A DNA stretch of 64,000 nt, taken from Paramecium tetraurelia (Eukaryota). Below are positions 1 through 64,000 of the stretch, one piece after another. The position numbers were made by a program, and so were the translations under genes. The notes below the pieces were generated by a model. That model was not told the DNA's origin and made no database searches. It saw only the letters and a program-made list of their open reading frames with translations. The DNA lies in NCBI GenBank assembly GCA_000165425.1, contig CT868045.1, forward strand, positions 62,001-126,000, written 5' to 3'. How positions within the stretch are numbered: position 1 is the first letter of the stretch; the number at the start of each line of letters is the position of its first letter.

Positions 1-3000
1 TTTTGACATTGCTAATGGGAATTATAGGAAAGAGCAGCAACATTGCATTATCTGTATTGGCATTTAGATGTATTTGTGTTCCAGAAACAATTTTTGTTGT
101 CATTGTCAACAACGCATTAGGATGAACTTGTATATAAGTCACACGATTTTAAGGTTGGACAATCTGGTTCTGAGATTCCTGTTTTCTCAATTTCTAAACA
201 ATTGAAATCGATGCAATTCAAAGTAGATGAATTCCACCAACATCTTTGATTAGCATAATTAAACTTGCATTAGATTGATGTCAAATAACTACTACAATTT
301 TATAATTTAGTAATGCAACCACCCTTATTCGTAATAGTACACTGATTACTGATGTTTTCACATTAGCTATGAGTTGTGAAGCTGTTAGACAAAAGATGAC
401 AGGCCATCTTCAGACATTTATTGTCCACTGCAATGCATTAGCCTTCTTGAGACCATAGACATGAACTTGCAGTCTATTCGGAACATGTTAACTTCATTTC
501 GACACAAGCATTAAATGAGGAATTGATGGTGCAAGTTGGCAACCAAACTTAACAATCTTCATGAGTTGTTTTCATTGTATCTACATTTAAGCAGGTCTTG
601 TCTTTGCATCCAGTGGTTGAGTCATTTGTGCATGTGCTTTTCAACTTTAGACAATCATTAAGAGTATAAGTAAATGTCTCACCTAAAAAGATTTGATTAC
701 AGGCAATTTTATTTGTCATTTCTATGCATGAAGCACCTGCATTTGTTTATTAATTCTATATACATCTACCTCTGGATGAGTGGTAACAATCACTCAAATT
801 AGTATATAGAGTACAATCAGCCTGAATGTTTGTACATGCATTCTTAGCTCTATTGACACTGCAATAATTATTTGAGGATTGTAGACATTTTTCATAGGTT
901 AAACTTGAAGTAGCATCAGTCTTCAATTGACAATTCTTTTCTGAAGCTATGGCTACAGGTTTACATACTGAACCTGTCCAAATACAATAATGATCATTCT
1001 TAGTGTAATAGCAACTGTCACTTGATGCAGCACTGCATGTATTAAGCATGCTAACACAACCAGTTCCTGTTCTATTCACAGTACAAGAGTAATCATATTC
1101 TTAGCAAGCTTCAAAAGAGATGGTACCACCAGCATAACTTGTGCATAGACCACTACCACAGGTCTTAGTAGTTCCTGATACAACTATGATGCAAAAGTCT
1201 CGTTTGCTAGAACAATCAGTATTTACTGTGGGATTAAGAATGGCACCGCAATCAACGTGAGTATAAAGACAGTCTGTTCCTTTAACTACGCAATCCCCCT
1301 CTTTAGAATATTTGCATTAAGATAGATCTGTAGTGTATTCAGAACAGAAATCCTTCTTTGTAATGCATCTATTTTAACTGAGATTCAAAGTACATCCCGT
1401 GATCCTCTCACAATCCACTTTTGTGGTGTATAGATAGTCAGTGCATATTTTGTTGATGCATCCATTTGAGAAGTTATTCACCTTACACCTTTACAACACA
1501 GCACTACAATTAGCATCATTGTAGGTTGTCAATCGAATGTCACTGCAATTTATCTATTGGAGTTCTTGGCATTGATCTTAGAGCCAAATACACTAGACTT
1601 AATTGACTGTTGAGTGACATTGATATTCATACTTGTATTCTATACAATTGTTCAGTTTCTTGACACATCCTTGTTGATTCACTTTGCTCAACACTGTGCA
1701 TTGAGAATTCAACTATTGACATTTCTCGTAAGTATCATAATTACTATTATCTGTTGAATCACTACATCCAGATTCTCTACAGAGTAACCCTGTCCATATA
1801 CACTACCCTCCAGTCTGATTTAACTTACATTATTCTGCAATAGTGTACTGAGAGCACCTTTGAATGTTGATACATCCATTTGAACTACTATTTACTGTAC
1901 ATTAATTGTACAGATTATTGCAATCCAAATGAGTACTACCAACCAGATTAGAACATATCTTTTCTTTGCATTGTCCTCCTGTCCATATACAATCATTTTG
2001 AGTTGACGCAAAACAATTGTTAATGCTCAATACACCACATGAAGAAGGTTTAGCAATGCATCCATTACTAGAGTTGTTCAACACACAATTATTCATATAT
2101 TGATTGCAGTTTGTCTGATTGAAGGCTGTTAAATAATTCGGAGATCCAACTACATTGGCAGTTTCACAAGATTACTGAACACATTTGTTATTATTCCAAA
2201 TACAAACTGGTGATGTTCCATATCCACAATTCTATTATAGTTGTCTATCACTACAATTAGATGTGAGATTCATGCATCCACTTTGATTGTTGTTCACTAT
2301 GCAATCAGATTTAAACTACTAACAACCTCCTGTTGTTGTAATTGAACTATCAGCCATGTTACATTGTCTATCAACACAGGCAGAATTCTTCCATGCACAA
2401 TGATCACCTGATTAAGTTTGATAGCAGGACTTTTCACTTGTGTATGCCTAACATGCGAGCATTTTATTCATGCAACCAAATCCAGAATTATCAAGGATAC
2501 AGCTTGCCAGGTATGCTTCACATTCATTGTGAGTCATGTATGTTTTAGGTGCAAAAACACACTACTTTGTAAAACAAGTATTTTTCCAAACACAATTGTT
2601 TTTAAAGGAATCTGTTGAGCACTGGTCTTGTTGAGTGATATTTTCACATATTCTATCTACACATCCAATAGATGCTGTGACATTGAATGTGCACTCACTT
2701 GAATAAGCTTCGCATTCTGCTTATGAAGTGGCAGATGTATTGTTAGAACATATTTTTAATAGACATTATGAACCATTCCAATAGCATTTAGTACCATCAG
2801 TCATATCAATACACCCTGTTTCATTATTAGAGCTGGAACAAGAAAGTTGTTCAATGCATCCATTCATAGTAGTAATACAATTTTTACCAATTTTCTTACA
2901 TTAGTCATTTGTAGTAAAAGAAGCAGGTGCTTTAGAGCAAAGTTAATCATAGCAACTATTATCTAACCAAATACATGGTTATCCAGAATGATTTCTAACA

Positions 3001-3794
3001 CAAGCAGCCTCAATTTTAGCATTAGAACATTCCGTGATTTTTGTACATCCTCCATTCTCTTATGTTGTACATCCAATCAAGAACTAATTGCATAGTTAGT
3101 CAGTTTTATATGTAAGAGGTGCACTTGAACATGTGAGTGTAAGACATTTATTATCAGACCATACACATTACTATGTTTATGATTTATTCCACTTACACTA
3201 CGACATCAATTTTTAATTTTCACAAGTGTCTCCACTATCCATGCAACCTCCTTGTTCTCCAACTGTGCATTTTGATAAATTCTTTCTACATTCACTATCA
3301 GATTAAAATGTTAAAGGTAATTAACTACATTCTGTAAAATCTTGGCATTTATCTGCATTCCAATAACAAAGTAAACCCTTTTAATTTTTAAAGCAGGCTG
3401 TTTCAGTTTTGTAATCAGCACAATTTCCTAAATCTATACAATGAAATCCATCAGTCGAGCAATATTATGAAACATACTAACATTCTGTATGCTTTGTATA
3501 GTAATATGCACTACAACCTGCAAATTACTAACATTATTTATCTATCCATGCACAACCAACAGTCGATTGACATACAGTATCTCCTAATGGACTACAGTAA
3601 GTGACAATTTAAGTAACAACCACAGGTGGAGTGGGATTGGTGACACATTTGTCTGAATCCCAGAGACAAGTGTTTTTAGGATTTTAGCAATCAGGTTGTG
3701 AGAGTATTTGCTCACATTTGCATTTGGTAATGGATATTGTGGATGCTTCTAGTAAGATTAATAAGTTAAAGATAATTGCTAGTTTAATTTTCAT
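1..3794 (-). CDS. Paramecium surface antigen-like Cys-periodic protein (3' part runs off the window)
   Basis: Code-6 ORF from ATG 3794: MKIKLAIIFNLLILLEAS signal peptide, then recurring C-x-W and C..AP...T...C....CT periods typical of Paramecium surface antigen repeats. Confidence 0.9.
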
Positions 3795-3804
3795 TTATTT
3801 ATAA

Positions 3805-4232
3805 TCAAACAAATCCCAATTCTTTTTCTGAATCTTAAACTCTGTTCTCAAGTACAATAGTATTTTATTGCAATTTGATTCTATCTAGATTGATCTAATC
3901 CACTTATTGTTTCAAGAACTAGTGTTATTCCAATTGTAATGCATTCTGCTCATGAAACTCCTGCATCAATCTTTGATACTCCTCATTCAAGTATTTATTC
4001 GAGTCATCAAATGAATCTGTTGTAATTTACGATAACTCAATCAGATTGTTGCGTAATTGTTCCTTCTCCTTCTTTGCCAAATCCAACTCGTCCATTAATT
4101 GCTGCAACAATTACTACAACTAATAACCCAATTTACATCCAGTCTTTGCAAGTGACTCTTCACTGGCATCCTCATGGCAAACTCCTCCTGATCAAATTGT
4201 CCCTAATCCTAAAATTCATTGTTATAAGCCAT
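3805..4232 (-). CDS. Small coiled-coil protein (134 aa, one 23-nt intron)
   Basis: MAYNNEFQDQGQFDQEEF...ENRVQDSEKELGFV-TGA; spliced length 405 nt is in frame. Confidence 0.8.
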
Positions 4233-4383
4233 ATTATATTAATATTAAAAACAAATTATCTCTTCAAATTATTCTCCACTTTTTCAGCACTCCCTCATAA
4301 ACCTCCCTCTTCTTTCTTTCCAGTGGAAAAACCCACTTCAAGAATGGGCGAATCCCAAAAAATCTAGTTTTAATTAATTTTAT

Positions 4384-5328
4384 ATGAAAACCACCAACGA
4401 ACCATCCCTATTAAAATATCGAGTATCCATTCTATTAAAACCCCTTATAGATAATCGAGCAGAAGAACAAGAAAATAGTGTTGGAGGCTGACGAAGACTA
4501 ATTCACTCAGTTTGCCAATGCTCTCTCCATCATTCAAAAATTTCACGATGACATCAAGGCCCAATTCCACGCCAGCTCTCAAGCCCAAAGGAGAACCAAG
4601 AATGTGGTCTCCGTCTAAGCCATCAATTCGGATTCAGAAAAATCCAATAATTAGTCGTTTGCAAATCCCAATCCAGATATCAAAGAAGATCAGGATTTTC
4701 GCAGGTATCAAGTTGATTTATCACCATGCAGACGCATCCCTCACTTCTTTTTGTCTCGATTTAAGAAATGGGCTAAGATGATGGAACAGGATGCAGCCTA
4801 CAAGTACCTTCAGAATGTATAAGAATCAAAGGTTATTTAAACATATTATTATAAAGACATCAAAATAACAGCGATTCGAATTGGGAGATCTGCAACGATG
4901 CTTCCAAGTACAAGTCAACGAACCAAAGGAATCCAAATTATGCAAGAATCTCCTCAAGGACCTGTTCATTTCCTTCCTATAGAACGAGGCCACTCTACAG
5001 ATCATTCATTACAACAAAATCAGTTCAATCGAATAAAAAGTACAATATGGAATTCATTCTATCTTAGCACAAATACATATCAGAAATTAAAAACATGATA
5101 TAAGAGATGTATGAACTTAAACCCTTTGATTCATACTTGTCCTCCGAGAAGATCAAGGGAAAGAGAAACGCCAACAACAATAATAATCAGTCTCCCATCA
5201 AAGAAAAATAAGAAGATTTGAGAGAAGAGTTCCAAATCCCAGAAATGCACGAAAAGTACTCCAATGAGAGTTTTAAGAAATACGGCAATGCCCCATCCCT
5301 AGTAAAAATGAACAGTTTTTAGTAGTGA
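4384..5328 (+). CDS. Hypothetical protein (3 tiny introns)
   Basis: MKTTNEPSLLKYR...LSPCRRIPHFFLSRFKKWAK...; continuous after removing three GT-AG introns; ends TAG TAG TGA. Confidence 0.75.
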
Positions 5329-5498
5329 TTCTTATTAATTTATTCAAAAATTCTAATTTCATTTATATTGATTACTATTAATAAAATAATACGGGGCGAG
5401 TGTTCAAACCTTATTCAAACTCATGTATTTAGTTTCCATTATATTCTTATATATATATATATTATATTGCCATATTTATTTACATATATATATTTATA

Positions 5499-6192
5499 AT
5501 GTTAAAAAAACAAAAATAATTAATCGAAAACCCTGTCAATGACTTAAGTGTTTGTCCAACCAACAAACTCACCCTTTCCTCTCTCGATAAACCCCTCTTC
5601 CCCACTCCTTGGAGGAGTTACCAGCATTACAACATTCAAACACCCACCATCCTAATTAATCAAACTGACAGAGTCTAAGAAATGTCCTTTCAAATAGATA
5701 AACTCAAACCTCGCTATAGCAGATCATTAACAAAAAATAGAAAGCAATATCTACAGGACACTGTATTTAATGCTTACGATCCCAAGCCAATGGAAAAGTA
5801 AATTTTAAATGGCAGTCGTCTTAAGTTTAATGGAGACTTGAGTATGAACCTCTATTAGGATGAACCTAAACAATAATTGCTCCTTCCTCTTATGTTAAAT
5901 TTATTTGTTTTACATTCTTTTTAGAACAGAATCTGTCAAGGTTGGTTCAATCACTATTAGTAAAGATGTGGCTCTACCCAAATATCTTGATCCTCCCAAA
6001 AGTAAAAGGGTCGGCTTCAAAAAATTACCAGAATACTCTATTCGCAGATTCAGTCATGTTGATGATTTGGTCGAACGAGTCAGATTGCAATAGGTTGATA
6101 TCCTCAAGAAGTATCAAGCCAAGTCCTTCTCCAAGGACATACAGAATAAACTCAAGGATGAGCTATTTATCATACTTAAATAATTTGAATGA
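5499..6192 (+). CDS. Hypothetical protein (1 intron)
   Basis: MLKKQKQLIENPVND...KLKDELFIILKQFE-TGA in code 6. Confidence 0.7.
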
Positions 6193-6223
6193 TTAATATA
6201 AATATATTAATATCATAATAATA

Positions 6224-6525
6224 ATGGCAACAACCCAATTAGAATTGCTCCAATAACTCTACGATCTAAGAAACGAATTCAACGAGCAATTGAAGAAGGT
6301 CCAAGCTGCTCCAGAAGTAAGATAATAATTAATTGCAAGAATCAAGGAGAAGTAGCAACATTGCAAGATCAAAATAGAAGATATGCTTATAGAATAGGCC
6401 ACCTGACCAAGGCTGTTGACGAGTTGATTCAATCAGAAGTAACATCTTAATCATAATTCTAGAATCATTTACGCACAGAAAATGCTTAATTAAAAGCCAG
6501 AATATCTGAGTTAGAAAAGAAATGA
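6224..6525 (+). CDS. Small coiled-coil protein (~84 aa, 2 introns)
   Basis: MATTQLELLQQLYDLR...ENAQLKARISELEKK-TGA. Confidence 0.75.
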
Positions 6526-6879
6526 ATAACATCAAATATATATTTTAAAATAGATCTTTGATTTTAAATAAATACTAAAGGGCTTCCCTTTATTGTTTCA
6601 TTGTTAATCTTCTGATTAATTGATTCAAAATTCTGATTTATTCTAACCTACTTTTAAAGCCAAAAACGTAATCAAAGTAGGACTTTGTTTCTATATTTTT
6701 TTTTTAAAGTATTATTTGATTTAGTTCTTATTATAAATGACATTCTATGGTTACTTTTTTGTCTCTCAGATAATTGATACTAATTGATAATAAAAGATAA
6801 TTAATAATTTATTTAAAGCAATAAATGAATTTTAATATTTCTTATCCATAGTATATTGAAATTTCATTTTTGGAATAAG

Positions 6880-8174
6880 ATGAATCAAAATCTTAAAAAC
6901 AATTATTTTTTTGAAATAAAAAGCTATAAATTCATGATTTGTACATAGAAAAACCTAATTTTTCGAGATTCTTTTTAAGTTCAGCTACAATCTGATTGTA
7001 TCAAATTATCAAATGTAAATGGGTTTACAACTAAGTTTAGGCCAAGAAAATGATGTAATACACTCTGCTACTGCATGAGAACTCCCTCATAGATTGGAAG
7101 ATATCTAAAAGCTAAAAAAAAATTGAAGGTTTTAGCATATTGGTGAATGGGAAATGGGAATACTTCGAGATGGAGAAAACCCATTTAGAATTTTTTAAAT
7201 AGTTCCTGGATGCAAAGATCTCCTACTAGAACATTCATAGCTTATACAAGATGATATCTTTTTGTGGGAGAGGCTCATATGGACATGTAAAATATCGTTT
7301 TCTTATTATAGGTATTTAAATATCAGAATCGCATAAGCGGTGAACAAGTAGCATGTAAATCACTGAAGATCGGATCGAAAAACACACAATAAGTAAGTAG
7401 TAACTGAACACAATTAGATATTTTTGCAGGAAGTCAGGAAATTATAGATATTAAAACACCCCAGCATAGTGAAGTTGAAGGAGTTTTATTTGGAAACTAA
7501 ACATTGTTACATAGTGATGGAATTTTTGGAAGGGAAATCCCTCAGAGAATTGCAGGGACAGAAAAGACTCAATGAGGAGGAAATCATTTTAATTTTAAAG
7601 GTAAATAATAATTATATTTCAGTAAATATTACATTGTATTCACTATATACACAAAGAAGGATATGTGTATAGAGATATAAAATAAGATAACGTGTTATTC
7701 GCTGAATAGGGAAATTTGAATAGTTTGAGGTTGATTGATTTTGGATTGGCCATAACTTTGAATGACCTCACAGCTCAAGGGAATCGTATCTGTGGGACTC
7801 CTGGATACTTGGCTCCTGAAGTGATCAATTAAGCTAAAGATTTGGATTATAAAATTGATATGTTCAGTTTGGGAGTGATGTTGTGGGAGATGTAAGATTC
7901 GAATTTACTAATTATGATTAGGATCCACAATAAGAGATTTTTCGAAGGGTGTGATCAAAGCATTCAAGAGAGAATGAACAGACAATATAAGTTTTCGGAT
8001 GAGTTTACTAAAAATATAGAGAATTAAACTTTGAGACATTTGGTGGAGAAGATGATACATCACAATCCTGATTAGAGATTGACGGCAATGGAGGCATTGA
8101 ATTATTTGGATTGGAGTTTGATGAATAAGTGTGAGAATGTGAAGGAGATTGACAATAATATAAGTACAGATTGA
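6880..8174 (+). CDS. Ser/Thr protein kinase, CAMK-like
   Basis: GRGSYGHV, VACK, YRDIKQDN, DFGLA, CGTPGYLAPE, DMFSLG motifs; 5 tiny introns; start codon tentative. Confidence 0.9.
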
Positions 8175-8244
8175 GAATAGGGGAGAATAGATATTGATTG
8201 ATTATACATTTTATTATATATTTATATATGTGTATATTTTGGTC

Positions 8245-8934
8245 TCATTCTTTGATTTAATACTTTTTTCTCATTTCAAAGTATTTTCTGTAGTTTTGAT
8301 CTCTTGATCTTGAGACAACGATGTCTTTGGCCAATAGATAAGAGTAGAACATCTGGGTGAGGGGCATTCCTTGACGAGCCAATCTAAAAGGATGCAATAA
8401 ATTATAAACTTGTCATTGTTGTAACCAGTGTTGATGAGTCCGCTTCCTTCTGAGTTCTTGCCTGCAGTCAATAAATAATATTCTCTTTTTTGGATTTGGT
8501 CTAAGCAGGATAGATTGAATTGATACTTGATTCCATTTTGTATTTGAACAATGTTCCAATTACTCCGAGACCAAGCATGGTTGTAATAATTCTGCCTTTG
8601 GGTTGTCTGATTTTGTAGGTCTTCCAATAGATATAACCCATAGGGTTCTTGATGAATCTGAAAAAGTTTTTGAAGAATCTCCTTTTATTGCCTCTGTCAA
8701 TGAATTTTTTTTGCATCTAATTGTTAATGAGGAGTGTACTCTGAATTTCTCCATTTCCCAATCGTATGCCTTTCCCATAGATCTCCAAATCATTTCCAAT
8801 CGCTCTCTTTTATTTGGAGCATGATAATAGAGATAATGTTATCCGAAGGTTCGCATCTTCACATCAGCATCACCAGTGGATTGGTCTCTGATCCAGATAT
8901 AATCCTATTACATCTTCTCATGAGAATTGGCCAT
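8245..8934 (-). CDS. Mitochondrial ATP synthase subunit f (ciliate type), 204 aa, 3 introns
   Basis: MANSHEKMQQDYIW...EMIWRSMGKAYDWEMEKFR..KFIDRGNKRRFFKNFFRFIKNPMGYIYWKTYK...QNYRKYFEMRKK closely matches the Tetrahymena subunit f sequence as I recall it. Confidence 0.8.
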
Positions 8935-8960
8935 TTTAAATCTTATTTATTATTTAATTA

Positions 8961-10747
8961 ATGCACTAAGAATTAAACTGTCCTCGTTGTGAGATTGCAT
9001 TTGACATCTATGATCGGACACCATAGATGCTACCAAAATGTGGTCATTCCATGTGCATGCAGTGTCTTCGTGAACAAACCAAAATAATCTGTCCTGAAGA
9101 CGGGTAAAGCAGTAGCTCTAATTTCTAAGAATTGTCTAGCCACAAGATCTGAATCTCTACCCAGTCAATCAAGCCATTTTGAAAATAATCAATAAGTCTA
9201 GTCTCAAGAACTCACAAATCGATTCTACCGAGTTGGGTGAAACTGTGAGACTCTCCAAATGCGAGAATTTCTTTGAAATCATGGAATCTACATCTCTCTG
9301 CAAAGAACACAACAAGAAGATCGAATTAGTGTGTCTGGAAGATCACAATAAAATCTGTGTCAATTGTGCTTTGTTTGGTGGTCATAAGCATCACAATGTG
9401 AGAAACATAGATGTAATTCAAATCCATTTAAAAATAGGAAGTCATTTCAGAAATCCAGCATTCCCTCGAAGAAACTGTAGATCTGATGCAACAAATACAA
9501 TCCAAAATTAAATCCCTCAAATAACCAATTATCAATAAAAAGATACGCGACTAAATACGAGTTTGTATAAAGCAACAACAATCTCTAGCAGAAGAATAAT
9601 TCAAAGTACTCTTATATCACTATAAAAATCTAAGGAAATGATAACTCAATTAATGATGAAATAGCGAAAAGTAGTCGAAGAGATTGAGCAAAAGTACAAA
9701 TAAGTCGAAGATCAACTAATAAAACGAGAACAACAGTATGTCAATCAAGTAGTCGAAAAAGCAGACTTATGGATGTTAGCGTAATTCCTCCTCTTTATAG
9801 TGCATAGTTCTCAAGAACGGATCAATTAGTTCGCCTCCTTAACTGAAAAAGGGGAAATCGCCTTCTTTCTACTCCAGAAAGACACCTCTAATACTCAGGC
9901 CAAATAAATTATAGAAGAATTGGAGGATTTCATGAAGAAGTTTCAAACCAGATTGTAAGAGGTTACTCAAGGTTAAATTACTCCTTAGGTGCACTTAAGC
10001 AAAGAATTAATGGGGAATTTTGAATACAATTATCCTCAAGTTCAATAATCATTTTTTGACGATCCAAATATCTTGAGAGATGTTTCAATGATTGATCAAA
10101 GTTTTTTAAAGGACATTGATGACAAACCTCCTCATAATGAATTTTTGACTCATAATTTATTAAACCCTCAACCTTTTATATCAATCTCAATCCGCTCTCC
10201 AATCATAACCTTCATCCAACAACATTTCATAACATACCATAAGTCCTAATCATGAGAAGAAATCATCGCAAAACGAAACATTAACATCTCCAAAATTAAG
10301 AAGGCAATCTTCAATGTCTCCAAAAAGACCTACAAAAAAGAAATTTAATACTAAAGTGGAATCCATTTTATTAAGTTGCAATGGAGATACCTTAGACCTC
10401 TCTTAATAAGGTAATGTATCCATCTATAACCTGTAGATTTGGGAGATGATGGAATGATTCTCTTGGAAGAATTCATCAAAAATAAGAAGCTTAAGATCCT
10501 GAAATTGATGCGAAACAAAATCAGTGACACTGGAGCATCCAAATTACTAGAATTACATTGCCAAATATTGCATTTGTAATCCAATGTGATTACGGAAAGG
10601 TTCCTGGATTTAATTTAGTAATTAATATAAAAATAGACCTAAATTCATATTAAAACCATCTATTTGGGCTAAAACCTAATGAATTTATTTAGAGTAAAGA
10701 AAAAAATAGAGGATTTAAAGAAGTTAGGCATAACTATTTAAATATGA
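8961..10747 (+). CDS. RING + B-box + coiled-coil protein with short C-terminal LRR (TRIM-like E3 ligase)
   Basis: CPRC...PQMLPKCGHSMCMQC...CPED RING; CKEH...CLEDHNKICVNCALFGGHKHH B-box; LKILKLMRNKISDTGA LRR. Confidence 0.88.
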
Positions 10748-10754
10748 TAATTGA

Positions 10755-11529
10755 TCAGTGTGTTATGCTTTTTGTGTTATGAAATGTGCCTCTTAATTAC
10801 GATTATAACTCCTATTCATTTTCACACATTAAATCCATTTCCACACCCTGCATCTGTTTCTCTAATTTGATTATTTTCTATAGCAAATGAATAGACTATT
10901 CTTCCATATGCAATTTATCCTTAGTCAATTTGCTAATTTCCTTATTCAATCGATAGGACTCTGTTGAATAAGCAACGTAATCCTCCTTCAATTACCTTTG
11001 CTTCGTTTAAACTGCCTCATTGAATTAATCCTCTATTTTTTATATATTCCTCTCTGTTTGCTCCTTCATCTAATCCATCTCCTCCTTGATTTGCTTAGAC
11101 TACTCCTTCAATTGAGCCAAAGTGCGTTTGCTATCCGAAATGTAATTCTAATAAATTCTATCTTAATCCTTACTTGTATTAATTGCTGTGAATGAGTGAA
11201 CACTTCCAAAAAGTGAATTTATGCATTGGTGTTTTAAAACTCCTCCACATTGAAGGGATACTTGAATCCAAAGGATGTTATTTGATCTGTTTTTTCCATG
11301 AAATTCTCAAAAAATGGACGAGTATCACTTTAACTTTTTGAATAGCCTGTAAAATTTTTATTGGTCCTTCCCAATTTATGTTCGAGAGTCTGAAGTTTCA
11401 TAGCACTTCGATTGGTGGGTAGAGTGGCTTAAAATTTTTGTATTCAAATATACTTTAAGGTGGCTATTTAAAGTATAACAGTTATCTGATTCTAATTTCG
11501 GAATGAGCATTGTTATTATCTGAATACAT
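10755..11529 (-). CDS. Coiled-coil hypothetical protein (240 aa, two 26-nt introns)
   Basis: MYSDNNNAHSEIRIR...KIIKLEKQMQG...KSITH-TGA; spliced length is in frame. Confidence 0.7.
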
Positions 11530-11559
11530 TAAATATTAATATTATTTAAAAAAGTATAT

Positions 11560-11640
11560 AGGCTAACCAAGCTTCTAACTTGGCATCTCTGCAGTGTAAA
11601 TGCAGCGCGATAACAAACTGCGTCATTCACCCATACTCAA
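11560..11640. other. GC-enriched, self-complementary intergenic element (candidate ncRNA or cis-element)
   Basis: Two potential stems (ccaag/cttgg; gtg-aatg-cag...ctg-catt-cac) inside an otherwise very AT-rich spacer. Confidence 0.3.
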
Positions 11641-11653
11641 TAAATACTTATTA

Positions 11654-12754
11654 TCATTTCATAAATATATCATCTCTCCAATACCCAATTATTTCTTGTT
11701 GACCATAATAAAACACGCCAGTTCCATTAGCCTATCCATCGATAAAACTACCAATAAATCTGCATCCGTTCTTAAATTTTAACTCTCCCTTCCCATTTCT
11801 CTTCCCATTAGCAACCCGACCAATAAAATGACACCAAGTTGAAAGATCATAATGTGTACATTCAAATGGAGCGTCTGGATTAAGAACTTCTACTCTTTCT
11901 CCGTCATTCACTGCCTTCTACTTTTGCTAATGAGCGTGTGGTTGAAATGCACGATTATACAATTTTAATTCCACATTTTCAATCTAAATCTTATATTCCT
12001 CGTTTAATTTGACCACAAAGGAGTACAATTATTAGCAATTGGGTCGTTATAGGTCTTGCTCAATGAAAGTCTGATCTAGGAATCTGTGTAAATACTCAGG
12101 TAGATTCAGCTCTTTGATTTTAATTTACAGTTCTTTAAAATCGAATTGTTTTGTTTTGAAGAAATGCTTGGGTTCCTTCAATCCTAAACAATAGAGACAG
12201 ACGAGACCCAATGCAAATACGTCGGATTTAAAGTATTCTATTTGTTCGTTCTAATAGTAATTTGTGGGACTTTAATAATATTTCATGTAGAGTGGTCTGA
12301 ATAGGAAGGAGTCTGCTATTTTATAGACATATTTCTGTTAAAGGGTGTAAACTCTGAAGATTCCACTAGGATTCAATGCACAATAATGCATTTTTAGATC
12401 TTGTAAGAGGGAGAGGATTTTGGTGATGTGATTGATAAAAGTCCAGACTTCCAGATGCTCAAAATTATCAATTTGGGAAATGGGCTCTGGATAATCGAAG
12501 TAGACATGCAAATCATCATTTTTCACTTGCCAATGATGGATATTTAAACTGTTTGTGTGTTGAGTCTTTTTCTTCAACTGTTCTATAATCTTTTCATCTC
12601 TGAAGGTGAGTATACCGTGTATGATTTTGAATTTATTATCAGCTCGATGAGTGAGGACATTCATTTCTTTGAATCTGAAATTCTCATTATCAAAATTACT
12701 TGTTTTATCGAAATCCATTAAAAAATGTGAGGAGTTGTCGCATAATGCACCCAT
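11654..12754 (-). CDS. Pseudokinase with C-terminal MORN repeats (366 aa, intronless)
   Basis: MGALC acylation-type N-terminus; kinase-like HYCALNP / KIADSF / KSDVFALG; FIGRVANGKRNGKGEL..FIGSFIDGQANGTGVF MORN repeats. Confidence 0.8.
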
Positions 12755-12825
12755 TATATGAATGAAGAGGAGATTAATGTTTAGGGTATATTAAATAAAT
12801 ATTAACAATAATATTATTAAAGAAA

Positions 12826-13913
12826 ATGTATGATGTCTTGAAGTTTTAATTAGTTAGTAATATAAATTAAAGAATGAAAAATTAAACCAATTAATCGGAG
12901 ATCTGTCAATATTGCAATTTAAGTGACTGTGAATGTTCAGACCAAGAGGATTGGGACAGTTGTGATTCGCCTAAACCAAAAACTCTCTATTCTTTCAAAG
13001 AAATCAATCTGCAAAACAAATCATTATTAGCTGAAATCAGAATCATTTGCAAGAATTTGATTTATGTGATTGGCTTGGCACCCAACATAGCCAAGGAAGA
13101 TGTAATCTCATTTGTTTATTTCAGCAATTAAAAAAACCCGAGTATTTTGGGCAATATGGATAAATCTAAAAATTAATTGTGATCCAAAGCAACACCTTCA
13201 ATCCCCCCTCTCATGCCGCTTACATAACCTATCGAAATGAATAGGAAGCCTCTTTAGCAATCTTAGTAAATATAATTAATATTTATTTGTTTTGGCATGT
13301 GAAAAATTTCCCTTACACGACAGATAAGTAAAGGCATCCTTTGGAACCACCAAATATTGCACCAACTTCTTGAAGGGCCAACAATGCAAGATCAAGGATT
13401 GTGTATACTTACATCAACACCCCAAGGACAAGGACTCTACACAAGTGCTCAAAAAAGTATGTACATCTAATAATACTTAGGAAGAAATGAATAACTCCAA
13501 GTGGTTATTTTCGTATTCCTAAAAATTAGCCCAAACCAACTTCAAAAAGTTTTACACATCAATCAATTACAAAAATGCCCTCTAAAAATCAATATTCCCA
13601 ACAACACAAAACATTTTGGATCATATGATAAAGGAAAGAATTGTTGAACCACTTTAATAGCAATAATCATTAAACATACAATAAGAAGAAGTTAAAGAAA
13701 TACAATAAATCCAAGATTTACAATAACCCATTTATCAAAAACCAATTGATATTGAAAAACGAGTGGAGGCTGTCATCCTTTAAAGTAGTTCTATTTCTTA
13801 TCTTAGTGGACGGAGATGGCAATACCAATTCGAGATTCAAATTTACAAATAGTAAAATTATCCCATAAGATCATGAGGCAATATAATAAATAAAATAATA
13901 TCTTCAAAAATGA
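12826..13913 (+). CDS. NOT4: NOT4/CNOT4-like RRM + CCCH protein lacking an intact RING
   Basis: IRIICKNLIYVIGL, PEYFGQYGQIQK, AYITY, ASFGTTKYCTNFLKGQQCKIKDCVYLH; one intron has a non-canonical acceptor. Confidence 0.8.
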
Positions 13914-13983
13914 ATAATGACATAAAAATAAATCCATTTTTAATAATCTGTAAATTATCTTATTCAATTTATTATTTAATTCA

Positions 13984-16900
13984 TCAATACAACATTTAAT
14001 GTATACTTTTCGCTTGACTACGGACATTTGTTGTTAAAATATGATCGGGTGGTATCAAAACCAATATTTATCTCAATGACTAAATCTTCATCTACGATTG
14101 GTAAACCCATATAATACTCAAAACTATATACGATAAAAACAAACTAATTAATATATCATTACAATTAATACCATGTTCCTACACCAAAATAATATACTTG
14201 CACTATACTAATAATCTCATTTGCTATAGCAAGATTATCTGCTTAAAATAATACCAAAAATTATCTCATTACCGACTAAATATCAGTGAAATATTGCAAA
14301 ACAAAATTTTAAAAGGATTATTATTAAATAGTGATCATATTTGTCTCATTAAAATTATATTTTAAATTCTAAATTTCATAATCGAATTCTTAATTTATAA
14401 ATTTAATTAGTGCTGCAGTGTAACCCAATGCTCCATTACTAATTATGCTTCTGAAATTATCTTTCCTATTCATAATATATTATAAATTACTAATCGTATT
14501 GTAATTTAATTGTTGTTAAATCACAAATAGGCATAGTACCAGCTGTTGATGAAAGACATAAATCATAATTCAGTATTGTATCAAATCTGCTTTTTTCATT
14601 ATTTGCATTCGCATTCTCTAAAATTACCTGAGCTACTTCATTAATTAAAGGTGACAAATTGTCTCTAAATTCAACTAAAAGTGAACAAGCTTTCGTTTGA
14701 TTTAAAAATTGTAGATCAAGATTGGGAATAATTGATTCTGATTTAATTAGACCAGCCAATAGTGTTAATGAATCCATGTTGTGTCTTATTTACACAAATT
14801 TCAAGGTAACTGTTAGGGATGGTTAAAAATTATCATTTTTTGCCATATGTAATAAGAATCCTGCCATTAGATACACAGTTAGAAGTATTGTAATCATAAA
14901 AGTAATGAAGGCATTGATCCTATTCAGATAATATGTTCTTTATATTCTCGAATATAAGGCACTAGTCGCCTTTATATTATTCTGACCAAGTTCAACATTA
15001 GATTTGAGAATTATCTTTTTGGCCTTCCTCTCAGAAAAGCCATACATAACATCACCAAAATTAAAAAGCTTCCAATTTCCATTTATTTGGTTATCTAATT
15101 ATTCTTTAATTATGGACAACCGATTAATCTAATCAAATGCTTAATTTTCATTTAGTCTAGAAATCAAAAACAATATTGATTTTACAATATGATCAATAAA
15201 TAACCAATATTTTAGTTATAATCCAATAATTACAAATATGCTAAGCAATTCCCCAATCATGACGGATAAAAAATATTACTTAACTTAAGTTTACTTGTCA
15301 ATCGTATTTGCAATAACAACTTTAATTAATCGATTATGAAAGTCCAACATATCCAATAAGTTAAGTCTCACTACTCCATAAGGCATAATTTAGGGAAAAT
15401 CATAACTCCCACTGTTAATAAATTATCTATAAGAAGTCTCTGTTTTTTAGTACAAAATTGAATAAAATTCTTCCAAGGGATACTCAATAGTGACAATAGA
15501 TTTGTTTTCATAAAATCTTGTTTCCATCGTCGTTTATTGATTTTGCTCTTTTGATAGTCTAGGTACAATAATTACTAAATTGACTTATGATGTTCTAGCA
15601 TAGTCGTACATTCCTTATAATGTATCTAAGTTTCTTTAGAACATATATGGACTGAGGGTTACAAGTTTATTTTTTATTAAGATTAGGTAATATTCCTACA
15701 ATACTTCTGAGGTGTAAAAAAAATTGATATTTTAAGGTTGCCTTAGAGTATCAAGTTAATTTGTTTGAGATATTAGGTTTTCGGATATAAATTGAACATT
15801 AATAATGTTACTAATAAGAACTCCTGAGCATATAATAAACAACAATGCAGCTATTTTTCTTAAGGGACTGATTAGTTAAGTATTGTGATAAAGTTATTGT
15901 ACAATTAGAAGAGACTCTTTAGAAGTAGAATTCGTTGATGTTCTTGAAGGGTTCGATGCAAAGTCGTTTTCTTAGTTTTTTATTTATTTCGTTTGAAACC
16001 TCAGCAGAATATTTGAACTTTTTTTTTGGATTTAACTAACAGACAAAACCTTTTTTTCACCTTCCTCCTAATCTTCTTCTATTTAGTCTTGCTTTACTTC
16101 ATTTATTACCTATGAAGATAAATATAATCAAATACACACCTGCATGTCTAATTCAATTTGTTCCACTTCTTCGTTTATATCAATTTCAAAAATTTTGGGC
16201 CTAGCAAAGAGCGGTTATCTACTTGAATCAAATAAATTAGATCTATCTGATTATTTTAATTAAAATTTAAGATTATTGTCAGGGATAGAACTCTCATTAA
16301 GTTTTTAATTGTTATTCATTTACCTTACTTCTTAGATTTGAATCTGGGAATCGTCACGATTTTCGCTTCTTATATCTTAAGAGAAAGAGTGAGGGCTTTT
16401 TGTATAGCTAGCTGAAAATTCTTAGGAAGGTATTAGAGTTTAATATAGTGACTATTATGTTCTTGAAGTTTATTAATTGTTTGCTGTTTAACTTGAAATA
16501 GTTTTGAAATCTTTGATTGTTAACATAAAATAGCCATAGTTTCCTCTCTTGAAATTCAGAGTCTTAAATTAAAGACTATAAAAGACTCCTGTTTAAGGCA
16601 TCTTAGATAAGGAGTCATTTATTTCGACAAGTTTTTGTATTTGATATTCCACATCAGGATGCAATATTAAAAGTGGAATTCCATTGATTGATATATTTTA
16701 TTTTAACTCTGCTGACATTTCTGAATCATCATATTGCATATCAAATTATGTGTTTATCGTGTTGTAGGAATATTTTGAATATGTTTAAGACTTGTAGGAT
16801 CGATAATTTTATTAAGATCCTTCATTTCTTTTCTTGAATTAAGAGAATATTAATGAAGAATTTTACAAACATTCTATATGATTATTAGGCATAATCCAAA

Positions 16901-19248
16901 ATGATTTGAGATTATTCATCAAATAATTTGAAGATGATACAATCTGTTGTCTTAACTCTTAAACCTAACTAGCAATTCCAGGAATATAAAATTGAATCAA
17001 GGGACCTCTACTTAAGTACTCCTTCACTGGTATTTTTATACTATTCTAATCCTTAGTTGTCTAATGTGATAAATTCATTTTGAAATTGCTTTATAATACT
17101 TCTTCGTAAAAGTATTTGGTAAACCCTAAGATCTTTCCATCTATGCCAAATAAAATGATTTCATTATTTGATTGTTGTTTTGTAATTATCATATTTAGAA
17201 TAAAATCGTCCTTGTCATCAAAAAAGTTAAATAAATTCAAACTACATTATTCTAAGTATCCTGAGATATTTTGACAGAAGCTAGCTTCACCATTTATCAT
17301 AAGTTTAGAGTGTCCTCTTTATAAATAATTATCCATCAGCTTTTCATGAATCGATGATATGAAATTTGGCATCAGTTAATTGCAATGTTTAATGCCTTTA
17401 AGATTGTCTTCATTTTCGTTCAGGAATAGAGCAAGTTGTCTTACATTTAAGTTCAGCAGTTCTCCTCTCTTTTTAACTAGGCTAGACTTGAGGATTATTA
17501 ATCTATCTAGAGAATGATTTATTAGATTTCATACTTTATATCAATTGCATATTGTCCAAAGTCTCATCTTGTTTATATCTTTCATTTTTTATAAGTTCCT
17601 CAATTGACTTCTCTATTTAATAAGCTTAAAATGAATTAGAATATATTCCTGAATGATAAATTTAAATAATTCTTAATGTCAAGATGTCCGTTTGTTGCTG
17701 GCCTTTTAATTTGTTATTTACCATATCAAATCTCTTCTCTATTTCTTTTTTACATGTCAACATTTTTTGAGTTGTTTTGAGTGATTCTAATAAATAATGA
17801 TCGATGTCTTGGTATCCATTGATGAGTTTACTCCAAAAGCTAATTTTACTTTGAATGGTATCTATTAGAATAGGAAATAGTATGCTTGCAGAATGACTAG
17901 TCAAATAAGCAGATTGAACATTCAAAGACGACTAATGTTCATTAGTACTGCGAATTGTATTTTTATGATTGGCTTCCCTTTGATATTATTTGGCTCTTGA
18001 GTACAATTCAAGAGAAAGATTACTGAAAGCTTGTTTAAAGTAAGTGTTATTAGCTTATTGTAAGATCAATTTTATAAGAGCTTTAAGAGGAGCATGATTG
18101 GAAACATAATTGCAATATACAAGAATATTGATGAGTTCCTTGTTTTTTGAATTCGACATTTTTCTTAATAGACATTCGGGGATAGAGTGTGGGGATTTAC
18201 ATTTTAAGCAGTTATGATTTTTTTATAAAAGTGAAAGAACTACCTTCGAACTTTTATCTCCTTATTAGTTATAATATTCAATATTCTAAATTAGACAATA
18301 AACATACTTAAATTGTTGTAAAATTGCTTTAATTTTTACATGTAATGTAATGTTAGTTAAAATTTGATTAAACTTGTAATAATAAATTAATCAAGAGAGT
18401 AAAAAGAAGAAGTAGTTCAAAGATACTCAATTTCAAGTTTAAGGAAGTATTTATAATAGCAAATATAATCTCTAATATTAGGTATCCTTGTTAATTATTT
18501 TTCTTTATATTTACTAATATAAAAATCATATTGTTTATGATAGTAAATGCAAACCTTAAAACTTACAGTAAATCAATAACTTTGAATATAAGAATGAGTA
18601 ATTATAATGCTTAATATATTGCATTTATTATAATAGTTTAATCTAAATTGTATATTGAGTTGTCTTCCATTAATTTTTCACATCTTCCAAAATATAATAA
18701 AACCCCTCCGATTGCCAATGATGCCAGAAAGTTTATAATACTTATGATTATTAATATAATATAGCCATAGCTGGAACATATAGAGCTGTTTGAACAAATA
18801 TTATCATCGTAAATAAATATGAGTGACATGTAGATATTCGGGATGGCTAGGACTTAATTGTAATAAAACAGGAATTGTTGAAGGATAATTGAGATTACAT
18901 TTGAGGGATTTTATTTAAATATGAGAATGGCAAGCAATCCAACTGCTGAGCAATGCAAAATGAACATAAGTATAATTAAAAGGATAAGTTATGTGTTTGT
19001 TACAGAAGTAACTACAAAGCAATAATTAATGAGTGAAATCAAAGGACTTTTGCATAACGGAAATATTTTACCTAAAGTTTGAAATTGATTTAAAATGGGA
19101 ATCATTTGCAATTGCTATTTCTTATGCTTTCTTAATAGAATATATTGCAAAGAACACCTAGAGTTTTGATATTCACTAATACATGAAGGATGTTAAAATT
19201 ATATCTAGGATGAGTCAGAAGATGAAATTATTTAAGCAATTTTTCCAT
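13984..19248 (-). CDS. Large PAS-domain multi-pass membrane protein (TmcB/TmcC-like ciliate family)
   Basis: N- and C-terminal hydrophobic clusters; HCNQLMPNFISSIHEKLMDNYL PAS-like motif; ends LVLIPPDHIL...IHQMLY-TGA; internal exon boundaries not fully traced. Confidence 0.75.
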
Positions 19249-19390
19249 AAAAATTATAATCTGATAATATGTTTATAATTCATAAAGTTGAAATCTTACA
19301 TAATTAATTGTGCAAATTATAATACAACATTTGATAGAAAAAGAAAATTTATAATTGAAGCCATAATTAATTCAAAAGCATTTCTGATTT

Positions 19391-19832
19391 TTTATCGGAG
19401 AACATATATAGGAAGATAATATTTTGAAGCCAAAACCTGATTTTTCAAAGTTCCCATTTTTGGGATTGTACTTCTCTGCAAGTTGACGTCCTCCTAATCG
19501 ATATTTGACATGAATGTTAAAGAAATTACCATGCAGAAATTAAAAGGACACATAATTTTGAAATCATTTTGGTGAACCATGATGAAGATGAAAGAGAATT
19601 CAAATTATATTATTAAAAAATACCAGGGTAACATACTCTATGGTCTGAAATATGCCAATAAGTTAATGAAATAGAATTTGCAAACCTTAAACTATACTAC
19701 ATTTATGCATTTGTATTAGGAAAGGAATTTAGTAACACATGGAGGCAGAGATGATTTAGCTGATTGTGGAATGAAAGCTTGGAATCATAGAGGATACATA
19801 GATGTAGAAAGAAGGAATTATAGATAAAGTGA
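19391..19832 (+). pseudogene. Nucleoredoxin/tryparedoxin-like thioredoxin pseudogene
   Basis: FLGLYFSAS*RPPN (expected WCPPC), second in-frame TGA at 19511, then a frameshift to NFEIILVNHDEDEREFKLYY and later GGRDDLADCGMKAW. Confidence 0.75.
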
Positions 19833-19970
19833 TTAATTTTGATAATTAAATTGCTGATGCATATGAAATTAAAATATTAATTACTATTGTATAAATTTAT
19901 AACACACTAAAATTAATATAACAAATTATGATGCGTATTAAGTTTAATATTTAAGTTATCTTATATTAAA

Positions 19971-21488
19971 ATGTCGCAATCTCCCCATAAATGGCATCAA
20001 GAATCTATTGATTCTCAAAAATCGAAGATGGAGAAAACTGTTCCAATTTGCCCACTTCCGTAAGATGTTGCAACTCTCACCTTACCCAATGGCAAAACTG
20101 TTCAGCTACCAGTTTACAAAGGGACTAAAGGTCCTCCAATGATCGATATTACCTAGTTATATTCGAAGACAGGATATTTTACTTTGGATCCTGGATTCTC
20201 ATCAACTGGAGCGTATAAAATATATAAGAATTGATTTAGATGCATGTCGACCATGACCTACATAGATGGAGATAAGGGAGAATTATTATATAGGGGTTAT
20301 CCAATAGAGACTTTGGCCAAATACTCCTCTTACATAGAAGTGTGCTATTTATTCATATACGGACATCTACCATCTTAAAAGGAATTATAATTATTTGAAG
20401 AGACTATGGTGAGTGAGATGATGATAAATGAGAAACTGATTGAGTTTTACAAAGGGTTTGCATCTGATAGTCATCCAATGGCAATTATGGTGGGTGTAGT
20501 TGGTGCTTTGAGTGCTTTTATGCACAAGGATTTCGATGTCAATGACCCAAGGGATAGAGAATACATCGCCATCAAATTAGTAGCCAAAATGCCAACTCTG
20601 GCAGCCTACGCATACAGAACAGCTTTGGGATTACCTATTATATATCCAAATAAAAAGTACTCTTTCATTGAGAATTTCTTATATATGGTATCTATTTACA
20701 ATAAACAACAAGATGTTCTCAACTCCAATGAATGACTTTAATGTTGATAAAGTGATTGTTAAAGCATTGGATACTATCTTTATGTTGCATGCAGATCATG
20801 AATAAAATGCATCCACTTCCACTGTCAGAATAGCTGGGTCTTCTTTGGCAAATCCATTTGCATGCATTGCTGCAGGAATTACAGCCTTATGGGGACCATA
20901 TCACGGAGGTGCTAATGAAGCAGTGTTGAATATGCTCAAGGAAATTGGAAATAAGGAAAATATACCTAAATATCTTCAGAAGGCTAAATCTAAAGACAAC
21001 TCTTTTAGATTGATGGGGTTCGGACATAGAGTTTATAAGAATTACGATCCTAGAGCAAAAGTTATGTAGGAAATGTGTTACAATGTCTTAGAAAAAACCA
21101 AGAGGGCCAATGATATTCTAGAGGTATTCATCTATTTAAATGATAGTTGGCAATTTAACTAGAATAAACAGCCTTGAAAGATGACTATTTCATTTAAAGG
21201 AAATTGTATCCAAATGTTGATTTCTATACAGGAATTGTCTATGAAGCCTTAAGCATCCCAACTTCAATGTTTACTGTGATGTTTGCAGTGTAAAGAAGTA
21301 TTGGATGGATTTGTCAATGGATGGAGATGATGTCAGAAAAAGTTTAAAGAATTAGTAGACCAAGATAATTATATGTTGGGGAGGACCAGAGAGAATATAT
21401 TCCTATTAAGGATAGAAAAGAAGAAGAAAAGAGTAGAGTCTGTAAGTTACCTATGCACAGCAGCTTATTTGGTCTTGTTAAAGTGTGA
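19971..21488 (+). CDS. Citrate synthase, bacterial type II (GltA-like), 3 introns
   Basis: [78 protein letters not shown]. Confidence 0.95.
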
Positions 21489-21631
21489 TCAAATTTATAT
21501 ATGAGAACCATTTATAATATAATTATATTATTCTCTTAAAATAATAAAGAGAATCCATTACTCAACAACAGTTATCACTAGATTTTATTTATAAATAAGC
21601 CTTAATAAATATAATTAACATAAAAAATGAT

Positions 21632-22159
21632 TCAATTTACAGGTTTTATCTATTATAATTAAATAGAAGCATACTCTAAAATGAAGTCCAATTAATGAAA
21701 ATACAAAGCATTTCAAGTCTTGGATCAGATAAAAGAAAACTCTTAAGCCATCTGGATCCTAACTGCTTTACACATCATGAATTGATCCAAGTTTTGATGT
21801 AGTAAATGAAATGTGAGCATTCCCCAATTTGATTTCTAATTCTTGTCTTCCAATTTTATCTGGAGCTGGCCATTTTGAATCATTCTCTCTTCAATTATAT
21901 TCAATTTATACTTAATGATTTCTGATTCTTCGATTATTCTCTTGAACTCTGAAATCACTGATTCTGAAACATAGCATTCCTTTCTGATTAAAACATCTGA
22001 TTTATAGTTGGAATTATTCGCATATCTTAATCTTCCATCACTCCTAAACTCAAATTCAAGAAATTCATGTCCATACACACCTTTGTGTCCAACACTAATT
22101 ATACATCTGATAAATTACTAATATCTGAGATAAAACTCATCATTTTAATTTGTTTGCAT
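21632..22159 (-). CDS. MAGO: Mago nashi (exon junction complex)
   Basis: [37 protein letters not shown]...[20 protein letters not shown]; 3 introns. Confidence 0.97.
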
Positions 22160-22667
22160 TTTTAATAATTTAATTAAATAGTGATTATTTAATAAACAAA
22201 ATATTATTAGCTATAAAATCATATCAGAAAGCCATCAAATAACTCATATAAACAGTTTAATGATGCAATTTTTCACTCAATTTTGTCAATCATAATCTTC
22301 AGTAGTTCTTCAAGTTTTCTACAAATTTAATACTTTACCTCAAAAAAGATTCTAATATCAATTTAGAGTGTATTATTAATTGGGAATGAGACAAGAGATT
22401 TTTAAATCAATTTGGTTAAATACGAATATCTTTTACTCTTAAATTTTATGTTTATTCTATTTTTTCGCATTTTGGTTCCTATAAGAAAGTTTTGTTAAAA
22501 TAATTTTTTAAAGATTCAATTATTAGGTTGGATTATATAATAGAAGATGTAATTGTAATATGTAGTCATTTAATATTTTAGGTAATAAAGTGGAGATGAT
22601 AAAAAATAAATAAATTCCTATGAATATTTTGAACATTAATTATTTCAGATGTATTTTTTTATAGATA

Positions 22668-23245
22668 TCATTCCTAGCCGATCTCTGCACCAAAAGAATC
22701 AATATCTTCATCTTAATCCACTTTCTATTAGACTTTTTCTTTTTTTGCAATTGATTTATTGGTTTTGGCTTGACTCTTGCCGTTGATTTGTTTGCCTGTT
22801 TATGTGCAATAGAGTTCATTTTCTTATGAGTAACGACTTCTGTCTTTTAAGGCTTGATCGTGATATGACTATGCATTAAAAAATAGTTCGAGTACCTACT
22901 AAATTTCTTTTGGTAAATCTTTCCATTCACTAGCAATTAATTTTGTGATTTCTTAAAATTGTAGATCTAGTATAGCATTAAAAAAGACTTGGATATTGTT
23001 ATTGAAATTTCTCTCTTTTGTCTTAAAAATAAAAGATGAATGCTGATTTAGGCATCTTGGGAGCCAATGGATCTTTATGTTTTTTTTGTTTTTTTTGTTT
23101 TGTGACTTATTGCTTTGGTTATTCTTCTGGTTCTGGTGTTGGTGCTAAATAGGATTCAACCAAAGCTTTAAATCGTATTAGAAAATTTTCAAACTTGCTT
23201 TGTTCTTTTTTCTATTTATGATATTATCATAATTACATCTTACAT
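22668..23245 (-). CDS. HMG-box protein (167 aa, 3 introns)
   Basis: KDPLAPKMPKSAFIFYFQDKRE...EITKLIASEWKDLP...YHDQAQKDRSRY; acidic tail. Confidence 0.92.
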
Positions 23246-23348
23246 CTCTGAATCAAGATTTTGGATTAATAATATATATAAATATTTAACATAATTCCTA
23301 TCAGACCGAAACTATATAATAAAAACTTAAGTAATTCATTTGCAACAC

Positions 23349-23888
23349 TCATTGAAAATAGGAATCAGACCACAAATCATTGAGGAAGATGCGACAATTT
23401 CTGTCAGTAAACCACCTCTCCTTCTCCAAACTGGATTTCATAATCTCAGTATCCATCATCTTCCTCAATCTCCAGTCTCTCTTCCTAGATTTATTTATTA
23501 AGGTCTAATTTTTGGGACTCTAATAAAATGTCCTCAAATGACATTCTTTGGGAATCGGTTTAAAAATAATTAACCCATTCTTCTTCTTCAAAACTTTTTT
23601 ATCAGGAATAAGCGGCGGTTATTGGGAATTCTCAATTTAAGGCATATTAAATTGAAAAGTCTTAGTAATCGAAGTAATTTCAAAGAGATCGCATCCCACA
23701 CCTTTGTCTTCAAATTTTTTATCAGCCTGTGAGTGATATCTGACTTGAGGAGATGTTGTTGTTGAGATTTTTCGATTTCTTATTTTGGCAGGTGTAGTTC
23801 CACCCAAAAGATAGGTTTCATGATTAGATGTCTCCATCCTCCTGGGAGTTCTCTTCTATAGTGTACATTACATGACAATTAGATCCAT
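23349..23888 (-). CDS. Hypothetical protein (1 intron)
   Basis: Code-6 ORF MDLIVMQ...RIFLNDLWSDSYFQ-TGA; start uncertain. Confidence 0.6.
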
Positions 23889-23938
23889 AGCGATGACCTA
23901 TTTATAACAAATTAATATATTTATCATCAATATTATAA

Positions 23939-24339
23939 TCAAAGAAGCGTCTTTCCGATTTCGAATACTTTTTTTAAACCACATAGATTGTCAGTTTTAA
24001 CGAATTGACTTTCGATTTTGCGTTTTTATAAATAGGAATCACAAGTCTTTAATTACTTTGCCAAAGACATTCTTCTACTGACAAAATATCTGGAGATCAT
24101 AATACAATAAGTTCTTACTTTTCTTATGGAATCAATTGTGCCTTGCTAGTATTTTAAGTATTCTAATTAGATTTGATTTAAATCATTCTGGAGGATGATT
24201 GAGTGCTGATGCTAACTGATCTTGCTAGGATGAGATGTAAATTTGAATATTTAGAGGGATTATAAATAGGTTTTTTGGTATTTGATTGTCTCATCAGTAA
24301 ACTCAACTTAATTAAATTCTCATTCAAGTCTTGATCCAT
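23939..24339 (-). CDS. Hypothetical protein (1 intron)
   Basis: MDQDLNENLIKLSLLMR...VFEIGKTLL-TGA. Confidence 0.55.
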
Positions 24340-24384
24340 ATTTATTTTGTGTAAAATATTTATTTAGTGTAAATGAATTATAAA

Positions 24385-25163
24385 TCATTTTAAATTCTCT
24401 TTCTGTCCTTGCATCTTTTACATCAACAGATGCAAATTACTTATGCTTAACTACGATCGATTTGTTGATCTTGGTTATAGAATTCCTTCAGCTACCAAAT
24501 TTTTAAGATCCATGCTATTATTCTTAATTAACGATGAATTTTTCTTTTTCGAGTTCTGAATAACTAATTTTTGTTATTTTATAAGCGTATTCTAACTGTT
24601 GTCACGAGAATGTCGAGGAGAACTGGCAATTGATATAAATTGAGGAGATTTGTCCCCAGCTAACAATTTGGCAAGTGGAGACCTTGCAGAATGCACTTGC
24701 TTTTGGATTTCTACATCCTTTTTGTCTTTGATTATAGAGGTCTCACTCAAACTTTGACATTGTTCAATTGCTGATTCTTCGTCAATTTGAGTGAGTTGTC
24801 TGGGTTCTGCTATGCTCTTTTCATCAAGTACAATTTATTTGTTGTATGCACTCCAAATGTCATCGATTATTACATTGACGATCATTTACAAATTGGCTTT
24901 AAAAATATTTGAATTCAATTTGTAATGTTCTGCTAATTTAAAATCCTTTAAGGGAATCTCTTTTTATATTGCCAATTTCAACAATTCCTATAATGTTAAG
25001 TTTAACTCACTTAGATAGTGTATGTGTGTTCCTATTGGAAAATCTCCTTGAATAAAGCGAATATTTTTTCCACGAAATTAGATGCCAATCTGTTGAAGAT
25101 ATTATCGATCTCCAAAAATTTCTGACTTTCCCTCTGTACCCTCAAGAAATCCAACTCTTACAT
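24385..25163 (-). CDS. Hypothetical protein (1 intron)
   Basis: MQELDFLRVQRES...LLMQKMQGQKENLK-TGA. Confidence 0.7.
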
Positions 25164-25295
25164 AAATTTTAGATCGTTAAAAAAATATATTAATGACAAC
25201 AATTATAAATATTTAAATTAATGCAATTCAATGAAGAACCCAGCATGCAAATAAGTAAATCGCAATAATTTAGCACATATAATATATATTCTAGG

Positions 25296-26720
25296 TCAGA
25301 TTATAGGCAAATTTTAAGCTGGCAAACTCTAATTCCGATTATTTCGTTTCTGATTTGGCGAATGTTCAATTAGCACTGGCAATTGACTGATCCTTCTCTA
25401 TTGCAAATAAGGAGTTTCCTCCTAAGAGAGTCTTCGATATCGTTATTTTAGTTATTGATAAATGGGCACTTCCTTCTAATATTCAAGTAGGATCTTGGCA
25501 ATCACATTCCTATCAGAATAGTTATGTGCCTTCTTATGCTTCCCAGAATAGTTTATTGAATACTATTATTCTTTAATTAATATATAAATACTTAAAAGCA
25601 ATTCCTATTCTGCCAGGTATTAGGAAATTCTAGTAGGGTTTGGAGAAGACTACTATGAACCAGCTCCTAGAGTTGTTTGTCTATTTCTGTTGATGGTCTC
25701 CTGGGTGTCACTATTTTAATGGGCCTCCGTTTTATATTTTTGATTGCTGTAATTAGCTTTGGGTAACATGTTTGCAATGGAAATTTAATTTTTAGGGAAT
25801 ATGATAGTATTTAGCAACTTGCTTTGATCTTCGATTGTTTGTGTTTTAAATCTATTAAAATATGGGAGTTCACTTAAGGCTTAGGATGTGGGTCTTAAGT
25901 GTGTTTGGACTTACAACATCATCCTTATGACATTTTGTAAATCTTAGGAATATTGGGAGGGAAGTCTTGGATAGAGACCTACATGTTATGTTGTCTGGAG
26001 AAATACCTTTGATTACTTTCTTGTACAGTCCTTCCATGTCTTCTGCTCTAAATGGAGGTTTGAGAGCAGCCATTTCGTAAGTTACACATCCCAACGACCA
26101 GATATCAGATTTCTGATCATAGGGCTGATCCTTCCACACCTCAGGACTTGCATAATAGGGTGTTCCTGTTTGTGTGTAAAGCAATCCCTTTTTGGCTACC
26201 TTTGAAACATTCATGTCTCCCAGTTTCACATCTCCATTTGATTACAAAAAAATATTTGCACTTTTTAAGTCTCTATGGAATATTTTTAAATCATGCAACG
26301 CTTTTAAACCACTAGCAATTTGAAAAGTAATTTTCATAATGTCATTTTCAGGCATAAATGTATTTGATTTGATACATTTCTAAATTTGCTAGAACAGGTC
26401 TCCATTATCAGCAAGTTCCATCACGATACTGTTGTATAATTATTAAATATCATTACCATAATGAATTGCTGTTGACATCAATGAAGGCTTCTTTGTAGCT
26501 GATTATAAAGGGGTGTTTAATAGAAGCCAATATTCTAACTTCGTTTAAAGCATTTTATTTCTCCTTATCACTCAAGTTTGTTAGGTTAACCTTTTTCAAG
26601 GCGTATTCTGCATTGTCCTCAATTCTTCTCACTTTATACACTGTTGAGTAGGCTCCCTCACCTATTATATAAGTAAACTAAACCTAATTTTGACATAATC
26701 TTGAAATCTTTAAGTGACAT
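25296..26720 (-). CDS. NIMA-related (NEK) protein kinase
   Basis: GEGAYSTV, YALKKV, ALNEVRILAS, HRDLKSANIF, KLGDMNVSKV, TQTGTPYYASPEVW. Confidence 0.95.
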
Positions 26721-26752
26721 TTATAATTATTTAATATATATATTAATAATCA

Positions 26753-27066
26753 TCATGCTTTCTTTCCACTCTTTCCTTTTTAAGCACTGCCTTTCTTATT
26801 TGAGTTCTTGACTGCACTCTTCTTTACTGATTTCTAAGTGCTTTTTTAAGTACTCTTTTGAGTAGATTTTTTTGCAGAATCCTTCTTTGCAGATGCAACT
26901 GGAGTCTTTGGTGCAGGTGCTGCAACATCAACCTTTGCAGGTGAAGCAGCTGGAACTTATTTTTTAATTTTTTTTGTAGCTGATCCACTTTCTAATAAAT
27001 TTTATATCATTTGAATTTACTTTTTCCTGATTTGCTTTAACTTCTGCTCTTTCCTCCTTTTGCCAT
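26753..27066 (-). CDS. Small Lys/Ala/Ser/Pro-rich basic protein, histone H1-like (94 aa, one 29-nt intron)
   Basis: MAKGGKEQKLKQIRKKSGSATKKIKKQVPAASPAKVDVAAPAPKTPVASAKKDSAKKSTQKSTQKSTQKSVKKSAVKNSNKKGSAQKGKSGKKA; 28 of 94 residues are Lys. Confidence 0.75.
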
Positions 27067-27456
27067 ATTTATTATTTATTATCACTTTCAAATTGAATTC
27101 TGCTAAATATCAAATTTACAATTATAAATTAATTTAATTGGCTATTTCTTCAAAATAATGAATATTAAAATCAATCACATATTTTGATCCATTTCATTCA
27201 ATAAATTCATATTTACAATTTGGATAATTTCCATTCCTAGTATTTTCCACTCAAGATTTTCAAAATTCACAGGATCTCCTCCTCCAAGAACTCCAAATCC
27301 AGCAATTTATTCCTCATCATTAAAAATTCTTGTGTATATATATTCCTAAAAATTACGTTTGAAATTTTCTGTATTTTTGTTCAATTCTATTTAATTGAAA
27401 GATCTCAATAATCCTTAGAAATAATAGTTGATTTTTAATTAAATTTATTCCTTATT

Positions 27457-29348
<1,892 letters not shown>

Positions 29349-29378
29349 TATATTTATTAATGCATGTATTATCTTAAA

Positions 29379-31527
29379 TCAGGAACTGTAATATAAATGA
29401 TAATCCCTAATCGCAAAGTATTCTAAAATTAATAAATAAATTACCACTGCCATCTCCATTTTAAATAATAATTTAAAAGATTACTGTGCCTTTATTATGC
29501 GTGAATGACACATCCACAGTAACTATTTAATCCTTATAAGAAGTGTTGGAAGAACACAGGTTTTAGAGATTAGTATGATAGTCTACGCTTTAATCCCAAA
29601 TAATGACTTTGTCAGCCAAGATTCTTAGGGATTTAGTGGGAACCCAGGCTTCCAAGAAGTAAACACTTAATTAAAGTCTCAAAATTGAGTGACTTTAGGT
29701 GAGGGACACACGCTTTTATATGAAAATATTTTTGTTTCCTATACTAATTCCTCCAGCAACACTTTTTGAATCACATGTAGTTACTGCAATTGGTGAATAA
29801 GTCAATAATTGCCAATTTTTTGGATCTGAAAATGTTGTAGTAAAAAAATTGGAATTAACTAATTTTTCCACTTATGTACAGGGAGTAGTAGAACAATCCT
29901 GGCTGATTGAGTAGATCTTGAATTAATTAAATCCATATCTATAGTTTCCAGAACTATATGGAGTTGATTCAAACTAAACTCTCACAAAATTAGCTGTGTG
30001 GTCAAATGTGTATTCGAAATATGAGTAATCTTCTAGATCATATTGCAAAGTAGTTGTGCAAGTACCAGAAGTAGATGGATCATTTTAACCTATCTATACA
30101 ATTTCGTCATAATCTTCATCGATTTTCAAATTTATATTCTGTTGAGGACCAGAGGAGTAAACTTAGAATATAATCTTGATCTTTTCATGATCTTCCAACA
30201 CGAAGTCTTTATATAAGAGATTGTATAAAGAGAGGTAATTCATATTAAGGAAATAAGAATCAGTCAAAAAGGATTTCGAGATTTACCCAGTAGCATCTGA
30301 AGGAACATAGCTTCCCCAAGATAATTGGCTTGCAAAAGAATTTAACGTTAAATCATTTTCTATTTCACTCTATGTTAGTTTGGTTCCTGTGATACAAGAT
30401 GAACCTAATCCTGGAGAACATAAAGTACATGGTGACTCACATGCTAACATATATACATTAAACTCTCTGATTCCAATTGAATCTGTTGGTGATATAGTAT
30501 CACTCACAAATGAAAACGTTAAATATTGATTAGTGTGATTGACTGTTATATCAACATCATAATATTGCTCTGGTTTTGTACTACTTCCACAAAGAGAAAG
30601 CGTCTAATATTTTTTTTGAGAATCGATCCAAATAACAGAGTTATCTAACTGTAATTAATACTGGGAATTTTGCAGTGCATCAAACTTCCAAAACTGAAAC
30701 GTTATTCTCAGTTAATAATGAGGATCAAGAAAATACTGTCTAGTTAATGTAGTTCCTGTAGAGTATTTTCCAAAAGTTGATATCTCTGTCAAATATAATT
30801 GATTAGTTACAATCGCACACATTTTCACTTATCTACTGATTAGTAACTACCCAACCTTCGTTAGAATAGAAACTAAAGCTTGTAAAATAGCTCATCTTTA
30901 AAATATACGGTTTGCATTGAGAAGCATCAACGTCGAGGTAGGTACAAAAAGTGCATCCTACTGGACAGTTGTAAGTATAAATATAAATATCTCTGATTCC
31001 CCAGTATTTCTATTCTAATAAAGCTAAATACTTATAAAGAAGGAGCTTATAAAGTAGACGTGATTTCCAAAATTAATGACCTTTAGATATGAGAAACAAT
31101 TATTTCCTAATATAAATATTGTCCAAAAGAATTTGCTAAATTTGAACTCACGGTCTATTCATCAATGATTTCTCCATTTATCTTTGTTTAAATCATTTCA
31201 TTATCCCAAGCATTTATTCTAAATTATTACATAAAATACGCCCAAATCTTCAACTTTAATTTCACTGTGTGATGAGATGCTGATATTAAAATTAACTTAT
31301 AGATAGAAACCCCAGCTCCAAAAAAATTATTCCCTCCAAAGATTGATGAGCCGTCTCTTGAATCATATCCTGGGCTCCCTCCAATCACACTCCAACCTAA
31401 ATGATTATAAACCAGATTGGAAACCTTGATTTGATGAAAAAGTGTTTTCTGTAAAAGCCGAATAGGCTAATTACATTGAACCGATGCTAATTCGACAGAT
31501 CATTAAAAAAAAAACCACGATCCACAT
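29379..31527 (-). CDS. Secreted/surface protein with repeated beta-domains and furin-like Cys linkers
   Basis: Signal-like MWIVVFFLMIC; recurring domain-end motif YWGIRDIYIY / SIGIREFNVY / YFAIRDYHLY, followed by CPVGCTFC and CESPCTLC; several introns. Confidence 0.7.
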
Positions 31528-32438
31528 CTAAAACGAAAAAATTATAAATTTAATATATAAAACCTTCATCTTAAAACAAAAATGTTTATTAGGTTTATGA
31601 CTAATTATAACAAAAAATATAAAAACTGTAGGATTTATAGATAATAATTGATTTGTTAATGTATCTTATCTTTCAATTAAAAGACTTACAATAATATCTG
31701 TTTTATCCTGGATATTTGTTCATTATTATTCAAACCAGATTTGATAAATTTATTTTTCGAATTAAAGAATTTTCTCATTTATTGTAATAAAGTAAGTATG
31801 AAAATACAAAATTTAAGGAAATAAAGAAAAATTGAATAAATATATTATAAATTCTATTTTCTATTAATTTTTTATTGTCTCTTTAAATTTAAAAGTCTTA
31901 CATCAATCTATTTATTTTTTATGTATTGATATCGAAGTTTTCTTGGTTTCAAATTAGCATTACGTATTAAATGTGAGATTACTTTTGAATTTTTGATTTA
32001 CAACTTTTGTTAAATAAAAATTCTATGCTAATGACTAAGAAACAAATTTTGTTAATCATCTTTAATGAAGAGGAGCTATTTCCTCATTTAAGGATAATAT
32101 AGCATTTTTAATGGTGAGAAACCTATCTTCAAATTGTAATTATACAATTGCAAATGTAAAAGCATCAACTTTATCATAAATAAATCATTTATGTATTAAT
32201 AACTAAGTATGTTATTTGGAATATTAAGAAGAGCAAAATAAGACTGAATGCAATATGATTTTCCATTTTGTAAATTTGTTTATTCTCCCATCATGCATTT
32301 CTTAAGAATTAAAACATGCTGTTTTTATTTATGAATTAGTTTGTTTTTTGCTTCTTCTTCAGTATGATTATTATTGATTTCAGTTTCCTCTTATTATTGT
32401 AGTTATTGAATATTAATTATATTATATTATAATATAAT

Positions 32439-33953
32439 ATGGATTTAAAGGTTATCATTTAAAATTGTGTTTTGGTAACTTAAGGCAATTTTTTTATGGT
32501 TGTTTAAATCGATGAGTTGCAGTATACTTCAAAAGAAAAGAAGACCTAAAAGTTTAGAAGTGAGGTTCAATTTACAAATGCTCACCCCTAATTTAGTAAG
32601 AATGTTTTTCAATTCACCAACCTTTCATATGGGGATAGAGTCACTCTCAAAGTAGGTTGTTTCAACACCAGATTAACTTCTGAACCTCAGGAATAACGAA
32701 AGTTACTTGAGCATTCGATTCTTTTTGGAACTATGCAATTGGTCCTTACAGTGAAACTATTAGAAGTACTTCGGATTGAAGGCTAATTGTAACATGAATC
32801 TCTTCTATACGACCCAGAAGATCAAAGGAAGGAGAAAGGGAGAATTTCTATTTTACTTAGACATCAATCTCATGATCTTAAAGCATAAGTAGAAGATGAT
32901 GTTGAGAGGATAGAAGAGATCTATTATGATCCATTTGAAAAAGATCAAGCTGTAATCAGGAGAAAATTGCAAAGAGTTGAATTAAAACTTACAAGTTTGA
33001 ATTTGTCTATGGAACCTATACAAAAGAAACTCAATTTCATTCGAACTGCTCATAAGTAAATATCGTTTGATTTGGCAACTCTCAGATAATAGAAAGATCA
33101 AATCGAAGAGGAGAATAATTACTTCTAAAAAATTGTAAACCAGAAAAATGATGTTAAAGAATTGCACATTTAGATCGATTTATTATGTAATACCGATTAC
33201 GGGTAAGACATTTTAAAGAAGAAACTAGTTTTGCTAATGAATAAATTAGAATTTGAACGTAGAATTTATCACGAATTGTCAAATCACTATTACTAAATAG
33301 AAAATGCTCACACAGAGGCAAAGACTAAAACTCAGGAGCTGCAAACACTTAAAGATACTATCCAAGAACAAGACTTTCTCATCAAAAGGTTGGAAGATCA
33401 AAGGCCTATTTTAACTAATTTGAAGGAAACTATGGAAAATTAAGAAAATATCATTCTAAGCTTATAGGACACAATCAAAGAAACCTCAAAGAATTTGACT
33501 AGGTTAGACAAACAATAATTATTTTACAATTTAGATAAGTTAAGGGCTGATCAACAATTACTTAAATAGAAATAAGTTTAGTTATAGCATATATCGGAGA
33601 TGAATAAGGGAGAAATTCCACGATCTTTCTTTGAACAATTCAAAAATGATGAATTTTTTAGAGATAATCCCATTATTGTGAGTAAATTTCAAAAAAGAGC
33701 AGAGATGCTATTAAAGGAAATAGAATTATTGCAAGAAGGATTAGCAGAGACTAGATATGCGCCAATATAACAATCGCTTCGTCCAAAATCATAAGGCACT
33801 TCTGATAATGTAATCCTTTAATTGGAAATATAACAAGCAGAAAATAAGGCAGAAATATTAGAGGAGTAAATGTTAGCTGTGGCAAGAAATTACGCAAAAT
33901 AAATTGCAGATCTAAAAGCATAATTAAATATAATTGAAGCATAATTACGATGA
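32439..33953 (+). CDS. C2-like domain + coiled-coil protein (CCDC33-like), 504 aa, intronless
   Basis: Uninterrupted code-6 ORF; N-terminal beta-rich KFRSEVQFTNAHPQFSKNVF; C-terminal ARNYAKQIADLKAQL. Confidence 0.75.
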
Positions 33954-33958
33954 ACTTA

Positions 33959-34144
33959 TCAATTAAAACCATATTTTTACTACATTATAATTGATGCTGC
34001 TATTTCTAAATTACCATTTGTCTAATCTAATACAATAATAGCCTCAGCTCTTGAAGCTCCAATATTAATAATTGCTTGTATTGAAGATTCTGGATGTCTA
34101 GTATGAGTATTGGGTTGCTATTATTATTATTATTATTATTATTA

Positions 34145-34176
<32 letters not shown>

Positions 34177-35310
34177 CTGGTTAAGTTGAAATTTTAATAG
34201 GCTATTCTTCTTCTATTTAAGATTCGCTGTTTTGTCTTTTTAAGATTTCCTATTCTTATTATATACTTATCCTTCGATGAATCTAACCTTCTGGAAGAAA
34301 TTGTACATTCAACTTTTCATTTGGAAATATTAAACAATTATCTTTTAAATTGATATTACACTAATTGTTTAAGTTGGAAAATTACTTAATATCTTTTAAG
34401 CATATCTAATCCAAACAAAAAATCAATGCCATCTCCATCCAAAATAGTTAAAGAACATGGTAAAAACTAATGTTTAGTCAAATAGATTACTTGATCTAAT
34501 ATTTACATTTCCACAACATGAATTCTTCCGATAATTTTTTATGTTCCAACTCCTTAAGCTATACCTTAAAAACGCGTGTCTACCAATCTCATAATTCCAC
34601 ATCTTTCTGCACATGCTTTTGACATTATTGTACTTTGTGCTCCACTATCAACAAAAGCCTAAACAGGATGACGATTAATTGACAATTCAATATATAACAT
34701 AGTGACAGTTCCAAAACTTTCAGGAATGAATTCTTAAGCATATTCTCGATTCTCTTCAATATTTTTTTTGTTGATCATCTCCTCAATAAGTTTTTAATTT
34801 TCAGGGTTAAGGGGATCCTACTCCAATTGCTACATCTTTCGTATGTATTCTTACTATTCTTAGAATTTTTTTTATTTCTAAATGAAAGAGATTAATACTT
34901 ATTATTAAATGTACTCTATGACACCTGCTAATTTTTTATTTTCAATTGATTCTGCCAATTTTGGATCCTTGCTTCTCATTCCCTCAATCAAATGAGGATT
35001 TTATTGGCAATGCTTGATCAATTTGATGGCTTCTTATTCCAAAGGGGTTCTTTATTATTTTTATTTCCTTTCAATAAGAACCAAATCATCGTTCTGCATA
35101 TTATACTTTGAGAGAGTATCATTATCAATCATGACTTTTCCTCCGTAAATCAATAATTATCTGGCTACTGCTATTTAGAACTTAGAATAGCCTAAAATAT
35201 ACTTCAACTTCTATTAATGCCTTCAAATCCAATACAGTGAGCGTTTATTCTACTTCCAAGATAGAAATTTTATCTTTCACAGGGTCTGTGACTTATATTC
35301 TAAAAGACAT
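33959..35310 (-). CDS. DDI1: DNA damage-inducible protein 1 (UBL - retroviral-like aspartic protease - UBA)
   Basis: [52 protein letters not shown]-terminal UBA. Confidence 0.96.
34119..34176 (-). repeat. (TAA)n trinucleotide tract encoding polyglutamine in the DDI1 linker
   Basis: tta-repeat on + strand; in frame between the protease and UBA domains. Confidence 0.85.
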
Positions 35311-35826
35311 TTCTAATTTATTTTATTAATTATTTATATATTATATCAACAAAATAATACAGACCTCTATCAATAATTACACTATAAAAAAAAGAAGAAG
35401 AAAATTTTACCTTATAAGAAATTCCTATATGAAATTCTGTCTAGCCACAATTAAAATTTATTAATCCCAATATAAAGCGTGCGCATAATTCATATAACAC
35501 CATTAAGTGATAGATAACCATTATGATGAAGGAATTATTGTTCAAATTTCAAAAATAATTTCAGATTCAAATGAATTTTAAATTAAAGTAATATAGAATT
35601 AAAATGATATTATACAATCAATGACGTGTTGCCATTAAAATATACTAAGAGGCATAGTGTGTGTATCAATATGTGAATATTTGAACAAACATGTTGAAAT
35701 AATAATACAACTCCAATAAATAATAAATGTAAATATAAAGTTGAGTAGTTATATTAATAGTGTGGATTATGATATATTTTAAATCGTTTTTAAATTCTTA
35801 TTTTTATCACTTAAAAAAATAAAACC

Positions 35827-36386
35827 ATGAATAAACAATTTAAGGTAGCCTTGATAGGTGATTCCAGGAGTGGGAAGTCATCACTGGTGAGAAGTTTAAA
35901 GGGAGAAGAGTTTTTATACGAAACACAAGAAACTGTCGGAATTGATTTTTATCAAAGAATGTTAGATTTCAAAAATATCAACTATACATTTAAACTTTAT
36001 GATTCTAGTGGATGTGAAGCTTACAGATTAGTTTTAAATAGAGTTTTGAGTCAAATTGATGCAGCAATCATTTGCTTCGATGCATCATAAGACAAGTACT
36101 AAGAACAAATAACGAGTTGGTGTCATTTAATAGAGAATGAATTAAGAACAATACCAACTTTTCTAGTAGGGAATAAAATTGACATACAAAATTTTAGTTA
36201 AATTTCGGATATATCTTCAAAATATCCAGTTTTCTTTGTATCAGCTAAGACAGGAGAAAACGTGTAGAAATGTTTTAATAAAATATTTCTCTCATTGACA
36301 CCTCAGAAGCACACTATGATTTAAAAAAGCCTGAGAATAAAAAGAGCACTTGGGGATTACTTTGTTCTTGTTGCAAATCAGAATGA
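35827..36386 (+). CDS. Divergent Rab-family small GTPase (C-terminus appears frameshifted)
   Basis: GDSRSGKS, ETVGIDF, YDSSGCE, VGNKID, VSAKTG; tail GLLCSCCKSE-TGA lies in the -1 frame. Confidence 0.85.
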
Positions 36387-36639
36387 GAAGATGATTCTAG
36401 AATATTTATTGTTTATTGTTTATTATTGTATGCATGAATAATAATTATGAATTTATTTCGAATATGACCTATCCTTAAGCTGTTGAAAACAAAAATTCTT
36501 TTTATAGAGTAAATAAGGAATTATTGAGAAGCAGAATTTGACTGAAAATAATGTTTACTTTTGATTTTAGTTATGGATCAATAATATATTTTAATTCAAT
36601 TATTTTTACAATCAGAAATTATACATATAATTAAAATAG

Positions 36640-37300
36640 ATGAGTTCAAGAAATGGATCTAAAGAAAGACAAACAAAAGAGATTGGAAAATCTTTATTTG
36701 GGGAGCATTCCAAAAACTTACCACCCTTTTTTGCTGAAAATATATTATTTTTAGAAATGGAAGTTGAATGCAATAATGTTACTATTGAAGTTGTGAATCA
36801 ATTATTGGAATTATACAGAGTATTATAACATCATATAAAGTAGATTGGTGTAGAATACTTTGAATCAATTAAAAGCAATAAGTTTTTGATTTTTAAGAAT
36901 AAGACTTAGCAATTATTAATGAAAGGAACAGTTAATTAGTGCATGAATGTTGCTTATGAAGAACTGAAACATGAAACAGCACTCAAAAGAACATCACATC
37001 CTGAAAATCCAGAGAAAATCCCTCCCTTACCTCCATCGACAAAATTAGTGATTGCATAGAAATCTCAGAAATAATAGGAAGTAGAAAACCAACTCAAATA
37101 TATAAAAGATCAAGATCAAAAATTGCAAGTTAATCAATTATTGGAATATCACGGATATGAGTCTTAACGTGTCACAAGAATACATAACAAGTAATTAATT
37201 TTATTATCTTAGAGCTCTGTAAGAATAGGAAGATTAAGTGTAGCAACGCTTGTAAAAAAGGAGAATGAAATCTGTTAAACTAAAAGGATAAATGGAATGA
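36640..37300 (+). CDS. Hypothetical protein (2 introns)
   Basis: LPPFFAENILFLEMEVE...QLLELYRIGVEYFESIKS...RLQKRRMKS. Confidence 0.75.
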
Positions 37301-37360
37301 AACAATTTCAATACTAATTGATTTTCTATCTGTAATATTATTATTATTATTATTATTATT

Positions 37361-38153
37361 ATGTCTATTTTATTTACAACAGAAGAATTGAAATAAATTG
37401 AACCTCATCCCTATGAATACGTATAAACAAAAACAAAATATCTAGAACAAATGAGCTCCTTTAATTACACTAAAACTACTTAGCTCCCTTTTATTTCAGT
37501 AGCAAAAGCTTAACATCGACAATTATTGGATAAAGTCAAATATTATTAATTTGAAGAAAAGAAATAATTGCCCACATATCAATTCAATACAATTTTTGAC
37601 GAAAAATCTCAACCTCCTATTAATACTGAAGATGCCAGATAGCAATATTATCGAGAATTTATACTCTAACCCAAGGAGGAAGAGATATCAAAGAAAGAAA
37701 AAGAGAAGAATCGATATTTACATATATGTGGAGTCATAAACGCATAGAATCAAATAGATAAAAAGGAATACAAAAATCATATAAAAGAATTGAAGTAATT
37801 GCAAAGAGAAGTTGAGTAAATTCAACAATAAACTAAGAAACCATATTATCCAACAAAGGAGATGTGTCGTAATACTAATCTGATCAGTAAATTGGCAACT
37901 CCTATGTTGAATATGTACAATGTGTATTTTAAAGGAAATATTTGATGCATTAATTGATGACATTCTCCTAGAAGAAGTAATGAAAAGTTATATATTTTAG
38001 GTGCAATATTTGAATGAATAGTAGAATAAAACTATGACTGAGAATGAGCAACCCGAAATCCCAGAGTTTGATAATGAGGAGGTTTAGGAGTAGCTCAATG
38101 TTGATGTTAAAGATCTCTTATTAGAACTTGGCAATATTATGGATGAGTACTGA
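37361..38153 (+). CDS. Hypothetical coiled-coil protein
   Basis: MSILFTTEELKQIEPHPY...DILLEEVQYLNE...LGNIMDEY-TGA; intron boundaries near 37920 uncertain. Confidence 0.6.
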
Positions 38154-38188
38154 TTAATTAATAATTATATTATAACCGTTAAAACAAA

Positions 38189-39293
38189 ATGAATTAACTT
38201 GCCAATTACATGCAATGCTAGACTAAAAGAGTCGTCTCTGTTTATTAGCAACAATGTTATTGTAGATCTCCTCAAGGAAGAAAATGTGCAGTTGTTAATC
38301 AACAATTCAGTCCAAATGAATAGAAATATATGAAATAGTTCAAGTGCATTGATCAATAGAAATACTAATAACCTAAAGCAATTATATATCTACAAAAAGG
38401 AATGTCCCCAACCAACAAATAGCCACTCATAGCTACAAAATTAAAGGTTTAAGATAAAGAAAATAATAATAATAACCATTATTATAATGCAAATATTATC
38501 TTCCAACCATGCAAAACTCCCAGGGATACTTTGAAATAATAGTTATTTTCACAATAGAATTCACCGAATATCAAATAACCAACTCCTTAATTTGAAAACC
38601 GTTATAATTAAGATTACAAAAACCAAGAATCCCGATTATCAAAATCATAAATCAAATTTAGATTTGTAGATTCTGAAAAGCAGACATCTGATGAATAACA
38701 ACTTAAAATTATAGCAAATTAATTAAATAAAATTTAAATTGGTCCAAAGGTACCAGACATGTCTCCAAATTCAATTAAATCTGATGAATTCTTAGTACAA
38801 ATGGACTCAGTAAAGAAATCTGATTATTCTAATAAATCCCAAACAAAGAATGTTTGTATCTAAGCCTTTGAAAGCACTTAATTTGAGAAACATGATGAAT
38901 AATTAAGTAAAATTTTTGGATCTTTGAAGAAGCTTAAGATCATAAAAAAGAAACAAACTCAGCCTACTCTTTAAACCTAGGTCACTCAAAGAACAATGGA
39001 AGAAGATAGCATGATGAAATTGGATTCATAATAGGATCAATATTCAAAACCAATAAGTGGATTATCAGAAATAGAAATTTAATATGAAAAGTTTCAAACA
39101 GAATTAACTAATCTGGTATTATATTTTTATGATAAAGGATTCAAATAGAATTAAAAACCATTAAGTTGAGGAACATGACTAATTTATGAATTTTCGATAA
39201 AATATTGCAACCCCAAAATAATTAACATAAAATAATATTAGTAGTTTTATTATAAATAAATGTAGGTTTCTTGATGTATAAATAGTAATTTGA
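38189..39293 (+). CDS. Hypothetical low-complexity protein (3' end uncertain)
   Basis: Long code-6 ORF MNQLANYMQCQTK...; stops at 39168 unspliced or 39293 with a 22-nt intron. Confidence 0.55.
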
Positions 39294-39379
39294 GAAAAAG
39301 TAATGAAATTTTTGTTTATATTTAGTTATTATCTAAGAACTTCAAATTTAATTTACATATACTTAATAACAAATGTCAT

Positions 39380-40335
39380 TCAATTGAAAAATCTTTGCTA
39401 TTATTTTATTCTTTCCTTAATGTAGTGTGAGTTGGGAAGGTCAAATCTAACTTTGCGTTTTTCTTGTTGTTAAGTTCGAAAAGAATCATTATTCTTTTGT
39501 TGTTATTTTAAAACACTTCTAGGAGTGACACTTTTTTAGTCATCTGACAAATCAGCTGTGTGTGATCTATTTTTTAATTACTAATCTGTGAGCACAGACA
39601 AGGATTATTTATTCAGATTCGGTTCCATACTTACTTAAGTTACAGGATGTGACAATTTAGATGGAGAACTTTCTCTAGAAATGGATGGTTATTGAATCAA
39701 GAATGGAGCTGATGATGTCGCAATGTTGGACAATTCAGCACCAGTTGTTGTAGGTGTTTTCATGGTTATTGTTGGGTCGTTAATGGATTAAATTTGATCT
39801 AATGTTTATTTATTTTCTATAGTATTATGTTTAAGTGTTTGAAATTAAGGGGAATCCATTTTGATTTCCTTCTAACTAAATGGTTAATCAATTGTTTCTT
39901 GAAATTTGAAGACAACGCTTTCTTAGCTAAAGTAGGTCAAGCTTCGATTAAATTTTATATTTCTAATTTTAGGTTTTCTTATTTTCCGTATTTGGCTACT
40001 TTCAGTTGGAATGTTACATTCTTCAGAGATCAAATACCTTTCAGTTGAGTTAGGTGATCGATTTGATGCTTTTCGATTAGTAGAGAATTTAGTTTTATTA
40101 AGCGAGTCACTCGAATTGGACTGTGCTGGAGATCCTGTTTTGCTTTTGCTATTTGAGAATCTATTTGATCTTTTCTACATACTTAAAACTATTTTACCAT
40201 CTGATCTTAACTTATCCTCCTTCGGATTTCCCTTGCTTGTTCCTCAAGTAAAATAGTATTTTGACTTCCACATTGGCATGCCAACCTATTCTACTAGCAT
40301 ACGCACCTGCAATTTTTTAACTAACAAGTACCCAT
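39380..40335 (-). CDS. Acylated disordered protein with putative PP1-docking motifs
   Basis: MGTCQ N-terminus; TPRSVLK (SILK-like) followed by KRKVRF (RVxF). Confidence 0.65.
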
Positions 40336-40364
40336 TTTAATTGATATAATTATTACATTAATAA

Positions 40365-41162
40365 TCAATTTTTGTAAATTTCCTCTAACATTTTGATAGT
40401 CTTGATGCAATCAGATTTTTCCTATTTTCCTGGTTTCACACACATAATTAGTATTCCCTTGTCTTTCGTTTCTCTCTTGAATCCCTCCAAGCCTCTGCAA
40501 GCTATCATGTGTTGTCCCCCTTAAGCAATTAATTAATAATGCTTAAGTCCTGCTAGTATACTTTTAATAGTTTATTTTATATCATCACTCAATTGCAGAT
40601 TGATGGTCTTCTCTCCTGATTCTGTTTACAATTATAGTTTGAATTGTTTTGGCATTATCCGTTTGATTAGTTCTTAGAATAACTGCTTCTTGCCACTCTG
40701 TTTTTATCCTACGATCATTATTTGTTATGATTGGGGAATGTCATTTGAATTGCCCAAAGCTGCCTATTTTAAGTAGTAATATCTCAATGAATGAATTGTA
40801 CCATCTTCATTCATTTTCCTCACTTCAATTTTATGTGGAGTCATCAGTTTAAAGTGATCATTCAATCTATTTGCTACTGGGAAATACAAATATGGCTGTT
40901 ATTAAATGATCTCATGGAGTGATTATGTAGGTATTCTCTCGACAGTTGGTTTTGCTTCATAATGACAGATGAAGGTTCTTAGGTTATTCAGATATTCTCT
41001 CGCTGCTTTGGGTGACATAGCCTACCTGAGTGTAGGAGATTGATATTTAGAAATAGTGGATTGATCCTAGTCTCTATTTTATTTGTTAAGAGGTGTTTTT
41101 GTTACTACCTCTCCGAAATGACTCTATTTTATAAGTGAACTTTAGCTGTTACTATAATACAT
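40365..41162 (-). CDS. Hypothetical protein with degenerate P-loop, possible kinesin-motor remnant (265 aa)
   Basis: Intronless ORF; IMIVGQKQSGKK and ILIMCVKPGKQEKSDCIKTIKML. Confidence 0.65.
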
Positions 41163-41406
41163 ATTATTTTTAAAGTAATTATTTATAACATGTAATTGCA
41201 ATTTTGATCATTCGAAATATTGTATCAATACAAAGATTACATTTATGAGTCATTGTTTTCCAACAACATTTAATTATTAGGTGAGGTTTTCAATTATTAA
41301 AACTTTAATGAATTGGTTTATGTAAGAATTAAAAAATAGTATTTTGATTTTTGGACTTATATAATTGCTCCGGGATTTATAATTTAACAGAAAAAAAAAT
41401 AAATTT

Positions 41407-42335
41407 ATGAATAATTCAAGATCAACAGTCAAAAAAGGAACAAATAATCTTCCAATTTAAACTGGAGACTTGGAAGAATATATGTAATGATTGGATAAAC
41501 TATATTATTAGATAAATATTATATGATCATTAAAAGAGCTGTGAGAAGGCAGGGAAATATTTGGAAGCAGATTAAGCAAAAAAAAGATTGGGGGAATTAA
41601 AAAAAGATTTGGATTAAAAAAATAAGTTTGAGGTCAAGGATAGACATACCAATGAAAAATCAGAAATTGAGAAGGCTCATCTTGAAGAATTTAATCAATT
41701 TAACGAATTCTGGGATCAGAAAATGGCTGAATTTGATTAGGAGGCATAGAGAGTGAAAGAATAGGTTCTTTAAAGACAAGATGAAGAGTTGAGTCAATTC
41801 ACAGATGAATTAGAAAACTCAATTCCTGTTAAACCAAAGGATTCAGCAGAACTACTTAGTTTAAGAAAGACTGAGGAATCTTTGGCAAGATAAGAAAAGT
41901 ATAAATATATTATATTAATTTAGTTACCAAGAGGCTCATGTCACTTAATAAAGGATTTTATCAATGGAGAGAGATGAATATGAAAGATGGAATTAATAAA
42001 GATCATGTAAGATCAAAAATCTGATTCTTCAACTTAAACAAAAACAAAGCAATGAACTTAGTGCTTTACAGTAAAGAATTCTTTCCGGATAAGAAGAACA
42101 ACGAAAGATTAGATCATAGGAATTGGAGAAGTATAATTTATAATTTAAGAATAGATTATTATAAAAGTATTAGAATGTGAGAAAGGAATTGAGCAGTTAA
42201 TAGAATTAAGAAATCACAAGACTTGATAAGACTATGAAAACTTAATCAATTATGTAGTAATCAAGAATGAACTCATCCAAAATGTAGGGTTCTGCAATGA
42301 GAAAAGGGGATGAAGAAAATTACTATATTAAATGA
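41407..42335 (+). CDS. Coiled-coil protein (3 introns)
   Basis: ILYDHQKSCEKAGKYLEADQAKKRL, EFNQFNEFWDQKM, KPKDSAELLSLRK, LLQKYQNV. Confidence 0.8.
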
Positions 42336-42357
42336 TATTATAAAATACTTTATTATT

Positions 42358-43496
42358 ATGAAAATAAATTTATTCAATCCCAAGACTAAGCATTCTTAAT
42401 TTAGTAGATCAACCAGGGCGACTTCAATGTTATCACTCAAGAAAGTGGATGAATCAACTGTAGGAACTGTTGGGAACTGGGCATAGACAACTCTGCCTTA
42501 AGTTAAAAAAAAAAGAAAATAAAGTGTAATCAATTTATCAAGAAGATTATAATTTTCTGAGGGATCACGAAAAATTCTTTAAAATCAATGATGATGACAA
42601 CTCTCCATATGGCAATAGGAAATAATAATCTTTGAAAATTTTGTCTCAAGTTGATTTAAATGACATGAATGATGTAGAAGAAAGATTTACTTTTGTTCTG
42701 AAGTATTGATTTATTATGTCAATCTAAGATATCTAAGACAATCTAAAATAGGCAATCTGTACAATGTCGCCGTCTTTACTTATGCCTACATTTTGGAAAA
42801 GCAGTTTCAATACGACAAAGCAATCTTAATTTGGTAAAAATACTTAGTCTTTTGCAATTCAAATCGAGTCTATCGTTACAAAATTATTGCTTATAAACAT
42901 CTGGTAGAGCTCTCTCTTTTGATTCAAGATTTCAGGAAAGCCTTAAATTATTCTAAAAAACTCATCAAATACACATTATTTTTTAATGAGTCCAATTACG
43001 AATTAAATGCCTATGATTAAATAGGAAAGATATTCTATTACACCAAAGAATAGCAATTAGCAAAGGCTTTCCATGAGAAATTCATGGATGGTGAACCTAT
43101 GCCAACTTAAAATAAAATTCGATAAGCTGTTGTCAGGATGATAGAATATAACATTCGATAAAAGTAATCTATAGGTTAAATTGACACTGACAGTGAAGAT
43201 GATTTCGAATTAGATAAACTAGCTGAACCTAAAAATTTAGAGTTTCATCCTATTAGATTTAAAGATGCACTGCTTAAGTACAAACACTTATGGGGACATG
43301 TGTAAAAATAAGTGAACCCTTAGGACCTCTAAATGTATTGACTTTTGATAAACGACTATTCTAAAGAGAATACTTTACTTAGTTAAGTAATAACAATAGT
43401 ATCAAGAGTTTCATACTAAATAGCAATATCTCTATAAAAAAGAATAACCTATAAAAAGTTATTGACAAATTAATAAATGATATCTAAACTTTTTGA
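42358..43496 (+). CDS. TPR-like protein
   Basis: QYDKAILIW, AYKHL..FRKALNYSKKL, ELNAYDQIGKIFYY..LAKAFHEK helical repeats. Confidence 0.7.
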
Positions 43497-44103
43497 TTAA
43501 TTAAAATCATTATATTTATTAAAATATAGAATTTTCAATTATACATTTAATCAAGTGATTATAAATAATAACATCTTTATAAATGTGATTTTTGAACACA
43601 TTAATAAAAATAATTGTGATTCAAAATGATATGAAATCAAATTTGTAACACATTCTCAAAATATAGTCTTGGCAAAAATAAGATAATGATTAGTTGGTTA
43701 CAGTATTATAAAACATAGAAATTTAAAACCAAAGGAAAATTTGGTTAGTTTACCACAAATTTAATCATAGAGATATCACACTTTCTAGTAAAAATCTAGT
43801 AATTTAAATAAAAATATTTTACATATGGTAAATTCATTAATTTTTATGGCTTTGGAGAATAAAACTCTGCATCAAAATTTATTATGTAATATTTAGAATT
43901 TAATAAATTATGGTATAAAAGGTACAATAAACTTATTTCTAATATTATTAATATTTTATTTTCAAGATAAGTTCTTCTACATAAATTTGATTAATTGTAA
44001 TTTTTATAAATTAAAAATGTGTTCTAGATGGCTTAAATAAAAATAATCTTAATTCTGAAGCACCATTCAAATCTAAAATTTATTTTCCATTATTATTTAT
44101 ATT

Positions 44104-44618
44104 ATGAATCAAAAGGAAAGAGAAAGAAGAAGTTCGTCACTCAAAAAAAATGGTTTTTATGGCAACAGAGATTACGCGATGTAAACTGTGTAAAAGAGGA
44201 TTTAATACAATATCAATCGAAAATAGAAAAAGAAAAATAAATAGAAGGAGCAGCAAGGCAAAGGTCAATCCATGTCTTAATTTACTTAAGAAGAGGATAA
44301 TCGAGTCCTTAAATTGGTCCAGGAGTTAGGACCCAAATTCATGAAAATAGCTCCATTCTTCCCTAACAAATCATATAGCATGGTAAAAAATAGGTATTAC
44401 AAACACTTGAGAGACAAATAATAAGACATATGCAAAATGTATTTTAAGATGTATATCTTAGGAGTTGTGATACAAAAATTGAATAAGAAACTATGTCTTA
44501 CAAACCTAATGAGAAACTTGATGAGTTAAATAAGCTAATTCTTTCTATAAATCTATCTCCAGAACTCACTTCATTAACCTAAACCTTCCTTTAGCACATT
44601 CAGAACTGTCTAACTTGA
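44104..44618 (+). CDS. Single-repeat Myb/SANT DNA-binding protein
   Basis: FTQEEDNRVLKLVQELGPKFMKIAPFFPNKSYSMVKNRYYKHLR. Confidence 0.88.
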
Positions 44619-45338
44619 ATCTATGAACATATATTATTCAAATATCTATCCAATTTATTACTGATTGTATTATATAAAATTGCTAAATAAACTCTTTTTG
44701 GATTAATTACATTATTTTAATTAAAATAAAACAAGTAATAAATTGCAATATCATTTAATAATAATGGTATTGGATGATTGATATCTTCGTCTATGCTTTC
44801 TGAAATGGAAGGTGATTCAGAAATTCTGGAGATATCCAATTTCTCTTTTAATCTTTGTAAGACATAAGAATTAGAGTTTGCTTACTCAATATTTGAATAA
44901 TTCAATCAATAAATTTTCTTATCATTTTGAAGTAAGTTATATTATGATAAGATTTCAAGTACGAATTATTTTATGACAATTTATGATATTTAATTTATGT
45001 GTTTAATAAAATTCAATATTATTAATTTTTATATTGTTATTTTCTAATTTCTAATGCAATTTAATAATTGGATTAGTTATAATGTTCAATAAGAGGCATT
45101 ATGCATTCTTAAATGATCTATTTGAGGAATATAAATACTTATGTTTTTTATCACATCGATGATCGTAATTACCTTTGTACATTACTTACTATTGATTTAA
45201 AATATTATTAACTAACAAAACTATTGTAATTTGATTACAGTTTTATAGAAAAGGAAGAAAAACTTATAAAATATTAAAAAATAGATTGAAATGTAGTTTA
45301 TAAATTTTGTGACATTTTAATAGTTATTTTATTATTAA

Positions 45339-46654
45339 TCAAAATAAATTATTATATCCAACAGCAACACTAAATTATTCTCCAATGCTAGACTTTGGAT
45401 TGTACTTTGTAAAAAATTCTTATTTCAATTGTTCCGTCTTCATTTCTTCCCTAGTTAGTGTATGTCTCTTTTATTATTCTGCAACTGATCTTTTATCTTT
45501 CTTTTCCTACCTACTCTATATTCTTTATTAAGCTGTTTATTTACGCTTCTTTGGTTATTCTACCTTTAAGATCTAAATTCCTTTCTTTTCTTATTCCAAT
45601 CTGTAGGCCCTTGCACGAATATGTTCAGCTTCAGATAATGTTTCTTTGACCAAAACTCTCCTGATCGTTCCTTTCAATTAGTCAACATTAGTAGTCTTCC
45701 ATTTATTTTTTAATTAATTCAGATCATAGAACTTTTCTATCTTCCTTTCAGCTTCCTTCTATTTCTCTCTCTTAGAATGGGCTCTAATTTCAGTTAATTT
45801 ATCCGAATAACATGAAGCAGTGTCATCCTAAGAAGATCTTGACATTTCTCTTATAGTTTTTTCATCAAAGTGAAAGTTATCTCCATGTTCTAACTTATGT
45901 TATTAAAATTCATCTGTTTTCTTTGACACAAATAACCTAATTGATTGCAAATATTAATTGATTTCTTAAATGTTTCTATTGGGAAGTCCCTTCAAAAAAT
46001 CCTCGGTTATGTGTTGTTTTTATTTTATTAGTTCTTCCAATCTAAAGAATTCCTTTTCTCCTCCTGCATCCAGAATATGTTAGATTGCATCTCTCATTTC
46101 ATGAAATAACTTCTTTATTCCAGTTTTCTATATTAATAAAAGGAATCAGTACCCATCTCAAAATATCCTCATTCTTTGACTGCTTAAAAGTGCCTAGTGT
46201 TTTTCTAATCCTTTGAGTCACTTGTTTACGGTTCTTCATTAATCTCTAAGTCTTAATTAGATCTTCTGCAACCAATTACTTGCAGATGTCCTTTGCTAAT
46301 GTGTAAGCTTCCTTTGCTCCAGCCAAGTATTTACTTCTGATTGAATCAATGTACCTGAAGTAAAACTCTTCATTGTTGTATGATTTCTCTTCCAAGTAAA
46401 AATCCTTTATGAAATTCAAATCTTCATCCTTAAACAATGGAACAATCGCTTACTCCTAATTCGTATATCAAATGTTTCTCCCATGCAACGGTTTCTGTAT
46501 TCCCTGTGTAACGATCATATTTTCTTAAAGTCACATTTGTTATGTCCATTTTCTTAACGGGTGAAATTGGCAATGCCACTGATAGAGAGTGTCCGTATCT
46601 ATCTCTTCCCATAGTGGGTTTTATCGTATTGCTATTGCTTTGAATGGATTGCAT
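45339..46654 (-). CDS. Hypothetical protein with charged coiled-coil C-terminus
   Basis: MQSIQSNSNTIKPTMGRD...QFSVAVGYNNLF-TGA; introns not fully traced. Confidence 0.65.
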
Positions 46655-46779
46655 GAAAAATAAAATTTATTAATTTTAGAAGAGAACTGATTAATTATGT
46701 AATGTTATTTTATATTTAAGTATATAAAACCCTTACATATATTAATTTTAATTAAATACAACCCTTATCATGAACATTC

Positions 46780-48520
46780 AAAATTCACCTTAAGGATAAT
46801 AAACAATTCAGGGCTTCATTAATCAAGTTCCCTTTGGCATCAAATTATTGACTATAATAACTCTAATTGTCTTTTTCATTAATGCTTTGTTTGATGGGTT
46901 CTTTACAAATTACTTTATTGATACTCCAATCAAAGTTTTTCAAAACTTTCAATTATGGAGATTGTTCTTTACTCAATTTATAGAAAGTAATACAATAATA
47001 TATCACTCATAGATTTATTTGGAGCGATCCTAATGCCTATATTCATTTGTATGAGTCTTTCAGATCTAGAAAAAACTCTTGGCACAGTTGTATTCATACT
47101 TGATTTCTTTTTTAAAAGTTTCATGATTCAAGTACTTCTTCTCTCTAATTAGGTCATTTACTTAATCTTGTCCTTGATCATATAGAACAATAACTTACCT
47201 TCAAGAGGATTGTGGAATGTGTATTTGGTTTACCTTAGTTTACAGTAACAATCATCATTATTACCCTAGATGCTTTGCTAACCCAAACTAATTGCGAAGT
47301 TTTTTCTTCTTTCCTTGTGTCCTCCCTGCAAAAATCATCCCATTCCTTCTTGTACTAATGGGAGTCTTCATGAGTCAAAGCTTTGATCCTATCGCTGCTC
47401 TTATATTAGCATATATTGAGGCTAATTACTTCAATTTTATGATCTTTAGGCCCAGTCAAGTAGATTATAGTCATTTAAATTAATTAGCAATTGATTCAAA
47501 AGTTGGAAAATGGTTTTCTATTTCGAAATGTCAAATCCAGATCAGATTTCTTTGTTATGACATAAAATCTATAAGGCAGACCTTAAAATCAAGCAGACTT
47601 GCCAGTCCAACATGTGGAAGAATACCAAGAGAAAGGAATATAAATTGGATCCAGCCTTGGTTTTGATAATATTGAAACCAATAATAAGTAAACATTCCAA
47701 TAATTTAGTAATTAATCTTAATAAGACAATTCAAAATGAAGCCTATGATAAATAGTTCTTATATTTAAAATATCGATATATATATTAATAGTTAATTAAA
47801 TATTCCTCAAATTCTCATCTTTCTTGACTGTTGCTACTACTCATCCCTACTTAAATTATTTTATAATTTCTGATTACATTGCTGATTTACTTATTTAAAA
47901 AAAATACCCATAATCCAATAATATCATCATATAATTTACCATTCCATTTATAGCAATTCATTTTAGATATCATCATATCATCAGAAAATTTTATTAAATT
48001 AGACTTCCAAATTTCAAATTTTATTTCCATAATCTCTTTTTATTTCAACCTATCCCACCATGAGATATAAGCAATATTATTATTAAGTATTTTGATAATC
48101 TGAGGAAAACTTAGAATCTTTATCTTATAAAATTTAATAAAATCATATTCAATTGATTTTTATGATAAAAATTTACTAAATTTAATTCATCTTTCCGTAC
48201 ATATTTATTTAATGTCTGTTGTAAATCATCCCAAAGATTCTCAAAATCTACTTAGATTATACCAAAAAGCAAATGAAGAGTAAGAATAAAAAAGGAATAT
48301 TTCTTACTTGCGGCACAAATGTCTCATTTTATTATCGAAATTTGTAACCTATTTAGTAAGATCTTTTTTGTATTTACGAGATGGACAGTTTGAGTTCATA
48401 ATGAGGAAATTAAACTGTGGCAATCTCATATATATGCAAAGATTAGAAATTAATAATAGTTATTTTGGCAAACATTCTTTTTCATTTATTATGGGTTATT
48501 AAAATAAATAAATTTATTCT
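46780..48520 (-). pseudogene. Probable decayed gene(s)
   Basis: Coding-like composition and peptide fragments (VDFENLWDDLQQTLNKY; LVFFHMLDWQVCLILRSALQIL) broken by repeated TGA in the frames examined. Confidence 0.35.
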
Positions 48521-48670
48521 AAATTTCTATAATTGCATTTTAGTTGAACGTACTAAACTATTTAAATTAGAATTAGAGTAAGGTAGAAATGAATACTGAT
48601 TGATATAGATTAGGTTTAATAATTTTCGATATAAATATAAATAAAAAATATATTGCAATTTAAATAAATA

Positions 48671-49910
48671 ATGCATTCATATTAACAGCAAGAACTTATT
48701 GAATTACTGTAAAACCATTCTAATATAGCTATTGATCGCCAATTGATAAGTTAATTGTATAATAAATGTTTGCAAGATGTAAACAGCTGAATTAGTATTT
48801 TAGCATAAACAATGCACACTTCCTTAGTTTGAGAAGGTGTACAAGGAGGCAATTTAATTGTTGAGCCAAAAAATAGCGAATTCAAAATAGCAACTACAAG
48901 AGGAGCAGGATAATTTAGTATCAATTGATGAAAGGTTGAAAACAACTCCGGCATTAAATAGTAATAATCACAGAATTCCAATGAGACTAACACTGCATTC
49001 AGCATCAGTATTGAATCTGCAATTGCACAACAAATTTATGGTTGGATCTTTTGCATTTTACATGAAGATAGAAGATTACTATGAATACGAGAGTGATTTC
49101 AAACCAAGTTACAATTTGTAATTCTAGATTGATCAAACTATTGATATTTTGGATGTTGGTGACAGCATCCTATTGGCTTTGAATACAAATACCTAAAATT
49201 AGATGAACACTACCATAGTGATACCGACATACTCCTTGCAGTTTAATAAAAATGTTACTGAACTACTGACTTAAAAAGAGAATGGGGAGTTGTTAGAAAT
49301 TGAAATTACATATGAAATTAAAGTCTTAGATTAGAAGTTATTGAATCTCCAATTAAATTAGGCTAGAAATCTAGTAATATCATATATCAAGAAATTCAAA
49401 GATGAATTAGAAGATTATTAATTGTAATTGCAAGACTTGAGATAGGTCAAGATTCCTTATAATAATGAGATTTCAAATGAATTAAATGACGGATAATAAA
49501 ATCACAGTAGACAAGAGCCATCGCAAAACACGTATACAATTGGAGTTCCAGATTATTATCACAAACCTTTGGAATTGTAAAGTTAGGATTGCTAATTAAA
49601 TCCTTAACCTCAGGAAAGATAATCAAGTATCATACCTTACTTAATTGGACTCATTTTAGCTTCATTTAGCAATTTATTTATTAATGCGTTGTTTGAATTA
49701 TCTTTTGTAATGATTGTTTTGATCGTGGTTTTAAAAGAGGATAAAACAACTACATTTACAAAAGCAATGATCCTATTATCATGGATAATGTTTGGATTGA
49801 ATTTATGGTTGCACCAATCATAGATATTAATCAACATAACAAGTATATAAATAGGGTGGTTAGGATTATGTATGTTATAATTATATAAAATTTATTTAAT
49901 TTTTTTATGA
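48671..49910 (+). CDS. Coiled-coil / C2-like protein with C-terminal transmembrane segments
   Basis: MHSYQQQELIELLQ...; one 25-nt intron; hydrophobic C-terminus; TGA 49908-49910. Confidence 0.7.
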
Positions 49911-51288
49911 TAAAATAAATAATAACTACACCTTTGTTTTATGTGAATGCCTAGCCACACATAGGTCATCTCTATTCAATGATTTATGCAGATGCCATCG
50001 CTAAGTATAAATCTGTAAAATTGCTGACAGGAACTGATGAGCATGGATTGAAAGTCTACAGAAGTGCCAAGCATCAACCACTCTAATAATATTGTGATTC
50101 CATTTCCAACCAATTCAAACAATTGGCTAATTCATTTATTAAGTATGATCAATTCATCAGAACCACTGATCCTTAGCATATCGTGAAAGTGTAGAAGAAT
50201 TGGAATCTGCTCTAAAATAATGGATTTATTATTAAGGACACCTATAAAGGATATTATTGCTAAGTTGAGGAATCATTCGTGAATCATAAAACTGATCAAT
50301 ATTTGGAAGAAGATAATTATTTTTTCAAATTTGACAAAGATTACCTTGAGACTTGCATTAAAAATGCACCATCCAGATATCAAAATGAATTAAAGCAGCT
50401 CATAATTAATAGTATTTGTATCAGTAGACCTAAATAGAGGTATTATTGGGGAATTGAGGTTCCTAATGATAATAATTAACTGATTTATGTTTGGTTGGAT
50501 GCTTTATTAGGTTATTTGTAAGAAGAGTAACATCATTATATGCACGTGATAGGCAAAGATATAGTGAGATTTCATGCATTATATTGGCCTAGTTTCTTAA
50601 AAGGAATCAATAACCAATCTACAACTGAATTGATTGTGCATAACCATTGGATCAGAAATAATGTAAATTTACAATATTAAATCAGATGAAAATGTCGAAG
50701 TCGCTTGGAAATGTGATCGATCCATTCTAATTACTAAAAAAATACAACTAAAATCAAATTAGACTATATTTCCTTACTCAAGGGCCTTAAAATATGGATG
50801 TTTCATTTGAAGAGAGTAAACTGGAGAAGTGTTGGAATACATACATCGATCAATTTAATAACATTTTATTTAGATTGTTCAGGCCAAAGATAATATCACC
50901 AAATTTGCTATTATTACAATAGCATTTATTGGATGATCAATTAATATAAACTAAATAATCATTTTTGGAATTACACAAAAATACAAAAGCATTTCTAGAT
51001 AAAAATTAATTCTTAGAAGGTTACTTAGAATTACAAAAGATCTTTGTACTCATAAATACCTTAATAGATAAAAATTAACCATGGAAAATGCAAGAGCAAT
51101 TTTAAAAAGAACAATTTCTAAGTTTTATTTGCATTTTGATATCAATGACTTAATAAATTTTGGATATATATGTCTAGACTCCTAATGTCATAACACCATA
51201 ATTCAAAGAATTTCCTTAAAATAATAATGTTTAAGTAACTGTAGATTTAGAGTAAGATTTAAGATTAAAAAGATTCATCATTAATTGA
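49907..51288 (+). CDS. Methionyl-tRNA synthetase, mitochondrial/bacterial type (452 aa, one 23-nt intron)
   Basis: [67 protein letters not shown]. Confidence 0.95.
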
Positions 51289-52030
51289 ATATATCATTAT
51301 ATTAGGCTTTTATTAATTAATAGTTTTTATTTAATTATTATTTATTTTTATTGATCTCTTTTATTTCTACATTACAACCGTCATTTTACTCTTTGCATTT
51401 TTGAATAATTTAGTCGATGTTTCTTAATTTTAAAGGAGTCAATGCCCGTAGAGTAGATTCTGAAGAGTAATTTTGTTTTAATAACTTTTTACCCTTCTTC
51501 CTTTCATACTCTAGTTGTTTTTTATAGATATCATATCTCTATTTTCTTTATTGAAGTAATTCACTAGCCCTGGTTAACAATTTTTGATTATTTTCTTCAT
51601 TATTAGGACTGTTGAATCTGGTAAACTTAAATTTGGGTATGTAATTTTGGCAAGACTTTAGTATTCTGATGTAATTTTAATCGGGTATCTAGGACTTGAA
51701 TAGGTGTTATTTTTCCTTATATTATTAAATGATCTCCTTTTCAATGATTCTTTCTTGTATCCTTGTTTCTCTTTGGCTGAGCTTTTCGTTTTTTATGTAA
51801 TCATCCATTTTTTTATAGATTGCATCTTCAAACTAAGGAGTTGATAATTCAAACACTTTATTGGTTTATTTGGGAATGAGATGATGTATTTTAATTTACT
51901 TTGTTTTTCCATATATCTTGTTTACAAACTCATCGTATTGTTGGTTCAGAGGACCAGAATTTGATGATAGTTGGGAAGGAGAATAATGACTTCTGCTTCT
52001 GTAAGTTGTTAATTCATTAATATTATTCAT
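51278..52030 (-). CDS. Hypothetical basic protein (250 aa, intronless)
   Basis: MNNINELTTYRSRSHYSPS...QYNDIFNQ-TGA; 753 nt open in code 6. Confidence 0.65.
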
Positions 52031-52044
52031 AATATAATATAATT

Positions 52045-52803
52045 TCATTTGTAATATGGTTATGGTATATATTGCGAAGGTTACTTCTAAAAAATAACTC
52101 TACTATCCATTGGAAGAATTCTACTTTGAGGAAGCATTTGAGTTTAAGGTGCAGCTTATTATCGAACCATTTTAAAAATGCTTTTTGGTTTTAATTACTA
52201 TTGCTATTATTGTTATTATTGTTATTGTTATAGTAGGTTTTCATAATTGAGTAATTGTTTCAAAAAGCCTGAATTTGGATTGACTTGTCTACGCTTCGAC
52301 TTTAATTTCCATAAGGCTTTCTCCATATTCATATTATTTTTGCGCATTAAATACGCAGCAACGATAGTGGGCGATCTACTTATCCCCAAAAAACAATGAA
52401 CCAATATATTCGTATGCTTTCGATGACGCTCTATAAAATCAAAGGTCTAATCAGCGAATTGTAAAATGTTATAGTCATCCTTATCATGTGCTTAAATCAC
52501 GTGATGAAATTAAACAATAAGATCTGAATATTAAACAGCTGTCTCTTGACTTGCAGTTAACACAGCTCTGATCTTTAATCGTTTTAAGGTTTCAAGATCT
52601 TTGGCTCCTTCATATCCTCCTACATAAATTGCTCCCTCTTCATGTGCTGCTCATTTACATTCAAATTTGGTACTTTATTCCACTATGCAGGTCATTGGAT
52701 CTGGATCCACTATTTGAGGTACAGAATACACGAATTTAAGATCCTCAATTGGGAATGTGGTTGAGACAATGCTTCTTGAGAATGGATCAGTTATCATTGA
52801 CAT
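52045..52803 (-). CDS. Dual-specificity protein phosphatase
   Basis: AIYVGGY, LVHCFLGISRSPTIVAAYLM, VNPNSGFLKQL; poly-Q tail. Confidence 0.93.
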
Positions 52804-53589
52804 AAATTCAATTAAATTAGAAATTCAATTTCAATACTGTTCTATCTCTTTTATTTGAGAGATATCATTCGCGATTACTTTTATAATTAGAAATTGACAA
52901 GCACATGGTTAGATTCTTATGATTTTACTTAAAGAACTGTAAACTCTAAAAAAGCTTTGATCAAGTATAACTCAAACAAGAATTATAAAAATTCTTATTT
53001 ACATAACTACAGTAACATCTTAATTTTAAAACGATTAAAAACTATGCTATTTAATTTATTAAGTTTGAAGAAATAATGGTTACTTTATCCATAATAACTT
53101 ATAATTTTTATATAAAATAATTAGAGACCTTGAATGTGATGCATCATAACAATATCGTATGTAAATTGTCGCTATGCCTAATAATGATTCTGTAATTAAA
53201 CAAAAATAGCAATTTTATTTTTATTTATATAACTCTGATAATTACTAAATATATTTTAGAGGGTAATTAATCAAGATCGGCAAACACTATGCACAATAGT
53301 ATTTTAGAAAGGGGTAGTTTAATGAATTTGAATTCTTTGATCAGTTCACCCCTTATAGTAGATACGATTGCAATGTTAATCTATAAGGAAGATGTAGATT
53401 TTCATGTGTAATTTCATTTTACTATGAATTTCAATTGAATATACCTACATTGATTGTTAAACATCCTTTGTGATATCAATGGCGTATTTAATTAATTTAA
53501 TTAATATAATAGATATTGATTTTTATAATTCATATATATATATTAGTGTATTTGTAAAAATAGCATAAAAAAGATAAAATAATTTAAAT

Positions 53590-54020
53590 TCATATGTGTG
53601 ACTCCAAATTGATTAAATGAGTTGAGCTTAAGTTCTATGAGACCGATGACTTAATTTCCATGAAGAATTTTTTTATTTTATTACACCCATTCAAAATTTT
53701 GTAGGAACAACGCTTAACTAATTGGTTTCCATTTTTCTAATCTGAATCTTCTTTGATTTTTTTCTTCTTCTTCTGATTCTTGCTTCTGAATTCAGCCCAA
53801 ATGGCTTTGGCAGAAGAATAATTAATTCCAATAGAATTAGCAGCCTAGTGATAATGAGAATTGTTACTGCTTTAATGGTTTGCTTTTCCTTCACAACAGC
53901 CTTTAAAAACAAATCCTTTATTGATTGTGTAATTTTCAAATACTTCTTTTCAGCCAATCGTGGATCGAATTTCAGCATTTCTTTTTCCACTTGTTGCTTG
54001 ATATCGTCTAAAATTTTCAT
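53590..54020 (-). CDS. Ciliate helix-turn-helix (homeodomain-like) protein
   Basis: KKYLKITQSIKDLFLKAV..TIKAAANSIGINYSSAKAIW after a 23-nt intron. Confidence 0.8.
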
Positions 54021-54135
54021 ATATTTAATTAATGCGAAACGAATACACAAAATAATCCATAGATTCAGTCAAAAGTGCGTAATTTGAAGCCATAAATTTA
54101 ATTAACAAACAAAACAAAAGTTTATTAGAACATAA

Positions 54136-54784
54136 ATGGGAGGATGCCTATTTAGAGAAAAAGAATATGAAGAATTAGCTGTTCAACCATTATAAACATA
54201 ATTTACAGACGAGGTGATTGTAGATGAATTAGAAGATATACGAGATATTGCCAAATTAAAAAATTGTGAGATCCTGTTCATAACTTTGCTCAATCACAAA
54301 TGCATTGTTCTCAGAAAACAGGACGACAAAACTATGAATTTACGTGTTATCGAAATAGTAGGGAATCGAAATATGATGTATTTAGAAATTCACAAATAAT
54401 TATAGTATGCTTTCATGTAATTAAGGCAATGCTAAAATTTTTTCATTGGAGCAGTCACCCTAAAAGACAAATGCTTTATGGTTTTGAGGACAGTCTAAGG
54501 ATTAGCAGCCTAAGTTTCGGTTCAGGAGATTCAATGTATAAAACAATTATTGTCCAGGTTTGGGCATTTCTGAAAATTTATCAGAAGTCATGAAGAAACG
54601 ATTTGATGAGAGGTTCCTATGCGTTGGAGTCATCTATATAGAAGACATGGTCATCCTTGTCTTTAGAAAGATATTTCTTAAAATCAAATGTCCTATTCTC
54701 CAGAAGTACACTTCGCCTAGCAATGATACCATATGCATAATTTAGTATGAAGGATAGATATATGAATTGAAAAAAAAATTATGA
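54136..54784 (+). CDS. Hypothetical N-acylated protein (1 intron)
   Basis: MGGCLFREKEY...YELKKKL-TGA. Confidence 0.7.
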
Positions 54785-55138
54785 ATTTTTAATGTCATCT
54801 CACTAAATTCCCTTAAATTATTGTATTCCTTCAAGGGGGTAAGTTGTAAGATGAGCTCAATCTCGCAAGGACCTTTTTCCGAATTATCCACTATTTCTAA
54901 ATAATCCGAGGATAGGATCTGCTTACACTTAATAAAACTTGCTACATTAACAAACTATCACAATTTGATTCCTCGAATTATGGGTTGTTATTAAATTATT
55001 ATTATCAAATTCTAACTCAAAGACTCATCTCTATTTAAATTGACCCTCAATTAAGTGACAACCATTACTAACAATGAAATAAACAATAGAAAACCAATTT
55101 AAAATAACATAAAAAAAATCTCATCAATCTAATATTGA
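54781..55138 (+). CDS. Possible short hypothetical protein or pseudogene
   Basis: MNFQCHLTKFPQIIVFLQGGKLQDELNLARTFFRIIHYF...; 3' part ambiguous. Confidence 0.35.
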
Positions 55139-55432
55139 TCATCAATCCTAAGAAAAAATTGAAAATCATAAATTATAATAAGTAAAACTGATGAATAACA
55201 TATTATAATCTCAGAATATCGTGAATATCCTTATAATTGATATTGTTATTTATAACTAATGAGTAAAATTATTAATTAAATAAAAACCCTTCAAAGTCTT
55301 GTTTTTTAATGCTACAATTACAATAATTTAAGTGTTGTAACTCAGATGAAAACAAAATTTCTATTCTTCTAATAAAGATTTCTAAACTTTAGCAATTAAA
55401 AAAAAATAATAATCAAAAATTATAATTTGGAT

Positions 55433-56733
55433 TCAAGGCTCAACTTATTAAACATTTGAGGTTTATCTTTATTTTTTTAAAGTCTATCCATCATGCCAAT
55501 CAAGTATTATACATCCAATGCACAATGGGATGATACCTAAGATATATTAAAATACTTACTAACTAAATATATAGCTGTGGTTAAGGGTAATATTATGATT
55601 CCTACGATGCCAACTAATATATTGAGAACCACTTGTAGCCAACATTTTGCATTCATATATATTCTAGCTTCCTGCATGCATTAAAATAGCAAAATTTATC
55701 CAAAAAATAATCCAACGAAGAATAAACAAAGAAGTAGGTAAAAGTACCAAAATATTAATAGAAATTTGGTCCAAAATACTTTTTCATCATAGCAAGGCAT
55801 AAAATGAGGACAGTAGAAAGGATGTAAAAATGTTATTTCCTTGCAACATCCCCAACACCATTAGCATTTACAATAAGAACATGTGATTTAACTACATCCA
55901 TCAATTTTTTCGATTAAAAACTTACATCTTGGACATTGAACTAGTCTTTCATTATTTTAAGGTATTCCAATAAACTATTTCAAGTTCTCATTGCAATTTA
56001 TGTCAGGATGTGATTTCTGTCTACAAATTTTGCAAAATTCAGTTTGACAAAATGTACATTTTTCAAAATTGCTAGATGTTTGAAAAATAACTATTTTTAA
56101 GCATTGATTATTCGGACACCACATTCTATCAGTGCTTGTTGCTACTGAAATATTATTTTTAAATTTGAGATATTTTTATTTGACTTCTTGAGCATACTTC
56201 AAAATAATTTCATCACTTAATAATTCATTGCAATGAGGACACTTTAGATCTTGGACACGACCGCTCTAAATTTGTGTAATTAAATTCATTGTGAAACATT
56301 ATTCACAAATGTTATGCATCTTATTGTTAAAACGAGTTATATTTTCTTCTGCCTTCCCTTCAAAACAAATAGTACAAGTAATTTTAGTAGTATTTTTAAT
56401 TTGCAATTCGTCTGCCATTTTAATCAAAGTAGAATAATTTAAATGGTAAACCTGATGTGAACTATCTTATTATGTACAAATAGCACAGTCCTTACTCTCA
56501 TTATATTAGATAAAATCATGATCGCTTGGGACAATATTTTTGTAGAGTTCATTTGCTGATTCTATGGTTTGACAATCCTTATAAATTACTACAAAAATTG
56601 TTGCAATTAATGGAATTTAGTATTCAGTATGCAATTTTAATATTAATTCTTTTTAAGAATCATTAATCGTATATTTTATTTGTTCCGTTTCTGCAATTTC
56701 TCCTACATCAACATTTAAATTTATGTTATCCAT
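55433..56733 (-). CDS. RBR (RING-IBR-RING) E3 ubiquitin ligase with C-terminal TM segments
   Basis: CTICF..HNICEQC..KCPHC; WCPNNQC..CTFCQTEFCKICRQKSHPDINC; QCPRCKFLIEKIDGCSQITCSYCKCQWCWGCC. Confidence 0.9.
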
Positions 56734-56922
56734 TATAATATTCTGTTTTACGAAAAATTTATATTTTTCAATTAAATAATTAAAAATATGTAATAATTAT
56801 ACAACTTTGATTAAATTGCATCTTTAGAAGTTACAATTATTTATAAAACATCCTCTATTTACGTACTCTAAGAAGAATTAAACAATAATTTATATATTAT
56901 GATTATATGTTTGGAATATCTA

Positions 56923-59900
56923 TCATATTTAAAGACTTAGAATAGCTATTAAGGCAGGGAATAAGATTGTCTCAAATTTAGAGTCTGATTAGTTGTTGGT
57001 ACCATTTGAAGAATTTGAATTGTTAGTTTAATTGCTATTTAAATTGCAGATCTAACATTTGTTTGAATTCGAATTCCAAGTGTATTGATAAAGTGTTTTG
57101 GTTAAGCAATCCTCTGCGCTTAAGGTAGTTGGATTAATACTAACACATTTATTTTGACTATCTAATTTACAGACAGTGTATATTTTCTTATCCCAATCAT
57201 AATAGCCTGTGCAAGTGCCATCAGTTTAAATTTCACATGTTTTAGGTTCACACATGTAGGTGTCTTAATTAGAAACTCTTTCTAATTTCCAGTAGCATCT
57301 GTCAGATAAAGTACGGCAAGCTTTTTCATACATATTAGTCGAAGAACAACTGGTGATATCAACGCAGACATTTTTGTTTGCACCACCTGGTAGCCATGCG
57401 CAATAAGAAGTTGAGCTTCCTTTATCACAAGCAGCCTATGTTTTATAGACGGAGCATATTGAGATTTCTTAACAGGAAGAGCCATCTTGAATACAGTTAC
57501 TAGAATAACTTGAACATTGAGTAACAGGATAATCAGTGCATTTCATAGGATTACACGATTTATCAATGCCTGTACTACTGAACCAAGCACATTTTCCATC
57601 AGTTCCAGTGGCAGCAATGCAAGAATCGTAAGTTTTCAAAGTGTTACAAGTTGTTTTAAGGATGCATGACGAACCATTAGATGTACATGTAATCAATTGA
57701 GAATTGCATTGTTCATGAGTAGTGCCTATTAATTCAGAACACCCTTATATTCTACATTTGTCATTTGCCCATTTGCATAACCCAGTAGAAGTTACATTTC
57801 CAGATTGATTGGTTGCTTTACCTAATTTATCAACGAAACAAGAGGCTTAATTGGTGTATTTCTCGCAAGAATCTAAATCAATACAACCACTGATTCCATT
57901 AGTAGTGCATTTTCCTTGTGAATATTTGTAACAGTCATCATGATTTAGATAATAGACCGCAGCACACTCAGTGAATTCGACACATTACTATACAGAGGAT
58001 AATTTAATGGATGTTGGAGTCCAAATACATTAAACGGGGAGTAGAGATTTGACGCCAACATAACAAGCAATTTAAGGAGTTCTAGCACAAGTAGTGATGG
58101 ATATACAATTATTTCCATTAGTAGTACAAAGTGAATGGATATTGTTGCATTCTTAATGAGTTGTATAGATAAGGTCTGTGCATTTTGTGAAACTATAACA
58201 TTAATCGTTGCTCCATAAGCAAGGTCCATCTGTTCCTAGGATACAAGACAATTTATTTAATGTGTTTGAGCAAGTTTTCATAGAAGTGCATTTGATTCCA
58301 TCTGATGTACAGTCATTTTATTGGGCATAACATGTTTGATGATCAGTACCGAAAAGATCTGAGCAAGATTTGCTTTTGCAAGTACCATCTTACCAGGAGC
58401 ACAATTTACCATCAAATTAAGAAGTACATGCTAATTCAATTTATGCGTCCTTGCATCTACCTTTTTATACACAACCACCACCTTTTTGAGTCGTGCATTT
58501 TGCTCCTGGGAAATATTCTTCACATGCTGTTTCTGTTTTTAATGATATATCTGCAGTTTCACATTTTTTATCTAAACATTTGTCATTCACCCAAGCACAG
58601 CTTTCACCAGCACTATTAAATTTGCAAGCCTCTGCGATGTAAGCATCTTGACATCTCTTTTTCTCTATACATCCATTTCCATTTGTTGTGCACTTTTTGA
58701 GAAAGGTTGAGCATTCTGAATCTGTTTTTAAGGTGGTAGGAGCACTCTCACAAGAAATCTATTGACATTAATCAATTAAGGTACAAGGACCATCGGTTCC
58801 TTATAAACAAGCAGATGCGTATTTGTATTCAGAACATTTCTACTGGATGATGCATCCTCTTCCATTGGTTGTGCAATTAGTACCATATTCTTAACATTGT
58901 TTATGTGTTGAATATGATTTAGGTGCATGTTAACATTATCTATTATAACATGACCCATCAATCCAAACGCATACTTTTCCATCTGTTTAAACAGTACAAG
59001 CACTTTATGAAATATAAGTAGAACATGATGACAATATATCTACACAAGATGCAACATCATAATTAACAATCCGTTAACATAATGTACCTGATAATGTAGC
59101 TTTGCATTAACCAATAAAAGAATAATTTTAGCATTTATCCAATTTCTTTTGACAACCCTTTCCATTTGATTTGACTGTGCAACTAGAGAGATAATCTTCA
59201 CAAAAATTGTGTACTGTAATGGTTAACGGTGCATTAGTACATGAACGATCCTCACATTACTTTTTAACTGTATTCCAGGAACATTTATTATTGTCATCAA
59301 TTTTAACACATTATTTTTCAACCTCAATCTCAGCACAATGTAATTTTCTCAATTCACACCCTGTACCATCAGCTTAGACAGTGCATTAAGCTAAATAATT
59401 TCTACATTAATCATCAGAAGTATAACTATCAGGGGCATTTGAACATTATCTACCAACACATCCAGTATTCCACCCACATTTCTATCCACTGGACAACTGA
59501 CCACATTAATTCAAAGTCTAAACTTGATCACACGTAGTATATTCATTAATACAACCTTTATTTGTTAATCCGATAGTGCAACTTTTCAACCAATCTCTGC
59601 AACCTTTCTCCGTAGTAATTGTGACTGGTGCATCCGAACATACTCTATCCTAACAAACAGTAGTCTTAGCATTCCAACTGCATTTGTTCTCACTACTAGC
59701 TTTCCCAGTTGCATTGATTGTCACTTTAGGACAATGATCCTGTTCTAAACCAGCACAACCTGTAGGCTAAGTGATACAACCTCCCACTTTAGCAACTGTG
59801 CACCCTGCTATAAAACTCTAACACAAAGCATCAGTATTGAATTTACTCTTACTAGCATCAGTACATAAGGCAGCTCTGCAACTACCAGAACCTCCACTGG

Positions 59901-62820
59901 TATTCCAAAAGCAAGAAACTCCAGTGCTTTTAATCTGAAAACACTGTTCTCTCATCATCTAAGTACAATCACTTGGTTCATCAGTGCATCCTGTTTAATC
60001 AGCTTTGACTGTGCATGTGGGTAGCCAACTTCTGCAAAGAGTATCTGTCTAATAATTGCTAGGAGCATCAGCACAAACTCTGTCATGACATTAAAAATTC
60101 ACATCGTTGATTGTGATATCAAAAGAACAGAAGCCTCCACTTTACAATCTGACATAATTGCATCTGGCTTCAGATACTCCATTACATTAAGTAGGCTTGT
60201 CTATACAAACTTCATTAGTTCCTCCCTTAGTACAAGTGCTCATAAAGGCTTCGCATTCTAGATAATTAGTTTTGGTTTAGGCAAATGTACATACTCTATC
60301 CTTGCAACTCGGAGGAGTAGCAGATGCATCCCAAGAACATTGTTTTCCACCCACTACCAAGGTGTCTTCACATTATATTGAATCTGTCACAGCAGAACAA
60401 GAATTAAACTAATTGACACATCCAGTTCCTCCAACTCCTAAAGTGCATTGAACTCCCAAAGCCACACATAATGCATGAGTCATGTCTGATATAGTGTTAT
60501 CGGTGCATTAGAAACTTCGACATAGGAAGGGATCGACAGTCAAATCGAATGTGCATTTTGATTTATCTACTAATATTGTGTCATTGCATTATATCTGATT
60601 CTTGATCAAATCACAGGATGCAAATTGTGGTACACAACTTGTTTGATCATCATTCAAAGTGCAACCATCTAAATAACTATTGCAGGTTGCATGTCTATAA
60701 TTTCCATCGATTTGTAAGGGAGCATTCGAACAACTTCTGTCTTCACAACCATTCCACCCACAATACACAATACTATTTGGATTTGCTACTAACTTTATGC
60801 AAACATCCAGTGACTTGTAACCTTTGCATGTGGCTGGCTCTTGAGTACATCCTGTTTTATCACTGTTGATTGTACACATAGGCATGAAGGCTCTGCAATT
60901 CTCCTCACTCACATTAGTAGTATCAGCATCTGAACATACTCTTGATCTACAGACCTAAGTTTCATCATTCCAACTACACTTTGATTCACCAGCTAATACA
61001 ACTGAAAGACAATGATCCTTAGTAATCATATTCCCACAAATGGCTGGTTTTTGCATACAAAGACTTGGGTTTTCAGCAACAGTGCAACTCTTATCAAATT
61101 GTTAACATGATTCATCAGTTTAAGTGTCAGGAGGGATATCTGCACAATTCAACAATCGACAGAATTTATTATTTGGATCGTCATCATTCCAACTGCATTT
61201 TGTACCGTTTGTCAATGCCTTACATTACAATTCATTTAAATCTGTGCAATTTAAGGGTCGAACTTTACAACCCAAAAAGTCATCATCCACAGTGCAAGAC
61301 GATAAGTAGGCTCTGCATTCTTCATCTGATTTCAGTGTACTTGGAGCATTTTCACATGTTTTCATCTGGCATTAGGTTCCATAATAACATTGATTAGTTT
61401 TATAATCTTATACACAATACTCCTTGGTTGTGATATTTGAACATTCTTGTAAGATACACCCTTATTGATTTGCTTTGATCATGCAATCAGGAGAGAATCT
61501 TTTACATGCTTGATCAGTTGTCAGTTCCTTTGAAGCATTGCTGCAAATACGAGGAATGCAGACATTATCTTGGAATGCACAAAATGAGCCATCCGTAAGA
61601 GATACACATTACTCTTCTTTTTCATAATTGGAACAAAAGTCCTTTTTGGATTCACACCCAGTGAGATCCTTTTGGACAGTGCAAGTGGAAAGAAATTGGG
61701 AGCATTAATCATGATTGATATAGGTATCAGGAGCTTTGTCACAAATTTTAGCCAAACATTTATTTTAATTCCAAAAGCAAGGATCACCTGTTTCTGTTTG
61801 AGTGCATTGAATCTAAGTTGTGTATTATACGCAATCAGAGGCTTTGGTTTGACAGCCGAGACCAGCTGACTTGACAGTACAGGAGGTTAGCCATGATAAA
61901 CATTACTCATTAGTAGTGAATTGATCAGGAGCGTTGTCGCAATTTTTGTCTTCGCACTTTTAACTATTTTTGTTCCAGTAGCAAATGTCACCGTTTTTGT
62001 TGACAACACAATTGTTATTTGTCTTTAATAAAGTGCATAATTGTGGTATATCTTAACATCCGTTGAGGAGGTCATTTACAGTACAGGTAGGAAGGTATGC
62101 GTTGCATTACAAGTGAGTACTATTGGTGTTGGGAGCATTGGCACAGGTTTTTTCTTTGCATTTGCTCTAATCCCAGATGCATGATTTGGTTTAATCAAGA
62201 TTTGTTACGCAGGCTTATTGAATTTTTTGATTTTCACAATTATCTTGGCTGGTTTCACAACCTCCTCCTTCCTTGACTGTGCATGTTTTCAATTGTTGCC
62301 TGCATAACAAATCTGTGTTGAGAAAGAGAGGCAATAAATCGCAGGTTGTAGGGTATTGACAGGTGGAGGTTTGGGAGTTCCAGGTGCAATACATCCCGTT
62401 TTAATCTTTTAGACAGCTCATCTGGTTTGAATAATTTGTGCAGTCGTCTAAATCTATACATTTCTCTCCGTCTGTTATGCATCTCGTAGATATGTTTTAG
62501 CATATATCATTTGAGGTGAAGAAGAAGAGAGAACATCCAGGAAATGAGACACATTTGTCTAAGATATTGGCACAACCTTCAGTGCTTTTGCATAGATCAA
62601 TTGAAATGAGTTCGCAATATGTTTTGATAGATTAAACTACTGGGACGTCTGAACATTTGGTTCCATCCCAAGAGCAATTAAGAGAGTGACAATCTTTTTC
62701 ACTCTAAACTTGCAAGCAAGTACAAGATTTGTTTGAAGTAGATAGGGTGCTGACCTCAGTTGTAGTCTGCGAATGAACATAGTATTGTAGCAAGATGAGA
62801 ATCAAAGCGGCTTTGTTCAT
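56923..62820 (-). CDS. GPI-anchored Paramecium surface antigen-family protein (~1965 aa)
   Basis: MNKAALILILLQYYVHS signal; many periods like C.DRVCSDAP..ITTEKGCRDWLKSCT; Asn/Ser linker then hydrophobic tail TILFPALIAILSLQI-TGA; 5898 nt is a multiple of 3. Confidence 0.92.
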
Positions 62821-62981
62821 CTTTTATATTTAAAATATAACTATGTAATTCATTTAATGATGATTTATATATTCACTTTTTGTAGTCATTTTTCACTATG
62901 CCCAACCATGATCCCTCAGTTAACTATTCATATGATCTTATCACACACAATCTATTAAAATTAATAATCCACTTTTATAAT

Positions 62982-64000
62982 ATGTAATCTGGACAGCTCT
63001 TGAATTTGTAAAGGCTCGAAAGATAATACTTACAGACACTATCCTAAAATGGATGGGAATCTCCAGTTGTAGTTAATGCAGCCGTTGAATTTGCCAACAC
63101 TTTGTTAAGAGATGGAAGAATCCTATTAAAATCAGGTAACAACCCTTAAGCAGAAATGTTCTTCAATCGAGCAAAAGAAGTAGATAAAAATATAACCAAA
63201 TTTAGATTACAACTCCAATTTCAAACACCAGTGGGATATTTTATACACCCAATTTTGTTCGGGCAAGAGGTAATGCAGTATTATAGATTGTCTAATTGTA
63301 TGAGTAACAAAACCAATACCAAAAGGCGTGGATGAATATCAAAGAAGTATTGCCCTTTATGGAGAAGTTTGCTTATACAAAAAGGATAAATATTAGCGAG
63401 GATGATCAAAATGTTTTAAAAATATATGTCTAATTGCTGTTTCATGGCTGCGAGGTTTGTAGAATGATGCATAGAAAAGATGATATGTTGGATCAATGTA
63501 ATAAATATGTTGAAATTTTGCATCGTTTGGGTATCACCTTCGACTCTTTGCGTAATCTTACCAAAGATGAATTTCATTAAGAATTCAAAAAATGGTTTTT
63601 GTTGTTGGCTAAGGCTTTCTATTATATTGGCAAATCGCAATTCAAAGTTGGATTTGAGAAGGAAGCACTTCGAAATCTCTATAAATCCTGGTAAATTTTT
63701 GAGATAATCTATGGAATCGATGCACCTGCTACCATTAAGGCCAGGGATAAATACGAGAAATTGAGTTAGAAAATGGAATTTGAAATGCTGATGGAAAAGG
63801 AGAAGGTAGACTTTTAAGAATTCAAGGATGATATCCAAAAGGATGTCGGATAAGAACTGCTCAAAAAAGTGGCTACACTTAAACCAAACAAAACATTTAA
63901 TGTATACATATTTCACTTATAACAAGCATCACATCATTCAATAAGTTAAGTCATATTAACAAATCGTAGGTCAGTTATCGCAACACACAACCAAGTACCA
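62982..64000 (+). CDS. TPR-like protein (3' truncated; alternative in-frame start at 62898)
   Basis: PQAEMFFNRAKEVD; LAKAFYYIGKSQFKVGFEKEALRNLYKSWQIFEIIYGIDAP; one 28-nt intron at 63298-63325. Confidence 0.7.

What the first reader, a model, noticed from the sequence alone, without database searches (positions are those of the whole stretch)
26753..27066. Candidate globular-domain-less linker histone H1-like protein
A 94-aa protein with ~30% Lys, rich in Ala/Ser/Pro, almost no acidic and no aromatic residues. It has SPAK and KTP CDK-type sites and a triple KSTQ repeat. Tetrahymena macronuclear H1 likewise lacks a globular domain and, as I recall, Paramecium is usually described as having no identified H1 ortholog. 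Such a low-complexity protein would evade homology searches.
Basis: partly seen in the sequence, partly recalled or inferred. Interest (0 to 1): 0.7.

Follow-up and report, generated by a model that had tools for sequence, protein, structure and literature searches.

The report
Candidate missing Paramecium linker histone
A real, well-expressed Paramecium gene encodes a tiny, floppy, very positively charged protein with no detectable relatives, and its histone-like make-up and promoter make it a plausible but untested candidate for the linker histone H1 that this ciliate is thought to lack.

Summary
The gene is real. It lies on the minus strand with one 29-nt intron confirmed by RNA reads, and encodes 94 residues (28.7% Lys, net charge about +25, no aromatic residue, predicted disordered). 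Its RNA is 13-46 times deeper than the neighbouring kinase's. A genome-duplication twin is kept at 96% identity (dN/dS 0.08). Five large-collection searches found no relative, although Paramecium histones are in the protein collection. No H1 globular domain was found in the genome, and four papers state that Paramecium has no identified H1.

New evidence: a CCAAT box 75 nt upstream, at the position used by core histone genes. RRCCAAT at -95..-60 occurs in 26 of 32 core histone genes and 1 of 78 control genes. The box differs at a base that all the histone boxes keep, and scores low on their matrix (background 3-5%), so this support is modest.

Against: the 151-bp nucleosome repeat leaves almost no linker DNA, homology to Tetrahymena Hho1 was not shown, and only one of the two CDK-type sites is a full consensus.

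Best reading: an H1-tail-like chromatin protein made with the histones (about 50%). Localisation is untested.

The parts
27021..27066 (-). Exon 1 (ATG, 15 codons plus 1 base; basic Gly/Ser/Lys N-terminus)
   Evidence: identical in the twin; reads end at 27064
26992..27020 (-). 29-nt GT..AG intron (28 nt in the twin, with a diverged interior)
   Evidence: junction loose ends in RNA runs X22 and X23
26753..26991 (-). Exon 2 to the TGA stop; residues 17-94 are protein P0001
   Evidence: peak RNA depth 32/248/192 in bin 26836-26956
26888..26956 (-). Pro/Ala-rich, low-charge hinge (residues 28-50) holding all 5 prolines and both S/T-P sites
   Evidence: 2 basic, 1 acidic, 5 Pro, 8 Ala in 23 residues
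26933..26944 (-). SPAK, full CDK consensus (S32)
   Evidence: kept in the twin; 31% of shuffles have one
26900..26905 (-). T45-P, minimal proline-directed site (no basic residue at +3)
26834..26869 (-). Three tandem KSTQ units (residues 57-68); the only predicted helix overlaps them
27131..27144 (-). CCAAT box 75 nt upstream of the ATG; 13 of 14 bases match the box of four H2B genes, with T at a position where the histone boxes have C
27098..27176 (-). Upstream block conserved between the twins (51 nt identical at 27098-27148); likely promoter
25296..26720 (-). Downstream neighbour: protein kinase gene, NIMA/NEK-like by recall; ATG 32 nt after the candidate's stop; separate, weaker transcript (context only)
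27457..29348 (+). Divergent upstream neighbour: kinase with EF-hand-like C-terminus, CDPK-like by recall (context only)

Best explanation
An abundant, intrinsically disordered polycation made together with the core histones, which binds DNA or chromatin electrostatically as the C-terminal tail of histone H1 does: a lineage-specific functional analogue, or unrecognisable ortholog, of the globular-domain-less H1 proteins of Tetrahymena and trypanosomes. Shown: gene, splicing, expression, purifying selection, composition, predicted disorder, an imperfect CCAAT box at the histone position. Inferred: (1) a CCAAT-binding factor (NF-Y type, by recall) couples it to histone synthesis; (2) it enters the nucleus; (3) two basic arms (residues 1-27 and 51-94; 26 of the 28 Lys/Arg) screen or bridge DNA phosphates on or between nucleosomes, needing little free linker; (4) proline-directed phosphorylation in the low-charge hinge loosens binding, as the phosphate charge patch at residues 35-54 of Hho1 does.
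For: Lys:Arg 27:1, Ala/Ser/Pro-rich, no hydrophobic core; pTM 0.15 with one short helix. Kinetoplastid H1 is a single Lys/Ala/Pro-rich domain. Twin kept at 96% identity, 13 synonymous vs 4 non-synonymous changes, dN/dS 0.079, like the neighbouring kinase domain at 0.075. RNA depth 13, 38 and 46 times the neighbour's mean. RRCCAAT at -95..-60: 26 of 32 core histone genes and both twins, against 0 of 29 Ras-family, 1 of 25 L7Ae-family, 0 of 20 tubulin and 0 of 4 PCNA promoters. Of 43 genome-wide matches to a 14-base pattern, 10 are core histone promoters and 2 are the twins. The ribosomal-protein promoter motif (21 of 25) is absent. No PF00538 domain found in the genome. The S/T-P sites (32, 45) lie about where Hho1's phosphorylation cluster lies; a resemblance, not an alignment.
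Against: The macronuclear nucleosome repeat is 151 bp, leaving a few bases of linker, which the authors take as a sign that H1 is absent. The box has T where all 31 histone boxes have C; its matrix score is 6.7 bits, below 33 of 36 histone promoters; 2 of 54 control promoters score higher, and 21 of 663 AT-rich and 132 of 2660 random windows reach it. The degenerate patterns were chosen after seeing this site, and histone genes are partly twins (21 distinct sites among 31). No similarity to Hho1 or any H1 was detected, and Hho1 was not retrieved for a direct comparison. Only one full CDK site against three in Hho1. Expression was not compared with a histone gene. Lysine richness alone is not diagnostic.
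Confidence: 0.5

Rival explanations
1. A basic disordered cytoskeletal, ciliary or membrane-associated protein that binds acidic tubulin tails or anionic lipids; the CCAAT box is a chance match.
For: Lys/Ala/Pro/Ser-rich repeats with S/T-P sites are also typical of microtubule-binding and lipid-binding disordered proteins (recalled). The weak matrix score is reached by 3-5% of background windows. Paramecium has an elaborate cortex that needs abundant structural proteins (recalled).
Against: 0 of 20 tubulin promoters have CCAAT at -95..-60. The box sits at the histone position inside a 51-nt block identical in both twins. No Gly2 or C-terminal cysteine for lipid anchoring and no hydrophobic residues.
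Confidence: 0.2
2. A nuclear but non-linker polycation: a nucleolar or RNA-binding factor, or a histone-tail mimic whose Lys-Ser-Thr repeats act as a substrate or decoy for histone kinases and methyltransferases.
For: The composition filter that picks this protein also picks an H3 tail. The repeats resemble the Lys-Ser-Thr motif of the H3 tail and the N-terminus resembles the Gly/Lys-rich H2A and H4 tails of this genome (by eye). Almost no free linker DNA is available. Phosphorylated T. cruzi H1 is enriched near the nucleolus, so the categories can overlap.
Against: It lacks the ribosomal-protein promoter motif, has 1 Arg, no RGG and no aromatic residue, and matches no Pfam family.
Confidence: 0.17
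3. A micronucleus-specific or development-specific condensing protein, analogous to the basic fragments of Tetrahymena Mlh1 or to sperm basic proteins, rather than a macronuclear H1.
For: Micronuclear nucleosome organisation in Paramecium is unknown, so the 151-bp objection does not apply there. Expression differs 5-6 fold among three runs of one study (29, 192, 150 per million letters at the peak bin). Nine [KR]x[ST] sites, and micronuclear linker proteins of Tetrahymena use PKA sites (reference title seen).
Against: The micronuclei hold little of the cell's DNA (recalled), yet the RNA is fairly abundant. No HMG box or polyprotein context. The conditions of the runs are unknown.
Confidence: 0.11
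4. Not a protein gene: a spurious frame, or a 5' part of the downstream kinase transcript.
For: Absent from the protein collections that hold Paramecium histones; its stop is only 32 nt from the kinase ATG.
Against: Spliced junction reads, a 13-46-fold depth step at the gene's 3' end, frame-keeping indel and dN/dS 0.08 in the twin.
Confidence: 0.02

Closest known systems
Tetrahymena thermophila macronuclear linker histone Hho1
   Same: Ciliate, lysine-rich, no globular domain, largely disordered; phosphorylation sites clustered at residues 35-54 where this protein has its S/T-P hinge. Both genes have an intron (title of Wu 1986 seen; position not compared).
   Different: Hho1 is longer (a K154 is cited) with three CDK consensus sites against one here. 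No sequence similarity was detected and Hho1 was not retrieved. Tetrahymena's repeat length is 199 bp against 151 bp. Hho1's acid solubility, linker location and salt elution are shown; none is shown here.
Kinetoplastid single-domain histone H1 (Trypanosoma brucei, T. cruzi, Leishmania)
   Same: Single Lys/Ala/Pro-rich domain equal to the H1 C-terminal tail, CDK-site phosphorylation, able to compact chromatin without a globular domain.
   Different: Built largely of Lys/Ala/Pro repeats, whereas this protein is Ser/Gln/Gly-richer with a triple KSTQ unit. No homology detected. Distant lineage, so any likeness is probably convergent.
Canonical tripartite H1/H5 (Pfam PF00538), including Stylonychia and Oxytricha H1.1/H1.2
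   Same: Lysine richness of the tails (about 20% Lys overall in the Stylonychia/Oxytricha proteins).
   Different: No winged-helix domain in this protein and none found in the genome; 94 aa against 220-501 aa.
Tetrahymena micronuclear linker polyprotein Mlh1
   Same: Basic ciliate linker-type proteins without an H1 globular domain.
   Different: Mlh1 is a large HMG-box polyprotein cut into fragments; this is a stand-alone 94-aa gene with no HMG box.

Membership tests
Canonical H1/H5 | Winged-helix globular domain (PF00538) | tested here: not met
   No Pfam match for exon 2; no fold predicted; exon 1 is only 15 codons; no PF00538 match in the genome, where the first look gave 0 candidates and introns are ignored.
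Globular-domain-less H1 (Hho1/kinetoplastid type) | Small, lysine-rich, Ala/Pro-rich, few acidic or aromatic residues | tested here: met
Globular-domain-less H1 (Hho1/kinetoplastid type) | Largely disordered | tested here: met
   Single-sequence model of residues 17-94: pTM 0.15, one 9-residue helix; no Leu/Phe/Trp/Tyr/Cys.
Globular-domain-less H1 (Hho1/kinetoplastid type) | CDK consensus sites, phosphorylated in growth | tested here: inconclusive
   One full and one minimal site, kept in the twin; 31% chance level. Phosphorylation not testable.
Globular-domain-less H1 (Hho1/kinetoplastid type) | Sequence homology to Hho1 | tested here: inconclusive
   No hit; whether Hho1 was among the scored candidates is unknown, and composition correction blunts such searches.
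Globular-domain-less H1 (Hho1/kinetoplastid type) | Histone-level abundance and co-regulation with core histones | tested here: inconclusive
   High against neighbours but no histone gene was laid; promoter box at the histone position but imperfect.
Globular-domain-less H1 (Hho1/kinetoplastid type) | Nuclear location, perchloric-acid solubility, release at moderate salt, linker association | not testable with these tools
   Features listed for Hho1; need bench work.
Globular-domain-less H1 (Hho1/kinetoplastid type) | Loss decondenses chromatin or enlarges the nucleus | not testable with these tools
   Phenotypes described.
HMG-box / Mlh1 linker proteins | HMG box | tested here: not met
   No Pfam match; no fold.
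Ribosomal-protein regulon | A[AT]GAT[AT]T motif within 45 nt of the ATG | tested here: not met
   21 of 25 L7Ae-family genes, 0 of 2 twins; motif defined here by eye.

The most novel reading that the evidence does not exclude
This gene pair is the unrecognised linker histone of Paramecium: a 94-residue tail-only H1, missing from public protein collections, co-regulated with core histones through a CCAAT box, that binds chromatin with almost no linker DNA. It would overturn the working view that Paramecium lacks H1 and break the inferred link between a 151-bp repeat and H1 absence.
Probability: 0.33. Interest if true: 0.8.

Novelty: new variant of a known kind. Interest (0 to 1): 0.6.

Why it matters
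Four papers seen here (PMC8997361, PMC8997360, PMC9670198, PMC11789628) build on the absence of a detectable H1 in Paramecium to explain its very short nucleosome repeat, condensation-free gene silencing and the constraints on DNA elimination; one allows that an Hho1 homolog may be too divergent to identify. This gene pair is a concrete candidate that one tagging and one double-RNAi experiment can test. If right, it is a model for what an H1 tail does without linker DNA. If wrong, it is still an abundant, strongly conserved orphan protein.

Tried and rejected
Homolog searches with exon 2 (P0001) found nothing: 90%-clustered collection at near, longer and shorter lengths (502, 1755 and 16 candidates, none scored); 50% representatives (1 hit, an unrelated 603-aa repeat protein, rejected); metagenome contigs (595 pattern matches, 0 confirmed); Pfam; PDB (1 hit at E 0.18, rejected). 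No ESM Atlas result and no protein-level search of the own genome are available, so older paralogs with diverged DNA remain possible. DNA search gave 2 copies only. No lysine-rich gene lies upstream of 7 older kinase paralogs examined (L192-L197, L203). No indexed run holding the stretch is on record as RNA (no evidence either way). The 17-base promoter pattern with 1 mismatch (20 matches) and the 12-base pattern (186 matches; 28 of the first 30 not clear promoters) were uninformative by count, because the reversed control has a different dinucleotide make-up. The dN/dS of the upstream kinase was discarded (synonymous sites saturated or intron included). The 41-nt alternative intron was rejected on junction reads. 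The idea that CCAAT marks all S-phase genes was rejected: PCNA genes use another motif. Eight earlier scan notes returned describe H1-like basic proteins of bacteria and archaea and none bears on this gene; the place look-up was empty. The search for trypanosome H1 SPKK papers gave nothing relevant.

Full report
Organism and gene. The window lies in a 72-Mb, 697-contig genome that reads with the ciliate code; three of its histones are listed as Paramecium proteins, two under P. tetraurelia names. The finding is a minus-strand gene: exon 1 at 27066-27021, a 29-nt GT..AG intron, and exon 2 at 26991-26753, giving 94 residues. It has 27 Lys, 17 Ser, 14 Ala, 5 Pro, 2 Asp, 1 Arg and no Glu, Leu, His, Cys or aromatic residue; pI 11.1, charge about +25. 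It divides into a basic N-terminal arm (10 Lys/Arg in residues 1-27), a Pro/Ala hinge with both S/T-P sites (28-50) and a basic tail with three KSTQ units (16 Lys/Arg in 51-94). A single-sequence model of residues 17-94 has pTM 0.15 and one short helix.

It is a real gene. Three stranded poly(A) runs of one study cover it on the expected strand. Loose ends at both intron edges carry the other exon's letters in two of the three runs. Peak-bin depth is 32, 248 and 192, against means of 2.5, 6.6 and 4.2 over the downstream kinase, roughly 29-190 RPKM over all letters read. About a quarter to a third of reads at several diagnostic positions carry the twin's letter, so both copies are expressed and these depths partly include the twin. 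No histone gene was laid, so 'histone-level' is not shown. A DNA search finds exactly two copies. The twin (L002) keeps both flanking kinases, 96% of residues, 13 synonymous against 4 non-synonymous changes (dN/dS 0.079; neighbouring kinase exon 0.075) and a frame-keeping indel. That is strong constraint for a disordered protein.

No relatives found. Searches with exon 2 returned nothing credible. As a control, the protein and its twin score E 1e-27 or better at these database sizes, and histones of this genome and of several other Paramecium species are in the collection (3 of 3 looked up). So neither the protein nor a close ortholog appears to be held there. Missing annotation or filtering of low-complexity sequences would both explain this; I could not tell which, and could not consult ParameciumDB. 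No H1 globular domain was found in the genome (six-frame search blind to introns, 0 candidates).

Promoter. The twins share a 51-nt identical block upstream and 91% identity over 110 nt, like histone and ribosomal-protein pairs and above nearly all Ras pairs. The block holds a CCAAT box at -75/-74. Core histone genes carry CCAATCA at -65 to -91 in 31 of 32 cases. The set is 26 of the 30 fetched PF00125 loci plus 8 H4 loci; 4 loci were dropped for unclear start or identity, and 2 divergent H3 genes, which lack the box, were set aside before the count (31 of 34 with them). Both H2A.Z-like genes also have it. RRCCAAT at -95..-60 is in 26 of 32 histone genes and both twins, against 0 of 29 Ras-family (1 of 30 loci dropped), 1 of 25 L7Ae-family (1 of 26 dropped, 1 start doubtful), 0 of 20 tubulin (10 of 30 without a picked start, 3 picks doubtful) and 0 of 4 PCNA promoters: 1 of 78. 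Plain CCAAT there is in 4 of 78. The candidate's 14-mer matches four H2B boxes at 13 positions. Of 43 genome-wide matches to a pattern covering both forms, 10 are histone promoters, 2 are the twins, and the other 31 looked by eye mostly like coding sequence, one (L141) possibly a promoter. A CCAAT-containing element is also reported for Tetrahymena intergenic regions (passage citing Brunk and Sadler 1990).

The promoter evidence has limits. The one mismatch hits the C that all 31 histone boxes keep. On a matrix built from the 21 distinct histone sites the candidate scores 6.7 bits, below 33 of 36 histone promoters; 2 of 54 controls score higher and 3-5% of background windows reach it. The degenerate patterns were chosen after I saw the site, and the twins are not independent. 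I weigh it as a several-fold shift toward histone-type regulation, not proof. The ribosomal-protein motif is absent (0 of 2 against 21 of 25).

Literature (passages seen by term search unless noted; no supplements read). PMC8997361: no macronuclear H1 identified, an Hho1 homolog absent or too divergent. PMC8997360: repeat length 151 bp, absence of H1 suggested as the cause; micronuclear organisation unknown. PMC9670198 and PMC11789628 repeat this. PMC6957481 and PMC2173238: Hho1 lacks the globular domain, is acid-soluble and linker-located, with five sites in residues 35-54. PMC7460583: three of them CDK consensus. PMC3486875: single-domain trypanosome H1 compacts chromatin. PMC4122937, section 27 read whole: H1 in Stylonychia and Oxytricha. 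PMC11754650, PMC2636879, PMC2709106 and bioRxiv 10.64898/2026.09.19.752804: promoter passages. Searches (listings) showed no report of a Paramecium H1 or of this protein; the library lacks most subscription and older papers, and proteomic supplements could bear on the claim.

Mechanism and verdict. The best reading (0.5) is an H1-tail-like chromatin polycation supplied with the histones, binding through two lysine arms and tuned by phosphorylation of the hinge. Every step from nuclear entry onward is inferred. It is not a canonical H1 (globular domain tested, not met). Membership of the tail-only H1 kind is open: composition and disorder are met, the biochemical features are untested. The main objection is the near absence of linker DNA in the macronucleus; a tail-only protein could bind nucleosomal DNA or bridge fibres, or act in the micronucleus. 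Rivals: cytoskeletal or membrane polycation (0.2), non-linker nuclear or nucleolar protein or tail mimic (0.17), micronuclear or developmental condenser (0.11), not a protein (0.02). Interest 0.6: it makes a stated open question directly testable, but function rests on composition, constraint and one imperfect promoter motif.

Noticed in passing
Histone loci L023-L051, L083-L090, L188, L189: Core histone promoters share a CCAATCA box 65-91 nt upstream of the ATG, forward in H3, H2B and H2A.Z-like genes and reversed in H2A and H4. The promoter-survey passages seen do not mention it.
   Followed up: partly
PCNA loci L204, L205, L207, L208: All four PCNA promoters share a different two-part motif (an ACCC-G/A-GCAAATC element, E2F-like by recall, plus ATTTCCCTCT) and lack RRCCAAT.
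   Followed up: no
L7Ae-family loci L151-L176: 21 of 25 promoters carry A[AT]GAT[AT]T within 45 nt of the ATG; it resembles the reverse complement of the AAATCTTT candidate motif in the preprint seen.
   Followed up: partly
window 26721-26752: Only 32 nt separate this gene's stop from the kinase ATG, so the kinase promoter probably overlaps this gene's 3' end; the arrangement is kept in the twin.
   Followed up: no
window 26753-27066, runs X21-X23: Depth per million letters differs 5-6 fold between X21 and X22/X23, against about 2 fold for the neighbouring kinase; the conditions are unknown.
   Followed up: no
window 26964-27044: Four reads in X22 (3 starts) jump back 81 bases; possibly a template switch or a small circle.
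   Followed up: no
L030 (H3), L034 and L036 (divergent H3): These three H3 genes lack the CCAAT box, suggesting different, perhaps replication-independent or developmental, control.
   Followed up: no
L002 end of exon 2: The twin reads TAA (Gln) before its TGA where the window copy has TGA TGA, adding one residue.
   Followed up: yes
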